A DNA stretch of 32,820 bases from Flavobacteriales bacterium (GTDB lineage Bacteria > Bacteroidota > Bacteroidia > Flavobacteriales_D > Sanyastnellaceae): NCBI GenBank assembly GCA_044356625.1, contig JBIKVX010000001.1, positions 1 through 32,820 on the forward strand, given 5' to 3'. A program made the translations under genes and the position numbers. Shown here in pieces: positions 1 to 32,820 of this stretch. The notes beneath the pieces are model-generated. The model made no database searches. It was given only the letters and a program-made list of their open reading frames with translations, and was not told the DNA's origin. Positions within the stretch are counted from its first letter, which is position 1. Every line of letters starts with the position of its first letter.

Positions 1-1155
1 TTCCAACACAAAATACTTATAAGCAGTCCTTATAAATCCCCAACCTAACTTGTCCATGTTACACTCCGTGGCCATAATAAATACAATTTGTGATTTCTCT
101 ATCTCCTTCATTTGAGAAAGCGGATCAGTATTCGTCATCTTTCTCTCAGGGAGCTTATGTAATTGTTTATTGTAAAAATAAAAATTCAACGATCGGAAAA
201 TGTCCGGCGCCCAAGGTAATTGCAGGAGATTGAAAAAATAACTGTCTGAAATAATTGCAACTTTTGGTTGAACACCAACATTTCCATTGTTAAGGCTGTA
301 CTGCAAGTTCACACTTACACGCGGATAAGCCATTGGAAGAACGTCAATAGGCCAATACAAATTCATTCCCAATCCAATGTCGTCATCCACGCTTTCTATA
401 GTGGTTGAAAGAGGGAGATCTTTTTTGTTCCAAGCGAACTCGTTCATATTATTTCCGCAACGCTTCTTACAAAAATTCACCAATGAATCGGCGGCTAACG
501 TTGCACCGTACTGACTCCAATGAATGCCCGTCTTCGGGAAAAGCGGGGCGGGCGTTTTGCCCTTCATTTCACGAAACCACTTTCCAAAGTCTATGTGCTG
601 AATACCCTGTGATTCCAAGCCTTTCTGGTATTCGGAATAATAACTGCGGTTGGAAAGAATGGGGAATTCATCTGGAATGTATTCCGGATAAAACGAGGCT
701 TTTCCGGGATTCATGACCACCACCAATTCAATGCCTTTCTCTTTCAATTTAGTTTGAAGCGCTTTCAGCATAACAAGGTTCGAATCTACCTGGGCTGTAT
801 TCACCTCTTCAGCACCGCGAAAGGCGTTGATGTATTTGATCTCGTACAAATAATCCTCCTTCCCAATGATGACCCCATTGGCCTTGGCCTTATGAAAAAG
901 TGAAAACGCAATCTGATTGTGGATGCGCACAGCAGTGTTGCGGTATCCGAATTGCTCGTTGATGTATTTGTTTCGATTCTCTTGGTAAGTGCCGTCGAAC
1001 CATGATTCGAGGGTTAGTGAATCTTTTGCAGTTGGTTCTATAGAACCGAAGAGTGGACCCACTTCAACAAAAGGTTTTACCATTTGTATCATAGGAAGAA
1101 ACATGCCTATGAGAACGATAGAGAACAAGACGGTATGGAAGCGATTGTTCTTCAT
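1..1155 (-). CDS. AlgX/AlgJ-like (SGNH-fold, DHHW-type) polysaccharide O-acetylation partner protein; 3' end runs off the window
   Basis: Absent from the ORF track because it has no in-window stop. I read the minus strand codon by codon from ATG 1155-1153 to position 1 and found no stop (385 codons). It has an N-terminal signal anchor MKNNRFHTVLFSIVLIGMFLP and an internal FPKTGIHWSQYGA motif typical of AlgJ/AlgX-type partners. Its ATG overlaps the TAA of the upstream MBOAT gene (TAATG). It displaces track ORFs 405..716(+) and 989..1174(+). Confidence 0.7.
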   Translation of the reverse strand, partial: MKNNRFHTVLFSIVLIGMFLPMIQMVKPFVEVGPLFGSIEPTAKDSLTLESWFDGTYQENRNKYINEQFGYRNTAVRIHNQIAFSLFHKAKANGVIIGKEDYLYEIKYINAFRGAEEVNTAQVDSNLVMLKALQTKLKEKGIELVVVMNPGKASFYPEYIPDEFPILSNRSYYSEYQKGLESQGIQHIDFGKWFREMKGKTPAPLFPKTGIHWSQYGATLAADSLVNFCKKRCGNNMNEFAWNKKDLPLSTTIESVDDDIGLGMNLYWPIDVLPMAYPRVSVNLQYSLNNGNVGVQPKVAIISDSYFFNLLQLPWAPDIFRSLNFYFYNKQLHKLPERKMTNTDPLSQMKEIEKSQIVFIMATECNMDKLGWGFIRTAYKYFVLE

Positions 1156-2606
1156 TAGAATCGGAAATAAATGAAGGGGTTAAATCCGCTTGCGGTGATG
1201 TAGCTCAACGAAAGAACAAAGAGCGCTGCTGAAACGATTGTCAATGCTAGATGTCCGGCGTTTCCAATTGTTCGCTGACCGAATACCGAATCTTGAAATT
1301 TCGTTGTTTTGGGAAGTAGTAAGAAGAATGAAAACAACGTCGCCAAGGCCGCAATAAGCATCCATTCGGTATCAATTTTTACCGTTACATATCCGTTGAA
1401 TGAAAACATTGCATGCAGATATCCCCATGCCCTATGCAAATCTTCCACGCGGAAAAATACCCAACCGATTACTACCACGACAAACGTGAAAGCTACGCGT
1501 GTAATTTTCCCGATGGAACCAAACCAACGGATTAAAAACGCGCGCTCCAATACCAAGAACAATCCGTGCCAAGCGCCCCAGATGATGTAGTTCCAAGAAG
1601 CTCCGTGCCACAGTCCGGAAAGTAAAAACACCAACCACAAGTTGAAGTACAATCTTCCTTTTCCCACCTTGTTTCCACCCAATGGAATGTAGAGGTAGTT
1701 GCGCATCCATCCGCCCAAGGTCATGTGCCAACGGCGCCAGAACTCGGTGATGTTTTGAGAGACATACGGATTGTTGAAGTTCTCTGGAAATTTAAATCCA
1801 ACCATTCGTCCAATCCCAATGGCCATGTCGGAATATCCGCTGAAGTCGAAATAGATTTGAAACGTGTAAGACAGCGCGGCCAACCAAGCGGCTCCCATGG
1901 AAAGCGTATTCGGATCAAGCGCACCAGCGCCTGTTTCCGCATTGCCGTATATGCTGTCTGCAAAGGCCGCCAGCGCATTGGCTATCAAAACTTTTTTTCC
2001 TAAACCAATGCAAAATCTATAAAAACCGAGCAAACGTTCGGTACTGTTTTCGGTCTTCGAACGATCGGGAATTTGATCGGCGATATCATGGTACCGAATA
2101 ATAGGACCCGCAATTAATTTCGGAAAAAGGATGATGTACAACTGATAGTCCCAAAAGTTCTTGAGCGGCTTATGCACTCTTCGAAAAACATCTACCACAT
2201 AAGTAAGTGTTTCAAAGGTGTAGAATGAAATACCTATCGGAAGCACCAACTTCGTCCATGGAATGCTGCTCTCCATACCCACTCCCTTCATAGCAACATT
2301 CACATTCTCTATGAAGAAGTTCATGTATTTGAAATACACGAGCAACCCAAGGTTCATGACCACTGAAAACACGAGTAGTGCTTTTCGCTCGGATTCATTC
2401 TTGCTGCGATCCATTCTTCCCACCAAGAAAAAATCTATGAGAGTTGTCCCAATAATGACGAAGATAAATTTCGGCGCACCCCACGCATAGAAGAACACGC
2501 TTGACAAGAGCAAGAATGGATTCTTCAATTTCTTCGGGCATATCCAATACAGCAGCAGGAAGGCTGGGAGGAAGGTGGTGAGGAAGATGGCGGATGAAAA
2601 AACCAT
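1155..2606 (-). CDS. MBOAT-family membrane O-acyltransferase (AlgI/DltB-like)
   Basis: 483-aa polytopic membrane protein. MBOAT signatures are present: ITEFWRRWHMTLGGWMRNYLYIPLGG and LSGLWHGASWNY (conserved His). It is translationally coupled to the downstream AlgX/AlgJ-like ORF. Confidence 0.9.
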   Translation of the reverse strand: MVFSSAIFLTTFLPAFLLLYWICPKKLKNPFLLLSSVFFYAWGAPKFIFVIIGTTLIDFFLVGRMDRSKNESERKALLVFSVVMNLGLLVYFKYMNFFIENVNVAMKGVGMESSIPWTKLVLPIGISFYTFETLTYVVDVFRRVHKPLKNFWDYQLYIILFPKLIAGPIIRYHDIADQIPDRSKTENSTERLLGFYRFCIGLGKKVLIANALAAFADSIYGNAETGAGALDPNTLSMGAAWLAALSYTFQIYFDFSGYSDMAIGIGRMVGFKFPENFNNPYVSQNITEFWRRWHMTLGGWMRNYLYIPLGGNKVGKGRLYFNLWLVFLLSGLWHGASWNYIIWGAWHGLFLVLERAFLIRWFGSIGKITRVAFTFVVVVIGWVFFRVEDLHRAWGYLHAMFSFNGYVTVKIDTEWMLIAALATLFSFFLLLPKTTKFQDSVFGQRTIGNAGHLALTIVSAALFVLSLSYITASGFNPFIYFRF

Positions 2607-2610
2607 TCAG

Positions 2611-2618
2611 CGAATATA
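2611..2618 (-). promoter_or_regulatory. Candidate Bacteroidota -7 box TATATTCG (one mismatch to TAnnTTTG), 4 nt upstream of the MBOAT ATG
   Basis: The minus strand reads CGGCTTCGCCG-TATATTCG-CTGA-ATG. The box directly abuts the outermost hairpin of the array at 2619-2812. Confidence 0.3.
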
Positions 2619-2812
2619 CGGCGAAGCCGATGACACCGAAGGTGATGACCCTACGGGATGACACTGCGTGATGACCGTTCCGGATGACACTCCGTGATGA
2701 CGCTCCGCGAAGCGGTCATCGAACTTGTTCGTCATCACATGAAATGTGTCATCCCAGAGGGTCATCAATCGTAGATTGTCATCCCGAAGGGTCATCCAGC
2801 TCCGCTGGTGAT
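2619..2812. repeat. Mini-hairpin array A: 13 consecutive short stem-loops joined by ATGA (x6), then TCAT (x6) linkers
   Basis: Direct parse of the + strand: CGGCgaaGCCG ATGA CACCgaaGGTG ATGA CCCtacGGG ATGA CACtgcGTG ATGA CCGttcCGG ATGA CACtccGTG ATGA cgctCCGCgaaGCGG TCAT CGAACttGTTCG TCAT CACATgaaATGTG TCAT CCCagaGGG TCAT CAATCgtaGATTG TCAT CCCgaaGGG TCAT CCAGCtccGCTGG TGAT. It lies in the divergent gap between the MBOAT gene and the phosphosugar mutase gene. Confidence 0.85.
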
Positions 2813-2820
2813 TATATTTG
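2813..2820 (+). promoter_or_regulatory. Candidate Bacteroidota -7 promoter box TATATTTG for the phosphosugar mutase gene
   Basis: Exact match to TAnnTTTG, 17 nt upstream of ATG 2838 and immediately after the last hairpin of array A. Confidence 0.4.
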
Positions 2821-2837
2821 TTACAAACAAAGAAGAA

Positions 2838-4610
2838 ATGACCCCCTTAGAATCCGCAAAAGAAAAAGCTAGACTTTGGAAAACATACGATTTAGATGAA
2901 GAGACGCGCAACGAGATTGAGCGTATGGAAAGAGAAGATGAGAAGTTGTTCATTGATTCGTTTTATTCGGATTTGGAATTTGGAACGGGTGGTTTGCGCG
3001 GTGTCATGGGTGTGGGAAGCATGCGTATGAACAAGTATACCGTGGGGATGGCTACGCAGGGATTGGCGAATTATATTTTGAAACACCATGCGCAAATGGG
3101 TGGAGAAGGCTCGGTGGCGATTGCGTATGACTCGCGAAACAATTCAAGTTACTTCGCGAATATTGCGTCTGAGATTTTGGCGAAGAATGGCATTCATGTT
3201 TATCTCTTTTCAGAATTGCGTCCAACACCGCTGTTGTCGTTCACCGTTCGTGAATTGAAATGCACGGCGGGTATTGTTATCACTGCTTCGCACAATCCGA
3301 AGGAGTACAACGGGTATAAAGTTTATTGGAGCGATGGCGGGCAGATATTGCCGCCGCATGACGGGGGGATAATCACGGAAGTGAAGATTGCAAATGCTGC
3401 GCAAGATGTTTCACAAGATGCAAATGCTTTGCAAGATTCTTCGAAAGATTCCTTCGGAAAGATTGGTGAAATAAAGGAAGTTCCTTCGGCAGTAGAAGAA
3501 AAATACCTGGAACTCGTTCGAGGATTGACGCTTTCTGAAGATGCCGTGAAGCAAGAGAAAGACATTTCCATTGTGTATACTTCTATACACGGTTCAGGGA
3601 TAACGTTGGTACCGAAGACATTGGCGGCGTTGGGGTTTTCGAATGTGAGTGTGGTGGAAGAGCAGGCGGTGCCCGATGGGAATTTCCCGACGGTGGAGTC
3701 ACCGAATCCGGAAGAGAAGTCGGCCATGAAAATGGCGTTGGAGTTGGGAGAGAAGGTAAATGCGGAATTGGTATTGGGAACAGATCCGGATACCGATCGC
3801 GTGGGATTGGCAGTGAGAAACGACAACAATGAATTGGTGTTGATCAATGGAAATCAAGCAGGAAGCTTGTTGGTGTATTACCGTTTGTTGGTGGGAAAGG
3901 AAAAAGGAAAATTACCTGAACATCCGTTTATTGGAAAGACGATTGTGACAACCGAATTGATTGCACGCATTGCGGAATCGTTCGGGGTGCCGTGTTACGA
4001 CACGTTAACCGGATTCAAGTTTATCGCGGGATTGATTAAAGAAAAAGAAGGAAAGGAAAATTTTGTAGCGGGTGGAGAAGAGAGCTACGGCTATTTGGTG
4101 AGTGATTTTGTGCGCGACAAAGACGCTGCATTGTCGGCTGTTCAGTTCGCAGAGATAGCGGCTTACGCGAAGAACAAAGGAACAACGATGTGGGGAATGT
4201 TGAAAGACCTTTACTTACAACACGGCGTGTTCCAGGAAGAGTTGGTAAGCATTACGTTGAAGGGAATAGACGGTGTTGCGCAGATTCAAAGCATGATGTC
4301 GCGTCTTCGCACCACACCTCCGCAAACCCTTGGCGGAGTAGCGCTAGCAGAATTGCACGATGTGAAAGCTGGCACCTGTAAAAACATGATTACCGGAGCA
4401 ACAACCACACTCCCCTATCCAAGCTCAGACGTCTTGCAATTCATCCTCACCGACGGCAGCAAGATCAGTGCTCGTCCAAGTGGGACGGAACCGAAGATTA
4501 AGTTTTACTTTTCGTTAAGGAAGGAGATTTCTTCTTCAGAAGAAATTTCTTCAGTTCAGAATGAACTGACAAAGAAGATTGAAATAATTAAAGCAGAGCT
4601 TTTGAATTAA
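2838..4610 (+). CDS. Phosphoglucomutase/phosphomannomutase family phosphosugar mutase (PgcA-like)
   Basis: Family loops present: TASHNPKEYNGYK (phosphoserine loop), GTDPDTDR (metal loop), GGEESYG (sugar loop), RPSGTEPKIKFY (phosphate loop). The track ORF begins at GTG 2808 inside the promoter-like box. I prefer the in-frame ATG at 2838 (MTPLESAKEK...). Confidence 0.9.
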   Translation: MTPLESAKEKARLWKTYDLDEETRNEIERMEREDEKLFIDSFYSDLEFGTGGLRGVMGVGSMRMNKYTVGMATQGLANYILKHHAQMGGEGSVAIAYDSRNNSSYFANIASEILAKNGIHVYLFSELRPTPLLSFTVRELKCTAGIVITASHNPKEYNGYKVYWSDGGQILPPHDGGIITEVKIANAAQDVSQDANALQDSSKDSFGKIGEIKEVPSAVEEKYLELVRGLTLSEDAVKQEKDISIVYTSIHGSGITLVPKTLAALGFSNVSVVEEQAVPDGNFPTVESPNPEEKSAMKMALELGEKVNAELVLGTDPDTDRVGLAVRNDNNELVLINGNQAGSLLVYYRLLVGKEKGKLPEHPFIGKTIVTTELIARIAESFGVPCYDTLTGFKFIAGLIKEKEGKENFVAGGEESYGYLVSDFVRDKDAALSAVQFAEIAAYAKNKGTTMWGMLKDLYLQHGVFQEELVSITLKGIDGVAQIQSMMSRLRTTPPQTLGGVALAELHDVKAGTCKNMITGATTTLPYPSSDVLQFILTDGSKISARPSGTEPKIKFYFSLRKEISSSEEISSVQNELTKKIEIIKAELLN

Positions 4611-4625
4611 TTCAGCGAAGCTGAA
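4611..4625. terminator. Stem-loop TTCAGC-GAA-GCTGAA between convergent genes (possible bidirectional terminator or stabiliser)
   Basis: Perfect 6-bp stem with a GAA loop (contains GCGAAGC). It starts 1 nt after the mutase TAA and ends 6 nt before the rfbA stop. It has no clear U-tract, so terminator function is uncertain. Confidence 0.35.
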
Positions 4626-4631
4626 ATTATA

Positions 4632-5492
4632 TTACTTGAGTAATCCGAGTAAATAGGAGCCATACCCACTCTTCACCAACGGTTGCGCCAATGCTACCAG
4701 CTGCTCTTGATTGATATATCCCATGCGATAAGCGATTTCTTCAATACACGAAATCTTCTGTCCTTGACGCTCTTCCATCACTTGAACGAATTGTCCTGCT
4801 TGCATCAAGGAAGCAAAGGTTCCTGTATCCAACCATGCCGTTCCTCGGTTGAAGACGCTTACTGTTAATTGACCACGATTTAAATACTCTTGATTCACAT
4901 CGGTAATTTCGTATTCACCGCGTGCAGAAGGTTTTAAATTTTTTGCAATTTCAACTACTGAATTGTCGTAGAAATACAATCCAGGAACAGCGTAATTACT
5001 TTTCGGTTCTGATGGCTTTTCTTCAATGGAAATAACCTTTCCCTCTGCATCAAATTCCACAACACCGTAGCGTTCCGGATCATTCACATGATAAGCAAAT
5101 ACTTTTCCACCAACTACTTCGGTGCTTGCTTGTAATAATTTGCTGAGCCCACTCGCGTAAAAAATATTGTCGCCCAAGATCAAAGCAACTTTTTCTTTTC
5201 CTATGAACTCTTCACCAATTACAAACGCCTGAGCGAGTCCATTCGGTTCGGGTTGTTCGGCGTATTCGAATGAGCAGCCCAATTGAGAACCGTCTCCCAA
5301 TAATTTGCGGAATCCCGGTAAATCATGCGGAGTAGAAATAATCAATATCTCACGAATGCCTGCTAACATCAGTACCGAAAGCGGATAGTAAATCATGGGT
5401 TTGTCGTACACCGGCATGAGCTGCTTGCTCACAGCTAAGGTTAACGGATGCAAGCGTGTGCCTGAACCTCCGGCGAGAATTATTCCTTTCAT
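4632..5492 (-). CDS. rfbA: Glucose-1-phosphate thymidylyltransferase
   Basis: [19 protein letters not shown]-terminus; 286 aa; LGDNIFY and [19 protein letters not shown] motifs typical of RmlA. Confidence 0.95.
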
Positions 5493-5495
5493 GGC

Positions 5496-6548
5496 TTAAC
5501 GATTAACGTATTGATTGTTGTAATAAGTTTGGTAGGCGCCACTAGTCACGTTGTTCAACCACTCCGTATTGTTCAAATACCAGTCGACTGTTTTTTCAAT
5601 GCCTTCTTCAAATTGCAAGGAAGGCTTCCAACCCAATTCGTTCATGATTTTTGTTGAATCAATGGCGTAACGCAAGTCGTGTCCCGCGCGATCGGTGACG
5701 AATTGAATAAGTTTTTCTGACTCCCCTTCAACGCGATTCAATTTACCGTCTAAAATCTTACACAGCAACTTCACCACATTTATGTTCTTCCACTCGTTGA
5801 AGCCGCCTATGTTGTATGTCTCTCCAATTTTCCCTTCGTGAAAAACTTTGTCAATGGCTTTGGCGTGATCTTCCACGAACAACCAGTCACGCACATTCTC
5901 CCCTTTTCCGTATACCGGAAGTGGTTTGTTGTGAATGATGTTGTGAATGATGAGTGGAATTAGTTTTTCTGGAAAATGATTCGGACCGTAGTTGTTCGAG
6001 CAGTTGCTAATGACAATGGGAAGTCCGTAGGTGTTTCCGTAAGCACGAACGAAATGATCGGAAGCCGCCTTGGAAGCCGAATACGGCGAACGCGGATCGT
6101 AGGATGTTTCTTCGGTGAAGAAGTCCTTGGGGTTGTGCAACTCTCCGTATACTTCATCGGTAGAAACGTGGTAAAAGCGTTTCCCCTCGAAGTTGTTTTT
6201 CCAATTTGCAACGGCAGCGTTCAACAACGTAACGGTACCGACCACATTGGTTTGCACAAACTCCATCGGGTTAGTAATGCTCCGATCTACATGCGACTCT
6301 GCGGCCAAATGAATAACACCGTTGAAATTGTATTTCTCGAATAAAGACTTTACAAAAGCGGCATCTGCTATGTCCCCTTTCTCAAAGGAGTAATTCTGAA
6401 GATGCTCCACATCTTTCAAATTCTCTAAATTCCCTGCATAAGTAAGTTTATCGAGGTTTACGACATTCACATCGGTATGCGTCAATAAAAAATGACGAAC
6501 AACGTGCGAGCCAATGAATCCGGCACCGCCGGTGACGAGGATAGTCAT
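5496..6548 (-). CDS. rfbB: dTDP-glucose 4,6-dehydratase
   Basis: ILVTGGAGFIGSH Rossmann motif, YSASKAASD (YxxxK), 350 aa, immediately upstream of rfbA. Confidence 0.95.
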   Translation of the reverse strand: MTILVTGGAGFIGSHVVRHFLLTHTDVNVVNLDKLTYAGNLENLKDVEHLQNYSFEKGDIADAAFVKSLFEKYNFNGVIHLAAESHVDRSITNPMEFVQTNVVGTVTLLNAAVANWKNNFEGKRFYHVSTDEVYGELHNPKDFFTEETSYDPRSPYSASKAASDHFVRAYGNTYGLPIVISNCSNNYGPNHFPEKLIPLIIHNIIHNKPLPVYGKGENVRDWLFVEDHAKAIDKVFHEGKIGETYNIGGFNEWKNINVVKLLCKILDGKLNRVEGESEKLIQFVTDRAGHDLRYAIDSTKIMNELGWKPSLQFEEGIEKTVDWYLNNTEWLNNVTSGAYQTYYNNQYVNR

Positions 6549-6557
6549 TCTTTTTGT

Positions 6558-8018
6558 TTAAACTGCATTTTTGTCTCCCGCAATCATGTTTTGTATGGTC
6601 ATAAAGATAATGCGAATATCAAGAAAGAAAGACCAGTTCTCTAGGTACCAAATATCTGCGTCCACACGTTTTTTCATCTCAATAACTTCAGCAGTCTCAC
6701 CCCTTAGACCTGTTACCTGTGCCCATCCTGTTATACCAGGCTTGGCGAACTGTCGCACCAAAAAGTTACCAATCAATTTGCTATAATCCTCCGTGTGTTT
6801 TAACATGTGCGGGCGCGGACCTACCACAGTCATGTCTCCTTTAAGGACGTTAATAAATTGCGGAAGTTCATCGAAATTCGTTTTGCGAAGAAACCTGCCA
6901 ACAGAAGTAATGCGTAGGTCATTTTTCGTGGCCTGAAGTTCATCGCTCAGAATGTTTACCGACATGGTTCTGAACTTGTAGCACCAAAACTGGATATTGT
7001 TTTCACCCGATCTCAACTGTTTGAAAAACACGGGGCCTTTTGAATTTAATTTAATGGCTATAGCTATCCATGGGAAAATGAGCGGCGTAATAATGAGCAA
7101 TACAAGTAAAGAAAAAAGAAAATCAAATAAACGCTTCATTAGACGGTTAAAAGGACGTTGAAGCGGCTCTTTTCTGAGGGTAACAATAGGTATGCCTTGG
7201 TACAAGTCAATGTTGGGTTGTCTCCCGGAGATTGGGACTCCGAAATAGGGGATAAGTTTGAACCGAATTAAATTATTCTCGCAATAATCTATGATTTCCT
7301 TTAGCTGCGGGTCTTCCTCCTCACCGACCTTCCAGAAAATTTCATCTACATCATTGTCCATCAAAAACTTCATAAGATTCGATGCGTCCCCCAAAAGCTT
7401 CATGTTTTCGGTTGTACTTTCATTAAAAAATTGCTTCGATGGCTTAAAGTAACCCAAAACTTCGTAACCTATAACAATATTAGACGCGAGATTATTGTAA
7501 AGCGCTGTGCTAATTTTATCGTTACCTACAACTATTATAGCCCTTCTACTGCCACCCAGTCTCCAATATTTGGTTATCATTCGGTGAAATAGCAGTCTGC
7601 CCAATAAGAGTAAAACAGAAAAATAACCTGCGAAAATGAACAACCAAAGTCGAGAAATCTCATCGAAATCTAATGCTACAACTACAACAAACAATCCCCC
7701 GAAGTAGAAGAAGAGAGCAAAAACGATCTTCCGAATTTGCTTGTCAATAGAATCTATCCTTTCAAACTTATATATTTTATTATTGGAGGCAATTAAAAAC
7801 CACATGATAGGAGCAAAAGCTATGAATTCTATATATTCACCTCCACTGTTCTGGTATTGAAGCTTTGAGAATCGTGTAAAAGTGGCTAAAACAAATGCGC
7901 ACAACAGGGCAATTGTATCGAATGTAGCCGTAATTATTGAAGTGTAGTATGATAGGCCCTGTTTTTTCACGATTGCAAAATTAGCGATATTCAGTTGAAC
8001 GAAATAATTTTTTGACAA
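6558..8018 (-). CDS. Polyprenyl-phosphate sugar phosphotransferase (WbaP/exopolysaccharide initiating transferase family)
   Basis: N-terminal TM bundle followed by a C-terminal bacterial sugar transferase domain ([32 protein letters not shown]). The track start is TTG 8018, overlapping the upstream gene by 38 nt. An in-frame GTG at 7970 (MKKQGLSYY...) is a plausible alternative start. Confidence 0.85.
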
Positions 8019-8745
8019 CGATCTGTTTTAAGAAAAGAGCAACAAATAGCGAATTGGTATAGAGGTATCTCTTGAATAATCTTCTTGGTTCTTGTGCTAA
8101 TCTGAACAACCACTCTAAACTGCACCTTTGCATCCAAACTGGCGCTCTTTTTTGTATCCCAACAAGAACAGGTAGTGCGCCTCCGATACCGACCATACAT
8201 GCATTTATTTTTCCTTTCATGTTGGCCATCCACTTTTCTTGTTTTGGACAACCCAAAGCAACAAAGACTAGGTTTGAGCGGCTTTGGTTAATTCTATTGA
8301 TACATTCCATTTCTTCGCGTTCTGTTAGGTCTCTGAAAGGAGGGCTTTCGAAATGTTTGTTCTCGATTTTGGGATAATTGACTTCTACAAAGGTCACTGT
8401 CCTTTTTTGGGTCTCCTGGGTTCCTCCGTAAAAGTAGACGCCTAATCCCAATGTTTCGGCCTTGTGAAGCAGGCAAGGCAGTAGATCCATCCCGGCCACA
8501 CGTTCTTGTTTTATTCCATAGAGTGCTCTATGCGCAAGCACTAAAGGCATTCCATCTGGAGTTGCCAAATCTGCTTTATTTACTATTTCCGCATAGCCCC
8601 GGTCATTGTGCGCTTCAATGGTCATGTGCACGTTCGCCACGCACACATAGGATGACGAATTGGAAACTGCCAATTCAATAATTCTATTGACGATATCGAC
8701 AAAAGAAAAAGTAGAGATATTTAGATCTAAAATTTTTTTTTTCAA
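7981..8745 (-). CDS. WecG/TagA/CpsF-family glycosyltransferase
   Basis: 254 aa. The pattern ...ATPDGMPLV...YFYGG...[11 protein letters not shown]... is characteristic of the WecG/TagA family. Confidence 0.85.
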
Positions 8746-9284
8746 AGTTTCTTTCTTGCAATTAATCTTACATGCTCTTCCTTTTCTTTGTTCGAGTCAA
8801 ATCTATCTCTTATTTTTTTTGCGGGATTTCCAGCATAAATAGCGTAAGGCTCGGTGTCTCGTGTAACCACAGAACCCGCTGCTATTAAACAACCGTCATG
8901 AATATTCACCCCCTGCATAATTGTTGAACCATAGCCTATCCACACATCATTGCCAATTCGAGTAACTAAATCTATTCCTTTCCAATTGTAGTGCTTATCT
9001 CTTATGGCGGAAGCTAAGCGAATTGGTGTGCCAATTTGTTGAAAGTTGTGGTCATATTTACCAACTACAGCCACCCGATTGCCAAAAATCACATTGTCAC
9101 CAATGATACAATCGGTTTCAATAAAAGAATCTCTTCCCAAATAAAAGTTTTTTCCTATAACCATTGTAGCTTTTGCCCAAATATTCGTGCGTTTTCCAGC
9201 ATGAAATCCCTTGTTTATTTTATACTTTCGATATTTAATTTGAACTAAGAAAATATCTCTAAACTTTTTTAAAAGCCTTCTCAT
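8742..9284 (-). CDS. Hexapeptide-repeat (LbH) O-acetyltransferase
   Basis: [50 protein letters not shown] is a typical left-handed beta-helix acetyltransferase C-terminus. Confidence 0.8.
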
Positions 9285-10177
9285 AATCCCAAAATTGTTT
9301 CGATTTTAGACCGTATTCTAGCAATATAGCCCATTTTTTTTTGAAATGATTTTTGCATTTCTGTGTCAATCTGTGTTATTCGAGGAAATTCAAAGTGCAC
9401 ATTGTTCTGCGCCTCAAAAATAGGAATATAGCGCTTTGAAGAGCCTCGTGTATGGGTCGAATTCATTCCAAAACCTACGTTTCGTATTTTTGAGACCTTT
9501 GGATAGAGTGTTAAGCCTTTTTCTTTAAATTGAGCGTAGAACCAACGAATGGCCCAAGAATCCAAGTCGCCGTTCATTTGTTTTTTTAACATTTGATTTA
9601 AATCTGATCCGCCTTTTGCAAATAGTCTTTTAGATTCTCTATCAACACTAAAACTTTCATAATCACTCATATTCCAATCAACTCTTTCCCATCGATTTTT
9701 CCATGTGGACCAGCCCCATGACCAGCCTCGATTCAAAAAATAAAACTCTGATTGATTATTCTTATTTAAATTAAATGAATATCCCGAAATTGAAAACACT
9801 GACGGTGATTCGTTAAATCGAATCAAGCCTTCATTCATGAAATTTAGAAAATTGGCACTTGTTACCAAATCATCTTCTAAAACAACAATCTTTTCATGAT
9901 CTAGAAAAATTTTACTAACCCCCTGAATAATTGAGTTTGCTAGCCCCATATTTTCAGTCGCTTCATAGACTTTTAGCAATTTAAACCCTTCAATTGCATT
10001 AACATAGGATCTTACTTTATCTACTTCAATCTTATCTACATCATTTTTCGCTGCATCACAAAAAACATACAATTCAGAGTCCGGCGCTAAAAAATTATTT
10101 TTAAGGGCCTCAACTGTTTGAATTAAAGTGTCAAGCCGTTTATAACAAAACAGTACAATTGGAGCTAATTGAGTCAT
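9281..10177 (-). CDS. Glycosyltransferase, GT-A fold (family not assigned)
   Basis: [13 protein letters not shown]...YVFCDAAKN...VVLEDDL gives a Rossmann-like N-terminus with an EDD-type acidic motif. It sits inside a glycosyltransferase run. The family call is tentative. Confidence 0.6.
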
Positions 10178-10211
10178 CTTTATTAAAATATTATGAGCAT
10201 GTCTTAAGTAT

Positions 10212-11051
10212 TTATTGTTTTAATTTCCACAATGCTGGTACAATTGCCCGTAAATGAATGGTAATATAGTGAAAACAGGCCACTACTAAACCATTATGTC
10301 TTTTATCGAATACAAAAAATTCGGGTGGGTAACAACCGCTCGATGCTGTATATAAATTTTGCAATCGCTTTCTCAAACCTACGGAAGTATTCCGCCATTT
10401 AGGAACAAAATCATGACTTTCACAGGTACCTATATAATCGGGGGCAACTAATATCTCGATTCCCATTTTACGTGCCCGAAGACTGTAATCGAAATCGCCC
10501 ACAGCATGATGAAAAATAGGGTCCAGATTTCCTACCTTGCGAAAAACTTCTTTTGGAATTAAAACGCAATTGCCGTTGCAATAGTCACTCCTTTGGTAGT
10601 CACCATTGGGTAAAACTAATTTCCGTAGTGTATTATTGTAACCGCCATAAGTTGCTTTTTGATCAAGTTGGGATTTCGTAGTTCCGCAAACGATAGCACT
10701 CGGAAACTTTTCCTTTAATAAAATTTGAAATGCATTTTTTTTCAAAAAAGTATCGTCATTCAACCATAAATAACAATCAAAATCTTTCGCAGCTGCTGCA
10801 GTTTCCCATGCCAGATGCATACCACGGTTCCAATACAGATTTCCATTCCCTTGAATGATGTATACTTGTGGGAACTCGTTTTTTACCGCTTCGCCAGTTC
10901 CATCATTAGAAGCATCGTCAACTAAAAAGACATCAATGGAATAGGATTCTTCTAATCCAGCTTGTTCGTACAAGGCGGTAACGCATTGGATGGTTTTATC
11001 CCGGCGATTGTGGCAGGTAAGAAGTACTGCAATTGTTGAGATTAGGATCAT
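10212..11051 (-). CDS. Glycosyltransferase family 2
   Basis: AVLLTCHNRRDKT...VFLVDDASNDGT...WLNDDTFL are classic GT2 motifs. Confidence 0.85.
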   Translation of the reverse strand: MILISTIAVLLTCHNRRDKTIQCVTALYEQAGLEESYSIDVFLVDDASNDGTGEAVKNEFPQVYIIQGNGNLYWNRGMHLAWETAAAAKDFDCYLWLNDDTFLKKNAFQILLKEKFPSAIVCGTTKSQLDQKATYGGYNNTLRKLVLPNGDYQRSDYCNGNCVLIPKEVFRKVGNLDPIFHHAVGDFDYSLRARKMGIEILVAPDYIGTCESHDFVPKWRNTSVGLRKRLQNLYTASSGCYPPEFFVFDKRHNGLVVACFHYITIHLRAIVPALWKLKQ

Positions 11052-11197
11052 TTAAAAACTAAACTAATTGGTTAAAAATACTTAATACAGTCTTTTTTCT
11101 TTCTGGGATTAGTATTTGAAATATACAGCACTCCCAGTATTTCAATTCTATTTTTCTTGAGCCAACAAACAAACATGTCTGGAGATAATAAAGACGA

Positions 11198-12427
11198 TCA
11201 GAATTGAGCAATTTTTTTATTGAAGTGGTTTGTTCCGGCATTTTGTTTTGATCGTTTCACATAAAAAAGAATTAAAATTATTGGGGAGAATTCCATTGGA
11301 TTCGAGAATATTATAAAAAGAATGCATAAAGTTGTAAAAATTGTGATTAAATGATTTTTTGAAAAATGTTGTAAGTTTCTATACAATAAACCTAAATATA
11401 TGATTAGGCCAAAAACCCCAAAAACCAACAAAAGATAAAATAAACCAGATGATCTAATTACATTAGCGCCATAAATTTTATAAAGACTGTTTTTTCCCGT
11501 TGTTTGTATATCAACACCGTATCCTAATAAAGGACGCTCCAAGAATGTCGGGAAATCTATAATGACACTAGTAAATCTTGTGACGCCGACAATATAGTCA
11601 GGGTTTTTATAAGCTTTATCAGCTTCTTCTTCGATTCCCTCTAGTTGAGCACTAATTTTACCGGATAATACTTGCGAATTATAAAATAAATACATCCCAA
11701 CTGGGAAAAATATAGCGAGGCCAATTACCTTGACTCTGCCTTTATAATTATTAAGAAAATTAAAAAGTAAAATCAAACCAAGCAATAAGTAACCCGTTGT
11801 AGATATAGTTGTCAATAAACCTAATGAGATAATTATCTTTTCTCTGGGTTTTTTTTCAGAGCTGTAAAATTGTAAAAGCAAAAGTGCTATAATTAAAAGT
11901 GCAGCAAAAGCACCTGGCTCCCACATGCAACCACTGTTCCGAATTGGGTGAACGCGGGTAAAATTAAAAAATAGCGAGTTAGAATTACCTCGAGAATCCA
12001 TCCCAAACAAGTTATTGAATTTAAACAATAAGTCGGGGACCAGTAATTGCAACACATATCCGAAAAAACTCACAATCGTCAAAAAACAGACAACTTTTAT
12101 AAAATTGTCAATGAACTGACTTTTATTTATTCTGACAATGAGAATTGCTAAAATGATTTTTATCAACCATCCCACCCATGTTACAATATTAATGCTCGAA
12201 TTTGCCACATAATAGTAGCCTATAATAAATATTACTAAAAATAATATGCTAAATAATTGTTTGCTAGAAAATTGAAATATTCTTTTTTTGATAGCATAAC
12301 CGAGCGTGAATAAAAAAAATAAACTTATGTAAATTTCATCTGATGAAATAAAAGATGCATTAGAACTAAATACAATCAAGGCAAAAACGAAAAAGTTATC
12401 GATGATTTGCTGTTTATTGATAATCAT
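11198..12427 (-). CDS. O-antigen/EPS polymerase (Wzy-like) polytopic membrane protein
   Basis: About 10 predicted TM segments, very A+T-rich, located between the flippase/acetyltransferase and glycosyltransferases. The track ORF extends to 12526 across the upstream gene. I start it at the in-frame ATG 12427 (MIINKQQ...). The function call rests on topology and context only. Confidence 0.6.
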   Translation of the reverse strand: MIINKQQIIDNFFVFALIVFSSNASFISSDEIYISLFFLFTLGYAIKKRIFQFSSKQLFSILFLVIFIIGYYYVANSSINIVTWVGWLIKIILAILIVRINKSQFIDNFIKVVCFLTIVSFFGYVLQLLVPDLLFKFNNLFGMDSRGNSNSLFFNFTRVHPIRNSGCMWEPGAFAALLIIALLLLQFYSSEKKPREKIIISLGLLTTISTTGYLLLGLILLFNFLNNYKGRVKVIGLAIFFPVGMYLFYNSQVLSGKISAQLEGIEEEADKAYKNPDYIVGVTRFTSVIIDFPTFLERPLLGYGVDIQTTGKNSLYKIYGANVIRSSGLFYLLLVFGVFGLIIYLGLLYRNLQHFSKNHLITIFTTLCILFIIFSNPMEFSPIILILFYVKRSKQNAGTNHFNKKIAQF

Positions 12428-13052
12428 TATTGTGTTTAATAAATTTAGCTGGGTTCCCTGCCCAAATTTCATTTTTTGGTATGGACTTCGTAACAACAGA
12501 ACATGCCCCGACAATAGAGTTTTCACCTATGATTACACCTTTTAGGATTGTCGAATGGGCCCCAATAAAGCAATTATCCTCTAAGAATACTGGTGCCGTT
12601 TTGGTATTTGATTTATCTAACTTACTGTTGTTTCTGTTGTCAGGATTCAAACTATGGAAATCCGTATCATAAATAACAACATTTCCTCCTATTCTTACAT
12701 TATTACCTATTGTAATGACATTCGAGCAGAAAATAGCTGTTGAACTCATACCTAAATTATTTCCTATTTTCAGAACGCCTTTTTCACCAACAATTATACT
12801 ACATTTATTAAACCGGCCTATTGGATTAGCGTTTTCTCTATTGTTCATTTTCAAATTTTCTCCTATGAAGAGATAACCTCCTAATGAAACGTTTACTTTC
12901 GGCACTCCATTACTTTTAAAAGTCGAGAATTTGGCGCCGTTCACAAATAACAAAATATATGTTGTTAAATAATCTATTGGTTTTTGAATTATGAAAATAA
13001 TTCTTTTTAAGACTTTAAAAAGGCGTGTTAAGGTCATTTTCATTGGTTCCAA
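12414..13052 (-). CDS. Hexapeptide-repeat (LbH) acetyltransferase
   Basis: IGNNVRIGGNVVIYDTDFHSL...CFIGAHSTILKGVIIGENSIVGACSVVTKSIPKNEIWAGNPAKFI. Confidence 0.8.
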   Translation of the reverse strand: MEPMKMTLTRLFKVLKRIIFIIQKPIDYLTTYILLFVNGAKFSTFKSNGVPKVNVSLGGYLFIGENLKMNNRENANPIGRFNKCSIIVGEKGVLKIGNNLGMSSTAIFCSNVITIGNNVRIGGNVVIYDTDFHSLNPDNRNNSKLDKSNTKTAPVFLEDNCFIGAHSTILKGVIIGENSIVGACSVVTKSIPKNEIWAGNPAKFIKHNNDYQ

Positions 13053-14404
13053 ATTCCTTTTGCTGTTTCAGATATAATTTTTTTAAACTGTATTCTAGAA
13101 AAAATAACCCCCGGGGCAATACAAATTATAGTGCTAATCATAACTCCTACAACTCCAAAATCAAGTGATTTTGCAATGTAAATAGAAAGAGGTATATTTA
13201 TTAGTGCCATTAATAAAGACAGGTATAGTTGAATCTTAATTTTTCCAGTTGCATTTATATAATAATTATATGGTGTTAACACAATAATAAAAATCGTCAT
13301 AATGCAAACCGCAAGATTTATTTCAAAAGGAATGAATACGGAGGGACCTAGCCAAAAATTTAAAATGTACTTTGACAGAAATAGAATCACTAAACAGAGA
13401 ATTGAAAATAGAATAACAAATCGCTCAAGACTCTTCATAGCACCTTTAATCCAGATGGTATCGGCTTTCACATGCGCCTCCGTAAAAGTTGACCAATAGG
13501 GGGTCGCCAATATTGCAAATATCATTGAACTAATCGTAAATAGTTTTAAGGAAAGGTTATATTGAACAACATCTTCAGGGGAGAATAGTTGAGAAATAAT
13601 TATATTGTCGGTAGAGGTAATTACCACCCATGAAATTTGAATTATAAAAAATTTGCTCCCCAATCCGAAAATATCTTTCAAGTGCTCTTTCTTCCAATAT
13701 TTATAATCAGGTTTGCAATAGTTATATCGTCCTTTAAAAGCAAGGAAATTAAACCCAACCAACAAAAGTGCAGGAAACACTGAGTAAATAACACCAAAAA
13801 TAAGCAAAGAACTATTTGTGGTTTTCGTCAACAACCAAACTATCAACAAGGACCCTAAATTAGTAAGAAAAGTTATCTTCCCTTGAGTTGAATGGTGTTG
13901 GTCCGCTGTATAAATTGTGGTTATTAGTTTTACGACTAATTGCAAACAGAAGAAACCAAATAAAATAGGCATTAAGAGACCTAGGTCTTTGTGTAATGAC
14001 GGAGAGGTATTAAAGACTTTCGTCCAATCAATAAAAAAGTTAAGTCCTACAAACAAAATAATTAACCCGATACTAACAGCACCAATTGTGAAATAAGCTG
14101 AACTCACAAAAGCCTTGGCAAGAGTTAAATCTCCATTGGCCTTGGCTTCGGCAAATTTATTGCGTAAACCATTACCTAATCCAATGTCAAAAAATGAAAA
14201 CCAAGCAATAAAAGAACTCAACGTTAACCAAATTCCATAATTCTCTATTTCTAGAAAATTAATGGTCAATGGGACAATCATAAAACTCGCCAATATACTT
14301 CCGCCTTTGTAAATAAAAGAAAGAAGAACATGCTTGGTTATGTTTTTCGTGCGGTCGCTTTTAATCCCAAATTTATTGTAAAGCTTTTCTATTCTTCGTC
14401 CCAA
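13040..14404 (-). CDS. wzx: Wzx-type polysaccharide flippase (MOP superfamily)
   Basis: 454 aa with about 12 TM segments and a typical position in the cluster. The track start is TTG 14404 with an A-rich upstream region; the exact start is uncertain. Confidence 0.8.
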   Translation of the reverse strand: MGRRIEKLYNKFGIKSDRTKNITKHVLLSFIYKGGSILASFMIVPLTINFLEIENYGIWLTLSSFIAWFSFFDIGLGNGLRNKFAEAKANGDLTLAKAFVSSAYFTIGAVSIGLIILFVGLNFFIDWTKVFNTSPSLHKDLGLLMPILFGFFCLQLVVKLITTIYTADQHHSTQGKITFLTNLGSLLIVWLLTKTTNSSLLIFGVIYSVFPALLLVGFNFLAFKGRYNYCKPDYKYWKKEHLKDIFGLGSKFFIIQISWVVITSTDNIIISQLFSPEDVVQYNLSLKLFTISSMIFAILATPYWSTFTEAHVKADTIWIKGAMKSLERFVILFSILCLVILFLSKYILNFWLGPSVFIPFEINLAVCIMTIFIIVLTPYNYYINATGKIKIQLYLSLLMALINIPLSIYIAKSLDFGVVGVMISTIICIAPGVIFSRIQFKKIISETAKGIWNQ

Positions 14405-14555
14405 TTCTTTCTTTATAAAAATTTATTTCAAGACTATAATAGTCGTGCCTCTTGCTCATCCCACGAAATTGCAAATGATTTTGCTACCCTGAAGCGATTT
14501 GGTGGCATTCAAGGTAATTGACATCGCAATGGCCATAATGGCTTCACACTTCTTA

Positions 14556-15638
14556 TTAATACCTTTCAATAACACCTAAATCACTCGCCACCATCTCCTT
14601 CACCATCGCCTGTAAATCATACTTTGGTTCCCAACCTAATTGTGTTTTCGATTTGGTAGGGTCACCTATGAGCAGATCTACTTCCGTGGGGCGATAATAT
14701 TCTGGGTCTACGCGGACCAAGACTTTTCCAATTGGCAGTTCAAAGTTGGGGTGGTGGCATGCCTTTACTCTCGCAATTTCGTTTTCATTCTCCCCTTCGA
14801 AGGACAACTCGATACCAACTTCATTGAAGGCCATAATGACAAAATCTCGGATGTAGGTGGTAACCCCGGTAGCGATTACGAAATCTTCTGGCTTATCTTG
14901 TTGTAAAATTCGCCACATGGCCTCCACGTAGTCTTTAGCGTGGCCCCAATCGCGCTGCGCGTTGAGGTTGCCGAGATAAAGGCACTCCTGCTTGCCAAGA
15001 GCAATAGCTGCAGTGGCCATAGTAATTTTTCGAGTTACGAACGTTTCTCCCCTTCTTGGCGATTCGTGGTTAAACAAGATGCCGTTGCAGGCAAACATGC
15101 CGTATGCCTCACGGTAGTTTTTAGTAATCCAGAACCCGTATATTTTAGCTGCGCCGTATGGCGAGCGTGGGTAAAAGGGAGACTGTTCGTCGTAAAATCC
15201 TTTTTCGTTCTTGTTTTCAGCCAAACCACCATACAATTCCGAAGTAGAGGCTTGGTAAATGCGTGTTTTCTTTTCTATGCCAAGTATGCGAACTGCTTCT
15301 AAAATCCTCAACGTGCCAATGCCGTCTACGTTTGCCACATACTCTGGTGAGTCGAAAGATACCTTCACGTGAGACATTGCACCGAGGTTATAAATCTCGT
15401 CGGGCTGCACCTCTTGAATAATGCGGATGATATTTGTAGAGTCTGTCAAATCGCCGTAGTGCAATTTAAAATTCACTTGGAGCTCGTGCTTATCTTGATA
15501 CAAATGATCTATTCGCTGCGTGTTAAAAGAAGATGCTCTTCTTTTAACGCCATGCACCTCATATCCTTTTTCAAGTAAAAGTTCGGCTAAATAAGAGCCG
15601 TCTTGCCCCGTAATGCCTGTTATCAAAGCTTTTTTCAT
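14556..15638 (-). CDS. gmd: GDP-mannose 4,6-dehydratase
   Basis: [58 protein letters not shown] are near-canonical Gmd motifs. Confidence 0.95.
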
Positions 15639-15704
15639 ATTTCAAATATTAATTTTTCCTTATGGCTTCGCCGACGCCTGTTACATGTCATTTAGAAAAA
15701 CTTT

Positions 15705-18068
15705 TTACGACTTCTTTTTGAAAGGCATCTTAAAAATTCGTTTAATTCGTTTCCAAACAGATGCCCGCTTCACCTCACTTCCATAAGAGGGTCCATATCC
15801 GTATCCCAATCCGTATCCATATCCGTAATAGCCTACTCCTCGTTGCTTCAAACCATTAAAAACCACTACCGTACGCGGAAAACGCTGCCGAAAATCGTCT
15901 GATCCCAACACCTTACGAATAGCTTCTTTCAAACTATGGTTGTGACGCACCACAAACAACGACAAATCGGCCTCTTTCACCATGAGCTCAGGATCTGAAA
16001 TGAGTCCCAGTGGAGGAGTATCTAAAATAATAAAATCGAATTCGACCCGCAAATTCACCATGAGCTTTTGAAAGCGCTCGCCCATCAACAATTCCGAAGG
16101 GTTGGGCGGAATCGGTCCCGAGGGTAACACATATAAATTCTCGTGCTCTGTGCCAAACAAGGTATCCTCTACTTGACATTTGCCAATGAGAAATGTAGAT
16201 AGGCCAATAGCATTGCTTACATCAAAGGCCTTGTGAATACGGGGCTTACGCATATCGCCCCCTATGAGCAAAGTTCTTTTACCCATCAAGGCCATAGACA
16301 AACCTAGGTTCGCTGCTATAAACGACTTCCCTTCCCCTGGGATGCTTGACGATATCAAAAGAACTTTTTCCGTTTCGTGGGTGAAATAAAACGGGAGTTT
16401 CGTTCTAATGGCACGAATGCTTTCGGCAATCACTGATCTTGAATTTTCAACAAACACCAACTCAGATTCTGCAATTTTCGTTTCAAACACTTCGCCAATA
16501 ATTGGAATTGTTAAAACATTCTCTATGTCTGAACGAAATAGGATTTTATTGTTTAAGCGTTCCTTAGCAAATATTATTGCGGCGGGAAGAAGTATTCCTA
16601 TCATTAGGCCCAGTAGCCAGATAATATTCCTCTTGGGGCTTATGGGTGAACCAATCGCAACAGCTGGCTCAATGATGCGAATGTCTGACAAGGTGCTGGC
16701 GTACGAAATGGCCGATTCTTCTCTTTTTTCCAACAAGAACGTGTAAATGGCGTTCTTAATGGCTTGCTGTCTGCTAATGTCGAACAAGGCCCTTTCCTTG
16801 CTGGGCAACCCGCTCAGTTGTTGCAAGTCCGCGTCGATTTCGCTTTGAAGCGGCTTTTTGGCTGCTAATAAATTATTCTTGATGTTTACCAAAGATACCT
16901 TTATACCGTCTCTGAGTTTCGCAATTTCAGCTTTTTGTGACAGCAGAAGGGCATCATTTTCACCCACTGTTGTTTTTCGAATAGCATAGGCCCCTTCGAG
17001 CCTAAATAACTCGGTCAGCAAATTTGCCAACAACGGTTCCGAAACACCTAACATAGAGGGGAATATCCCCTTGCCATCTGCTCCCGACACGTACTTCTCT
17101 ATTTCTTCCAACGACGAGAGTTGTATGTTTATCTGGTTGAGCGAAAGGTCTCTGCTTTTAACCGACTCTAAAAAAATCTTGCCTTGCTCACTCAAATCGA
17201 AAATACTATTGGAAATTTTATATTCTTCAATCTTCATTTCAACGAAATCCAGTTCTTTCGTAATCAGTGCCAGACGATCTTCTATAAATCCTAATGTAAA
17301 TTCAGCAATGGCTCGTTTGTCTTTGAGGCTAATCTCATTGTAACTGTCAATAATCGCTTGCAGAGTTTGTTCGGCTAATACAGAGTTGTGAGACGTAAAG
17401 GAAAGCACTATGACACTTGCGTCTTTGCTAGGTAATTCGGCCTTCAATGCAGATCCAATTGCGCTAGCTTCCGCGTTAATACCGTTAAAAATGGCAAAAA
17501 AATCTTTTCCGTTTAAATAACCCAACCGGGTTTCGTCTAATTCAATTAACACCGGAGATCCCAGACCCAATTCTAAAACCACACTGTCTTGCAAGACAAA
17601 TTCACCCTTATTACTTTTCATCACGTTTCCTTCCATAAGAAATTCAATGGAACCCTCTTTCAGACTATCGGGGTTAAGAGGCGTGAACTGAATTGCAAAG
17701 TTGTTTTTGAGGATATCCCTTACATTTCCTTTGTCGTATACCTTCACATAACTTCTGCTTTTCCGAGCGGCCTGGCGCAAAACGGGTACTGAACGAACAA
17801 CTTCCATTTCGTTCTCGACATTTGTTTTCGACCCAAACAAGTCTAATTGACTGATCATAGAATTTTTTGGCCCAAAGCCGGTCTTCGAATCGTCTTTGAT
17901 TAAGATTTTAGCACTGGCCTGATAAGTGGGATTTGCATAGCGAAGGTATAGAAATGTTGCAGAAAGGCTTAGTGATAAAAACAATACAAACAGCGGCCAA
18001 TAGGCCAAAAACATTTGCTTTACCTCTAAAATCAAATTAATATCCTTCTGTTCTCTTTCGTTTTCCAT
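15705..18068 (-). CDS. wzc: Wzc-like polysaccharide co-polymerase / BY-kinase (chain-length determinant plus tyrosine autokinase)
   Basis: Two TM segments flank a large coiled-coil periplasmic domain. Walker A is SSSIPGEGKS, Walker A'/B are IILDTPP. A Tyr cluster GYYGYGYGLGYGYGPSYGS lies near the C-terminus. The track start is TTG 18074; ATG at 18068 (MENEREQ...) is preferred. Confidence 0.9.
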   Translation of the reverse strand: MENEREQKDINLILEVKQMFLAYWPLFVLFLSLSLSATFLYLRYANPTYQASAKILIKDDSKTGFGPKNSMISQLDLFGSKTNVENEMEVVRSVPVLRQAARKSRSYVKVYDKGNVRDILKNNFAIQFTPLNPDSLKEGSIEFLMEGNVMKSNKGEFVLQDSVVLELGLGSPVLIELDETRLGYLNGKDFFAIFNGINAEASAIGSALKAELPSKDASVIVLSFTSHNSVLAEQTLQAIIDSYNEISLKDKRAIAEFTLGFIEDRLALITKELDFVEMKIEEYKISNSIFDLSEQGKIFLESVKSRDLSLNQINIQLSSLEEIEKYVSGADGKGIFPSMLGVSEPLLANLLTELFRLEGAYAIRKTTVGENDALLLSQKAEIAKLRDGIKVSLVNIKNNLLAAKKPLQSEIDADLQQLSGLPSKERALFDISRQQAIKNAIYTFLLEKREESAISYASTLSDIRIIEPAVAIGSPISPKRNIIWLLGLMIGILLPAAIIFAKERLNNKILFRSDIENVLTIPIIGEVFETKIAESELVFVENSRSVIAESIRAIRTKLPFYFTHETEKVLLISSSIPGEGKSFIAANLGLSMALMGKRTLLIGGDMRKPRIHKAFDVSNAIGLSTFLIGKCQVEDTLFGTEHENLYVLPSGPIPPNPSELLMGERFQKLMVNLRVEFDFIILDTPPLGLISDPELMVKEADLSLFVVRHNHSLKEAIRKVLGSDDFRQRFPRTVVVFNGLKQRGVGYYGYGYGLGYGYGPSYGSEVKRASVWKRIKRIFKMPFKKKS

Positions 18069-18084
18069 AATCAAGGAGTGACTT

Positions 18085-18870
18085 TTAGTTTTTTAAATTG
18101 TTTAAAACCAAAATAAGCAAGGTAACCGAGCTAGTTACCGTTGGCCACACTTGGAAAAAAGTACTGCTTTGGTTCACGCGTGTGCGGTTCGGTTCTACAT
18201 ACAAAACGTCACCATTTTTCAAGTAAAAATTGGAATCTGTTAAAATGGATTTATCATTCAGATTCAATCGCGTAGTGGTGCGTTTTCCCTGGCTTTCACG
18301 AATTAATAAAACTGACTCGCGTTTTCCAAAAATAGTCAAATCGCCCGCCATTGAAAGAACTTGTAATACGGAACATCTGTCATACGGGATATTGAAAATT
18401 CCAGGTCTATTGACCTCCCCCAAAACTGAAATACGAAAGTTCACCTGTCTTACGTTTACCACTGCATTTTTCAGGAGGGGCGCTAAATCTCTTTCAAGCA
18501 ATTCTTGAATTTGAGTTGTGCTCAACCCAATGACTTTTACATTTCCCAATTGCGGAAAAGCGATGTCTCCGTTGCTATCTACCAAATATCCTAAAACAAT
18601 ATTACTCGAGGAGCTACCATTGATAGCCGCCATAGTTGATCCACCGGCATTTGAACTGTTGAAAAGCACTGTTAGTTCAGGGCTTGAAGAAGAAACCACA
18701 ATACTCAATTGATCCCCAGGAAGGATGTTTAGCATTGTTGCGGAACTATCTGCTGCAGAAACCGCAAACTCTTCGTTGCCAACATTCGAAAAATAATAGT
18801 AATCTTCTACTCGCGCACAAGAACTGAAGACAAACAAACCTAAAACGAGAACCCATAACTTAGCTTTCAT
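18085..18870 (-). CDS. wza: Wza-like polysaccharide export outer-membrane lipoprotein
   Basis: Lipoprotein signal MKAKLWVLVLGLFVFSSC (start at ATG 18870 rather than track GTG 18900). Poly_export motif ILPGDQLSIVV, followed by an SLBB-like region. Confidence 0.85.
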   Translation of the reverse strand: MKAKLWVLVLGLFVFSSCARVEDYYYFSNVGNEEFAVSAADSSATMLNILPGDQLSIVVSSSSPELTVLFNSSNAGGSTMAAINGSSSSNIVLGYLVDSNGDIAFPQLGNVKVIGLSTTQIQELLERDLAPLLKNAVVNVRQVNFRISVLGEVNRPGIFNIPYDRCSVLQVLSMAGDLTIFGKRESVLLIRESQGKRTTTRLNLNDKSILTDSNFYLKNGDVLYVEPNRTRVNQSSTFFQVWPTVTSSVTLLILVLNNLKN

Positions 18871-18942
18871 GTCTAAAAGATTAGGGTGTAAAGTTACCAC
18901 TTAAATTAGGAACTAAATAAACTTCATATTACGCTTTAAGCG

Positions 18943-20232
18943 TCACAATCGATCGTCTACATGCTGCGCAGGTAACATGCCTTTAACATCATAGATAACG
19001 CAATGGTCATTGGTTTGAATATTCAGACTAGAGAATTCGCTATGGGCTACCCCTAGAATTACACCTTGATAGCTTGCGAGATCTATGTCATTCACATTTC
19101 CTACTAAATCAAAACCAAACTCAGCCGACACTTCGCTATTAATTGCCCATGGGTCTAGAATATCCACTCTACAACCGAATTCGAGCAATTCGGCTCGAAT
19201 GTCTACAATTTTCGTGTTTCGAATATCGGGGCAATTTTCTTTAAAGGTTATGCCCAAAATTAATATTCGAGCATTTTTAATTTGAATTCCCTTTGCAATC
19301 AGTAATTTAACTAATTTATTTGCTACAAAAGCACCCATTCCGTCGTTAACCCTTCTTCCTGAGAGAATAACCGCTGGGTGATAACCCGCTTGCTCAGCCT
19401 TGTATGCCAAATAATAGGGGTCTACGCCTATGCAATGTCCACCCACCAAACCGGGCTTGTACTTTAAGAAATTCCATTTCGTGCCGGCCGCCGCTAAAAC
19501 TTCGTGTGTATCTATTCCTAATCGGTCAAAAATAAGAGCCAATTCATTCACGAAAGAGATGTTGACATCGCGTTGGGCATTTTCAATGGCCTTAGAGGCC
19601 TCTGCGACTTTCAATGAGGAAGCCTTGAACGTGCCTGCTGTAATAATGCTCTTGTACAACTGATCTATAACTTCAGCGATATCGGGTGTACTTCCGCTCG
19701 TTACCTTTTGAATTTTTGTCAACGTATTTATCTTATCGCCGGGATTAATTCGCTCCGGTGAGTAGCCACAATAAAAATCTTTGTTGAATATCAAATTCGA
19801 TTCTTTTTCGAGCACAGGCACACAATCTTCTTCAGTGCAACCTGGGTAGGTTGTACTTTCGTAAATTACGATATCGCCTTTTTTTAATACTCGTCCAATC
19901 ATTTTAGAAGCAGAAAGGAGTGGTCCCAAATCTGGACGTTTGCTATCGTCTATCGGTGTTGGAACAGTTACAATATAGATGTTAGCATCAATTAACGCCG
20001 ACTGCTCTGCGCTTAAAAACAATCCATTTAACGAATCGCTCTTTTCCTTCAAAACTTGCAGAAGTTCGTCTTCACTCGTTTCTCGGGTCGCGTCATTGCC
20101 TTGGGTTAAATCTTGAATGCGCTTTTGGTTAATATCGAATCCAATTACTGCGTATTTCTTTGCAAATTCCACGGCCAAAGGCAAACCAACGTATCCTAAT
20201 CCAATGATTGCCAATTTCTTTTCTGAGAACAT
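18943..20232 (-). CDS. UDP-N-acetylhexosamine 6-dehydrogenase (TviB/WbpO/Cap5O-type nucleotide-sugar dehydrogenase)
   Basis: LAIIGLGYVGLPLAVEF, YESTTYPGCTEE, GYSPERINPGDK, GLVGGHCIGVDPYY (catalytic Cys), FKENCPDIRNT. By recollection it resembles TviB-type enzymes closely along its length. Confidence 0.88.
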   Translation of the reverse strand: MFSEKKLAIIGLGYVGLPLAVEFAKKYAVIGFDINQKRIQDLTQGNDATRETSEDELLQVLKEKSDSLNGLFLSAEQSALIDANIYIVTVPTPIDDSKRPDLGPLLSASKMIGRVLKKGDIVIYESTTYPGCTEEDCVPVLEKESNLIFNKDFYCGYSPERINPGDKINTLTKIQKVTSGSTPDIAEVIDQLYKSIITAGTFKASSLKVAEASKAIENAQRDVNISFVNELALIFDRLGIDTHEVLAAAGTKWNFLKYKPGLVGGHCIGVDPYYLAYKAEQAGYHPAVILSGRRVNDGMGAFVANKLVKLLIAKGIQIKNARILILGITFKENCPDIRNTKIVDIRAELLEFGCRVDILDPWAINSEVSAEFGFDLVGNVNDIDLASYQGVILGVAHSEFSSLNIQTNDHCVIYDVKGMLPAQHVDDRL

Positions 20233-20318
20233 AATTAACTTTTAAGCGAAGATACGAATAGACCAAACATTGTTAAGAAAAGAAGGATGAACTTCGTAAT
20301 TGGAAAACCTTTGGTTTT

Positions 20319-20360
20319 ATTCCTACTTCGTAATTCCTATTTCATAATTCCTACTTTGTA
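20319..20360. repeat. Three tandem 14-bp repeats ATTCCTAYTTYRTA upstream of the dehydrogenase/EPS operon
   Basis: attcctacttcgta (20319-20332), attcctatttcata (20333-20346), attcctactttgta (20347-20360). A partial copy cttcgtaatt lies at 20292-20301. Confidence 0.8.
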
Positions 20361-20427
20361 ATTAGAAACGTCGCAGGCCCTCGTCCACAGGACCCTCGCA
20401 ACGACAGTTGCCCTCGTCTAAAAGACC

Positions 20428-21903
20428 CTATTTCTTTAGTGAAATGCGAAAAACTGTCCCTTCCCCAGCCGTGCTCGAAAGCACGTAGATCGCGCCTTTA
20501 TGATAATTCTTCACAATGCGCTTGGCAAGTGAAAGACCTAGGCCCCATCCTCGCAGCTTAGTGGTGTAGCCAGGTTCGAAGATGGTTTTCCATTTGCGTT
20601 TTGGGATGCCCTTGCCGCTGTCTTTGACGTCTATGTATACTTTGCCGTTGGCCTCGTGAATAGAGACGGTTAATTGTCCCTTTGCGTCCATAGCGTCTAC
20701 GCTGTTCTTCACGAGGTTTTCAATGACCCAACTGAACAAGGAGACGTTCACGTGAACAATAGGATTGCCGTCTGACTTCACTTCAATGTTTACCTCAGAA
20801 GAAATACGAACGCGCAAGTAGTCCAAAATTTCTTCCACCAAGTCCTTCGCGCCAATGGGTGCCAATGCCGCTTCAGACCCGATTTTCGAGAAGCGTTCGG
20901 TAATGGTAGAAAGACGATCAATGTCTTTGTTGAACTCTTCAATCAACGGCTTTGAAACGCCTTGATCTTCGAACAAATCTCGCCACGCCATAAGCGCAGA
21001 AAGCGGAGTACCCAACTGATGCGCGGTTTCTTTCGCCATTCCTACCCAAACCAAGTTTTGTTCAGATCTTCTGAACGTAGAAAACATGACATATGCCACA
21101 ACCAAAAACACCCCGATTAAAGAGAGCTGCAAATACGGAAACAACTTCAGCTGCTGAATGGTAGCAGAGTCGTCGTAGAAAATATATTGCGTAGAACGCC
21201 CTGGGATTTTAATTTCAATGGGTTCATAGCCTTCCTTCATTTCAGCCAAGACCTGATTCACATTGCATTTCAGCGTGTCTATCTTTCCAACCTGAACCAC
21301 ATTCATCTTCGTGCTGTCGGTGACAATTACAGGAACAGAAGCCGTATTGATCACCGTTTCATTGAAAAATGAAGAAACCAAATCATCAATGGTTTGCTTC
21401 AACTCTTTGTACATGTAGCTGTTGCTGTAATACACTATGATATTTGCATCTGGAAAAGGAATTGGCGGATACTCTTTCGCGAACTGAAGACGTAATTCCT
21501 CAAGACGAACAGGATCTTTTTTGATGGCTGTATCGATATTACCCGCAAGCTGAAGTTCATTCTCCTTATTGAAAATCAATATGGGAATGGTCGTGTTGAG
21601 AGATAGAACATCCGCCTCAAAAGTTAAATCTCCTTGGGGTATAGCAATACTTTTCATGGCTCTTCCCAAGATTTCGGCTTTTCGGGTCTCTTCGGAACGA
21701 AGACTGTCGAACAACACTTGCGTGAGTTTCACCAATTCTTCCTTCTTGCGAATGGCACTGTGCCACAACTCTACCTTCGCTTTTTCTTCATCGCGAATGC
21801 GACGCGCAATGCCGTTGGTGTACCACAAGGTAACGCCCGCAATGGCCGCTGCTAAAAGCAACAAGACCACCTTCCACCGTTGTTTATTTTGCAGTACTGC
21901 CAT
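20428..21903 (-). CDS. Sensor histidine kinase (two TM segments, large extracytoplasmic domain, HisKA plus HATPase_c); no cognate response regulator in the window
   Basis: H-box AKETAHQLGTPLSALMAW, N-box ENLVKNSVDAM, G1 VKDSGKGI, G2 GWGLGLSLAKR. TM1 is near residues 12-30 and TM2 is LSLIGVFLVVAYVMF. Confidence 0.85.
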   Translation of the reverse strand: MAVLQNKQRWKVVLLLLAAAIAGVTLWYTNGIARRIRDEEKAKVELWHSAIRKKEELVKLTQVLFDSLRSEETRKAEILGRAMKSIAIPQGDLTFEADVLSLNTTIPILIFNKENELQLAGNIDTAIKKDPVRLEELRLQFAKEYPPIPFPDANIIVYYSNSYMYKELKQTIDDLVSSFFNETVINTASVPVIVTDSTKMNVVQVGKIDTLKCNVNQVLAEMKEGYEPIEIKIPGRSTQYIFYDDSATIQQLKLFPYLQLSLIGVFLVVAYVMFSTFRRSEQNLVWVGMAKETAHQLGTPLSALMAWRDLFEDQGVSKPLIEEFNKDIDRLSTITERFSKIGSEAALAPIGAKDLVEEILDYLRVRISSEVNIEVKSDGNPIVHVNVSLFSWVIENLVKNSVDAMDAKGQLTVSIHEANGKVYIDVKDSGKGIPKRKWKTIFEPGYTTKLRGWGLGLSLAKRIVKNYHKGAIYVLSSTAGEGTVFRISLKK

Positions 21904-21912
21904 GACTTCTTG

Positions 21913-23988
21913 TTATACTTTGTGAGCGAGATCTAGCAAAAAGGCGTATTCAAGCGCTACTTCCTTCAACGCTTCAAAACGCCCAGACTTGCCGCCGTGT
22001 CCGGCTTCCATGGTGCACTTGAAGAACAATTTATTCGAATCTGTCTTCATGTCGCGCAACTTCGCCACGTATTTCGCGGGCTCCCAATATTGCACCTGAC
22101 TGTCCCAATAACCTGTGGTTACCAAGGTATGCGGATAGTCTTTCGCTTCAATGTTATCGATGGGCGAATAGCTGAGCATATAGTCGTAATATTCTTTGTC
22201 CTTTGGATTTCCCCACTCGTCGAATTCGAAAGTGGTGAGTGGAATGCTTTCGTCTAACATGGTTGTTACAACATCCACAAACGGCACTGCGCTTATGATT
22301 CCGTTGAATAGTGCTGGTGCTATGTTGGCAACAGCACCCATGAGCAAACCGCCTGCGCTTCCGCCCATAGCGAATAAGTGATTGCTCGCAGTGTAGTTTT
22401 CTTTCACCAAAAATTCTCCACACGCAATGAAGTCGGTGAAGGTATTTCGCTTCTTCAATAATTTTCCGTCTTCGTACCAGTTGCGGCCCATGTCGCTTCC
22501 TCCACGAATGTGTGCAATGGCAAAAACAAATCCTCTGTTTAACAACGAAAGTCTTGAACTACTGAATCCTGCATCTATGCTGTGTCCATAGCTTCCGTAA
22601 GCATACAGCAAACAAGGTGCGCTGCCGTTTCGCTCGAATCCTTTTTTGTACACCAATGAAATGGGAACCTTCACGCCGTCTTGTGCCGTTGCAAAAATGC
22701 GCTCACTCATGTAATCGCTCGCATTGAATTCACCCAAAACAGGCTGCTGTTTTTTCAATTCACGCTCACGTGTTTTCATATTATAATCGAACACGCTTCC
22801 AGGTGTTGTCATGGATGAATATCCGAATCGAAGCGTCTCTGTATCGAATTCCGGATTTGCTCCCACTCCCGCGCTGTACGTAGGATCTAGAAACTCGAGG
22901 TAGTGCTCTTCTGCCTTGTCCCAACGAGTAACGCGAATGTGGGCCAACCCTTCCGTGCGCTCTTCCAATACCAAATATTCTTTGAACATTTCAACCGATT
23001 CCAACAGCGTGTTTTCGCGATGCGGAATCACTTCTTCCCAACTTTCTTTTTCGGTTGAATGAATGGGGCTCGACATCAATCTAAAGTTCTTCGCCTCTAA
23101 ATTCGTGAGGACGTAAAACTTGTCTTCGTAATGTGTGATGCTGTATTCCAAGTCGCGTTCACGCTTTTGAAAGAGACGAAACTCTCCTTTCGGATTGTTA
23201 GACTCGAGCACGCGGTATTCGTCTGAAACCGTTTGAGAACTTCCAATCATTAAGAATTTCTTTGTTTTCGTTTTGAAAACGAAGCACGAAAATTCTTCAT
23301 CCTTTTCTTCAAAAACCAAGACATCTGTAGACGGGTCGGTTCCTAATTCATGTCGCCACACCTGACAATCGCGCAGGGTTTGCGGGTCTTTCTTCGTGTA
23401 GAAAAAATGCAAATTATCTGAAGCCCATGTCGCAGAACCCGAGGTTCCTTCAATGACTTCGTTGAACATTTCTCCCGTTTCTAAATCGCGTACATGAAGT
23501 GTATAGACTCTTCGGCTTACTTCATCTGTTCCGTAAACCATGAAGCGGTTGTTCTCTGAAATACTTAATCCGCCTAGCGCCCAGTAGTCTTTTCCTTTCC
23601 CCATTTCCGGACCATTGATGAGAATTTCTTCTTCACCCGTTTCCATGCTGTCTTTCTTTCGGCAGTTGTAAGCGTAGTCTTGTCCAATTTCAAAACGCGT
23701 GTAATACCAATATCCGTTTTGCTTCACTGGAACAGAGGAATCGTCTTCTTTAATACGACCCTTCATCTCTTCGAACAAATGCTTTTGCAATTCTTCGGTG
23801 TGCTTCATTCCGGCATTAACGTGGTCATTCTCTTCTTTGAGGTAAGCCAAGACATCTGCAGTTTGCTCGTCAGGTGTAGCCGCATTTTTCTGTTCGTCTG
23901 AAAGACGCATCCAGTAGTAGTTGTCGACACGGGTGTGTCCGTGATCTACCAGTTCTTTCGCTATTTTCTTTGCACGTGGATCGTTCAT
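21913..23988 (-). CDS. ptrB: Oligopeptidase B / prolyl oligopeptidase family S9A serine peptidase
   Basis: 691 aa with an N-terminal beta-propeller region. Catalytic Ser motif GGSAGGLLMG; C-terminal EAGHGG (His). Confidence 0.88.
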   Translation of the reverse strand: MNDPRAKKIAKELVDHGHTRVDNYYWMRLSDEQKNAATPDEQTADVLAYLKEENDHVNAGMKHTEELQKHLFEEMKGRIKEDDSSVPVKQNGYWYYTRFEIGQDYAYNCRKKDSMETGEEEILINGPEMGKGKDYWALGGLSISENNRFMVYGTDEVSRRVYTLHVRDLETGEMFNEVIEGTSGSATWASDNLHFFYTKKDPQTLRDCQVWRHELGTDPSTDVLVFEEKDEEFSCFVFKTKTKKFLMIGSSQTVSDEYRVLESNNPKGEFRLFQKRERDLEYSITHYEDKFYVLTNLEAKNFRLMSSPIHSTEKESWEEVIPHRENTLLESVEMFKEYLVLEERTEGLAHIRVTRWDKAEEHYLEFLDPTYSAGVGANPEFDTETLRFGYSSMTTPGSVFDYNMKTRERELKKQQPVLGEFNASDYMSERIFATAQDGVKVPISLVYKKGFERNGSAPCLLYAYGSYGHSIDAGFSSSRLSLLNRGFVFAIAHIRGGSDMGRNWYEDGKLLKKRNTFTDFIACGEFLVKENYTASNHLFAMGGSAGGLLMGAVANIAPALFNGIISAVPFVDVVTTMLDESIPLTTFEFDEWGNPKDKEYYDYMLSYSPIDNIEAKDYPHTLVTTGYWDSQVQYWEPAKYVAKLRDMKTDSNKLFFKCTMEAGHGGKSGRFEALKEVALEYAFLLDLAHKV

Positions 23989-24677
23989 TTTTTTTCTGAA
24001 TTTGCGGTTAATGCCTCACCAACAATTAGGTCGATGGGCGAAGTGATTTTAATATTTTCAAGATTTCCTTCCACCAAAAAAACCGAATGATCGTTCGCCT
24101 CTACTACAGAAGCGTCGTCGGTAAATAATGGGCTGAAGGGCTTGTTGTAGGCTTCTTTCAAAACAGATGCACGAAAACACTGAGGGGTTTGAATGCGTTT
24201 GTACAACGAACGATCGACGCTCTTATTCTCTGCACCATGCACTTCACGAATGGAATCGTTGATAGGAATGGCGGGTACTACAGCGTTGTGATCGTGCAAT
24301 GCGTTGAAGCACCGCGTAAGTGTTTCGTGCGAAACGAGTGGACGCACAGCGTCGTGCACTGCTACACAATTCACGCTTTCAGAAAGTGCATTCAATCCGT
24401 TTTTCACGCTGTGAAAACGTTCTTCTCCGCCAGCTACTACGGCATGTTCAGGAACGTTTTCGTATTGAAGACACAAGTCCTTCCAAAATGAAATATAGTC
24501 GTGATGCATAACCACAACCATTTCAAAATTTCGATTGAATGAAAAGAAATTTCGAAGTGTATGAATAAGAATGGGCGTGCTGTTCAGCGTAAGAAATTGT
24601 TTCGGAAGGGCGCTTCCCATGCGGGTTCCGGTTCCGCCTGCGACAAAGATGACAGCATGATTTTCAGTGGCTTCCAT
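23985..24677 (-). CDS. ispD: 2-C-methyl-D-erythritol 4-phosphate cytidylyltransferase
   Basis: VIFVAGGTGTRMGSALPKQFL, GGEERFHSVKNGL, VHDAVRP, QTPQCF, TDDASVVE, NIKITSPIDL are canonical IspD motifs. It overlaps ptrB in an ATGA junction. Confidence 0.9.
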   Translation of the reverse strand: MEATENHAVIFVAGGTGTRMGSALPKQFLTLNSTPILIHTLRNFFSFNRNFEMVVVMHHDYISFWKDLCLQYENVPEHAVVAGGEERFHSVKNGLNALSESVNCVAVHDAVRPLVSHETLTRCFNALHDHNAVVPAIPINDSIREVHGAENKSVDRSLYKRIQTPQCFRASVLKEAYNKPFSPLFTDDASVVEANDHSVFLVEGNLENIKITSPIDLIVGEALTANSEKK

Positions 24678-24680
24678 GCG

Positions 24681-25718
24681 TTAGTCTTCCAGGTGAATGG
24701 GGTAAATAATTTCATTCGCAGGAATGGACGAAGTGGTGCGTTTTCCAACCACCAAATTTCGTTGTGCCCATTTGAAACCGTCTCCTGGAGAGAGCATGCA
24801 CAAGTCTGATTCTTCAATAATTTTTCCAGCTGGAATTTCACGAACGGCAGCAATGCTTCTTTCCAATTTCAAGCGAGCGGAAGCAACAGAATCTTCAATC
24901 TTCATTTCCACTTCACCCAAAGACAATTCGAGTTCACGAATGTCGCGCACCATGCGTCGAATGCCTTCTGGGCCGAGGGATCCGCGCTGGTCGGTTCCCT
25001 TCAGATTACGATCAGTGGTGATGTGCTTTTCAATGATGGTAGCCCCCATAGCAACGGCGGCAACCGGAGTAAAAATTCCGAGCGTGTGATCGCTGAAACC
25101 AATGTTGTATTGAGGGTAGTTGTTTTGTAAAAAGCGAATGGTATTTAGATTTACATTCTTCGGCTGCGTGGGGTATTCCGAGGTGCAGTGAAGAATGCTA
25201 ATGTTTGAATGGTAATGCGAAATAATGTCTAACGCATGATCGAGCTCTTCCTTTCCGGCCATACCGGTAGAGAGAATGATCGGAATTTTCGTTTCCGCCA
25301 AAGCTCCCAATAGCGGGAGGTTCGTGAGGTCGCGACTTGCAACTTTCAGATAATCGGGGGTGATTCGTTTCAACAACGAAAGACATCCAGTTGCGCAAAG
25401 CGTTTCCACAAAATCTAATCCTTTCGATTTAGAATAATGAAACAATTCTTCATGTTGCTCGTCGTTCAATTCAAGAAATGCCCTGTGTTCACCGTAAGTG
25501 GCACCGAAGGAATGTGGACTGTTGTAGGGCGCATTCATTTGCGATTGACTGAGTTCTTCATTCAAGTCGCGCTTGGTGAGCTTCACCGCATTCATGGGTT
25601 TCAGTTCGAGCTGAAAATAATCTTCCACGACAGGAGCAGCTGCGAGGTCTATGATTTCCTTCGCCAGCTCTATTGAACCGTTGTGGTTTTGTCCTATTTC
25701 TCCGATTATGTAGGTCAC
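24681..25718 (-). CDS. NeuB-family nonulosonic acid (sialic acid / KDN-9-P type) synthase with C-terminal SAF domain
   Basis: YIIGEIGQNHNGS N-terminal motif, HCTSEYPTQPKNVNL, GFSDHTLG, EKHIT, and a C-terminal SAF-like domain. The track ORF extends to ATG 25835 inside repeat array B. I start at in-frame GTG 25718 (VTYIIGEIG...), by analogy with the short N-termini of NeuB enzymes. Confidence 0.85.
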   Translation of the reverse strand: MTYIIGEIGQNHNGSIELAKEIIDLAAAPVVEDYFQLELKPMNAVKLTKRDLNEELSQSQMNAPYNSPHSFGATYGEHRAFLELNDEQHEELFHYSKSKGLDFVETLCATGCLSLLKRITPDYLKVASRDLTNLPLLGALAETKIPIILSTGMAGKEELDHALDIISHYHSNISILHCTSEYPTQPKNVNLNTIRFLQNNYPQYNIGFSDHTLGIFTPVAAVAMGATIIEKHITTDRNLKGTDQRGSLGPEGIRRMVRDIRELELSLGEVEMKIEDSVASARLKLERSIAAVREIPAGKIIEESDLCMLSPGDGFKWAQRNLVVGKRTTSSIPANEIIYPIHLED

Positions 25719-25722
25719 TTTA

Positions 25723-25730
25723 CAAATATA
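25723..25730 (-). promoter_or_regulatory. Candidate -7 box TATATTTG abutting array B, 4 nt upstream of the GTG start of the NeuB-like gene
   Basis: The minus strand reads CACGCGAAGTG-TG-TATATTTG-TAAA-GTG. This is the same 8-mer that follows array A. Confidence 0.3.
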
Positions 25731-25732
25731 CA

Positions 25733-25898
25733 CACTTCGCGTGATGACCACTTCGTGGAATACACCTGCTGTGATGACCCTGCGGGATGACGCTTCGCGA
25801 TGACACTTCGTGACAACCATCCGCGAAGCGGTCATCGAACTTGTTCGTCATCGATTGTAAATCGTCATCACACGACGTCTGTCATCCTTCGAAGAAGG
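25733..25898. repeat. Mini-hairpin array B: 11 stem-loops with ATGA-type, then TCAT linkers; same family as array A
   Basis: The + strand parses as CACttcgcGTG ATGA CCACttcGTGG AATA CACctgctGTG ATGA CCCtgcGGG ATGA CGCttcGCG ATGA CACttcGTG ACAA ccatCCGCgaaGCGG TCAT CGAACttGTTCG TCAT CGATTgtaAATCG TCAT CACACgacGTCTG TCAT CCTTCgaaGAAGG. The array ends exactly at the TAA of the DUF2480-like gene (25899-25901). Confidence 0.85.
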
Positions 25899-26393
25899 TT
25901 AACGCTTATAAAGCGGGACAGTGGAGCAGGGCTCTCCGTACATGATGCGGTTGGCAGCGGGTTGAAGTTTTTGAGAGAGTTGTATATACACTTCCTCTGT
26001 TAATCGGAGTGAGGTGCAGCCCTTCACGACTACATTTTTATCTTGAAATTTCGAAAGATCTAATTGTTGAATAAATGAAAGCGCTCTGAGTGTGTCTAAA
26101 TTTTCTGGCGTTGAAAAATGACACTGGGCATTCACTTCGGAAAGTTTCAATGCCAATAGCATAAAGGCCCATACTGGTACAATGGCATCTACCGAACAGT
26201 AAATGGCTACAATTTTATTCTCGAAATTAGAGGTGTCTAATGCAGAAACAAATTCACGAAAGTCCTTTTCCTTCAGGGCAATTCCTTGCCACAATTGTGG
26301 AGCAATATCTATTGTCGAACCTGCAAACGCATCTACTTCTTCAGCTATATCCAGCGTAATGAGTTTACTATTTGCAACCTTGTTTTCAATCAT
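25899..26393 (-). CDS. DUF2480-like conserved Bacteroidota protein (function unknown)
   Basis: 164 aa. LITLDI...KEKDFREF...CSVDAIVPVWAFML...VVKGC...IMYGEPCSTVPLYKR matches my recollection of the DUF2480 family pattern. No search was run. Confidence 0.55.
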   Translation of the reverse strand: MIENKVANSKLITLDIAEEVDAFAGSTIDIAPQLWQGIALKEKDFREFVSALDTSNFENKIVAIYCSVDAIVPVWAFMLLALKLSEVNAQCHFSTPENLDTLRALSFIQQLDLSKFQDKNVVVKGCTSLRLTEEVYIQLSQKLQPAANRIMYGEPCSTVPLYKR

Positions 26394-26397
26394 GGTT

Positions 26398-26405
26398 CAA
26401 AAGTA
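26398..26405 (-). promoter_or_regulatory. Candidate -7 box TACTTTTG, 4 nt upstream of the DUF2480-like ATG
   Basis: The minus strand reads TACTTTTG-AACC-ATG, an exact TAnnTTTG match. Confidence 0.3.
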
Positions 26406-26497
26406 CTTGATTCTGGTGAAAGATGTTTCACAAGATTCTGCGAAAGCTCTTGCGAAGCACCTTCGGAACGACCTTGCTCCGCATCTTGAAACAAATC

Positions 26498-27178
26498 TTA
26501 ATTCGCGTATCTCTCACTCACAAAATTCCAATTCACAACCGTGAAAATGGCAGTTAGATAATCTGCGCGTTTGTTCTGATATTTCAAGTAATACGCGTGT
26601 TCCCAAACGTCTATTCCGAAAATGGGCGTGCCGGGCTTTTCAACCACTTTCACCATTAACGGATTGTCTTGATTCGGAGTTGAGGTCACGAAAAGAATTC
26701 CCTTCGTGTCTTTGCACAACCACACCCATCCGCTGCCGAAACGTGCTTTGCCTTCGTCGGTCATGAGTTTTTTCAAATTTTCCATGCTTCCGAAATCGCG
26801 CTGAATGGCTGCCGACAATTCTTTACTCGGCGCTCCTGCTGTGCTCGGCGCTGCCATGCAATTCCAGAAAAAACTGTGGTTGAAATGTCCTCCGCCGTTG
26901 TTGCGAATGGCCATATCCTTCGGTTCAATAGCCGCGCACAATTCTTCAATGTTCAACTTCGCATATTTTTGATTAACCTCAACCTTCATAGCGGCATTCA
27001 AATTCGTTACATACGCCAAGTGATGTTTGTCGTGATGAATATGCATAGTCTCGGCATCAATAGCAGGTTCCAAAGCCTCGAAGGCGTATGGTAATTCTGG
27101 GACAGTCCATTCCTGTGCAAAAACAGAAACTCCAGCGAAAAGAAATACACCCACAAGCAACAAATTCTTCATAGTCAT
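26498..27178 (-). CDS. sod: Fe/Mn superoxide dismutase with N-terminal signal peptide
   Basis: LPELPYAFEALEPAIDAETMHIHHDKHH and GIDVWEHAYYLKYQNKRADY. Signal-like MTMKNLLLVGVFLFAGVSVFAQ; start taken at ATG 27178 rather than track TTG 27196. Confidence 0.9.
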   Translation of the reverse strand: MTMKNLLLVGVFLFAGVSVFAQEWTVPELPYAFEALEPAIDAETMHIHHDKHHLAYVTNLNAAMKVEVNQKYAKLNIEELCAAIEPKDMAIRNNGGGHFNHSFFWNCMAAPSTAGAPSKELSAAIQRDFGSMENLKKLMTDEGKARFGSGWVWLCKDTKGILFVTSTPNQDNPLMVKVVEKPGTPIFGIDVWEHAYYLKYQNKRADYLTAIFTVVNWNFVSERYAN

Positions 27179-27203
27179 CGTTATTGTTTCATTCAAACAA
27201 CCA

Positions 27204-27223
27204 GTTGTGAGTTACTTCACAAC
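27204..27223. promoter_or_regulatory. Perfect palindrome GTTGTGA-GTTACT-TCACAAC (CRP/FNR-family type TGTGA-N6-TCACA operator) in the sod leader / divergent promoter gap
   Basis: 7-bp arms with a 6-bp spacer, read directly. It lies just downstream of the minus-strand TACTTTTG box (27231-27238) and about 26 nt upstream of the sod ATG. Confidence 0.5.
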
Positions 27224-27230
27224 TACCTAC

Positions 27231-27238
27231 CAAAAGTA
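27231..27238 (-). promoter_or_regulatory. Candidate -7 box TACTTTTG for sod
   Basis: Exact TAnnTTTG on the minus strand. A near-mirror TACTTTTA (27253-27260, + strand) precedes the AsmA-like gene. Confidence 0.4.
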
Positions 27239-27268
27239 GTCCATACACAGCCTACTTTTAAATTAAGA

Positions 27269-29968
27269 ATGGAAGAAATAATAGAAAACAAAGAAGAGTC
27301 AGTTATTAAAGAAAAAAAGCCGATTTCAAAGCGCAGAAAATGGGTTAAGCGCATTGTGATTACTTTCTTTTCCTTGGTGCTCCTTTTATTTTCTTCAGTA
27401 ATTATTGCGGTTACGGTATACGAAGACGAAATTGTTACCTACGCACTGCAGGCACTGCAGGAAAATATAAAAACAAAGTCTAGTATTCGTGAGGCAGATC
27501 TCACTCTTTGGAACAACTTCCCTTCTGTATCTATTCGTTTTAAAGATATTTATGTCGAGGAGAATTCCGAAAATCACGATACACTTTTATTTGCGAAAGA
27601 ACTTTATTTGTCTTTTGATATTATCGATCTATTCAGCGGGAAATACAACATTGATGAAATTGAAGCCAAGGACGGGTCTTTCAATATGCGAGTTGACAAG
27701 AAAGGTCAGATGAACTGGGACGTTTGGAGGGCCGACACTACGTCTGGGGAAAATGAAAAATTCAAAATTCATTTAGAAGATATTGTTGGTGAGAATATTT
27801 CATATCTCTACGAAGATGAAAAAGAAAAAACGTTTATTGATGTAAAATTGAAAGAGCTTCATGCTTCCGGAAATTTCAATGAAAAACAATTTCTTCTCGA
27901 CATTGAAACAAAAGCTTTCATGAATGTTCTTTATGCCGGAGAGACTGAAATGCTTCGCAATAGGAACTTTGGAATCGAATCAAAAATGCAAGTGAATCTC
28001 GAAAACAATACTTTCCTAATTCAAACCGCAGAATTGATGTTGGAAGAGGTGCCCTTAGAGGTAAAAGGAAGCATCGACTATGGAGAACATCCAAGCATTG
28101 ATTTGCACATCGCTGAAACAGAGCTTGAGCTAAAAGAAGGTATTTTGTTACTTCCAAAAACCATGCAGGTGCAGTTGAAGCCATACGCTCCGTCTGGGAA
28201 AGTAAATTTCAATTTCGATATGAACGGGCCTTTCGAGAATCTTTCTATTTCATCCAAATTCTCTGTCTCTAACGGAGAATTAGTTGAAATTAACTCTGGC
28301 GTGGATTTACATTCCATTGAGCTCGATGCGAATTATATTTTGAAGGACGGAACAGACAGTGTAACAATTGGTAATTTTCAATCTATACTTGGCATAGGAA
28401 CGCTCGGAGCAAAGGGAAGTATTCGGAATTTGAGTGACCCTGTTCTCAACCTAACAGTAAATGCAGAAACAAATTTGAACGCATTGAAAGGTTTTTTCGG
28501 TTGGGATTCGCTTGCTGTTTGTGACGGACAAGTTTCTGCGAAATCAATTATTCGAGGAAAGATAGATTTTCAAGAAGCTGACAGCACCTTCGATTGGTCA
28601 AAACTGCATTTGAATGGAAGGGCGCAGGTTACAGAAGGAAGCTTTCAATGGGCCGCTTCGAATGGTTTGTTCAAAAACATAAACGGAGTTTTTTTATTGA
28701 ACGGGTCTGATGCCCGAGTTGAAGAGTTGAACTTCAATCTAAACGATAACAACTGTAGTTTTTCAGGAGATTTTTATTCTGTCATTCCCTACTTAACCAC
28801 AGACAGTTCAGCGTTGAGCATTAATGCGAATTTGTATTCGAATAAGCTCGATCTTGAAAAACTTCTAACCGCAGCCGGAGACACCGACAGCGATATGCAG
28901 CTTTCTCTTCCCTCTTCCATTCAAATTCACTTAACAGCGCAGATCGATGAATTCTTATTCAAATCGTTCTACGCTTCCAAAATAAATGGAACAGTAGATT
29001 ACGCAAATGGCATTCTTCAGATTTCTCCTCTTCAACTCAATTTAGCTAACGGCAATCTGGAGGCCAATTTCAGTTTATCCCCTTCGAACAGCGGAGAATT
29101 CGCATTAACATGCCAAGGAGCCATGAGTAATCTTGACATTCAGCAGGCATTCGTGCTGTTCGATAATTTCGGTCAATCCTACCTGACACAAAACAACCTA
29201 AAAGGAAATGCCACTGTTCTAGTCGATTTTCAAACAACGTTGAGCGCAGACTTATCTGTGCTTCCCAATACCATAAAATCAGACTTGCAAGTGAACATTG
29301 AAAACGGAGAACTGAACGATGTTTCTTCGTTTCAATACATGATTACTTACATCAAAGGAAACAAGTGGATTGCGCCGCTTGTGAAAGAAGATGACTTCGC
29401 GGAAAAGCTTCGACACATTAAATTCTCTACGTTACAAAATTCAATTCATATAGAGAATTCTATCATCACCTTCCCGCTAATGGACATTGAATCGAGCGCC
29501 ATGTCTATTACCATGGAGGGCACTCACAGCTTCGACAATGTGTTGGATTATCGCATCGGCTTCGATTTAAAGGAAGTGTTGTTGAACGCTTCGAGCACTG
29601 CGGGTGATAAGAGCGGAAGGCAAATTTATTTGTATATGCGTGGGCCGTTTGATAATCTAGAATTCGGTTTAGATAAAGATGCCTTACGCAGCGAACGAGT
29701 AAGTGCTAAATTGGTTCAAAAAGAAAAATTAAATAGGATTTTCAACAATGCTTTCAGCCGAAGGAAAGAACGAGACATCCCGCGCGAGCCTTTATTTCCT
29801 GGGCTTCGAAATGATAAACCGAATGAACCTTCGGTTCCTAAACCTCCTATTCAAGAGCGTATTGCACCTTATATAAAAGATAATGTTACGCCAGAAGCTA
29901 AGGCTGCAAAAGAGAAGAAAACTCCGAAATGGCTTAAAGAAAAACAAGAATACGAAGTAGAGGAATGA
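27269..29968 (+). CDS. AsmA-family large envelope protein (N-terminal membrane anchor)
   Basis: 899 aa. N-terminal TM segment IVITFFSLVLLLFSSVIIAV, then a long beta-rich repetitive body and a basic/Pro-rich C-terminal tail. The AsmA-like call rests on size, topology and composition. Confidence 0.65.
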   Translation: MEEIIENKEESVIKEKKPISKRRKWVKRIVITFFSLVLLLFSSVIIAVTVYEDEIVTYALQALQENIKTKSSIREADLTLWNNFPSVSIRFKDIYVEENSENHDTLLFAKELYLSFDIIDLFSGKYNIDEIEAKDGSFNMRVDKKGQMNWDVWRADTTSGENEKFKIHLEDIVGENISYLYEDEKEKTFIDVKLKELHASGNFNEKQFLLDIETKAFMNVLYAGETEMLRNRNFGIESKMQVNLENNTFLIQTAELMLEEVPLEVKGSIDYGEHPSIDLHIAETELELKEGILLLPKTMQVQLKPYAPSGKVNFNFDMNGPFENLSISSKFSVSNGELVEINSGVDLHSIELDANYILKDGTDSVTIGNFQSILGIGTLGAKGSIRNLSDPVLNLTVNAETNLNALKGFFGWDSLAVCDGQVSAKSIIRGKIDFQEADSTFDWSKLHLNGRAQVTEGSFQWAASNGLFKNINGVFLLNGSDARVEELNFNLNDNNCSFSGDFYSVIPYLTTDSSALSINANLYSNKLDLEKLLTAAGDTDSDMQLSLPSSIQIHLTAQIDEFLFKSFYASKINGTVDYANGILQISPLQLNLANGNLEANFSLSPSNSGEFALTCQGAMSNLDIQQAFVLFDNFGQSYLTQNNLKGNATVLVDFQTTLSADLSVLPNTIKSDLQVNIENGELNDVSSFQYMITYIKGNKWIAPLVKEDDFAEKLRHIKFSTLQNSIHIENSIITFPLMDIESSAMSITMEGTHSFDNVLDYRIGFDLKEVLLNASSTAGDKSGRQIYLYMRGPFDNLEFGLDKDALRSERVSAKLVQKEKLNRIFNNAFSRRKERDIPREPLFPGLRNDKPNEPSVPKPPIQERIAPYIKDNVTPEAKAAKEKKTPKWLKEKQEYEVEE

Positions 29969-31299
29969 TGTTACCCGAGGCCTTTGTTAAAAGATTAAAA
30001 ACGCAATTTCCAGATCAATGGGAACTGATGATTCCGGCCTACGAGCGTGCGATTCAAACCTCCGTATTGAGGCATCCAACCAAATTTAAACACACTTCCA
30101 TTCTTGGAGAAATAGTTCCATGGAACTCATTAGGATTGCTGTTGAAGGAACGTCCAAAATTTACTTTCGATCCGCATTATCACGCCGGAGCGTATTATTC
30201 GCAGGAAGCGAATTCGATGCTCATCGGACATTTGTTTCAACAAGCCATTCAATACATTGAGACTCCTGCGGTGCTTGATCTTTGCGCAGCGCCTGGGGGA
30301 AAGAGCTTGATTTACGCCACACTACTCGGAGAAAAAGGCGTGTTAGTTTCGAACGAAGTTATATCCCAACGATTGAGCATACTTCGTGAAAACCTTGATA
30401 AATGGGGCATTCCCAATGTCTTCACGTTGGGAATGTATCCGAATAAAATTCCATTCACCCATTGCTTCGATGTGGTAGCCGTGGATGCGCCGTGCAGCGG
30501 AGAAGGGTTGTTTCGCAAACAAATTGATTACCGCGGTGAGTGGAAAGAATCATTCGCTCACACCTGCGCGGTGCGTCAGCTTGAAATATTAGAAGAAGCT
30601 GTTCGACTTCTAAAACCAGGCGGATACTTATTGTATTCCACCTGCACCTTCGCTCCAGAAGAAAATGAAGATATCATTTCCTACTTAACCGAAACATTTC
30701 ACCTTGAGAACATTCCGGTTGAAATGAAGAAGGAGTGGAACGTTGATGTTGTGAAATGTTCGTCTGGCGAGGGTTACAGAATGCTTCCACACAACACACC
30801 TGGAGAAGGATTCTTTTGCACACTCTTGAAAAAACCGGAAGGTCATACTGAAAAAATTCGCTTCAAACCGAATTCGAAAATTGTCCCACTAACAGTGAAA
30901 GAACGCAGCACCGCGAATGCCTTTATTCGCGAAGATGTTGCGCTCGTTAAAAACGAAAAGGGATTGGTTTTCCTCGATACCCTTCAACATACATTCAAAG
31001 AAATTTGGCGCGCCTTGCTTCCCAATGCGAACGCAGGAACGCTCGTTGGTGAATTCATGAAAGATAAATTCATTCCCGGTCAAGGCATCGCCAACACAGG
31101 CATTGAGTCGGGTGACGTAAGAAAATTAGAGCTGTCATACGACGATGTGATACGCTATTTGAAGAAGGAAGTGATTCAGGTGGAGGCCGAAGCGGGCTTC
31201 GTTGTACTCACCTTCGAACAACAAAATATAGGATGGGGTAAAGTGGTTGGTACCCGCTTGAACAATAACTATCCGAATGAATGGAGAATTCGTTCTTAA
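29965..31299 (+). CDS. RsmF/RsmB-like (NOL1/NOP2/Sun family) rRNA cytosine-C5 methyltransferase
   Basis: DLCAAPGGKS (SAM motif I), DAPCSGEGLFRK (motif IV Pro-Cys), LLYSTCTF (motif VI Thr-Cys). ATGA overlap with the upstream gene. Confidence 0.85.
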   Translation: MMLPEAFVKRLKTQFPDQWELMIPAYERAIQTSVLRHPTKFKHTSILGEIVPWNSLGLLLKERPKFTFDPHYHAGAYYSQEANSMLIGHLFQQAIQYIETPAVLDLCAAPGGKSLIYATLLGEKGVLVSNEVISQRLSILRENLDKWGIPNVFTLGMYPNKIPFTHCFDVVAVDAPCSGEGLFRKQIDYRGEWKESFAHTCAVRQLEILEEAVRLLKPGGYLLYSTCTFAPEENEDIISYLTETFHLENIPVEMKKEWNVDVVKCSSGEGYRMLPHNTPGEGFFCTLLKKPEGHTEKIRFKPNSKIVPLTVKERSTANAFIREDVALVKNEKGLVFLDTLQHTFKEIWRALLPNANAGTLVGEFMKDKFIPGQGIANTGIESGDVRKLELSYDDVIRYLKKEVIQVEAEAGFVVLTFEQQNIGWGKVVGTRLNNNYPNEWRIRS

Positions 31300-31799
31300 A
31301 CTATTTTTTCTGGTATTTTCTTATCGAAATCTTCAATGGCAGGAATGACTGTCTTTGAAAAATCATTCACGGGTTCGTAAACAATGGAAGCGTCTTTTTG
31401 AGACTGCGGTATCATGTGGAACTTGTCATCTAGGGCATGCAGCATGACAAACAGCGAACTTGTACCGAGTAAATATTTCGCCAATGAAAACGTAGCCCCT
31501 AGCGCCTTATTCCATTTCTGACCTCCTCCCTTGATATTCTTTGAAATGAGTTTTCCCAAGAAGTACATTCCAATAACCACCACTATGAAAATCCCTAAAA
31601 ACACAGCAACACGGGTACTTGTTGATTCATCAGTTGCACCAACCATCTTCGCTACAGGTTCAGATAAATAGACTGCTGCATATATTCCCACAAAGAAGGC
31701 TAAGAATGAAAACAGTTCTGAAACAAACCCGTTCATCCAGCCACGCCAGATTGCCCAACCTAAAATGAGCACTAGGATAATATCGAGATAGCTAACCAC
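31296..31799 (-). CDS. cvpA: CvpA-family membrane protein
   Basis: 167 aa. N-terminus YLDIILVLILGWAIWRGWMNGFV is typical of CvpA, with 4 TM segments. GTG start. Confidence 0.75.
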   Translation of the reverse strand: MVSYLDIILVLILGWAIWRGWMNGFVSELFSFLAFFVGIYAAVYLSEPVAKMVGATDESTSTRVAVFLGIFIVVVIGMYFLGKLISKNIKGGGQKWNKALGATFSLAKYLLGTSSLFVMLHALDDKFHMIPQSQKDASIVYEPVNDFSKTVIPAIEDFDKKIPEKIV

Positions 31800-31863
31800 C
31801 TTTCGAAGCTAAATCAATTTTTAGGACATTACCTTTTTCAATACACTACTTTTTCACTTTACA

Positions 31864-32688
31864 ATGTTCAACAAATGGAGCCCAAGTCTCGCGTTTTTCG
31901 CTTTGCTTTGTAATGTGAACGTACGTCCGAAAAAACACTTGGGTCAGCATTTCCTATTGGATTTGTCTATCTGCGAAAGAATTGCTGAAGCCATTACTGG
32001 TGTCGGTGATACAAAGAAAATTATTGAGGTAGGACCGGGCACTGGCGCCCTTACTCAGTTCTTAATGAAAATGCCATACGAGACGTCTGTGGTGGAATTA
32101 GACAACGAGTCGGTGGCTTATTTGAATGCTTACTACCCGGCACTTCGCGGAAGAATTTTCGAGGAAGACTTTCTTCGGATGAATCTGAAAGAGAGCTTCG
32201 GCGATAATTTTTGTGTGGTTGGAAATTTTCCATACAACATCTCTTCGCAAATTTTATTCAAGGTACTAGACGAATGGGAATGTGTTCCTGAAGTGGTGGG
32301 AATGTTTCAAAAAGAAGTAGCCGAGCGCATAGCTTCGGGTCCTGGAAGCAGAGATTACGGCATCTTGTCGGTGCTGCTTCAGGCGCATTACGAAATCAAA
32401 TACCTCTTCACGGTTGAGCCGGAAGTATTCAATCCGCCGCCTAAAGTAAAAAGCGGCGTGTTGCGCATGGAACGCAGACCCGCACCATTAGTGACTTCCC
32501 AACAAAAAGAATTCAAGCAAGTGGTGAAGTTGGCCTTCAATCAGCGAAGAAAAACCATTCGCAATTCAGTGAAGTCGCTGCTTCAACCTGGCATAACATC
32601 GGAGAACGACTTGTTCAATAAAAGACCCGAACAGTTATCGGTTGAACAATTTATTGAATTGACTCGAATTCTCTTCCCCGATAAGTAA
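31864..32688 (+). CDS. rsmA: 16S rRNA (adenine1518/1519-N6)-dimethyltransferase
   Basis: RPKKHLGQHFL, EVGPGTGALT, VVGNFPYNISSQ. The true start may be the in-frame GTG at 31915 (VNVRPKKHLGQHFL), because the first 17 residues of the track ORF look non-homologous. Confidence 0.9.
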   Translation: MFNKWSPSLAFFALLCNVNVRPKKHLGQHFLLDLSICERIAEAITGVGDTKKIIEVGPGTGALTQFLMKMPYETSVVELDNESVAYLNAYYPALRGRIFEEDFLRMNLKESFGDNFCVVGNFPYNISSQILFKVLDEWECVPEVVGMFQKEVAERIASGPGSRDYGILSVLLQAHYEIKYLFTVEPEVFNPPPKVKSGVLRMERRPAPLVTSQQKEFKQVVKLAFNQRRKTIRNSVKSLLQPGITSENDLFNKRPEQLSVEQFIELTRILFPDK

Positions 32689-32711
32689 CACATTCAGCTT
32701 AAATTAGCAAC

Positions 32712-32820
32712 ATGGCAGCATTGGTAACACTAAGTGAATTCGTAATGGAGCGTCAATCTGACTTTCCTTATGCTTCGGGCGATTTAACGCGACTTCTTTC
32801 CGACATTGGCATTGCAGGAT
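32712..32820 (+). CDS. fbp: Fructose-1,6-bisphosphatase class 1, N-terminal fragment (runs off the window)
   Basis: MAALVTLSEFVMERQSDFPYASGDLTRLLSDIGIAG matches the characteristic Fbp N-terminus (TL.EF..E.Q..FP.A.G.L..LL.DI..A). Absent from the track because there is no stop in the window. Confidence 0.7.
   Translation, partial: MAALVTLSEFVMERQSDFPYASGDLTRLLSDIGIAG

Follow-up and report, generated by a model that had tools for sequence, protein, structure and literature searches.

Tandem DNA mini-hairpins joined by an invariant hexamer form an abundant repeat family in freshwater Flavobacteriales

Neisseria intergenic mosaic elements (NIMEs) consist of variable RS units of 50–150 bp and a constant repeat, dRS3, which is a 20-bp inverted repeat. 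Rickettsia palindromic elements (RPEs) are single insertions of about 100–150 bp, and the small dispersed repeats of cyanobacteria, together with the STRR heptamers, are shorter than 30 nt, contain hairpins, are seemingly mobile, encode nothing and are associated with tandem repeats. REPs carry a terminal GTAG or CGTC tag and have stems of 5–13 bp (GTAG) or 8–9 bp (CGTC); in the known families single units or inverted dimers are usual and a head-to-tail arrangement is rare, and RAYT cleaves the GTAG/CGTC-tagged REPs in their single-stranded form (PMC3733652). At the level of the hairpin itself, the ultra-stable DNA mini-hairpin requires a GNA triloop, and its RNA versions are much weaker. Nearest-neighbour models miss the stability of this motif, and its natural examples are single hairpins at priming and promoter sites of phages and plasmids (PMC13037366).

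Here we analysed a stretch of 32,820 nucleotides from a Flavobacteriales bacterium (assembly GCA_044356625.1, contig JBIKVX010000001.1, positions 1 to 32,820; hereafter the window). It contains, between an MBOAT gene and a phosphoglucomutase gene, an array of short hairpins that are joined by one invariant hexamer. This array, copy 1, is one member of an abundant repeat family in freshwater Flavobacteriales. We found no earlier description of these arrays in the literature, and the family is apparently undescribed so far. With its tandem mini-hairpins on a fixed linker, it would extend the few known interspersed repeats of bacteria by a new architecture, in a host phylum for which repeats of such kind are hardly described. 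It would also be, as far as we found, the first case in which the ultra-stable GNA DNA mini-hairpin makes up arrays on a chromosome, and a natural system for asking what role GNA mini-hairpins play in vivo.

The arrays resemble REP, BIME and REPIN elements (PMC3733652, PMC3116915) as short palindromes with a constant short tag that are high-copy, dispersed and mainly intergenic, sometimes intragenic, as REPs are. They form mosaic clusters with constant linkers, whose inverted arrangement can fold into a large hairpin, the unit number varies between strains and several families can be present in one genome. They are, however, no classical GTAG/CGTC REPs, as the initial annotation of this locus had already held, because tag, stem length and unit arrangement all differ. 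The tag of the arrays is TCAT/ATGA within GTCATC/GATGAC, and CGTC arises only if a unit ends in C. The stems measure 3–6 bp including the closing C-G pair, compared with 5–13 bp in REPs, and the loops 2–3 nt. Within an arm as many as 13 units follow one another head-to-tail, inversion is confined to the two arms relative to each other, and about 84 stem-loop types occur under one tag. In a weak test, phmmer with an IS200 TnpA query detected neither a RAYT nor an IS200/Y1 transposase among 463 ORFs in 128 kb of family DNA.

With NIMEs the arrays share the intergenic, strain-variable mosaic of variable units and one constant short repeat, often beside genes for surface structures; unlike NIMEs, they have hairpin units of 7–12 nt and a constant part of 6 nt. 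Very small hairpin repeats that seem mobile, encode nothing and are tied to short tandem repeats are also reminiscent of the cyanobacterial small repeats and STRR. These belong to another phylum, have other sequences and lack the grammar of constant linker plus variable hairpin as well as the two arms. As in CRISPR, constant and variable segments alternate regularly, but the constant part has 6 nt instead of 24–48 nt, the spacers are self-complementary and come from a small shared repertoire, and the array loci are put at hundreds per genome. No cas genes lie near the arrays among the scanned genes of the window and the called genes of L293–L299, and CRISPR was rightly set aside at the outset. 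MITE features such as shared termini or a target-site duplication were not seen; the outermost units and the flanks differ from locus to locus. The element is not a known annotated Rfam family either, a point that had been left for checking: the window gave no matches at gathering thresholds and only noise in E-value mode (E ≥ 0.12). Overall, the arrays do not qualify as GTAG/CGTC REPs, MITEs, CRISPR or members of an Rfam family. An iteron- or centromere-like array was considered and rejected in view of the spacing of 13–18 nt, the many chromosomal loci beside unrelated genes and the different linker at an orthologous site.

Anatomy of the array and pairing of its units

Copy 1 is a complete two-armed mini-hairpin array at 2619–2808, to which no strand is assigned; it was delimited by direct reading, by shuffles and with the orthologous arrays L297, L298 and L299. 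It consists, in this order, of a terminal hairpin, an arm with six GATGAC, a centre, an arm with six GTCATC and a second terminal hairpin. The outer hairpin on the MBOAT side, CGGC-GAA-GCCG (2619–2629, + strand), is kept in the orthologues L013, L218, L115 and L298. The 5′ arm (2629–2701, +) comprises six GATGAC hexamers, which start at 2629, 2644, 2657, 2670, 2683 and 2696, and the five palindromic spacers ACCGAAGGT, CCTACGG, ACTGCGT, CGTTCCG and ACTCCGT; the hexamers follow each other after 15 nt once and then four times after 13 nt, and this arm includes the period of 13 called by Tandem Repeats Finder. The centre CGCTCCGCGAAGCGG (2701–2715, +) contains the hairpin CCGC-GAA-GCGG at 2705–2715, which includes the d(GCGAAGC) mini-hairpin, and an alternative hairpin, CGC-TCC-GCG at 2701–2709, overlaps with it. 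The same centre recurs in copy 2 of the window and in L013, L034, L043, L181, L218, L297 and L298. In the 3′ arm (2715–2796, +) six GTCATC hexamers, starting at 2715, 2731, 2748, 2761, 2778 and 2791 (intervals of 16, 17, 13, 17 and 13 nt), are separated by the palindromes GAACTTGTTC, ACATGAAATGT, CCAGAGG, AATCGTAGATT and CCGAAGG. Finally, the outer hairpin on the mutase side, CCAGC-TCC-GCTGG (2796–2808, +), is a unit that is also present in L038.

All ten spacers between like-oriented hexamers of copy 1 are perfect interrupted palindromes. Together with the two terminal hairpins and the centre they give the 13 hairpins counted in the initial annotation, whose coordinates for the ATGA/TCAT linkers are exact, because the hexamer starts match on direct reading. 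The claim that no bases are left over does not hold in the same way: GCT at 2702–2704 is extra, or alternative overlapping central hairpins have to be accepted. The gap had been given as 194 bp; the true intergenic gap is 231 bp (2607–2837), of which the array occupies 2619–2808. Stems closed by C and G are correct as sequence, but not as a feature of the stem, for these two bases belong to the hexamer. What stays invariant is the hexamer G-ATGA-C, and TGATGAC is no constant half-site, as the base before GATGAC is T or G. The two 62-aa ORFs in this region were correctly regarded as artefacts, because the unit lengths are no multiples of 3 and the unit number differs between orthologues.

The left neighbour is a gene for an MBOAT-family O-acyltransferase (1155–2606, − strand; Pfam PF03062, E = 3e-32, and orthologous gene calls), which starts at 2606. 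The right neighbour is a phosphoglucomutase/phosphomannomutase gene (2838–4610, +; Pfam and homologue N-termini), whose true start is the ATG at 2838, with MTPLESAKEKA as N-terminus of the homologues. Array and genes are separated by two putative promoter elements, which we take to be Bacteroidota −7 boxes from the consensus TAnnTTTG. The TAnnTTTG-like box of the MBOAT gene, TATATTCG (2611–2618, −), abuts the array, as is equally the case in L115 and L013. The box of the mutase gene, TATATTTG (2813–2820, +), begins 4 nt past the array end and is kept in L293, L294 and L298. A reading of the flanks ATATAC/TATATTTG as terminal inverted repeats was dropped, because both represent these −7 boxes.

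In the window GATGAC was observed 29 times compared with 13.2 ± 3.4 expected, and 29 was reached in none of 100 shuffles. The longest run of linkers and perfect hairpins in copy 1 amounts to five hairpins and six linkers per arm; the maximum run was one in 100 dinucleotide shuffles of the window (with any 4-mer linker) and in 1000 shuffles of the region. The pattern thus stands the comparison with shuffled sequence that had been demanded for it, with at most one linker-plus-hairpin unit in the controls.

Perfect palindromes make up 167 of the 190 spacers. Among the distinct unit types 22 of 27, 22 of 24 and 18 of 19 are fully paired, while the shuffles gave means of 6.0, 4.8 and 2.3, and 98–99% of the stem pair cells are paired. 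The stem covariation scores are 0.86 and 0.67 versus 0.20 and 0.14 in shuffles (equalled in 0 of 500). None of about 190 pair cells shows a change confined to one partner, and G-T (G-U) wobble is therefore absent. By sequence, the units are indeed true hairpin-forming palindromes, whose pairing is kept by covariation. It had also been stated that the stems differ from unit to unit and yet always pair: the pairing is borne out, the free variation is not, as the units come from the shared repertoire of about 84 types.

Counted on the GTCATC strand, GAA leads the loops with 65 cases, followed by GCA (20), GTA (13) and GGA (4), which gives 102 GNA loops versus 19 complements. C-G-closed GNA triloops of the d(GCGNAGC) type are found in the centre and in many units, including the exact GCGAAGC in the centre of copy 1 and CCGAAGG; GAA is the commonest loop, and the reported order of stability is matched only at its top (PMC13037366). 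Unlike the examples described there, the present predicted hairpins stand in tandem chromosomal arrays, which that report does not describe. The dominance of GNA triloops on the GTCATC strand points to hairpins that would act at the DNA rather than at the RNA level. This is also backed by the missing wobble and by where the arrays lie: they are found in every gene orientation, and in divergent gaps they precede the −7 boxes.

By nearest-neighbour DNA parameters the single units are marginal (0 to −3.4 kcal/mol). The predicted minimum-energy fold of the free single strand is one long imperfect hairpin and not 13 local ones: with RNA parameters the whole copy 1 reaches −99 kcal/mol (z = −8.1) and local pairing alone −40 kcal/mol. 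The arms can pair with each other, which contradicts the earlier view of non-complementary arms with local hairpins only. Two-armed arrays have the TNC-loop arm 5′ and the GNA-loop arm 3′ in 13 to 0 cases, and this polarity holds even for hybrids with non-complementary linkers. Outward-facing TGA stops in all frames were considered as its cause and rejected, because the ATCAAT and AAGAT flavours carry no stops in the 5′ arm. The orientation of the centre relative to the local GC skew was 14 to 5 in the raw count and about 7 to 4 after collapsing orthologues.

Spread of the family and turnover of its units

The array is not a special device of the divergent MBOAT/mutase pair: its family is dispersed over gaps of every gene orientation (convergent, tandem and divergent), and the window itself contains another copy. 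In assemblies of freshwater Flavobacteriales/Crocinitomicaceae related arrays occur roughly once per 5–10 kb, and a general detector for all flavours found 66 linker-plus-hairpin arrays in 128 kb versus 0–1 in shuffles. At least about 30 hexamer arrays in related assemblies have unit types in common. Those examined (about 30) are all intergenic, in convergent, tandem and divergent settings. Many begin 11–23 nt from a stop codon or come after a terminator, and several besides copy 1 are placed between divergent genes, upstream of −7 boxes. About 96% of the internal linkers are identical to the hexamer while the spacers vary, and the hexamer spacing is 13–18 nt. Other linker flavours (ATCAAT, AAGAT, ATTC and CCT) obey the same grammar. 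The flavours substitute for each other at an orthologous gap, where ATCAAT and AAGAT linkers adjoin the same promoter, several of them co-occur in one genome and hybrid arrays are found as well.

A scan of a genome collection with three GATGAC-N7 repeats gave at least about 13 true loci among the matches listed, most others being unrelated high-GC loci. With four such repeats, the metagenome scan returned mostly unrelated 13-mer satellites; only L181, L186, L218, L251 and L259 are family members. In viral contigs 51 of 51 matches to the centre motif were chance matches without arrays, and no plasmid or phage sequence matched the arrays in BLAST. Transposase Pfam families were not found among the scanned window genes or the genes called around arrays. 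A comparison of translated arrays with a protein database, in which fused or neighbouring genes were sought, yielded four weak matches only. Identical or orthologous arrays are present in independent JGI, ENA, NCBI and Logan assemblies. Within the source population, too, contigs break inside the array, a further sign of a repeat family, and metagenome assemblies often do the same. With their hypervariable unit number the arrays lead to fragmented contigs and wrongly called ORFs in metagenomes.

Between relatives, whole units are exchanged. The sole difference between the arrays of the window and L298 is a 90-nt duplication of a 3-unit block. Over 12 orthologous pairs 35 units are identical, 18 similar and 117 inserted or deleted, and the unit number differs freely between close relatives, so that it could provide strain markers for abundant freshwater Flavobacteriales. 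One orthologue has flanks of 88.5% identity and 0 mismatches in 190 array positions, and the same unit types recur in genomes that are about 20% diverged. The absence of mismatches and the recurring unit types suggest a stronger constraint or a more active homogenisation than purely neutral slippage would predict. Slippage alone also leaves the fixed arm polarity unexplained. Non-orthologous arrays have cores of about 110–120 nt in common, with 84–87% identity.

Candidate explanations

As the best explanation, we regard the arrays as REP/BIME-like mosaic repeats that act at the DNA level and change when linkers slip or recombine with one another. We give roughly even chances to the following account as a whole, in which they are a lineage-specific family with many copies in freshwater (Crocinitomicaceae-like) Flavobacteriales. 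The building block is the invariant hexamer (GTCATC/GATGAC) with a perfect mini-palindrome of 7–12 nt, usually with a GNA triloop on the GTCATC strand; such blocks form an arm head-to-tail, and two arms usually oppose each other across a GCGAAGC-type centre. The hairpins probably matter, or originate, in DNA that is single-stranded or extruded, rather than in RNA or as a sequence read by a protein. Arrays evidently gain, lose and reshuffle whole units, most likely driven by slipped-strand mispairing at the identical linkers or by unequal recombination between them, and palindromy could be maintained through hairpin selection and/or hairpin-templated correction. The cores common to non-orthologous sites indicate spreading or copying between unrelated intergenic sites in a REP/BIME/REPIN-like manner. 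The arrays end at stop codons, terminators and −7 boxes, where functional sequence presumably stops their growth. Effects on the neighbour genes would probably be incidental, without dedicated control of MBOAT or mutase, and the 12-nt flavour appears to be tolerated in the mutase gene where the reading frame allows. Against this best reading counts that the loci examined yielded neither a mobilising enzyme nor a target-site duplication or conserved termini, and that the single hairpins are energetically marginal by nearest-neighbour parameters.

A dedicated hairpin-recognising enzyme, either an HUH/Y1 RAYT-like transposase or another single-strand DNA recombinase, that uses or makes the arrays seems unlikely to us. 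It would cut the linker next to each hairpin and insert, excise or copy units and cores, with a cognate enzyme per linker flavour, as REP families have their own RAYTs. The grammar of tag and hairpin parallels the GTAG/CGTC REPs that RAYT cleaves single-stranded (PMC3733652), and several flavours in one genome, a discrete unit repertoire common to several genomes, the dominance of whole-unit turnover with nearly no point changes, the fixed polarity of all two-armed arrays and the common cores at non-orthologous sites would all fit. However, stems of 3–6 bp are below any known RAYT or TnpA substrate, known REP families are rarely head-to-tail, solo units outside arrays were not seen in the window, and the weak test of 128 kb of family loci and of the scanned genes revealed no IS200/Y1-type ORF and no transposase Pfam. 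More broadly, we tentatively entertain, at clearly less than even chances, a new class of genetic element: cassette-like arrays of GNA-triloop mini-hairpins with flavour-specific linkers, whose writing, erasing and copying would be the task of a machinery dedicated to single-stranded DNA, which would also impose the arm polarity. Such machinery, if it exists, would explain the discrete unit repertoire, the few point changes and the rapid turnover. It would also account for flavours that swap at a single site and for the diversification of a housekeeping enzyme by in-frame arrays. A dedicated enzyme would also be a new hairpin-specific DNA tool.

An action at the RNA level, in which a long branched hairpin stops transcription or shields upstream mRNA from 3′ exonucleases like E. 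coli REP/BIME, is quite improbable. The energy of the whole element as RNA (−99 kcal/mol, z = −8.1), the many arrays 11–23 nt from a stop codon or after a terminator and a two-armed design that is identical from either side would agree with it. But copy 1 and several further arrays occupy gaps between divergent genes, with the −7 boxes of both genes downstream of them, and are therefore probably not transcribed from the flanking promoters. The loops are GNA triloops and not GNRA or UNCG tetraloops, about 190 pair cells contain no G-U wobble, U-tract and Rfam match are missing, and an equal grammar is found inside coding sequence. The chance is smaller still that the hexamers are iterated sites for a nucleoid-structuring, partition-like or transcription factor that regulates or insulates the flanking promoters. 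The 96% exact internal linkers between varying spacers, the adjoining −7 boxes and the inversion of the motif between the two arms would agree with such a factor; it would not explain why the spacers are palindromic and covary, and arrays also stand between convergent genes and inside an ORF, with a unit number that differs freely in close relatives. A protein that reads TGATGAC half-sites, as initially proposed, is unlikely because quite different linkers (ATCAAT, AAGAT) fill the orthologous gap beside the same promoter and the spacing varies irregularly between 13 and 18 nt. A chance arrangement or an assembly artefact could be suspected from the frequent breaks of metagenome assemblies inside arrays; its probability is negligible, as it is refuted by the shuffles, which never reproduce the pattern, and by identical or orthologous arrays in the independent assemblies.

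Further arrays in the window

Copy 2 (25731–25898, no strand) has four GATGAC and one degenerate hexamer, the centre CCGCGAAGCGG and four GTCATC. It is placed between the stop codon of a DUF2480 gene (25899–25901) and the −7 box of a NeuB gene (25723–25730). With the non-orthologous arrays in L043 and L034 it shares 84–87% identity over about 110–120 nt.

An AAGAT-linked mini-hairpin array with a period of 12–18 nt lies in-frame within the phosphoglucomutase gene (3384–3464, +) and encodes ...QDVSQDANALQDSSKDSFG..., while the ORF stays intact. Close homologues of the mutase (84–96% identity) are hypervariable exactly at this position and range from 578 to 647 aa, varying by 4-aa units; the insertion is seen with these close homologues, the PDB-aligned ones being too distant. 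The AAGAT, AGG and CCT flavours with a 12-nt period thus resemble the Rickettsia RPE and intragenic REPs, as they add a variable peptide in-frame to a conserved enzyme. Unlike an RPE, however, the mutase insert is an array of 12-nt hairpin units in variable number, and it represents repeat-driven length variation within a core metabolic enzyme. Intergenic arrays of ATTCC-linked TAC.TTC.GTA units, followed by CCTC-linked hairpins, are found at 20304–20426 (no strand). Finally, AGA-linked and CCT-linked mini-hairpin arrays (26411–26483, no strand) lie between the DUF2480 and superoxide dismutase genes, and they have AAGATGTTTCACAAGAT in common with the array inside the mutase gene.

The mini-hairpin array at 2619–2808

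Copy 1 occupies window positions 2619–2808 in the 231-bp gap (2607–2837) between the divergent MBOAT and phosphoglucomutase (mutase) genes, and the array is genuine. From 2619 onward, its 5′ half reads CGGCGAAGCC, ACCGAAGGT, CCTACGG, ACTGCGT, CGTTCCG and ACTCCGT, each followed by the linker GATGAC; after the centre, GCT-CCGCGAAGCG, the 3′ half runs to 2808 with GAACTTGTTC, ACATGAAATGT, CCAGAGG, AATCGTAGATT, CCGAAGG and CAGCTCCGCTGG, each preceded by GTCATC. Direct reading reproduced all 12 linker coordinates of the initial annotation exactly. That annotation had also parsed a 194-bp gap without leftover bases; 2619–2808 does consist of linkers and mini-palindromes, but GCT at 2702–2704 lies outside the central hairpin. 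Similarly, the C…G pair said to close every stem is present but is supplied by the outer G and C of the invariant hexamer G-ATGA-C. The window contains 29 copies of GATGAC (13.2 ± 3.4 expected), and each arm of copy 1 has a run of linker plus perfect hairpin up to 5 hairpins long. In shuffled controls, the check proposed in the initial annotation, no run exceeded one: this held for 100 dinucleotide shuffles of the whole window, with any 4-mer accepted as linker, and for 1000 shuffles of the region. The array ends 4–8 nt from TAnnTTTG boxes at 2611–2618 (− strand) and 2813–2820 (+ strand), which match the Bacteroidota −7 promoter element.

Like-oriented hexamers of the family loci enclose 260 spacers of only 84 distinct types (for example CGGAACG, ACGCAGT, GCGAAGC, CTTCGAAGAAG, ACATGAAATGT, GAACTTGTTC, GATTGTAAATC, AAACGAAGTTT and ACAACGTGTTGT), and these types recur in different genomes; the exact hexamer is present in ~96% of internal linkers. 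The stems covary, in keeping with the differing yet paired stems first noticed in copy 1: among distinct unit types, 98–99% of pair cells are Watson–Crick and one-sided pair changes are absent, hence no G–T wobble occurs. Stem covariation scores were 0.86 and 0.67, whereas shuffling gave 0.20 and 0.14 and none of 500 shuffles scored as high; slid controls were ~30% paired. The units are polar: loops read along the GTCATC strand comprise GAA (65), GCA (20), GTA (13) and GGA (4), against 19 complements. Only GNA triloops form the ultra-stable DNA mini-hairpin d(GCGNAGC), the RNA counterpart of which is far weaker (PMC13037366). Judged by their sequences, the hairpins are constrained as DNA-type palindromes; this strict Watson–Crick palindromy, together with the GNA loops and the location upstream of promoters, argues that the relevant hairpins would form in DNA.

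By nearest-neighbour models the stability of single units is marginal, between 0 and −3.4 kcal/mol for DNA and between 0 and −5.5 kcal/mol for RNA. The whole strand is predicted to fold as one long imperfect hairpin; its energy is −57.7 kcal/mol with DNA parameters (z = −8.6) and −99 kcal/mol with RNA parameters, compared with −40 kcal/mol for RNA restricted to local pairing. The earlier statement that this is not one long cruciform is thus thermodynamically unsupported. The palindromy of each unit is explained only by local hairpins.

Copies, linkers and genomic position

The arrays form a dispersed family with copies at unrelated sites, and not, as initially proposed, a singular device between divergent genes. 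A second window copy lies at 25731–25898, flanked by the DUF2480 stop codon and the NeuB −7 box; its centre and first two 3′-arm units are identical to those of copy 1. The window belongs to Bacteroidota by its Pfam domains, DUF2480 and those of polysaccharide genes. Pattern scans found, among the matches listed, the GATGAC/GTCATC architecture also in assemblies of freshwater Flavobacteriales, Crocinitomicaceae and Bacteroidota (loci L012, L013, L034, L038, L043, L053, L067, L083, L087, L106, L110, L115, L117, L181, L218, L251 and L259). Contigs L293–L299, fetched through mutase homologues, carry additional arrays. All ~30 hexamer arrays examined are intergenic, between divergent, convergent or tandem genes, and often start 11–23 nt from an ORF end. 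At loci not chosen for arrays the density is ~1 per 5–10 kb, from which we infer hundreds of copies per genome. Contigs from the window's own population often end within the array. Four of the six window gaps of at least 100 nt hold an array; the other two (11052–11197 and 14405–14555) lie in a low-GC island (~9000–14500, 30–37% GC) of glycosyltransferase, unknown and membrane genes inside the polysaccharide locus. The lack of arrays there is consistent with recent acquisition of the island.

The grammar is not bound to any single linker. A general detector (constant linker of 3–6 nt plus at least 3 perfect mini-hairpins) returned 66 arrays in 128 kb versus 0–1 in shuffles, adding the flavours TTGA (hexamer ATTGAT), TCT (AAGAT on the opposite strand), CCT, ATTC, GGAAT and CCTC on the GNA strand. 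One genome carries several flavours, since window arrays at 20304–20426 and 26411–26483 use the linkers ATTCC, CCTC, AGA and CCT. The flavour in the gap upstream of the mutase (88–96% identical to the window's) changes from genome to genome: GATGAC in the window, L297 and L298, ATCAAT|ATTGAT in L293 (9843–9975) and L294 (3643–3775), AAGAT|ATCTT in L295 (about 9819–10000) and a hybrid GATGAC|ATCTT in L296 (about 2860–2960). L294 and L296 have something other than the MBOAT gene on the left side of this gap. Polarity is constant in two-armed arrays including hybrids: read 5′ to 3′, the arm with TNC loops always precedes the one with GNA loops (13 to 0).

Two look-alikes were also seen. Seven Brevundimonas genomes (L046, L054, L057, L068, L078, L095 and L113) share, at equal relative position, a conserved GTCATC-N7-GTCATC-N7-GTCATC-N4-GATGAC site with non-palindromic spacers; the site is unrelated to the family and may be a regulator-binding site. 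Metagenome contig L242 carries at 1379–4205 a 2.8-kb satellite of ~200 tandem 13-mers (GTCATC plus ACxCAGT variants) that is not hairpin-type and appears to have no relation to the arrays.

Array change and candidate mechanisms

Arrays change by whole-unit steps. Across 12 orthologous pairs, 35 units were identical, 18 similar and 117 inserted or deleted, so differences are chiefly whole-unit; similar units differ mainly at the middle loop base, with two compensatory stem swaps. L034 and L115 have flanks 90–97% identical, yet few units in common. Non-orthologous arrays share ~110–120 nt at 84–87% identity, which indicates that cores have been copied or moved between sites. The DUF2480 segment between arrays is inverted relative to L117: window 25729–26405 (gene plus array) matches L117 123–816 at 81% identity, against conserved SOD-side synteny. 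Arrays lie at or close to both ends of this segment, which suggests array-mediated inversion.

We give about even credence to a DNA-level mosaic repeat family. Its units would fold back into hairpins where DNA is single-stranded or extruded; arrays would be altered when identical linkers mispair by strand slippage or recombine unequally, selection and/or hairpin-templated correction would maintain palindromy, spread would proceed as in REP/BIME/REPIN elements, and functional sequence would halt expansion. Something more active, in the form of a dedicated enzyme, is unlikely, although three observations hint at it: the discrete unit repertoire common to genomes, the fixed arm polarity and the orthologous array of L298/L299. 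Over 7.7 kb, the flanks of the latter match the window at 88.5% identity and carry 6–13 mismatches per 100 nt up to 2609 and from 2823 on, yet the array shows 0 mismatches to copy 1 in 190 aligned positions and differs solely in that a 3-unit block is duplicated (90 nt). Action at the RNA level accounts for fewer facts than the DNA-level mosaic and is quite improbable; the hexamers as a protein-binding array, which likewise explain fewer, we consider slightly less probable again.

In its workings, the DNA-level mosaic would most closely resemble REP/BIME mosaics and Neisseria NIMEs. The arrays nevertheless resist placement in a named repeat class, as initially concluded: they differ from GTAG/CGTC REPs in tag, stem length and arrangement (definition in PMC3733652), lack MITE termini, and gave negative defining tests for CRISPR, iterons and Rfam families. 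We found no description of such mini-hairpin arrays in the literature; that they form a new class served by machinery of its own is conceivable, if doubtful.

The in-frame mutase array and annotation errors

Frame or function sets the limit to where arrays are tolerated. An AAGAT-linked mini-hairpin array of 12-nt period lies at 3384–3464, in-frame in the mutase ORF (2838–4610) between Pfam domains I and II, and works like RPEs; in L294, L295 and L259 it is two-armed (AGG then CCT). Mutase homologues of 84–96% identity vary in length between 578 and 647 aa, partly through a hypervariable run of 4-aa units (QDSS, KDAS, QDVA…) at this site; the remaining spread reflects start codons called too far upstream, within the intergenic array. 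Gene callers running through arrays thus create systematic annotation errors. Such miscalls, seen at L298 1229–2959 and in proteins P0004, P0016, P0018 and P0023, include an MBOAT of 576 instead of 483 aa and mutase N-terminal extensions. NeuB was likewise called through copy 2 (384 aa); the GTG at 25718 probably marks its true start.

Follow-up and report, generated by a model that had tools for sequence, protein, structure and literature searches.

The 33-bp sequence TCCGCGAAGCGGTCATCGAACTTGTTCGTCATC occurs in two exact copies within the 32,820-nucleotide stretch of Flavobacteriales DNA analyzed here (hereafter the window). The reading that we favor, and to which we give about an even chance of being correct, is that this 33-mer is the hinge of bipolar arrays built of linkers and mini-hairpins, and that such arrays are the repeat arms of cassettes carrying a four-helix-bundle gene. 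Within the extragenic palindromic repeats the arrays form a new variant, and a literature search for a published description of them returned none. In a search of the window both copies lie on the plus strand, at 2704-2736 and 25820-25852, exactly as a preliminary description of this DNA had reported; no third copy is present in the window even when up to three mismatches are allowed, and 100 shuffles gave no match.

The window belongs to a Bacteroidota chromosome whose G+C content is 41% and in which TAnnTTTG -7 boxes and a polysaccharide-synthesis cluster are found. Each copy of the 33-mer is found in the middle of an intergenic array, the arms of which consist of 6-nt linkers alternating with self-complementary units of 7, 9, 11 or 13 nt, such that linkers recur at spacings of 13, 15, 17 or 19 nt. 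The linker reads GATGAC in the left arm and its complement, GTCATC, in the right. The two arrays are composed as follows.

Array 1, about 2620-2807: between two divergent genes, one for an MBOAT protein (1155-2606, minus strand) and the other for phosphoglucomutase (2838-4610, plus strand).
Array 1, left arm, 2620-2701: outer unit GGCGAAGCC, then six GATGAC linkers at 2629-2701.
Array 1, left-arm units between the GATGAC linkers, self-complementary: ACCGAAGGT, CCTACGG, ACTGCGT, CGTTCCG and ACTCCGT.
Array 1, center, 2702-2714, plus strand: GCTCCGCGAAGCG, an asymmetric near-palindrome containing the CGCGAAGCG mini-hairpin.
33-mer, copy 1, 2704-2736, plus strand: 11 nt of the center, GTCATC, the unit GAACTTGTTC and a second GTCATC.
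Array 1, right arm, 2715-2807: six GTCATC linkers at 2715-2796.
Array 1, right-arm units: GAACTTGTTC, ACATGAAATGT, CCAGAGG, AATCGTAGATT and CCGAAGG, with terminal unit CAGCTCCGCTG.
Array 2, about 25731-25897: flanked by two minus-strand genes, a NeuB-like gene (24681-25712) that has its start next to the array and a DUF2480 gene (25899-26393) that has its stop codon there.
Array 2, left arm, 25731-25817: four GATGAC linkers, at 25743, 25773, 25786 and 25799, and two decayed linkers.
Array 2, decayed linkers: one within 25749-25772; GACAAC at 25812-25817.
Array 2, center, 25818-25830, plus strand: the variant CATCCGCGAAGCG.
33-mer, copy 2, 25820-25852, plus strand: identical to copy 1.
Array 2, right arm, 25831-25897: four GTCATC linkers at 25831-25886, ending 1 nt before the DUF2480 stop codon.
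Array 2, right-arm units: GAACTTGTTC, GATTGTAAATC and ACACGACGTCT (one mismatch), the last being CTTCGAAGAAG.

Together the two arrays hold 20 of the 29 GATGAC/GTCATC sites in the window, where about 13 would be expected over the whole length. The right arm of array 1 adjoins the TATATTTG -7 box of the phosphoglucomutase gene, and the outer end of the left arm of array 2 adjoins the same type of box, TATATTTG on the minus strand, belonging to the NeuB-like gene. Array 2 has decayed in part, with two degenerate linkers, a mismatched unit and a variant center, so constraint upon these structures is not uniform; a near-identical variant center, GACAAT/AATCCGCGAAGCG, is present in the orthologous array of locus L117.

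Outside the identical core, the two arrays had been thought to share linker grammar only. A local alignment extends, with mismatches, over about 120 nt (2656-2775 versus 25772-25895), and the 33-mer is therefore no more than the perfect part of a longer homology. The units ACATGAAATGT (2737-2747) and GATTGTAAATC (25853-25863), cited previously as an example of divergence with pairing retained, do both self-pair; they are, however, different words of a 136-word vocabulary rather than diverged copies of a common ancestor, and the pair is a case of word replacement and not of covariation in place, true compensatory changes being found elsewhere, in seven cases. The first word is used 22 times and GATTGTAAATC/GATTGAAAATC 26 times, and at locus L130 both words come after a GAACTTGTTC unit within a single array.

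A catalogue of 86 arrays, assembled from 63 related loci of low G+C content and the window, reveals the features common to the family. All 65 two-armed arrays have the polarity GATGAC...center...GTCATC, and several of the remaining 21, which are one-armed, terminate in the center. The 13-nt center or a close variant is present in every two-armed array found independently of it, and GCTCCGCGAAGCG is, family-wide, the hinge between the two arms. In 31 of 51 cases the unit beyond the GAAGCG side of the center belongs to the GRAC...GTYC type, and the conserved core is therefore the center plus that unit; GAACTTGTTC is the commonest first unit of the right arm. The data set contains 19 exact copies of the 33-mer, two of them in the window and 17 in loci of other genomes or metagenomes, which bears out the earlier suggestion of a family that is dispersed and has a conserved core. 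The mirror polarity of the arms and the link to gene cassettes described below had escaped the preliminary description.

A metagenome scan with a 25-nt query comprising the center and its linkers yielded 42 loci. Among the matches listed in a grammar scan of one genome per species, true arrays were confined to freshwater Flavobacteriales, Crocinitomicaceae and Bacteroidota metagenome-assembled genomes (MAGs). A wider taxonomic range was considered and rejected: among the matches listed for three successive GATGAC-N7 repeats, most are chance or coding repeats of high-GC genomes, and those in Sphingobacterium, Fibrella, Chitinophagales and Lentimicrobiaceae are plain tandem repeats rather than hairpin arrays. 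A phage origin was likewise rejected, the center being absent from IMG/VR viral contigs, in which the grammar pattern matched unrelated simple repeats only. Where they occur, arrays are dense (two in the 32.8-kb window and at least three per contig of 30-60 kb) and nearly all intergenic.

The same design is found with other linkers in the same genomes, where at least five further families were recognized, including the following.

CAAGAT/ATCTTG repeats, window, 26394-26497: a small two-armed array at 26420-26490 with TGCGAAGCA in the middle and the architecture of the GATGAC arrays.
CAAGAT-linker hairpin run, window, 3384-3470, plus strand: an in-frame part of the phosphoglucomutase coding sequence, lying between the regions for Pfam domains I and II.
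Window, 20300-20427: ATTCC with TAYTTYRTA three times, then CCCTCG with TCCACAGGA/CAACGACAGTTG/TCTAAAAGA.
ATCAAT/ATTGAT family, locus L043: has its own center.
CATTCG family, locus L012.
GTAAAT/ACTTAC family, locus L150.

The CAAGAT/ATCTTG family is also present at loci L120 and L134, and flanks the IVP-2 paralogue in related genomes. The motif GCGAAGC is common to the centers of the GATGAC, ATCAAT and AAGAT families.

Evidence connecting these arrays with a protein comes from loci at which a gene lies among the repeats. At one locus, a 116-aa gene, IVP-1 (1453-1803 of L115), has GATGAC arrays on both sides in seven genomes; its product matches PF05635 (23S rRNA intervening-sequence protein; E = 1e-15), TIGR02436 (four helix bundle protein) and PDB 2rld. 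One contig carrying this GATGAC-flanked gene (L129 and L158, which are the same contig) is 87% identical to the window over 8.5 kb. The window itself contains no PF05635 gene, and neither of its arrays holds such an open reading frame (ORF), so that the link to the protein rests on relatives. A second paralogue (L134, L169, L170, L171) is flanked by AAGAT/ATCTT arrays in the spacer between YceD and AccB, a spacer occupied by a gene-less GATGAC array in L120, L122, L123, L127, L083 and L155. A third (L150, L172, L173) lies between the phosphoglucomutase gene (PGM) and rmlA and is flanked by GTAAAT/ACTTAC repeats; the PGM-rmlA site of the window is nearly empty, with one hairpin at 4611-4631. 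The only available pair of filled and empty sites, that of the IVP-3 cassette, displays no obvious target-site duplication, a feature that, with terminal inverted repeats and a related autonomous transposase element, characterizes MITEs. Each of the three paralogues thus sits in arrays of its own linker family. At the gene-bearing loci the gene is located within one arm, off center, and the center is therefore not simply a deletion scar. It counts against the link that the lineage-specific associations amount to three independent events and that the loci sampled had been selected for the presence of arrays.

Similar arrangements surround distant members of the protein family. All eight distant homologues lie flush between inverted repeats of tandem 7-mers, 26-44 nt in length and 77-100% complementary; they represent six insertion sites and five repeat types in other taxa, and are wedged between genes (for example, at ruvA/ruvB, after lepA, and at the methylase/endonuclease of a restriction-modification system). 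Inverted arms of short tandem repeats bracketing an ORF, a feature of PF05635/TIGR02436 cassettes, are found with the three lineage paralogues and with 8/8 distant homologues, and the arrays of the window have the same two-arm design as the PF05635 cassettes, with the ORF missing. A Thermoanaerobaculales MAG contains two weak PF05635-like ORFs, each of which follows a 13-nt tandem repeat containing GATGAC. A literature search found no description of PF05635 cassettes outside rRNA. A link to defense systems was considered and rejected, PADLOC having given no match for the three proteins to which it was applied.

These genes could instead be passengers. REP- or BIME-like palindromes spread by an unseen enzyme acting on single-stranded DNA, such as a RAYT or another HUH transposase, would produce hairpin-rich DNA into which four-helix-bundle genes had happened to land, and PF05635 genes might merely prefer such DNA for insertion. 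Like REPs, BIMEs and REPINs, the arrays are short extragenic palindromes in high copy that are clustered and inverted in arrangement, with several families per genome, as would be seen with several RAYTs; they are paired practically without G-T, and a DUF4143 ATPase gene and a HigBA-like pair are accessory genes also found between arrays. We nonetheless consider such an origin unlikely. REP palindromes carry at one end a GTAG or CGTC tag that stays unpaired (PMC3733652), but the arrays have no GTAG, and CGTC appears only where the last base of a unit is, by chance, a C. In REPs it is the palindrome, of 20-40 nt, that is conserved; here palindromes of 7-13 nt vary over 136 words while the 6-nt linker is constant, the opposite situation, and clean blocks of arms lie around a conserved center in place of alternating units. 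A phmmer search of about 430 kb of related DNA with E. coli RayT, a weak test given the small sample, returned nothing at E ≤ 10, and the gene that is associated with the arrays encodes a four-helix bundle and not an HUH enzyme. Finally, it is with PF05635 paralogues that linker families keep step at three loci, and the eight distant genes each have inverted repeats of their own.

In this lineage a single copy with the gene lies within GATGAC arrays, and gene-less arrays, both of those in the window included, are numerous in intergenic DNA; in the cassette reading, the latter would be the repeat arms alone. The cognate four-helix-bundle protein would recognize the linker repeats, as suggested by the way in which each paralogue has a linker family to itself and by how strongly the linkers are conserved. 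The hairpins would fold once the DNA became single-stranded, and recognition would keep linkers and stems under selection. By analogy, the relationship between gene-bearing copy and gene-less arrays resembles that between RAYT and REPINs, in which, as here, a single protein gene sits in its own repeats and gene-less copies elsewhere are vertically inherited and conserved.

Pairing within the units is nearly perfect. Of 704 units, 676 pair without fault, and the 2154 stem pairs comprise 2119 Watson-Crick pairs, a single G-T and 34 mismatches, as compared with 29% Watson-Crick and 12% G-T in shuffled units. Among the 136 distinct words, 117 are perfect, where 3% would be expected. When distinct units are aligned, 98.6% of cells pair for the 11-nt units (64% after shuffling) and 96.5% for the 9-nt units (71%); in a covariation test, none of 500 shuffles reached the observed value for either length, and slid controls gave 24-49%. 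Stem changes are without exception two-sided (50 in 11-nt units, 35 in 9-nt units, none one-sided), which agrees with the structural selection proposed in the preliminary description. On the strand that reads GTCATC, the triloops are mostly GAA, GCA, GTA and GGA, and 76% are closed by C-G, for the most part as C(GNA)G, reported to be an unusually stable DNA mini-hairpin (PMC13037366). To judge from sequence, the near absence of G-T and the preference for C(GNA)G favor folding at the level of DNA, the level that had also been favored previously. Folding energies of single arms under generic DNA parameters are weak (z = -1 to -2.7); since the DNA model has no term for the stability of GNA mini-hairpins, the evidence for hairpins is statistical.

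Folding might alternatively be a property of RNA, in which GAUGAC hairpins followed by the GUCAUC arm, the order met by transcription from either side, could give a large branched hairpin; this might act as a terminator, insulate the adjacent genes or be a substrate of RNase III. Whole arrays do fold far better than their shuffled versions (array 1, z = -7.7 and -8.4; array 2, z = -3.7 and -3.1), they begin 10-20 nt past stop codons, and the terminal unit with its T-rich stretch scores as terminator-like. There is also precedent, as RNase III cuts the stems of 23S rRNA intervening sequences (IVSs), which in Coxiella are formed by inverted repeats (PMC4990558). A role in RNA nevertheless appears improbable, to much the same degree as the spread by an HUH enzyme. 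The sizes of the two arms show no correlation (r = 0.10), and the arms also differ in the lengths of their units, so a balanced arm-to-arm helix is not maintained; one long conserved hairpin was accordingly rejected, despite the good folding of whole arrays. Pairs that would be G-U in RNA number one in 2154, against 12% in shuffles. The gene context (29 tandem, 16 convergent and 15 divergent) is close to chance proportions and includes divergent-promoter sites at which a read-through transcript is unexpected. Arrays end about 60-90 nt ahead of start codons. A dedicated terminator or 5' regulatory role is therefore disfavored, and was rejected. So too was membership in a known RNA family: Rfam 15, including MAEB and Flavo-1, gave no match at gathering score in the window, and at E < 10 the arrays drew only chance-level matches to eukaryotic snoRNAs, miRNAs and sRNAs.

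The constancy of the linker invites a further reading, in which GATGAC is recognized in double-stranded DNA by a nucleoid or regulatory protein unrelated to PF05635 and the palindromic spacers are incidental. Only about 4-5% of linkers are degenerate, the linker being otherwise perfectly kept across loci and genomes, and arrays adjoin -7 promoter boxes. However, linker spacings of 13, 15, 17 and 19 bp have no helical phasing, the C(GNA)G loops and perfect stems point to single-strand folding, and at least five other linker families have the same design; we therefore regard this reading as less probable than either of the two preceding ones.

Comparison of orthologous sites reveals how the arrays change. 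In syntenic relatives identified by blastn at 84-95% identity, arrays are retained at every orthologous site examined. Collinear orthologues of array 1 differ from the window at 1-3 of 168 positions (0.6-1.8%), with the changes in loops or at the innermost pair; the corresponding divergence is 5-11% for the flanking coding DNA and 12-32% for its third codon positions. Across five orthologous array sets, the middle loop base has 0.30 differences per site, as compared with 0.08 for the loop edges and 0.03 for stems, and 14 of the 20 stem differences form seven compensatory pairs. Linkers and stems evolve 10-40 times slower than nearby third codon positions, and the middle loop base at an approximately neutral rate. 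With linkers and stems frozen and the middle loop base drifting, the arrays are unlikely to be junk. Divergence shifts abruptly across some arrays, and the low divergence of arrays could partly reflect recent recombination rather than selection.

Structural turnover is common, and takes the form of duplication of unit blocks, loss of units and inversion across the center. Blocks of 2-4 units are triplicated in some orthologues, L128, L157 and L129 have array 2 in inverted orientation with respect to its flanks, and the center is oriented alike in only 35 of the 80 orthologous pairs; in L117, two arrays are copies with a common variant center. Growth of arrays outward from a seed, which had been offered as a possibility, was rejected: units adjacent to the center are shared between orthologues at 0.41 and outer units at 0.24, so that inner units are no more variable than outer ones, and block duplication, deletion and inversion account for the changes instead. 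Frequent rearrangement of this kind, together with the ability of template switching to restore perfect palindromes without G-T intermediates, as in quasi-palindrome mutagenesis, would suit a neutral by-product of replication slippage or template switching that involves no trans-acting factor and no selection, but we hold such an origin to be very improbable given the slow change of linkers and stems beside a middle loop base that is close to neutral, the persistence of arrays at all orthologous sites examined, and the retention of one center and one linker in all genomes.

Among the closest known systems are the IVSs of 23S rRNA in Coxiella and Leptospira, in which the gene belongs to the same family and the ORF lies within inverted repeats, with adjacent variable short tandem repeats and a sporadic distribution that suggests mobility. 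In Coxiella, two to three copies of the variable tandem heptamer GACAGAT lie beside the S23p ORF, and an old hypothesis holds that this ORF serves mobility (both in PMC4990558, the latter cited there). The cassettes and arrays described here, in contrast, are situated between ordinary protein-coding genes and not in helix 25 or 45 of 23S rRNA, their arms of linkers and mini-hairpins reach about 300 nt, and most copies are without an ORF.

Further systems are similar in part. Like Burkholderia MAEB, the arrays are intergenic runs of 2-12 or more small hairpins with a conserved short linker, and for both it is ambiguous whether they act as RNA, DNA or repeat elements; MAEB, however, has one conserved hairpin in one orientation, upstream of metabolic genes in 132 of 141 cases (PMC1950547), whereas here hairpins are varied, arrays are bipolar with a center and the context appears random. 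The Avd protein of diversity-generating retroelements (DGRs) shares the fold family and is likewise a small helper protein that associates with nucleic acids and serves a genetic element; of four PF05635 proteins scanned, two gave weak matches to NF033474 (Avd), at about 20 bits against a cut-off of 80, but no reverse transcriptase, template or variable repeats are present here. Rickettsia palindromic elements are single elements of 100-150 bp inserted in frame in genes. The sister-family hairpin run in the phosphoglucomutase gene is likewise in frame and may be comparable, differing in being a run of linkers and hairpins rather than a single element. CRISPR arrays differ in that their repeats are 24-48 nt long and not 6 nt and their spacers are unique and of similar size, the spacers here being palindromes of 7-13 nt from a shared vocabulary; no cas domains were found by Pfam in the 20 of 26 large window ORFs that were scanned.

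A broader proposal can be advanced more tentatively, as one that we think possible but rather less probable than its absence: that PF05635/TIGR02436 proteins are sequence-specific readers of the tandem repeats that bracket their own genes, and that with these repeats they make up a new class of element, without a nuclease or transposase domain, that would be a counterpart of RAYT-REPIN systems and would have seeded gene-less arrays, now under purifying selection, in one freshwater Flavobacteriales lineage. PF05635 has 7874 matches, with thousands of members across bacteria, among them the 23S-IVS proteins and relatives of Avd; to our knowledge, it has no known function outside DGRs, and we know of no catalytic activity in the family that could copy or move DNA.

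Whatever their origin, the arrays have a distinct repeat design, with a constant linker, variable mini-hairpins and mirrored arms around a hinge, that inverts the pattern of REPs and differs from CRISPR. Assemblies can break at such arrays, which can also be miscalled as CRISPR and seem to mark sites of accessory genes and of recombination breakpoints. The pairing of paralogues with repeats opens a route to the old question of how rRNA intervening sequences arose and move. If the broader proposal is true, it would provide a large orphan family, PF05635/TIGR02436, with a testable function, namely the binding of its own repeats.

Bacteroidota-type -7 boxes (TATATTCG / TATATTTG) immediately adjoin the outermost array unit at window positions 2596-2628, 2808-2840 and 25713-25742, so that, as read from the sequence, the -33 and upstream promoter region would be occupied by the arrays themselves. 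At the MBOAT gene, which flanks array 1, the start codon lies within approximately 10 nt after the -7 box, and this short distance suggests an mRNA that is leaderless or carries a very short leader.

Runs of similar design, built on other linkers, are found both within and between genes. A run of CAAGAT-linked hairpins (window 3384-3470) lies in frame within the phosphoglucomutase (PGM) gene, with Pfam domains I and II on either side, and its translation is the low-complexity peptide stretch ..QDVSQDANALQDSSKDSFGK..; the repeat content of this spot differs in the orthologues of the related loci L149 and L150. Further downstream, the spacer separating the convergent PGM and rmlA genes is nearly empty in the window, holding a single hairpin, TTCAGCGAAGCTGAA (4611-4631), while in relatives (L150 4700-5900; L172 1984-3127) the same site is filled by approximately 1.1 kb, in which a PF05635 gene has repeats on both sides. 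Two linker-plus-hairpin runs also occupy the spacer of the UDP-glucose dehydrogenase and histidine-kinase genes (window 20300-20427), in the order ATTCC plus TAYTTYRTA three times, then CCCTCG with three hairpins; L150 has an ATTCC run resembling this one. Similarly, a CATTCG-linker run at L012 5700-5790, with units CCGCAGG, TACGAAGTA and CCCAAAGGG, adjoins a GATGAC run and is followed just downstream by a putative tRNA gene.

In addition to PF05635 genes, accessory genes are found between arrays (L150 7200-9900; L117 600-1960). One orthologue of array 1 holds an inserted DUF4143/AAA_14 ATPase gene, and a Gp49/HTH (HigBA-like) pair has one array on each side, the two being direct copies with an identical variant centre. 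With regard to how such loci are annotated, '23S rRNA IVP', the family name of PF05635, appears among CRISPR-associated genes in a figure legend of a 2023 CRISPR clustering paper (PMC10910872); one possible reason for this entry is that, in PF05635 cassettes, the repeat arms are called as CRISPR arrays.

Arrays or GATGAC repeats also occur under other taxon labels. A contig carrying the label of a Chryseobacterium gleum MAG holds a GATGAC array (L038 5340-5480), and since the sequence on either side of this array matches the AccC/LepA locus of the freshwater Flavobacteriales lineage, the contig is probably mis-binned. A Thermoanaerobaculales MAG of 66% G+C (L009 500-1046; L105 7270-7818) carries a 13-nt tandem repeat in which GATGAC, present in four copies, is preceded by CGGGACC or CGTGGCC. 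Two weak PF05635-like ORFs lie approximately 100 nt downstream of the repeat, which also stands on its own at the end of L094.

Finally, sequence divergence jumps across arrays. Comparison of L122 and L155 (arrays at 2359-2527 and 588-756, respectively) reveals a left flank identical at 500/500 positions and a right flank of 90.6% identity; likewise, when window 24681-26393 is compared with L128, third codon positions differ by 5% towards NeuB and by 22% towards DUF2480. The arrays may mark recombination breakpoints.

What the first reader, a model, noticed from the sequence alone, without database searches (positions are those of the whole stretch)
25733..25898. Second copy of the mini-hairpin array, 23 kb away, inside a co-directional gene block
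**What the sequence shows**
- The same grammar recurs between the DUF2480-like stop and the NeuB-like start.
- It has six left-arm units joined by ATGA (with degenerate AATA and ACAA linkers), a central CCGC-GAA-GCGG hairpin, then four right-arm units each preceded by a TCAT linker (25832, 25848, 25865, 25882).
- Ten of the 11 units pair perfectly. CACACgacGTCTG has one C-C mismatch.

**Polarity**
- Left-arm loops are TTC/TGC type, the complement of GNA.
- The 3-nt right-arm loops are GTA/GAC/GAA (GNA type). The first right-arm unit instead has a 2-nt TT loop.
- This suggests an oriented unit [C-stem GNA stem-G TCAT] present in opposite orientation on the two arms.
- Array A shows the same tendency less cleanly: TAC, TGC, TTC, TCC on the left and GAA, GTA, GAA on the right.

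**Context**
Unlike array A, this copy sits between two same-strand genes, so it is probably transcribed. It also creates the spurious ATG 25835 that inflates the NeuB-like ORF in the track.
Basis: seen in the sequence. Interest (0 to 1): 0.85.

Follow-up and report, generated by a model that had tools for sequence, protein, structure and literature searches.

The report
Hypervariable mini-hairpin repeat array (REP-like)
The 166-base stretch is one copy of a previously undescribed family of intergenic DNA repeats in an uncultured freshwater Flavobacteriales lineage, built from strings of 9-15-base mini-hairpins joined by the invariant linker ATGA, which gain and lose units between close strains much like the REP/BIME repeats of E. 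coli.

Summary
Window 25731-25898 holds six ATGA-linked mini-palindromes, a CCGC-GAA-GCGG centre, then four TCAT-linked mini-palindromes. They fill the whole gap between the DUF2480 stop codon (25899) and a TATATTTG box just before the NeuB GTG start (25718).

It is one member of a dispersed family:
- I found about 80 arrays at about 20 different intergenic sites in related freshwater Flavobacteriales/Crocinitomicaceae MAGs and metagenome contigs.
- Of 721 units, 96% are perfect mini-palindromes, against 3% after shuffling. They use only about 20 stem "words".
- All 61 two-armed arrays read [ATGA-hairpin]n then [hairpin-TCAT]m, and none has the reverse order.

At orthologous sites the end units stay fixed. 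The interior changes by tandem block duplication (5-22 units), centre inversion and exchange of blocks between loci. Relatives at 73% DUF2480 amino-acid identity or less lack the array.

The predicted long foldback is a by-product, because native arms pair worse than swapped arms.

Best reading: a REP/BIME-like, DNA-level repeat with ATGA in place of GTAG. A RAYT-type enzyme is inferred, not shown. Loop polarity is a 3.7:1, word-specific tendency, not a rule.

I found nothing like it in Rfam or in the papers I searched. I rate it a new variant of a known kind.

The parts
25731..25743 (.). Terminal mini-hairpin CACAC-TTC-GCGTG with one A.C mismatch. It abuts the -7 box of NeuB.
   Evidence: Orthologues carry the perfect form CACACTTCGTGTG. 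CACAC..GTGTG is a recurrent end-of-array word.
25744..25812 (.). ATGA-first arm. The linkers are ATGA at 25744, 25774, 25787 and 25800, and a degenerate AATA at 25759. The units are CCACTTCGTGG, CACCTGCTGTG, CCCTGCGGG, CGCTTCGCG and CACTTCGTG.
   Evidence: All of these except the mismatched CACCTGCTGTG are among the common family words.
25813..25820 (.). Degenerate junction ACAACCAT between the left arm and the centre (centre type 2).
   Evidence: The same junction, ACAATAAT, is present in the orthologue L117, so it is inherited.
25821..25831 (.). Centre hairpin CCGC-GAA-GCGG, which contains the GCGAAGC DNA mini-hairpin sequence. This is the point where linker orientation switches.
   Evidence: It is present at the switch point of most two-armed arrays found independently of it. 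The exception is L038. The stability of GCGNAGC mini-hairpins is described in PMC13037366.
25832..25898 (.). TCAT arm. TCAT sits at 25832, 25848, 25865 and 25882. The units are CGAACTTGTTCG, CGATTGTAAATCG, CACACGACGTCTG (one C.C mismatch) and CCTTCGAAGAAGG.
   Evidence: An identical core plus two units occurs in L034 and L043 at other genomic sites.
25899..26393 (-). DUF2480 gene. Its stop codon (25899-25901) touches the last hairpin with no spacer.
25723..25730 (-). TATATTTG, a Bacteroidetes -7 promoter-type box (TAnnTTTG). It lies directly outside the array, four bases before the NeuB GTG start.
   Evidence: The same box-N4-start geometry occurs at many array ends. The box is present in relative L223, which lacks the array.
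24681..25718 (-). NeuB-family gene with its true start at GTG 25718. ATG 25835 lies inside the array and is spurious.
2619..2808 (.). Array A, the sister copy. It has a terminal CGGCGAAGCCG, five ATGA units, the centre ATGACGCTCCGCGAAGCGGTCAT, five TCAT units and a terminal CCAGCTCCGCTGG. It lies between the divergent MBOAT and PGM/PMM genes.
   Evidence: -7-type boxes face outward at both ends: TATATTCG (reverse complement of 2611-2618) and TATATTTG (2813-2820).

Best explanation
Array B is one locus of a lineage-specific, dispersed family of non-coding DNA repeats that is closest in kind to REP/BIME elements.

**The unit.** The elementary unit is 5'-ATGA + C-stem-triloop-stem-G, 13-19 nt long with a 3-6 bp stem. 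This is a conserved tetranucleotide at the 5' foot of a small hairpin, as in GTAG-REPs. Units are strung head to tail. They converge from both strands on a centre that usually contains CCGCGAAGCGG.

**What is shown**
- The units are selected or propagated as mini-hairpins, not as one long foldback.
- The arrays sit only in intergenic spacers. They fill the spacer up to the neighbouring stop codon or -7 promoter box.
- They were gained inside one clade.
- At a fixed site they evolve quickly by tandem duplication or loss of 1-5-unit blocks, by inversion of the centre, and by import of blocks from arrays at other loci.

**What is inferred**
- The hairpins matter in single-stranded DNA. The strand complementary to most units carries C-GNA-G, the extraordinarily stable DNA mini-hairpin.
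- Spread and turnover are driven by replication slippage and recombination.
- A hairpin-plus-tetranucleotide-recognising HUH/Y1 enzyme of the RAYT type may also be involved.
- Any effect on expression is secondary and depends on context. Candidates are a 3'-end structure or terminator for DUF2480, insulation from the NeuB promoter, and ribosome or exonuclease blocks.
For: **Family and anatomy**
- About 80 arrays occur at about 20 sites in related MAGs and metagenome contigs.
- There are 721 units but only 142 distinct ones. 96.4% are perfect palindromes, against 2.8% after shuffling.
- Only about 20 stem words are used, and loops vary mainly at the middle base.
- 61 of 61 two-armed arrays are ATGA-arm then TCAT-arm. 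The tetranucleotide is therefore on the outside, like the dominant head-to-head REP dimers (PMC3733652).
- Published REPs written GTAG-first also carry TNC-type triloops such as TGC, TCC and TCT (tables in PMC6006769).

**Mini-hairpin, not foldback**
- Native arms pair worse than swapped arms: -46.5 against -52.2 kcal/mol. The native pairing was better in only 6 of 42 arrays. A perfect mirror would give -104 kcal/mol.
- 16 arrays are one-armed.

**DNA-level and context-free**
- Divergent, convergent and co-directional gaps are all occupied.
- Array A lies upstream of two outward-facing promoters.
- The grammar reads the same on both strands.

**Dynamics**
- Unit number at one site ranges from 5 to 22.
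- Two- to four-unit blocks are repeated in tandem.
- The centre is inverted between strains whose flanks are 87-95% identical.
- L149 site A carries a block typical of site B.
- This matches the copy-number variation and recombination described for BIME-2 (PMC3333891).

**Gain**
- Syntenic relatives with 73%, 59% and 54% DUF2480 identity have no arrays.

**Other**
- RAYT subclass 2.6 is Bacteroidetes-specific and is associated with atypical, non-GTAG hairpins (PMC6006769).
- The arrays are GC-rich, 52-56% against 41% for the window.
Against: - No RAYT/Y1 gene was found in about 0.8 Mb of fetched DNA from these organisms. That is a small sample, so the enzyme link is untested.
- The units are much shorter than any described REP: 3-6 bp stems against 8-12 bp.
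- The tetranucleotide is ATGA, not GTAG or CGTC.
- The head-to-tail arrangement is rare in described REP families.
- Arrays persist at every orthologous site examined within the clade, and their end units are conserved. This could equally reflect a selected function.
- Nearest-neighbour energies favour the long foldback over local hairpins for a fully single-stranded array: -58 to -98 kcal/mol global against about -33 to -41 local.
Confidence: 0.6

Rival explanations
1. It is a selected cis-acting RNA element. When transcribed, the multi-hairpin array would act as a terminator, an insulator or a 3'-end stabiliser between transcription units, as shown for E. coli REP325.
For: - Array B and several other arrays start directly after a stop codon.
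- The terminal hairpin followed by TATATTTGTA scores as terminator-like.
- REPs act as dual terminator and stabiliser elements (bioRxiv 10.64898/2026.03.23.713779).
- Arrays are retained at all orthologous sites within the clade, with conserved end units.
Against: - Several sites lie between divergent genes, upstream of both promoters. The array should not be transcribed there.
- Unit number and centre orientation vary freely between close strains.
- Syntenic relatives do without arrays and have near-zero spacers.
- There is no Rfam match.
Confidence: 0.2
2. It is a double-stranded DNA binding array. GATGAC/GTCATC hexamers would be iterated sites for a nucleoid-associated or regulatory protein placed next to promoters.
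For: - The hexamer is the only invariant sequence.
- Arrays often lie immediately upstream of -7 boxes.
- BIMEs bind IHF and gyrase (own knowledge; also mentioned in PMC3333891).
Against: - Site spacing is 13, 15, 16, 17, 18 or 19 bp within one array, so there is no helical phasing.
- This reading does not explain why 96% of spacers are perfect palindromes with T-N-C/G-N-A triloops.
- Arrays also lie between convergent genes, far from promoters.
Confidence: 0.1
3. It is one long foldback, either a MITE-like element with terminal inverted repeats or a long-hairpin RNA. The two arms would pair with each other and the mini-hairpins would be incidental.
For: Minimum-free-energy folds pair the arms: B at -63/-67 kcal/mol (z about -3 to -4) and A at -98 kcal/mol (z -7.7).
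Against: - Native arms are less complementary than arms swapped between arrays.
- The arms are not mirror images and their loops are not complementary.
- 16 arrays have one arm only.
- There is no fixed length and no visible target-site duplication.
Confidence: 0.05
4. The arrays are recombination platforms that capture accessory genes, working like cassettes with the arrays as portable homology or as site-specific sites.
For: Accessory genes lie between array parts:
- a HigB/HigA-like pair in L117;
- a 23S_rRNA_IVP protein in six or more contigs;
- a DUF4143 AAA ATPase in L201, inserted into array A relative to the window.

DUF2480 is flanked by arrays and inverted in L117.
Against: - Housekeeping operons such as accB-accC are flanked in the same way.
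- There is no recombinase nearby.
- The insertion junctions show no common motif.
- With a dense repeat family, flanking by chance is expected.
Confidence: 0.05

Closest known systems
REP / BIME elements (especially BIME-2) of Enterobacteria and Pseudomonas, with their RAYT (TnpA_REP) transposases
   Same: - Extragenic and dispersed.
- The unit is a conserved tetranucleotide at the 5' foot of a hairpin with a triloop.
- The tetranucleotide is on the outside in inverted arrangements.
- Copy number at a locus varies between strains.
- Blocks are exchanged and amplified.
   Different: - The linker is ATGA, not GTAG.
- Stems are 3-6 bp and perfect, not 8-12 bp with a mismatch.
- Units are packed head to tail with only 4 nt between them. 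BIMEs have alternating orientation with longer linkers.
- The arrays also sit between divergent promoters.
- No RAYT has been seen so far.
Atypical REPs of Bacteroidetes RAYT subclass 2.6 (Quentin et al. 2018, PMC6006769)
   Same: - Same phylum.
- Non-GTAG foot.
- 3-nt loops of the TCC/TCT/TGC/GCA type.
- Copies are scattered in the genome.
   Different: - The listed examples have 8-10 bp stems and feet such as GCTAG/GCTGG.
- None is an ATGA-linked tandem array.
- None comes from this lineage.
Neisserial intergenic mosaic elements (NIMEs/dRS3) and pneumococcal BOX elements (own knowledge; dRS3 clusters are mentioned in PMC3733652)
   Same: - Modular intergenic mosaics built from a small vocabulary of short repeats.
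- A variable number of internal modules between conserved ends.
   Different: - Their modules are 20-150 bp and are not mini-hairpins.
- The sequences are unrelated and the taxa are different.
Small dispersed repeats of cyanobacteria (Elhai et al. 2008; own knowledge)
   Same: Very small (about 20-27 nt) hairpin-forming repeats that insert next to or into each other.
   Different: - Those occur nested or singly, not in long two-armed arrays with an invariant linker.
- They are unrelated in sequence.
d(GCGNAGC) extraordinarily stable DNA mini-hairpins (Hirao and colleagues; PMC13037366)
   Same: - The centre CCGCGAAGCGG contains GCGAAGC.
- The complementary strand of most units has C-GNA-G closed loops.
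   Different: - That is a physico-chemical motif, not a genomic element family.
- The commonest unit, CCG-TTC-CGG, has the unfavourable G...C closing pair.

Membership tests
REP/BIME | Short palindromic unit able to form a hairpin | tested here: met
   695 of 721 units are perfect stems of at least 3 bp with loops of at most 4 nt, against 2.8% after shuffling. The units are only 9-15 nt, shorter than the 20-40 nt of described REPs.
REP/BIME | Conserved GT[AG]G (or CGTC) tetranucleotide at one foot of the hairpin | tested here: not met
   The invariant tetranucleotide is ATGA (TCAT on the other strand). It has the same position and polarity as GTAG, but it is neither of the two described tags.
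REP/BIME | Extragenic, dispersed, many copies per genome | tested here: inconclusive
   All arrays are intergenic. There are 2 in this 32.8-kb window and about 20 distinct sites in about 0.7 Mb of related contigs. A whole-genome count was not possible.
REP/BIME | BIME architecture: REPs in alternating orientation separated by defined linkers | tested here: not met
   Units are head to tail within an arm. There is a single orientation switch per array, and 61 of 61 arrays follow this pattern.
REP/BIME | Copy number at a locus varies between strains (BIME-2, atypical BIMEs) | tested here: met
   5-22 units at one orthologous site, with tandem block duplications. Compare PMC3333891.
REP/BIME | Cognate RAYT (TnpA_REP) gene flanked by the repeats (REPtron) | tested here: inconclusive
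   A motif scan and phmmer with E. coli RayT against all ORFs of the fetched Bacteroidota loci found nothing. Less than one genome-equivalent was searched.
MITE | Fixed-length element with terminal inverted repeats and target-site duplication | tested here: not met
   Length varies from about 70 to 360 bp. The arms are not mirror images. No duplication is visible when the filled site is compared with the empty site in L223.
CRISPR array | Identical repeats alternating with unique spacers; cas genes | tested here: not met
   The only constant part is 4-6 nt. The "spacers" are drawn from about 20 recurring palindromic words. No cas genes are present in the window.
Any Rfam RNA family | Covariance-model match at or near the gathering score | tested here: not met
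   No hit at gathering thresholds in the window. Only chance-level hits (E at least 0.06, far below gathering) appear in 25650-25980.
Intrinsic terminator | GC-rich hairpin followed by a U-tract at the end of a gene | tested here: inconclusive
   Only the outermost hairpin followed by TATATTTGTA fits a loose consensus on the minus strand. The internal units are followed by ATGA/TCAT.
Integron attC / cassette array | Imperfect inverted repeats with R/L boxes and extrahelical bases, next to an integron integrase | not tested
   No integrase is present among the window genes scanned. Genes flanked by arrays include housekeeping operons. attC models were not run.

The most novel reading that the evidence does not exclude
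Each 13-19-nt word (hairpin plus ATGA) is itself a minimal mobile module. A hairpin-recognising HUH/Y1 enzyme would copy it and insert it 3' of an existing ATGA (relaxed form xTxA) on single-stranded DNA. Every insertion would then create a new target, and arrays would grow by self-targeting.

This would make these the smallest mobile DNA units known. It would explain:
- the invariant linker;
- the mixed unit lengths within one array;
- the small, orientation-fixed vocabulary shared across loci and species;
- the xTxA tetranucleotide that precedes the outermost hairpins;
- the appearance of new words inside orthologous arrays.

The arrays would also serve as landing pads for accessory genes.
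Probability: 0.15. Interest if true: 0.85.

Novelty: new variant of a known kind. Interest (0 to 1): 0.62.

Why it matters
- REP-type repeats are well studied in Proteobacteria but barely described in Bacteroidota. This family reduces the "tetranucleotide + hairpin" design to 13 nt and packs it into arrays.
- The arrays behave like minisatellites. They could serve as strain-typing markers in freshwater Flavobacteriales.
- They are a natural test bed for how hairpin repeats expand, invert and recombine.
- They also have practical effects:
  - they end or break metagenome contigs (for example L227, L117, L171, L193);
  - they create false start codons that lengthen ORF calls, as at ATG 25835;
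  - they sit exactly between stop codons and leaderless-type promoters, where they may set transcription-unit boundaries.
- If a cognate Y1 enzyme exists, its recognition of a 3-bp-stem hairpin would be the minimal substrate known for that family.

Tried and rejected
- **Rfam.** Gathering thresholds on the whole window and E-value mode on 25650-25980 gave nothing meaningful. There are no tRNA or tmRNA genes.
- **Viral contigs.** The one core match, L220, is a 60%-GC chance hit with no array.
- **Phage and plasmid collections.** No similarity.
- **Genome-scan hits outside the family.** Most of the 117 hits to GATGAC-N7-GATGAC-N7-GATGAC are chance matches in high-GC genomes or unrelated non-palindromic 13-nt tandem repeats (L006, L007, L010, L026, L069, L073, L079).
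- **L201 7020-7180.** The ATGACCTTCAGA repeat there is a coding 12-nt repeat in the PGM gene, not a family member.
- **RAYT search.** A motif regex and phmmer with E. coli RayT (fetched) found nothing in the fetched loci. I could not obtain a Bacteroidetes RAYT seed or scan whole genomes.
- **Arm asymmetry.** My early idea that the short-word arm is always left of a GAA-oriented centre held only weakly (mean period 15.5 against 16.4 nt). Site 1 contradicts it.
- **Promoter as part of the repeat.** I rejected the idea that the -7 box belongs to the repeat, because it is present in L223 without the array.
- **Cassette gene orientation.** A rule for the orientation of genes lying between array parts did not hold; L053 is the exception.
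- **Literature.** Searches for the sequences, for REP-like repeats in Flavobacteria or Crocinitomicaceae, and for hairpin arrays found no description.

Full report
**1. What is in the window**

Window 25731-25898 reads as a terminal hairpin, an ATGA-linked arm, a centre and a TCAT-linked arm. In order:
- CACACTTCGCGTG, then ATGA
- CCACTTCGTGG, then AATA (degenerate linker)
- CACCTGCTGTG, then ATGA
- CCCTGCGGG, then ATGA
- CGCTTCGCG, then ATGA
- CACTTCGTG, then the degenerate junction ACAACCAT
- the centre CCGCGAAGCGG
- TCAT-CGAACTTGTTCG
- TCAT-CGATTGTAAATCG
- TCAT-CACACGACGTCTG
- TCAT-CCTTCGAAGAAGG

The next base starts the DUF2480 stop codon (25899-25901, minus strand).

On the other side the array ends at a TATATTTG box (25723-25730, minus strand). 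This box lies four bases before GTG 25718. I take GTG 25718 as the NeuB start, because the protein read from there carries the NeuB and SAF domains and begins VTYIIGEIGQNHNG.

GATGAC/GTCATC occurs 29 times in the window against 13 expected, with no shuffle reaching 29. Twenty of the 29 lie in this array and in array A at 2619-2808. The two arrays align at 81% over 100 nt. Two small corrections apply: the array starts at 25731, and three units rather than one have a single stem mismatch.

**2. It is a large family**

  - Most hits were chance matches in high-GC genomes.
  - A coherent set of freshwater MAGs carried true arrays. They are labelled Flavobacteriales (Lake Mendota), Crocinitomicaceae and Bacteroidota (rivers).
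- A metagenome scan with the core GCTCCGCGAAGCGGTCATC gave 102 loci.
- Together these hold about 80 arrays at about 20 different genomic sites.
- Several loci are orthologous to the window.
  - L145 and L216 (95% identical flanks), L148 (87%) and L117 (80%) cover site B.
  - L200, L174, L149, L173 and L201 cover site A.
- Array B is identical in three further samples (L226-L228).
- There were no matches in viral contigs (one chance hit), phage genomes or plasmids. Rfam gave nothing.

**3. Grammar of the family**

I extracted 721 units lying between consecutive same-orientation linkers.
- 96.4% are perfect palindromes with stems of at least 3 bp and loops of at most 4 nt. The figure is 2.8% when the inner bases are shuffled.
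- Only 142 distinct units occur, built on about 20 stem words:
  - CCG, CAC, CGC, CCC
  - CCAC, CACC, CGGC, CCGC, CAAC
  - CCTTC, CACAT, CGATT, CACTC, CAATC, CAAAC, CCAGC, CGAAC
  - CACAAC, CGCAAC
- The same words recur in different MAGs and at different sites.
- Loops vary mostly at the middle base. In ATGA-first orientation they are T-N-C in 406 units, G-N-A in 109 and other in 96.
- The G-N-A cases belong to particular words: CACC, CGGC, CCGC and CCAGC.
- All 61 two-armed arrays have the ATGA-first arm on the left and the TCAT arm on the right, and none has the opposite order. Sixteen arrays have one arm only.
- The switch point usually contains CCGC-GAA-GCGG. It occurs either overlapped with CGC-TCC-GCG (type 1, as in array A) or after a degenerate junction (type 2, as in array B and L117).
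- One minimal array found without using the core, L038, turns around on CACAACGTGTTGTG instead.

**4. Which structure is the real one**

Minimum-free-energy folding of the whole array pairs the two arms: B at -63/-67 kcal/mol and A at -98 kcal/mol. Local hairpins alone give only -33 to -41 kcal/mol with RNA parameters.

This pairing follows automatically from two arms made of GC-rich palindromes and complementary linkers. I took the four innermost units of each arm and swapped right arms between arrays.
- The chimeras fold better than the native combinations: -52.2 against -46.5 kcal/mol.
- The native combination was better in only 6 of 42 arrays (Wilcoxon p about 6e-8).
- A perfect mirror arm would give -104 kcal/mol.

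Native arms therefore use different words and, if anything, avoid mutual complementarity. This would be expected if long perfect palindromes are not tolerated. With the one-armed arrays added, the conserved object is the mini-hairpin plus its linker, not a long foldback.

**5. Where arrays sit, and how they change**

*Position.*
- Sites occur between divergent genes (for example array A and the site upstream of accB), between convergent genes (downstream of accC) and between co-directional genes (array B).
- Arrays fill the spacer completely.
  - Many ends read hairpin-TTA, which is the stop codon of the gene running into the array.
  - Many other ends read hairpin-TA(T/C)xTT(T/C)G-N4-ATG. This is a Bacteroidetes-type -7 box placed as for a leaderless mRNA.
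- The box is not part of the repeat. L223, a relative with 73% DUF2480 identity, has TATCTTTG-TAAG-GTG before NeuB but an unrelated 52-nt spacer instead of the array.
- More distant syntenic relatives, L221 and L222 (59% and 54% identity), have near-zero spacers and no arrays in 20 and 15 kb. The arrays are a gain within one clade.

*Change at orthologous sites*.
- The outermost units are conserved and the interior turns over.
- Unit number ranges from 5 to 22 at one site.
- Two- to four-unit blocks are repeated in tandem. L145 has three copies of CGGC/CACTC/CCAGC where L148 has one.
- The centre is inverted between strains. At site B, the window and L117 differ from L145, L216 and L148. At site 1 both orientations occur.
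- L149's copy of array A contains a five-unit block typical of site B, which indicates exchange between loci.

*Larger rearrangements at arrays.*
- L201 has a 1.8-kb DUF4143 ATPase insertion inside array A.
- L117 has a HigB/HigA-like pair between arrays, and the DUF2480 gene is inverted.
- A 23S_rRNA_IVP gene is flanked by arrays in six or more contigs.
- The accB-accC operon is flanked in the same way.

**6. Interpretation**

*Resemblance to REP/BIME elements.* The unit is a conserved tetranucleotide at the 5' foot of a small hairpin with a triloop. It is extragenic and dispersed, it is placed so that the tetranucleotide is on the outside of inverted arrangements, and its copy number differs between strains. 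That is the design of REP/BIME elements (PMC3333891, PMC3733652). Published REPs written GTAG-first also carry TGC, TCC and TCT triloops (PMC6006769 tables).

*Evidence for a DNA-level element.*
- The strand complementary to most units carries C-GNA-G, and the centre contains GCGAAGC. These are the extraordinarily stable DNA mini-hairpins (PMC13037366).
- The arrays occur in untranscribed divergent gaps.
- The grammar is symmetric between the two strands.

*Conclusion.* I therefore favour a DNA-level, REP/BIME-like repeat. It expands by slippage and recombination. It may also be acted on by a RAYT-type Y1 enzyme. Bacteroidetes have their own RAYT subclass (2.6), which is associated with atypical non-GTAG hairpins.

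*Limits.* The enzyme step is an inference. I found no RAYT in about 0.8 Mb of fetched DNA and could not scan whole genomes. Effects on expression are plausible secondary consequences by analogy with REP325. They would include a 3' structure or terminator for DUF2480 and insulation of the NeuB promoter. They are untested.

**7. Comparison with known elements, and novelty**

- The family fails two defining REP/BIME features, the GTAG or CGTC tag and the alternating orientation.
- It also differs from REP/BIME in scale: 3-6 bp perfect stems, 4-nt linkers and head-to-tail packing.
- It meets three others: hairpin units, extragenic dispersal and strain-variable copy number.
- It is not a MITE, a CRISPR array, an Rfam RNA or an attC array.
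- Full-text searches found no description of these sequences or of REP-like arrays in Flavobacteria or Crocinitomicaceae. That library is incomplete.
- I rate the family a new variant of a known kind, of moderate to high interest.
- The most novel reading still open is that each 13-19-nt word is itself a self-targeting mobile module that inserts 3' of ATGA.

Noticed in passing
window 26394-26497 and 3384-3464; L201 7020-7180; L223 100-230: A second, unrelated repeat family with a period of about 12-15 nt (AAGATGTTTCACAAGATTCTGCGAAAG...). It fills the DUF2480-SOD spacer. It also occurs in frame inside the PGM/PMM gene, between domains I and II, where it encodes ANAAQDVSQDANALQDSSKDSFGK. In L201 the same spot is expanded as ATGACCTTCAGA repeats. 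L223 has a 38-nt tandem version upstream of DUF2480.
   Followed up: partly
window 20319-20363: Three tandem copies of a 14-nt unit, ATTCCTACTTCGTA, in the 195-nt spacer downstream of the histidine-kinase gene.
   Followed up: no
window 2607-2618, 2813-2840, 25716-25730; many loci: Genes next to arrays show a fixed geometry: TAnnTT(T/C)G, four bases, then the start codon. Examples are MBOAT, NeuB, an Rce1-like protease and others. This suggests that leaderless transcripts are common in this lineage. NeuB would then be a leaderless GTG start, which is unusual.
   Followed up: partly
window about 9000-14500: A low-GC island (0.30-0.37 against 0.41 overall) spans several minus-strand genes. It is possibly a horizontally acquired polysaccharide-type cluster.
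   Followed up: no
L117 1-2000 against window 25700-27200: In this 80%-identical relative the DUF2480 gene plus array B is inverted relative to SOD. A Gp49/HigB-like toxin with an HTH antitoxin is inserted between two arrays.
   Followed up: partly
L201 7985-9763: A 1.8-kb insertion splits array A relative to the window. It carries a DUF4143/AAA_14 ATPase, with three tandem TTTTACTTCCGAGTTTGGCGC repeats upstream of the gene.
   Followed up: partly
L227 end, L117 start, L171 start, L193 end, L143 end, L013 end: Metagenome and MAG contigs frequently stop inside or right at an array. The family therefore fragments short-read assemblies of these organisms.
   Followed up: no
L034 410-808, L115 1405-1803, L166, L195, L202, L218: A nearly identical 132-aa 23S_rRNA_IVP (four-helix-bundle) gene sits between a one-armed array and a two-armed array in at least six contigs.
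   Followed up: partly
L069 3256-3471 and 5363-5476; L079 616-750; L026: Other Bacteroidota and Akkermansia contigs carry non-palindromic 13-nt tandem repeats that also start with ATGAC (ATGACCACGCTCG, ATGACTATCTGCG, ATGACTGGGGGGG). They are probably unrelated to this family.
   Followed up: no
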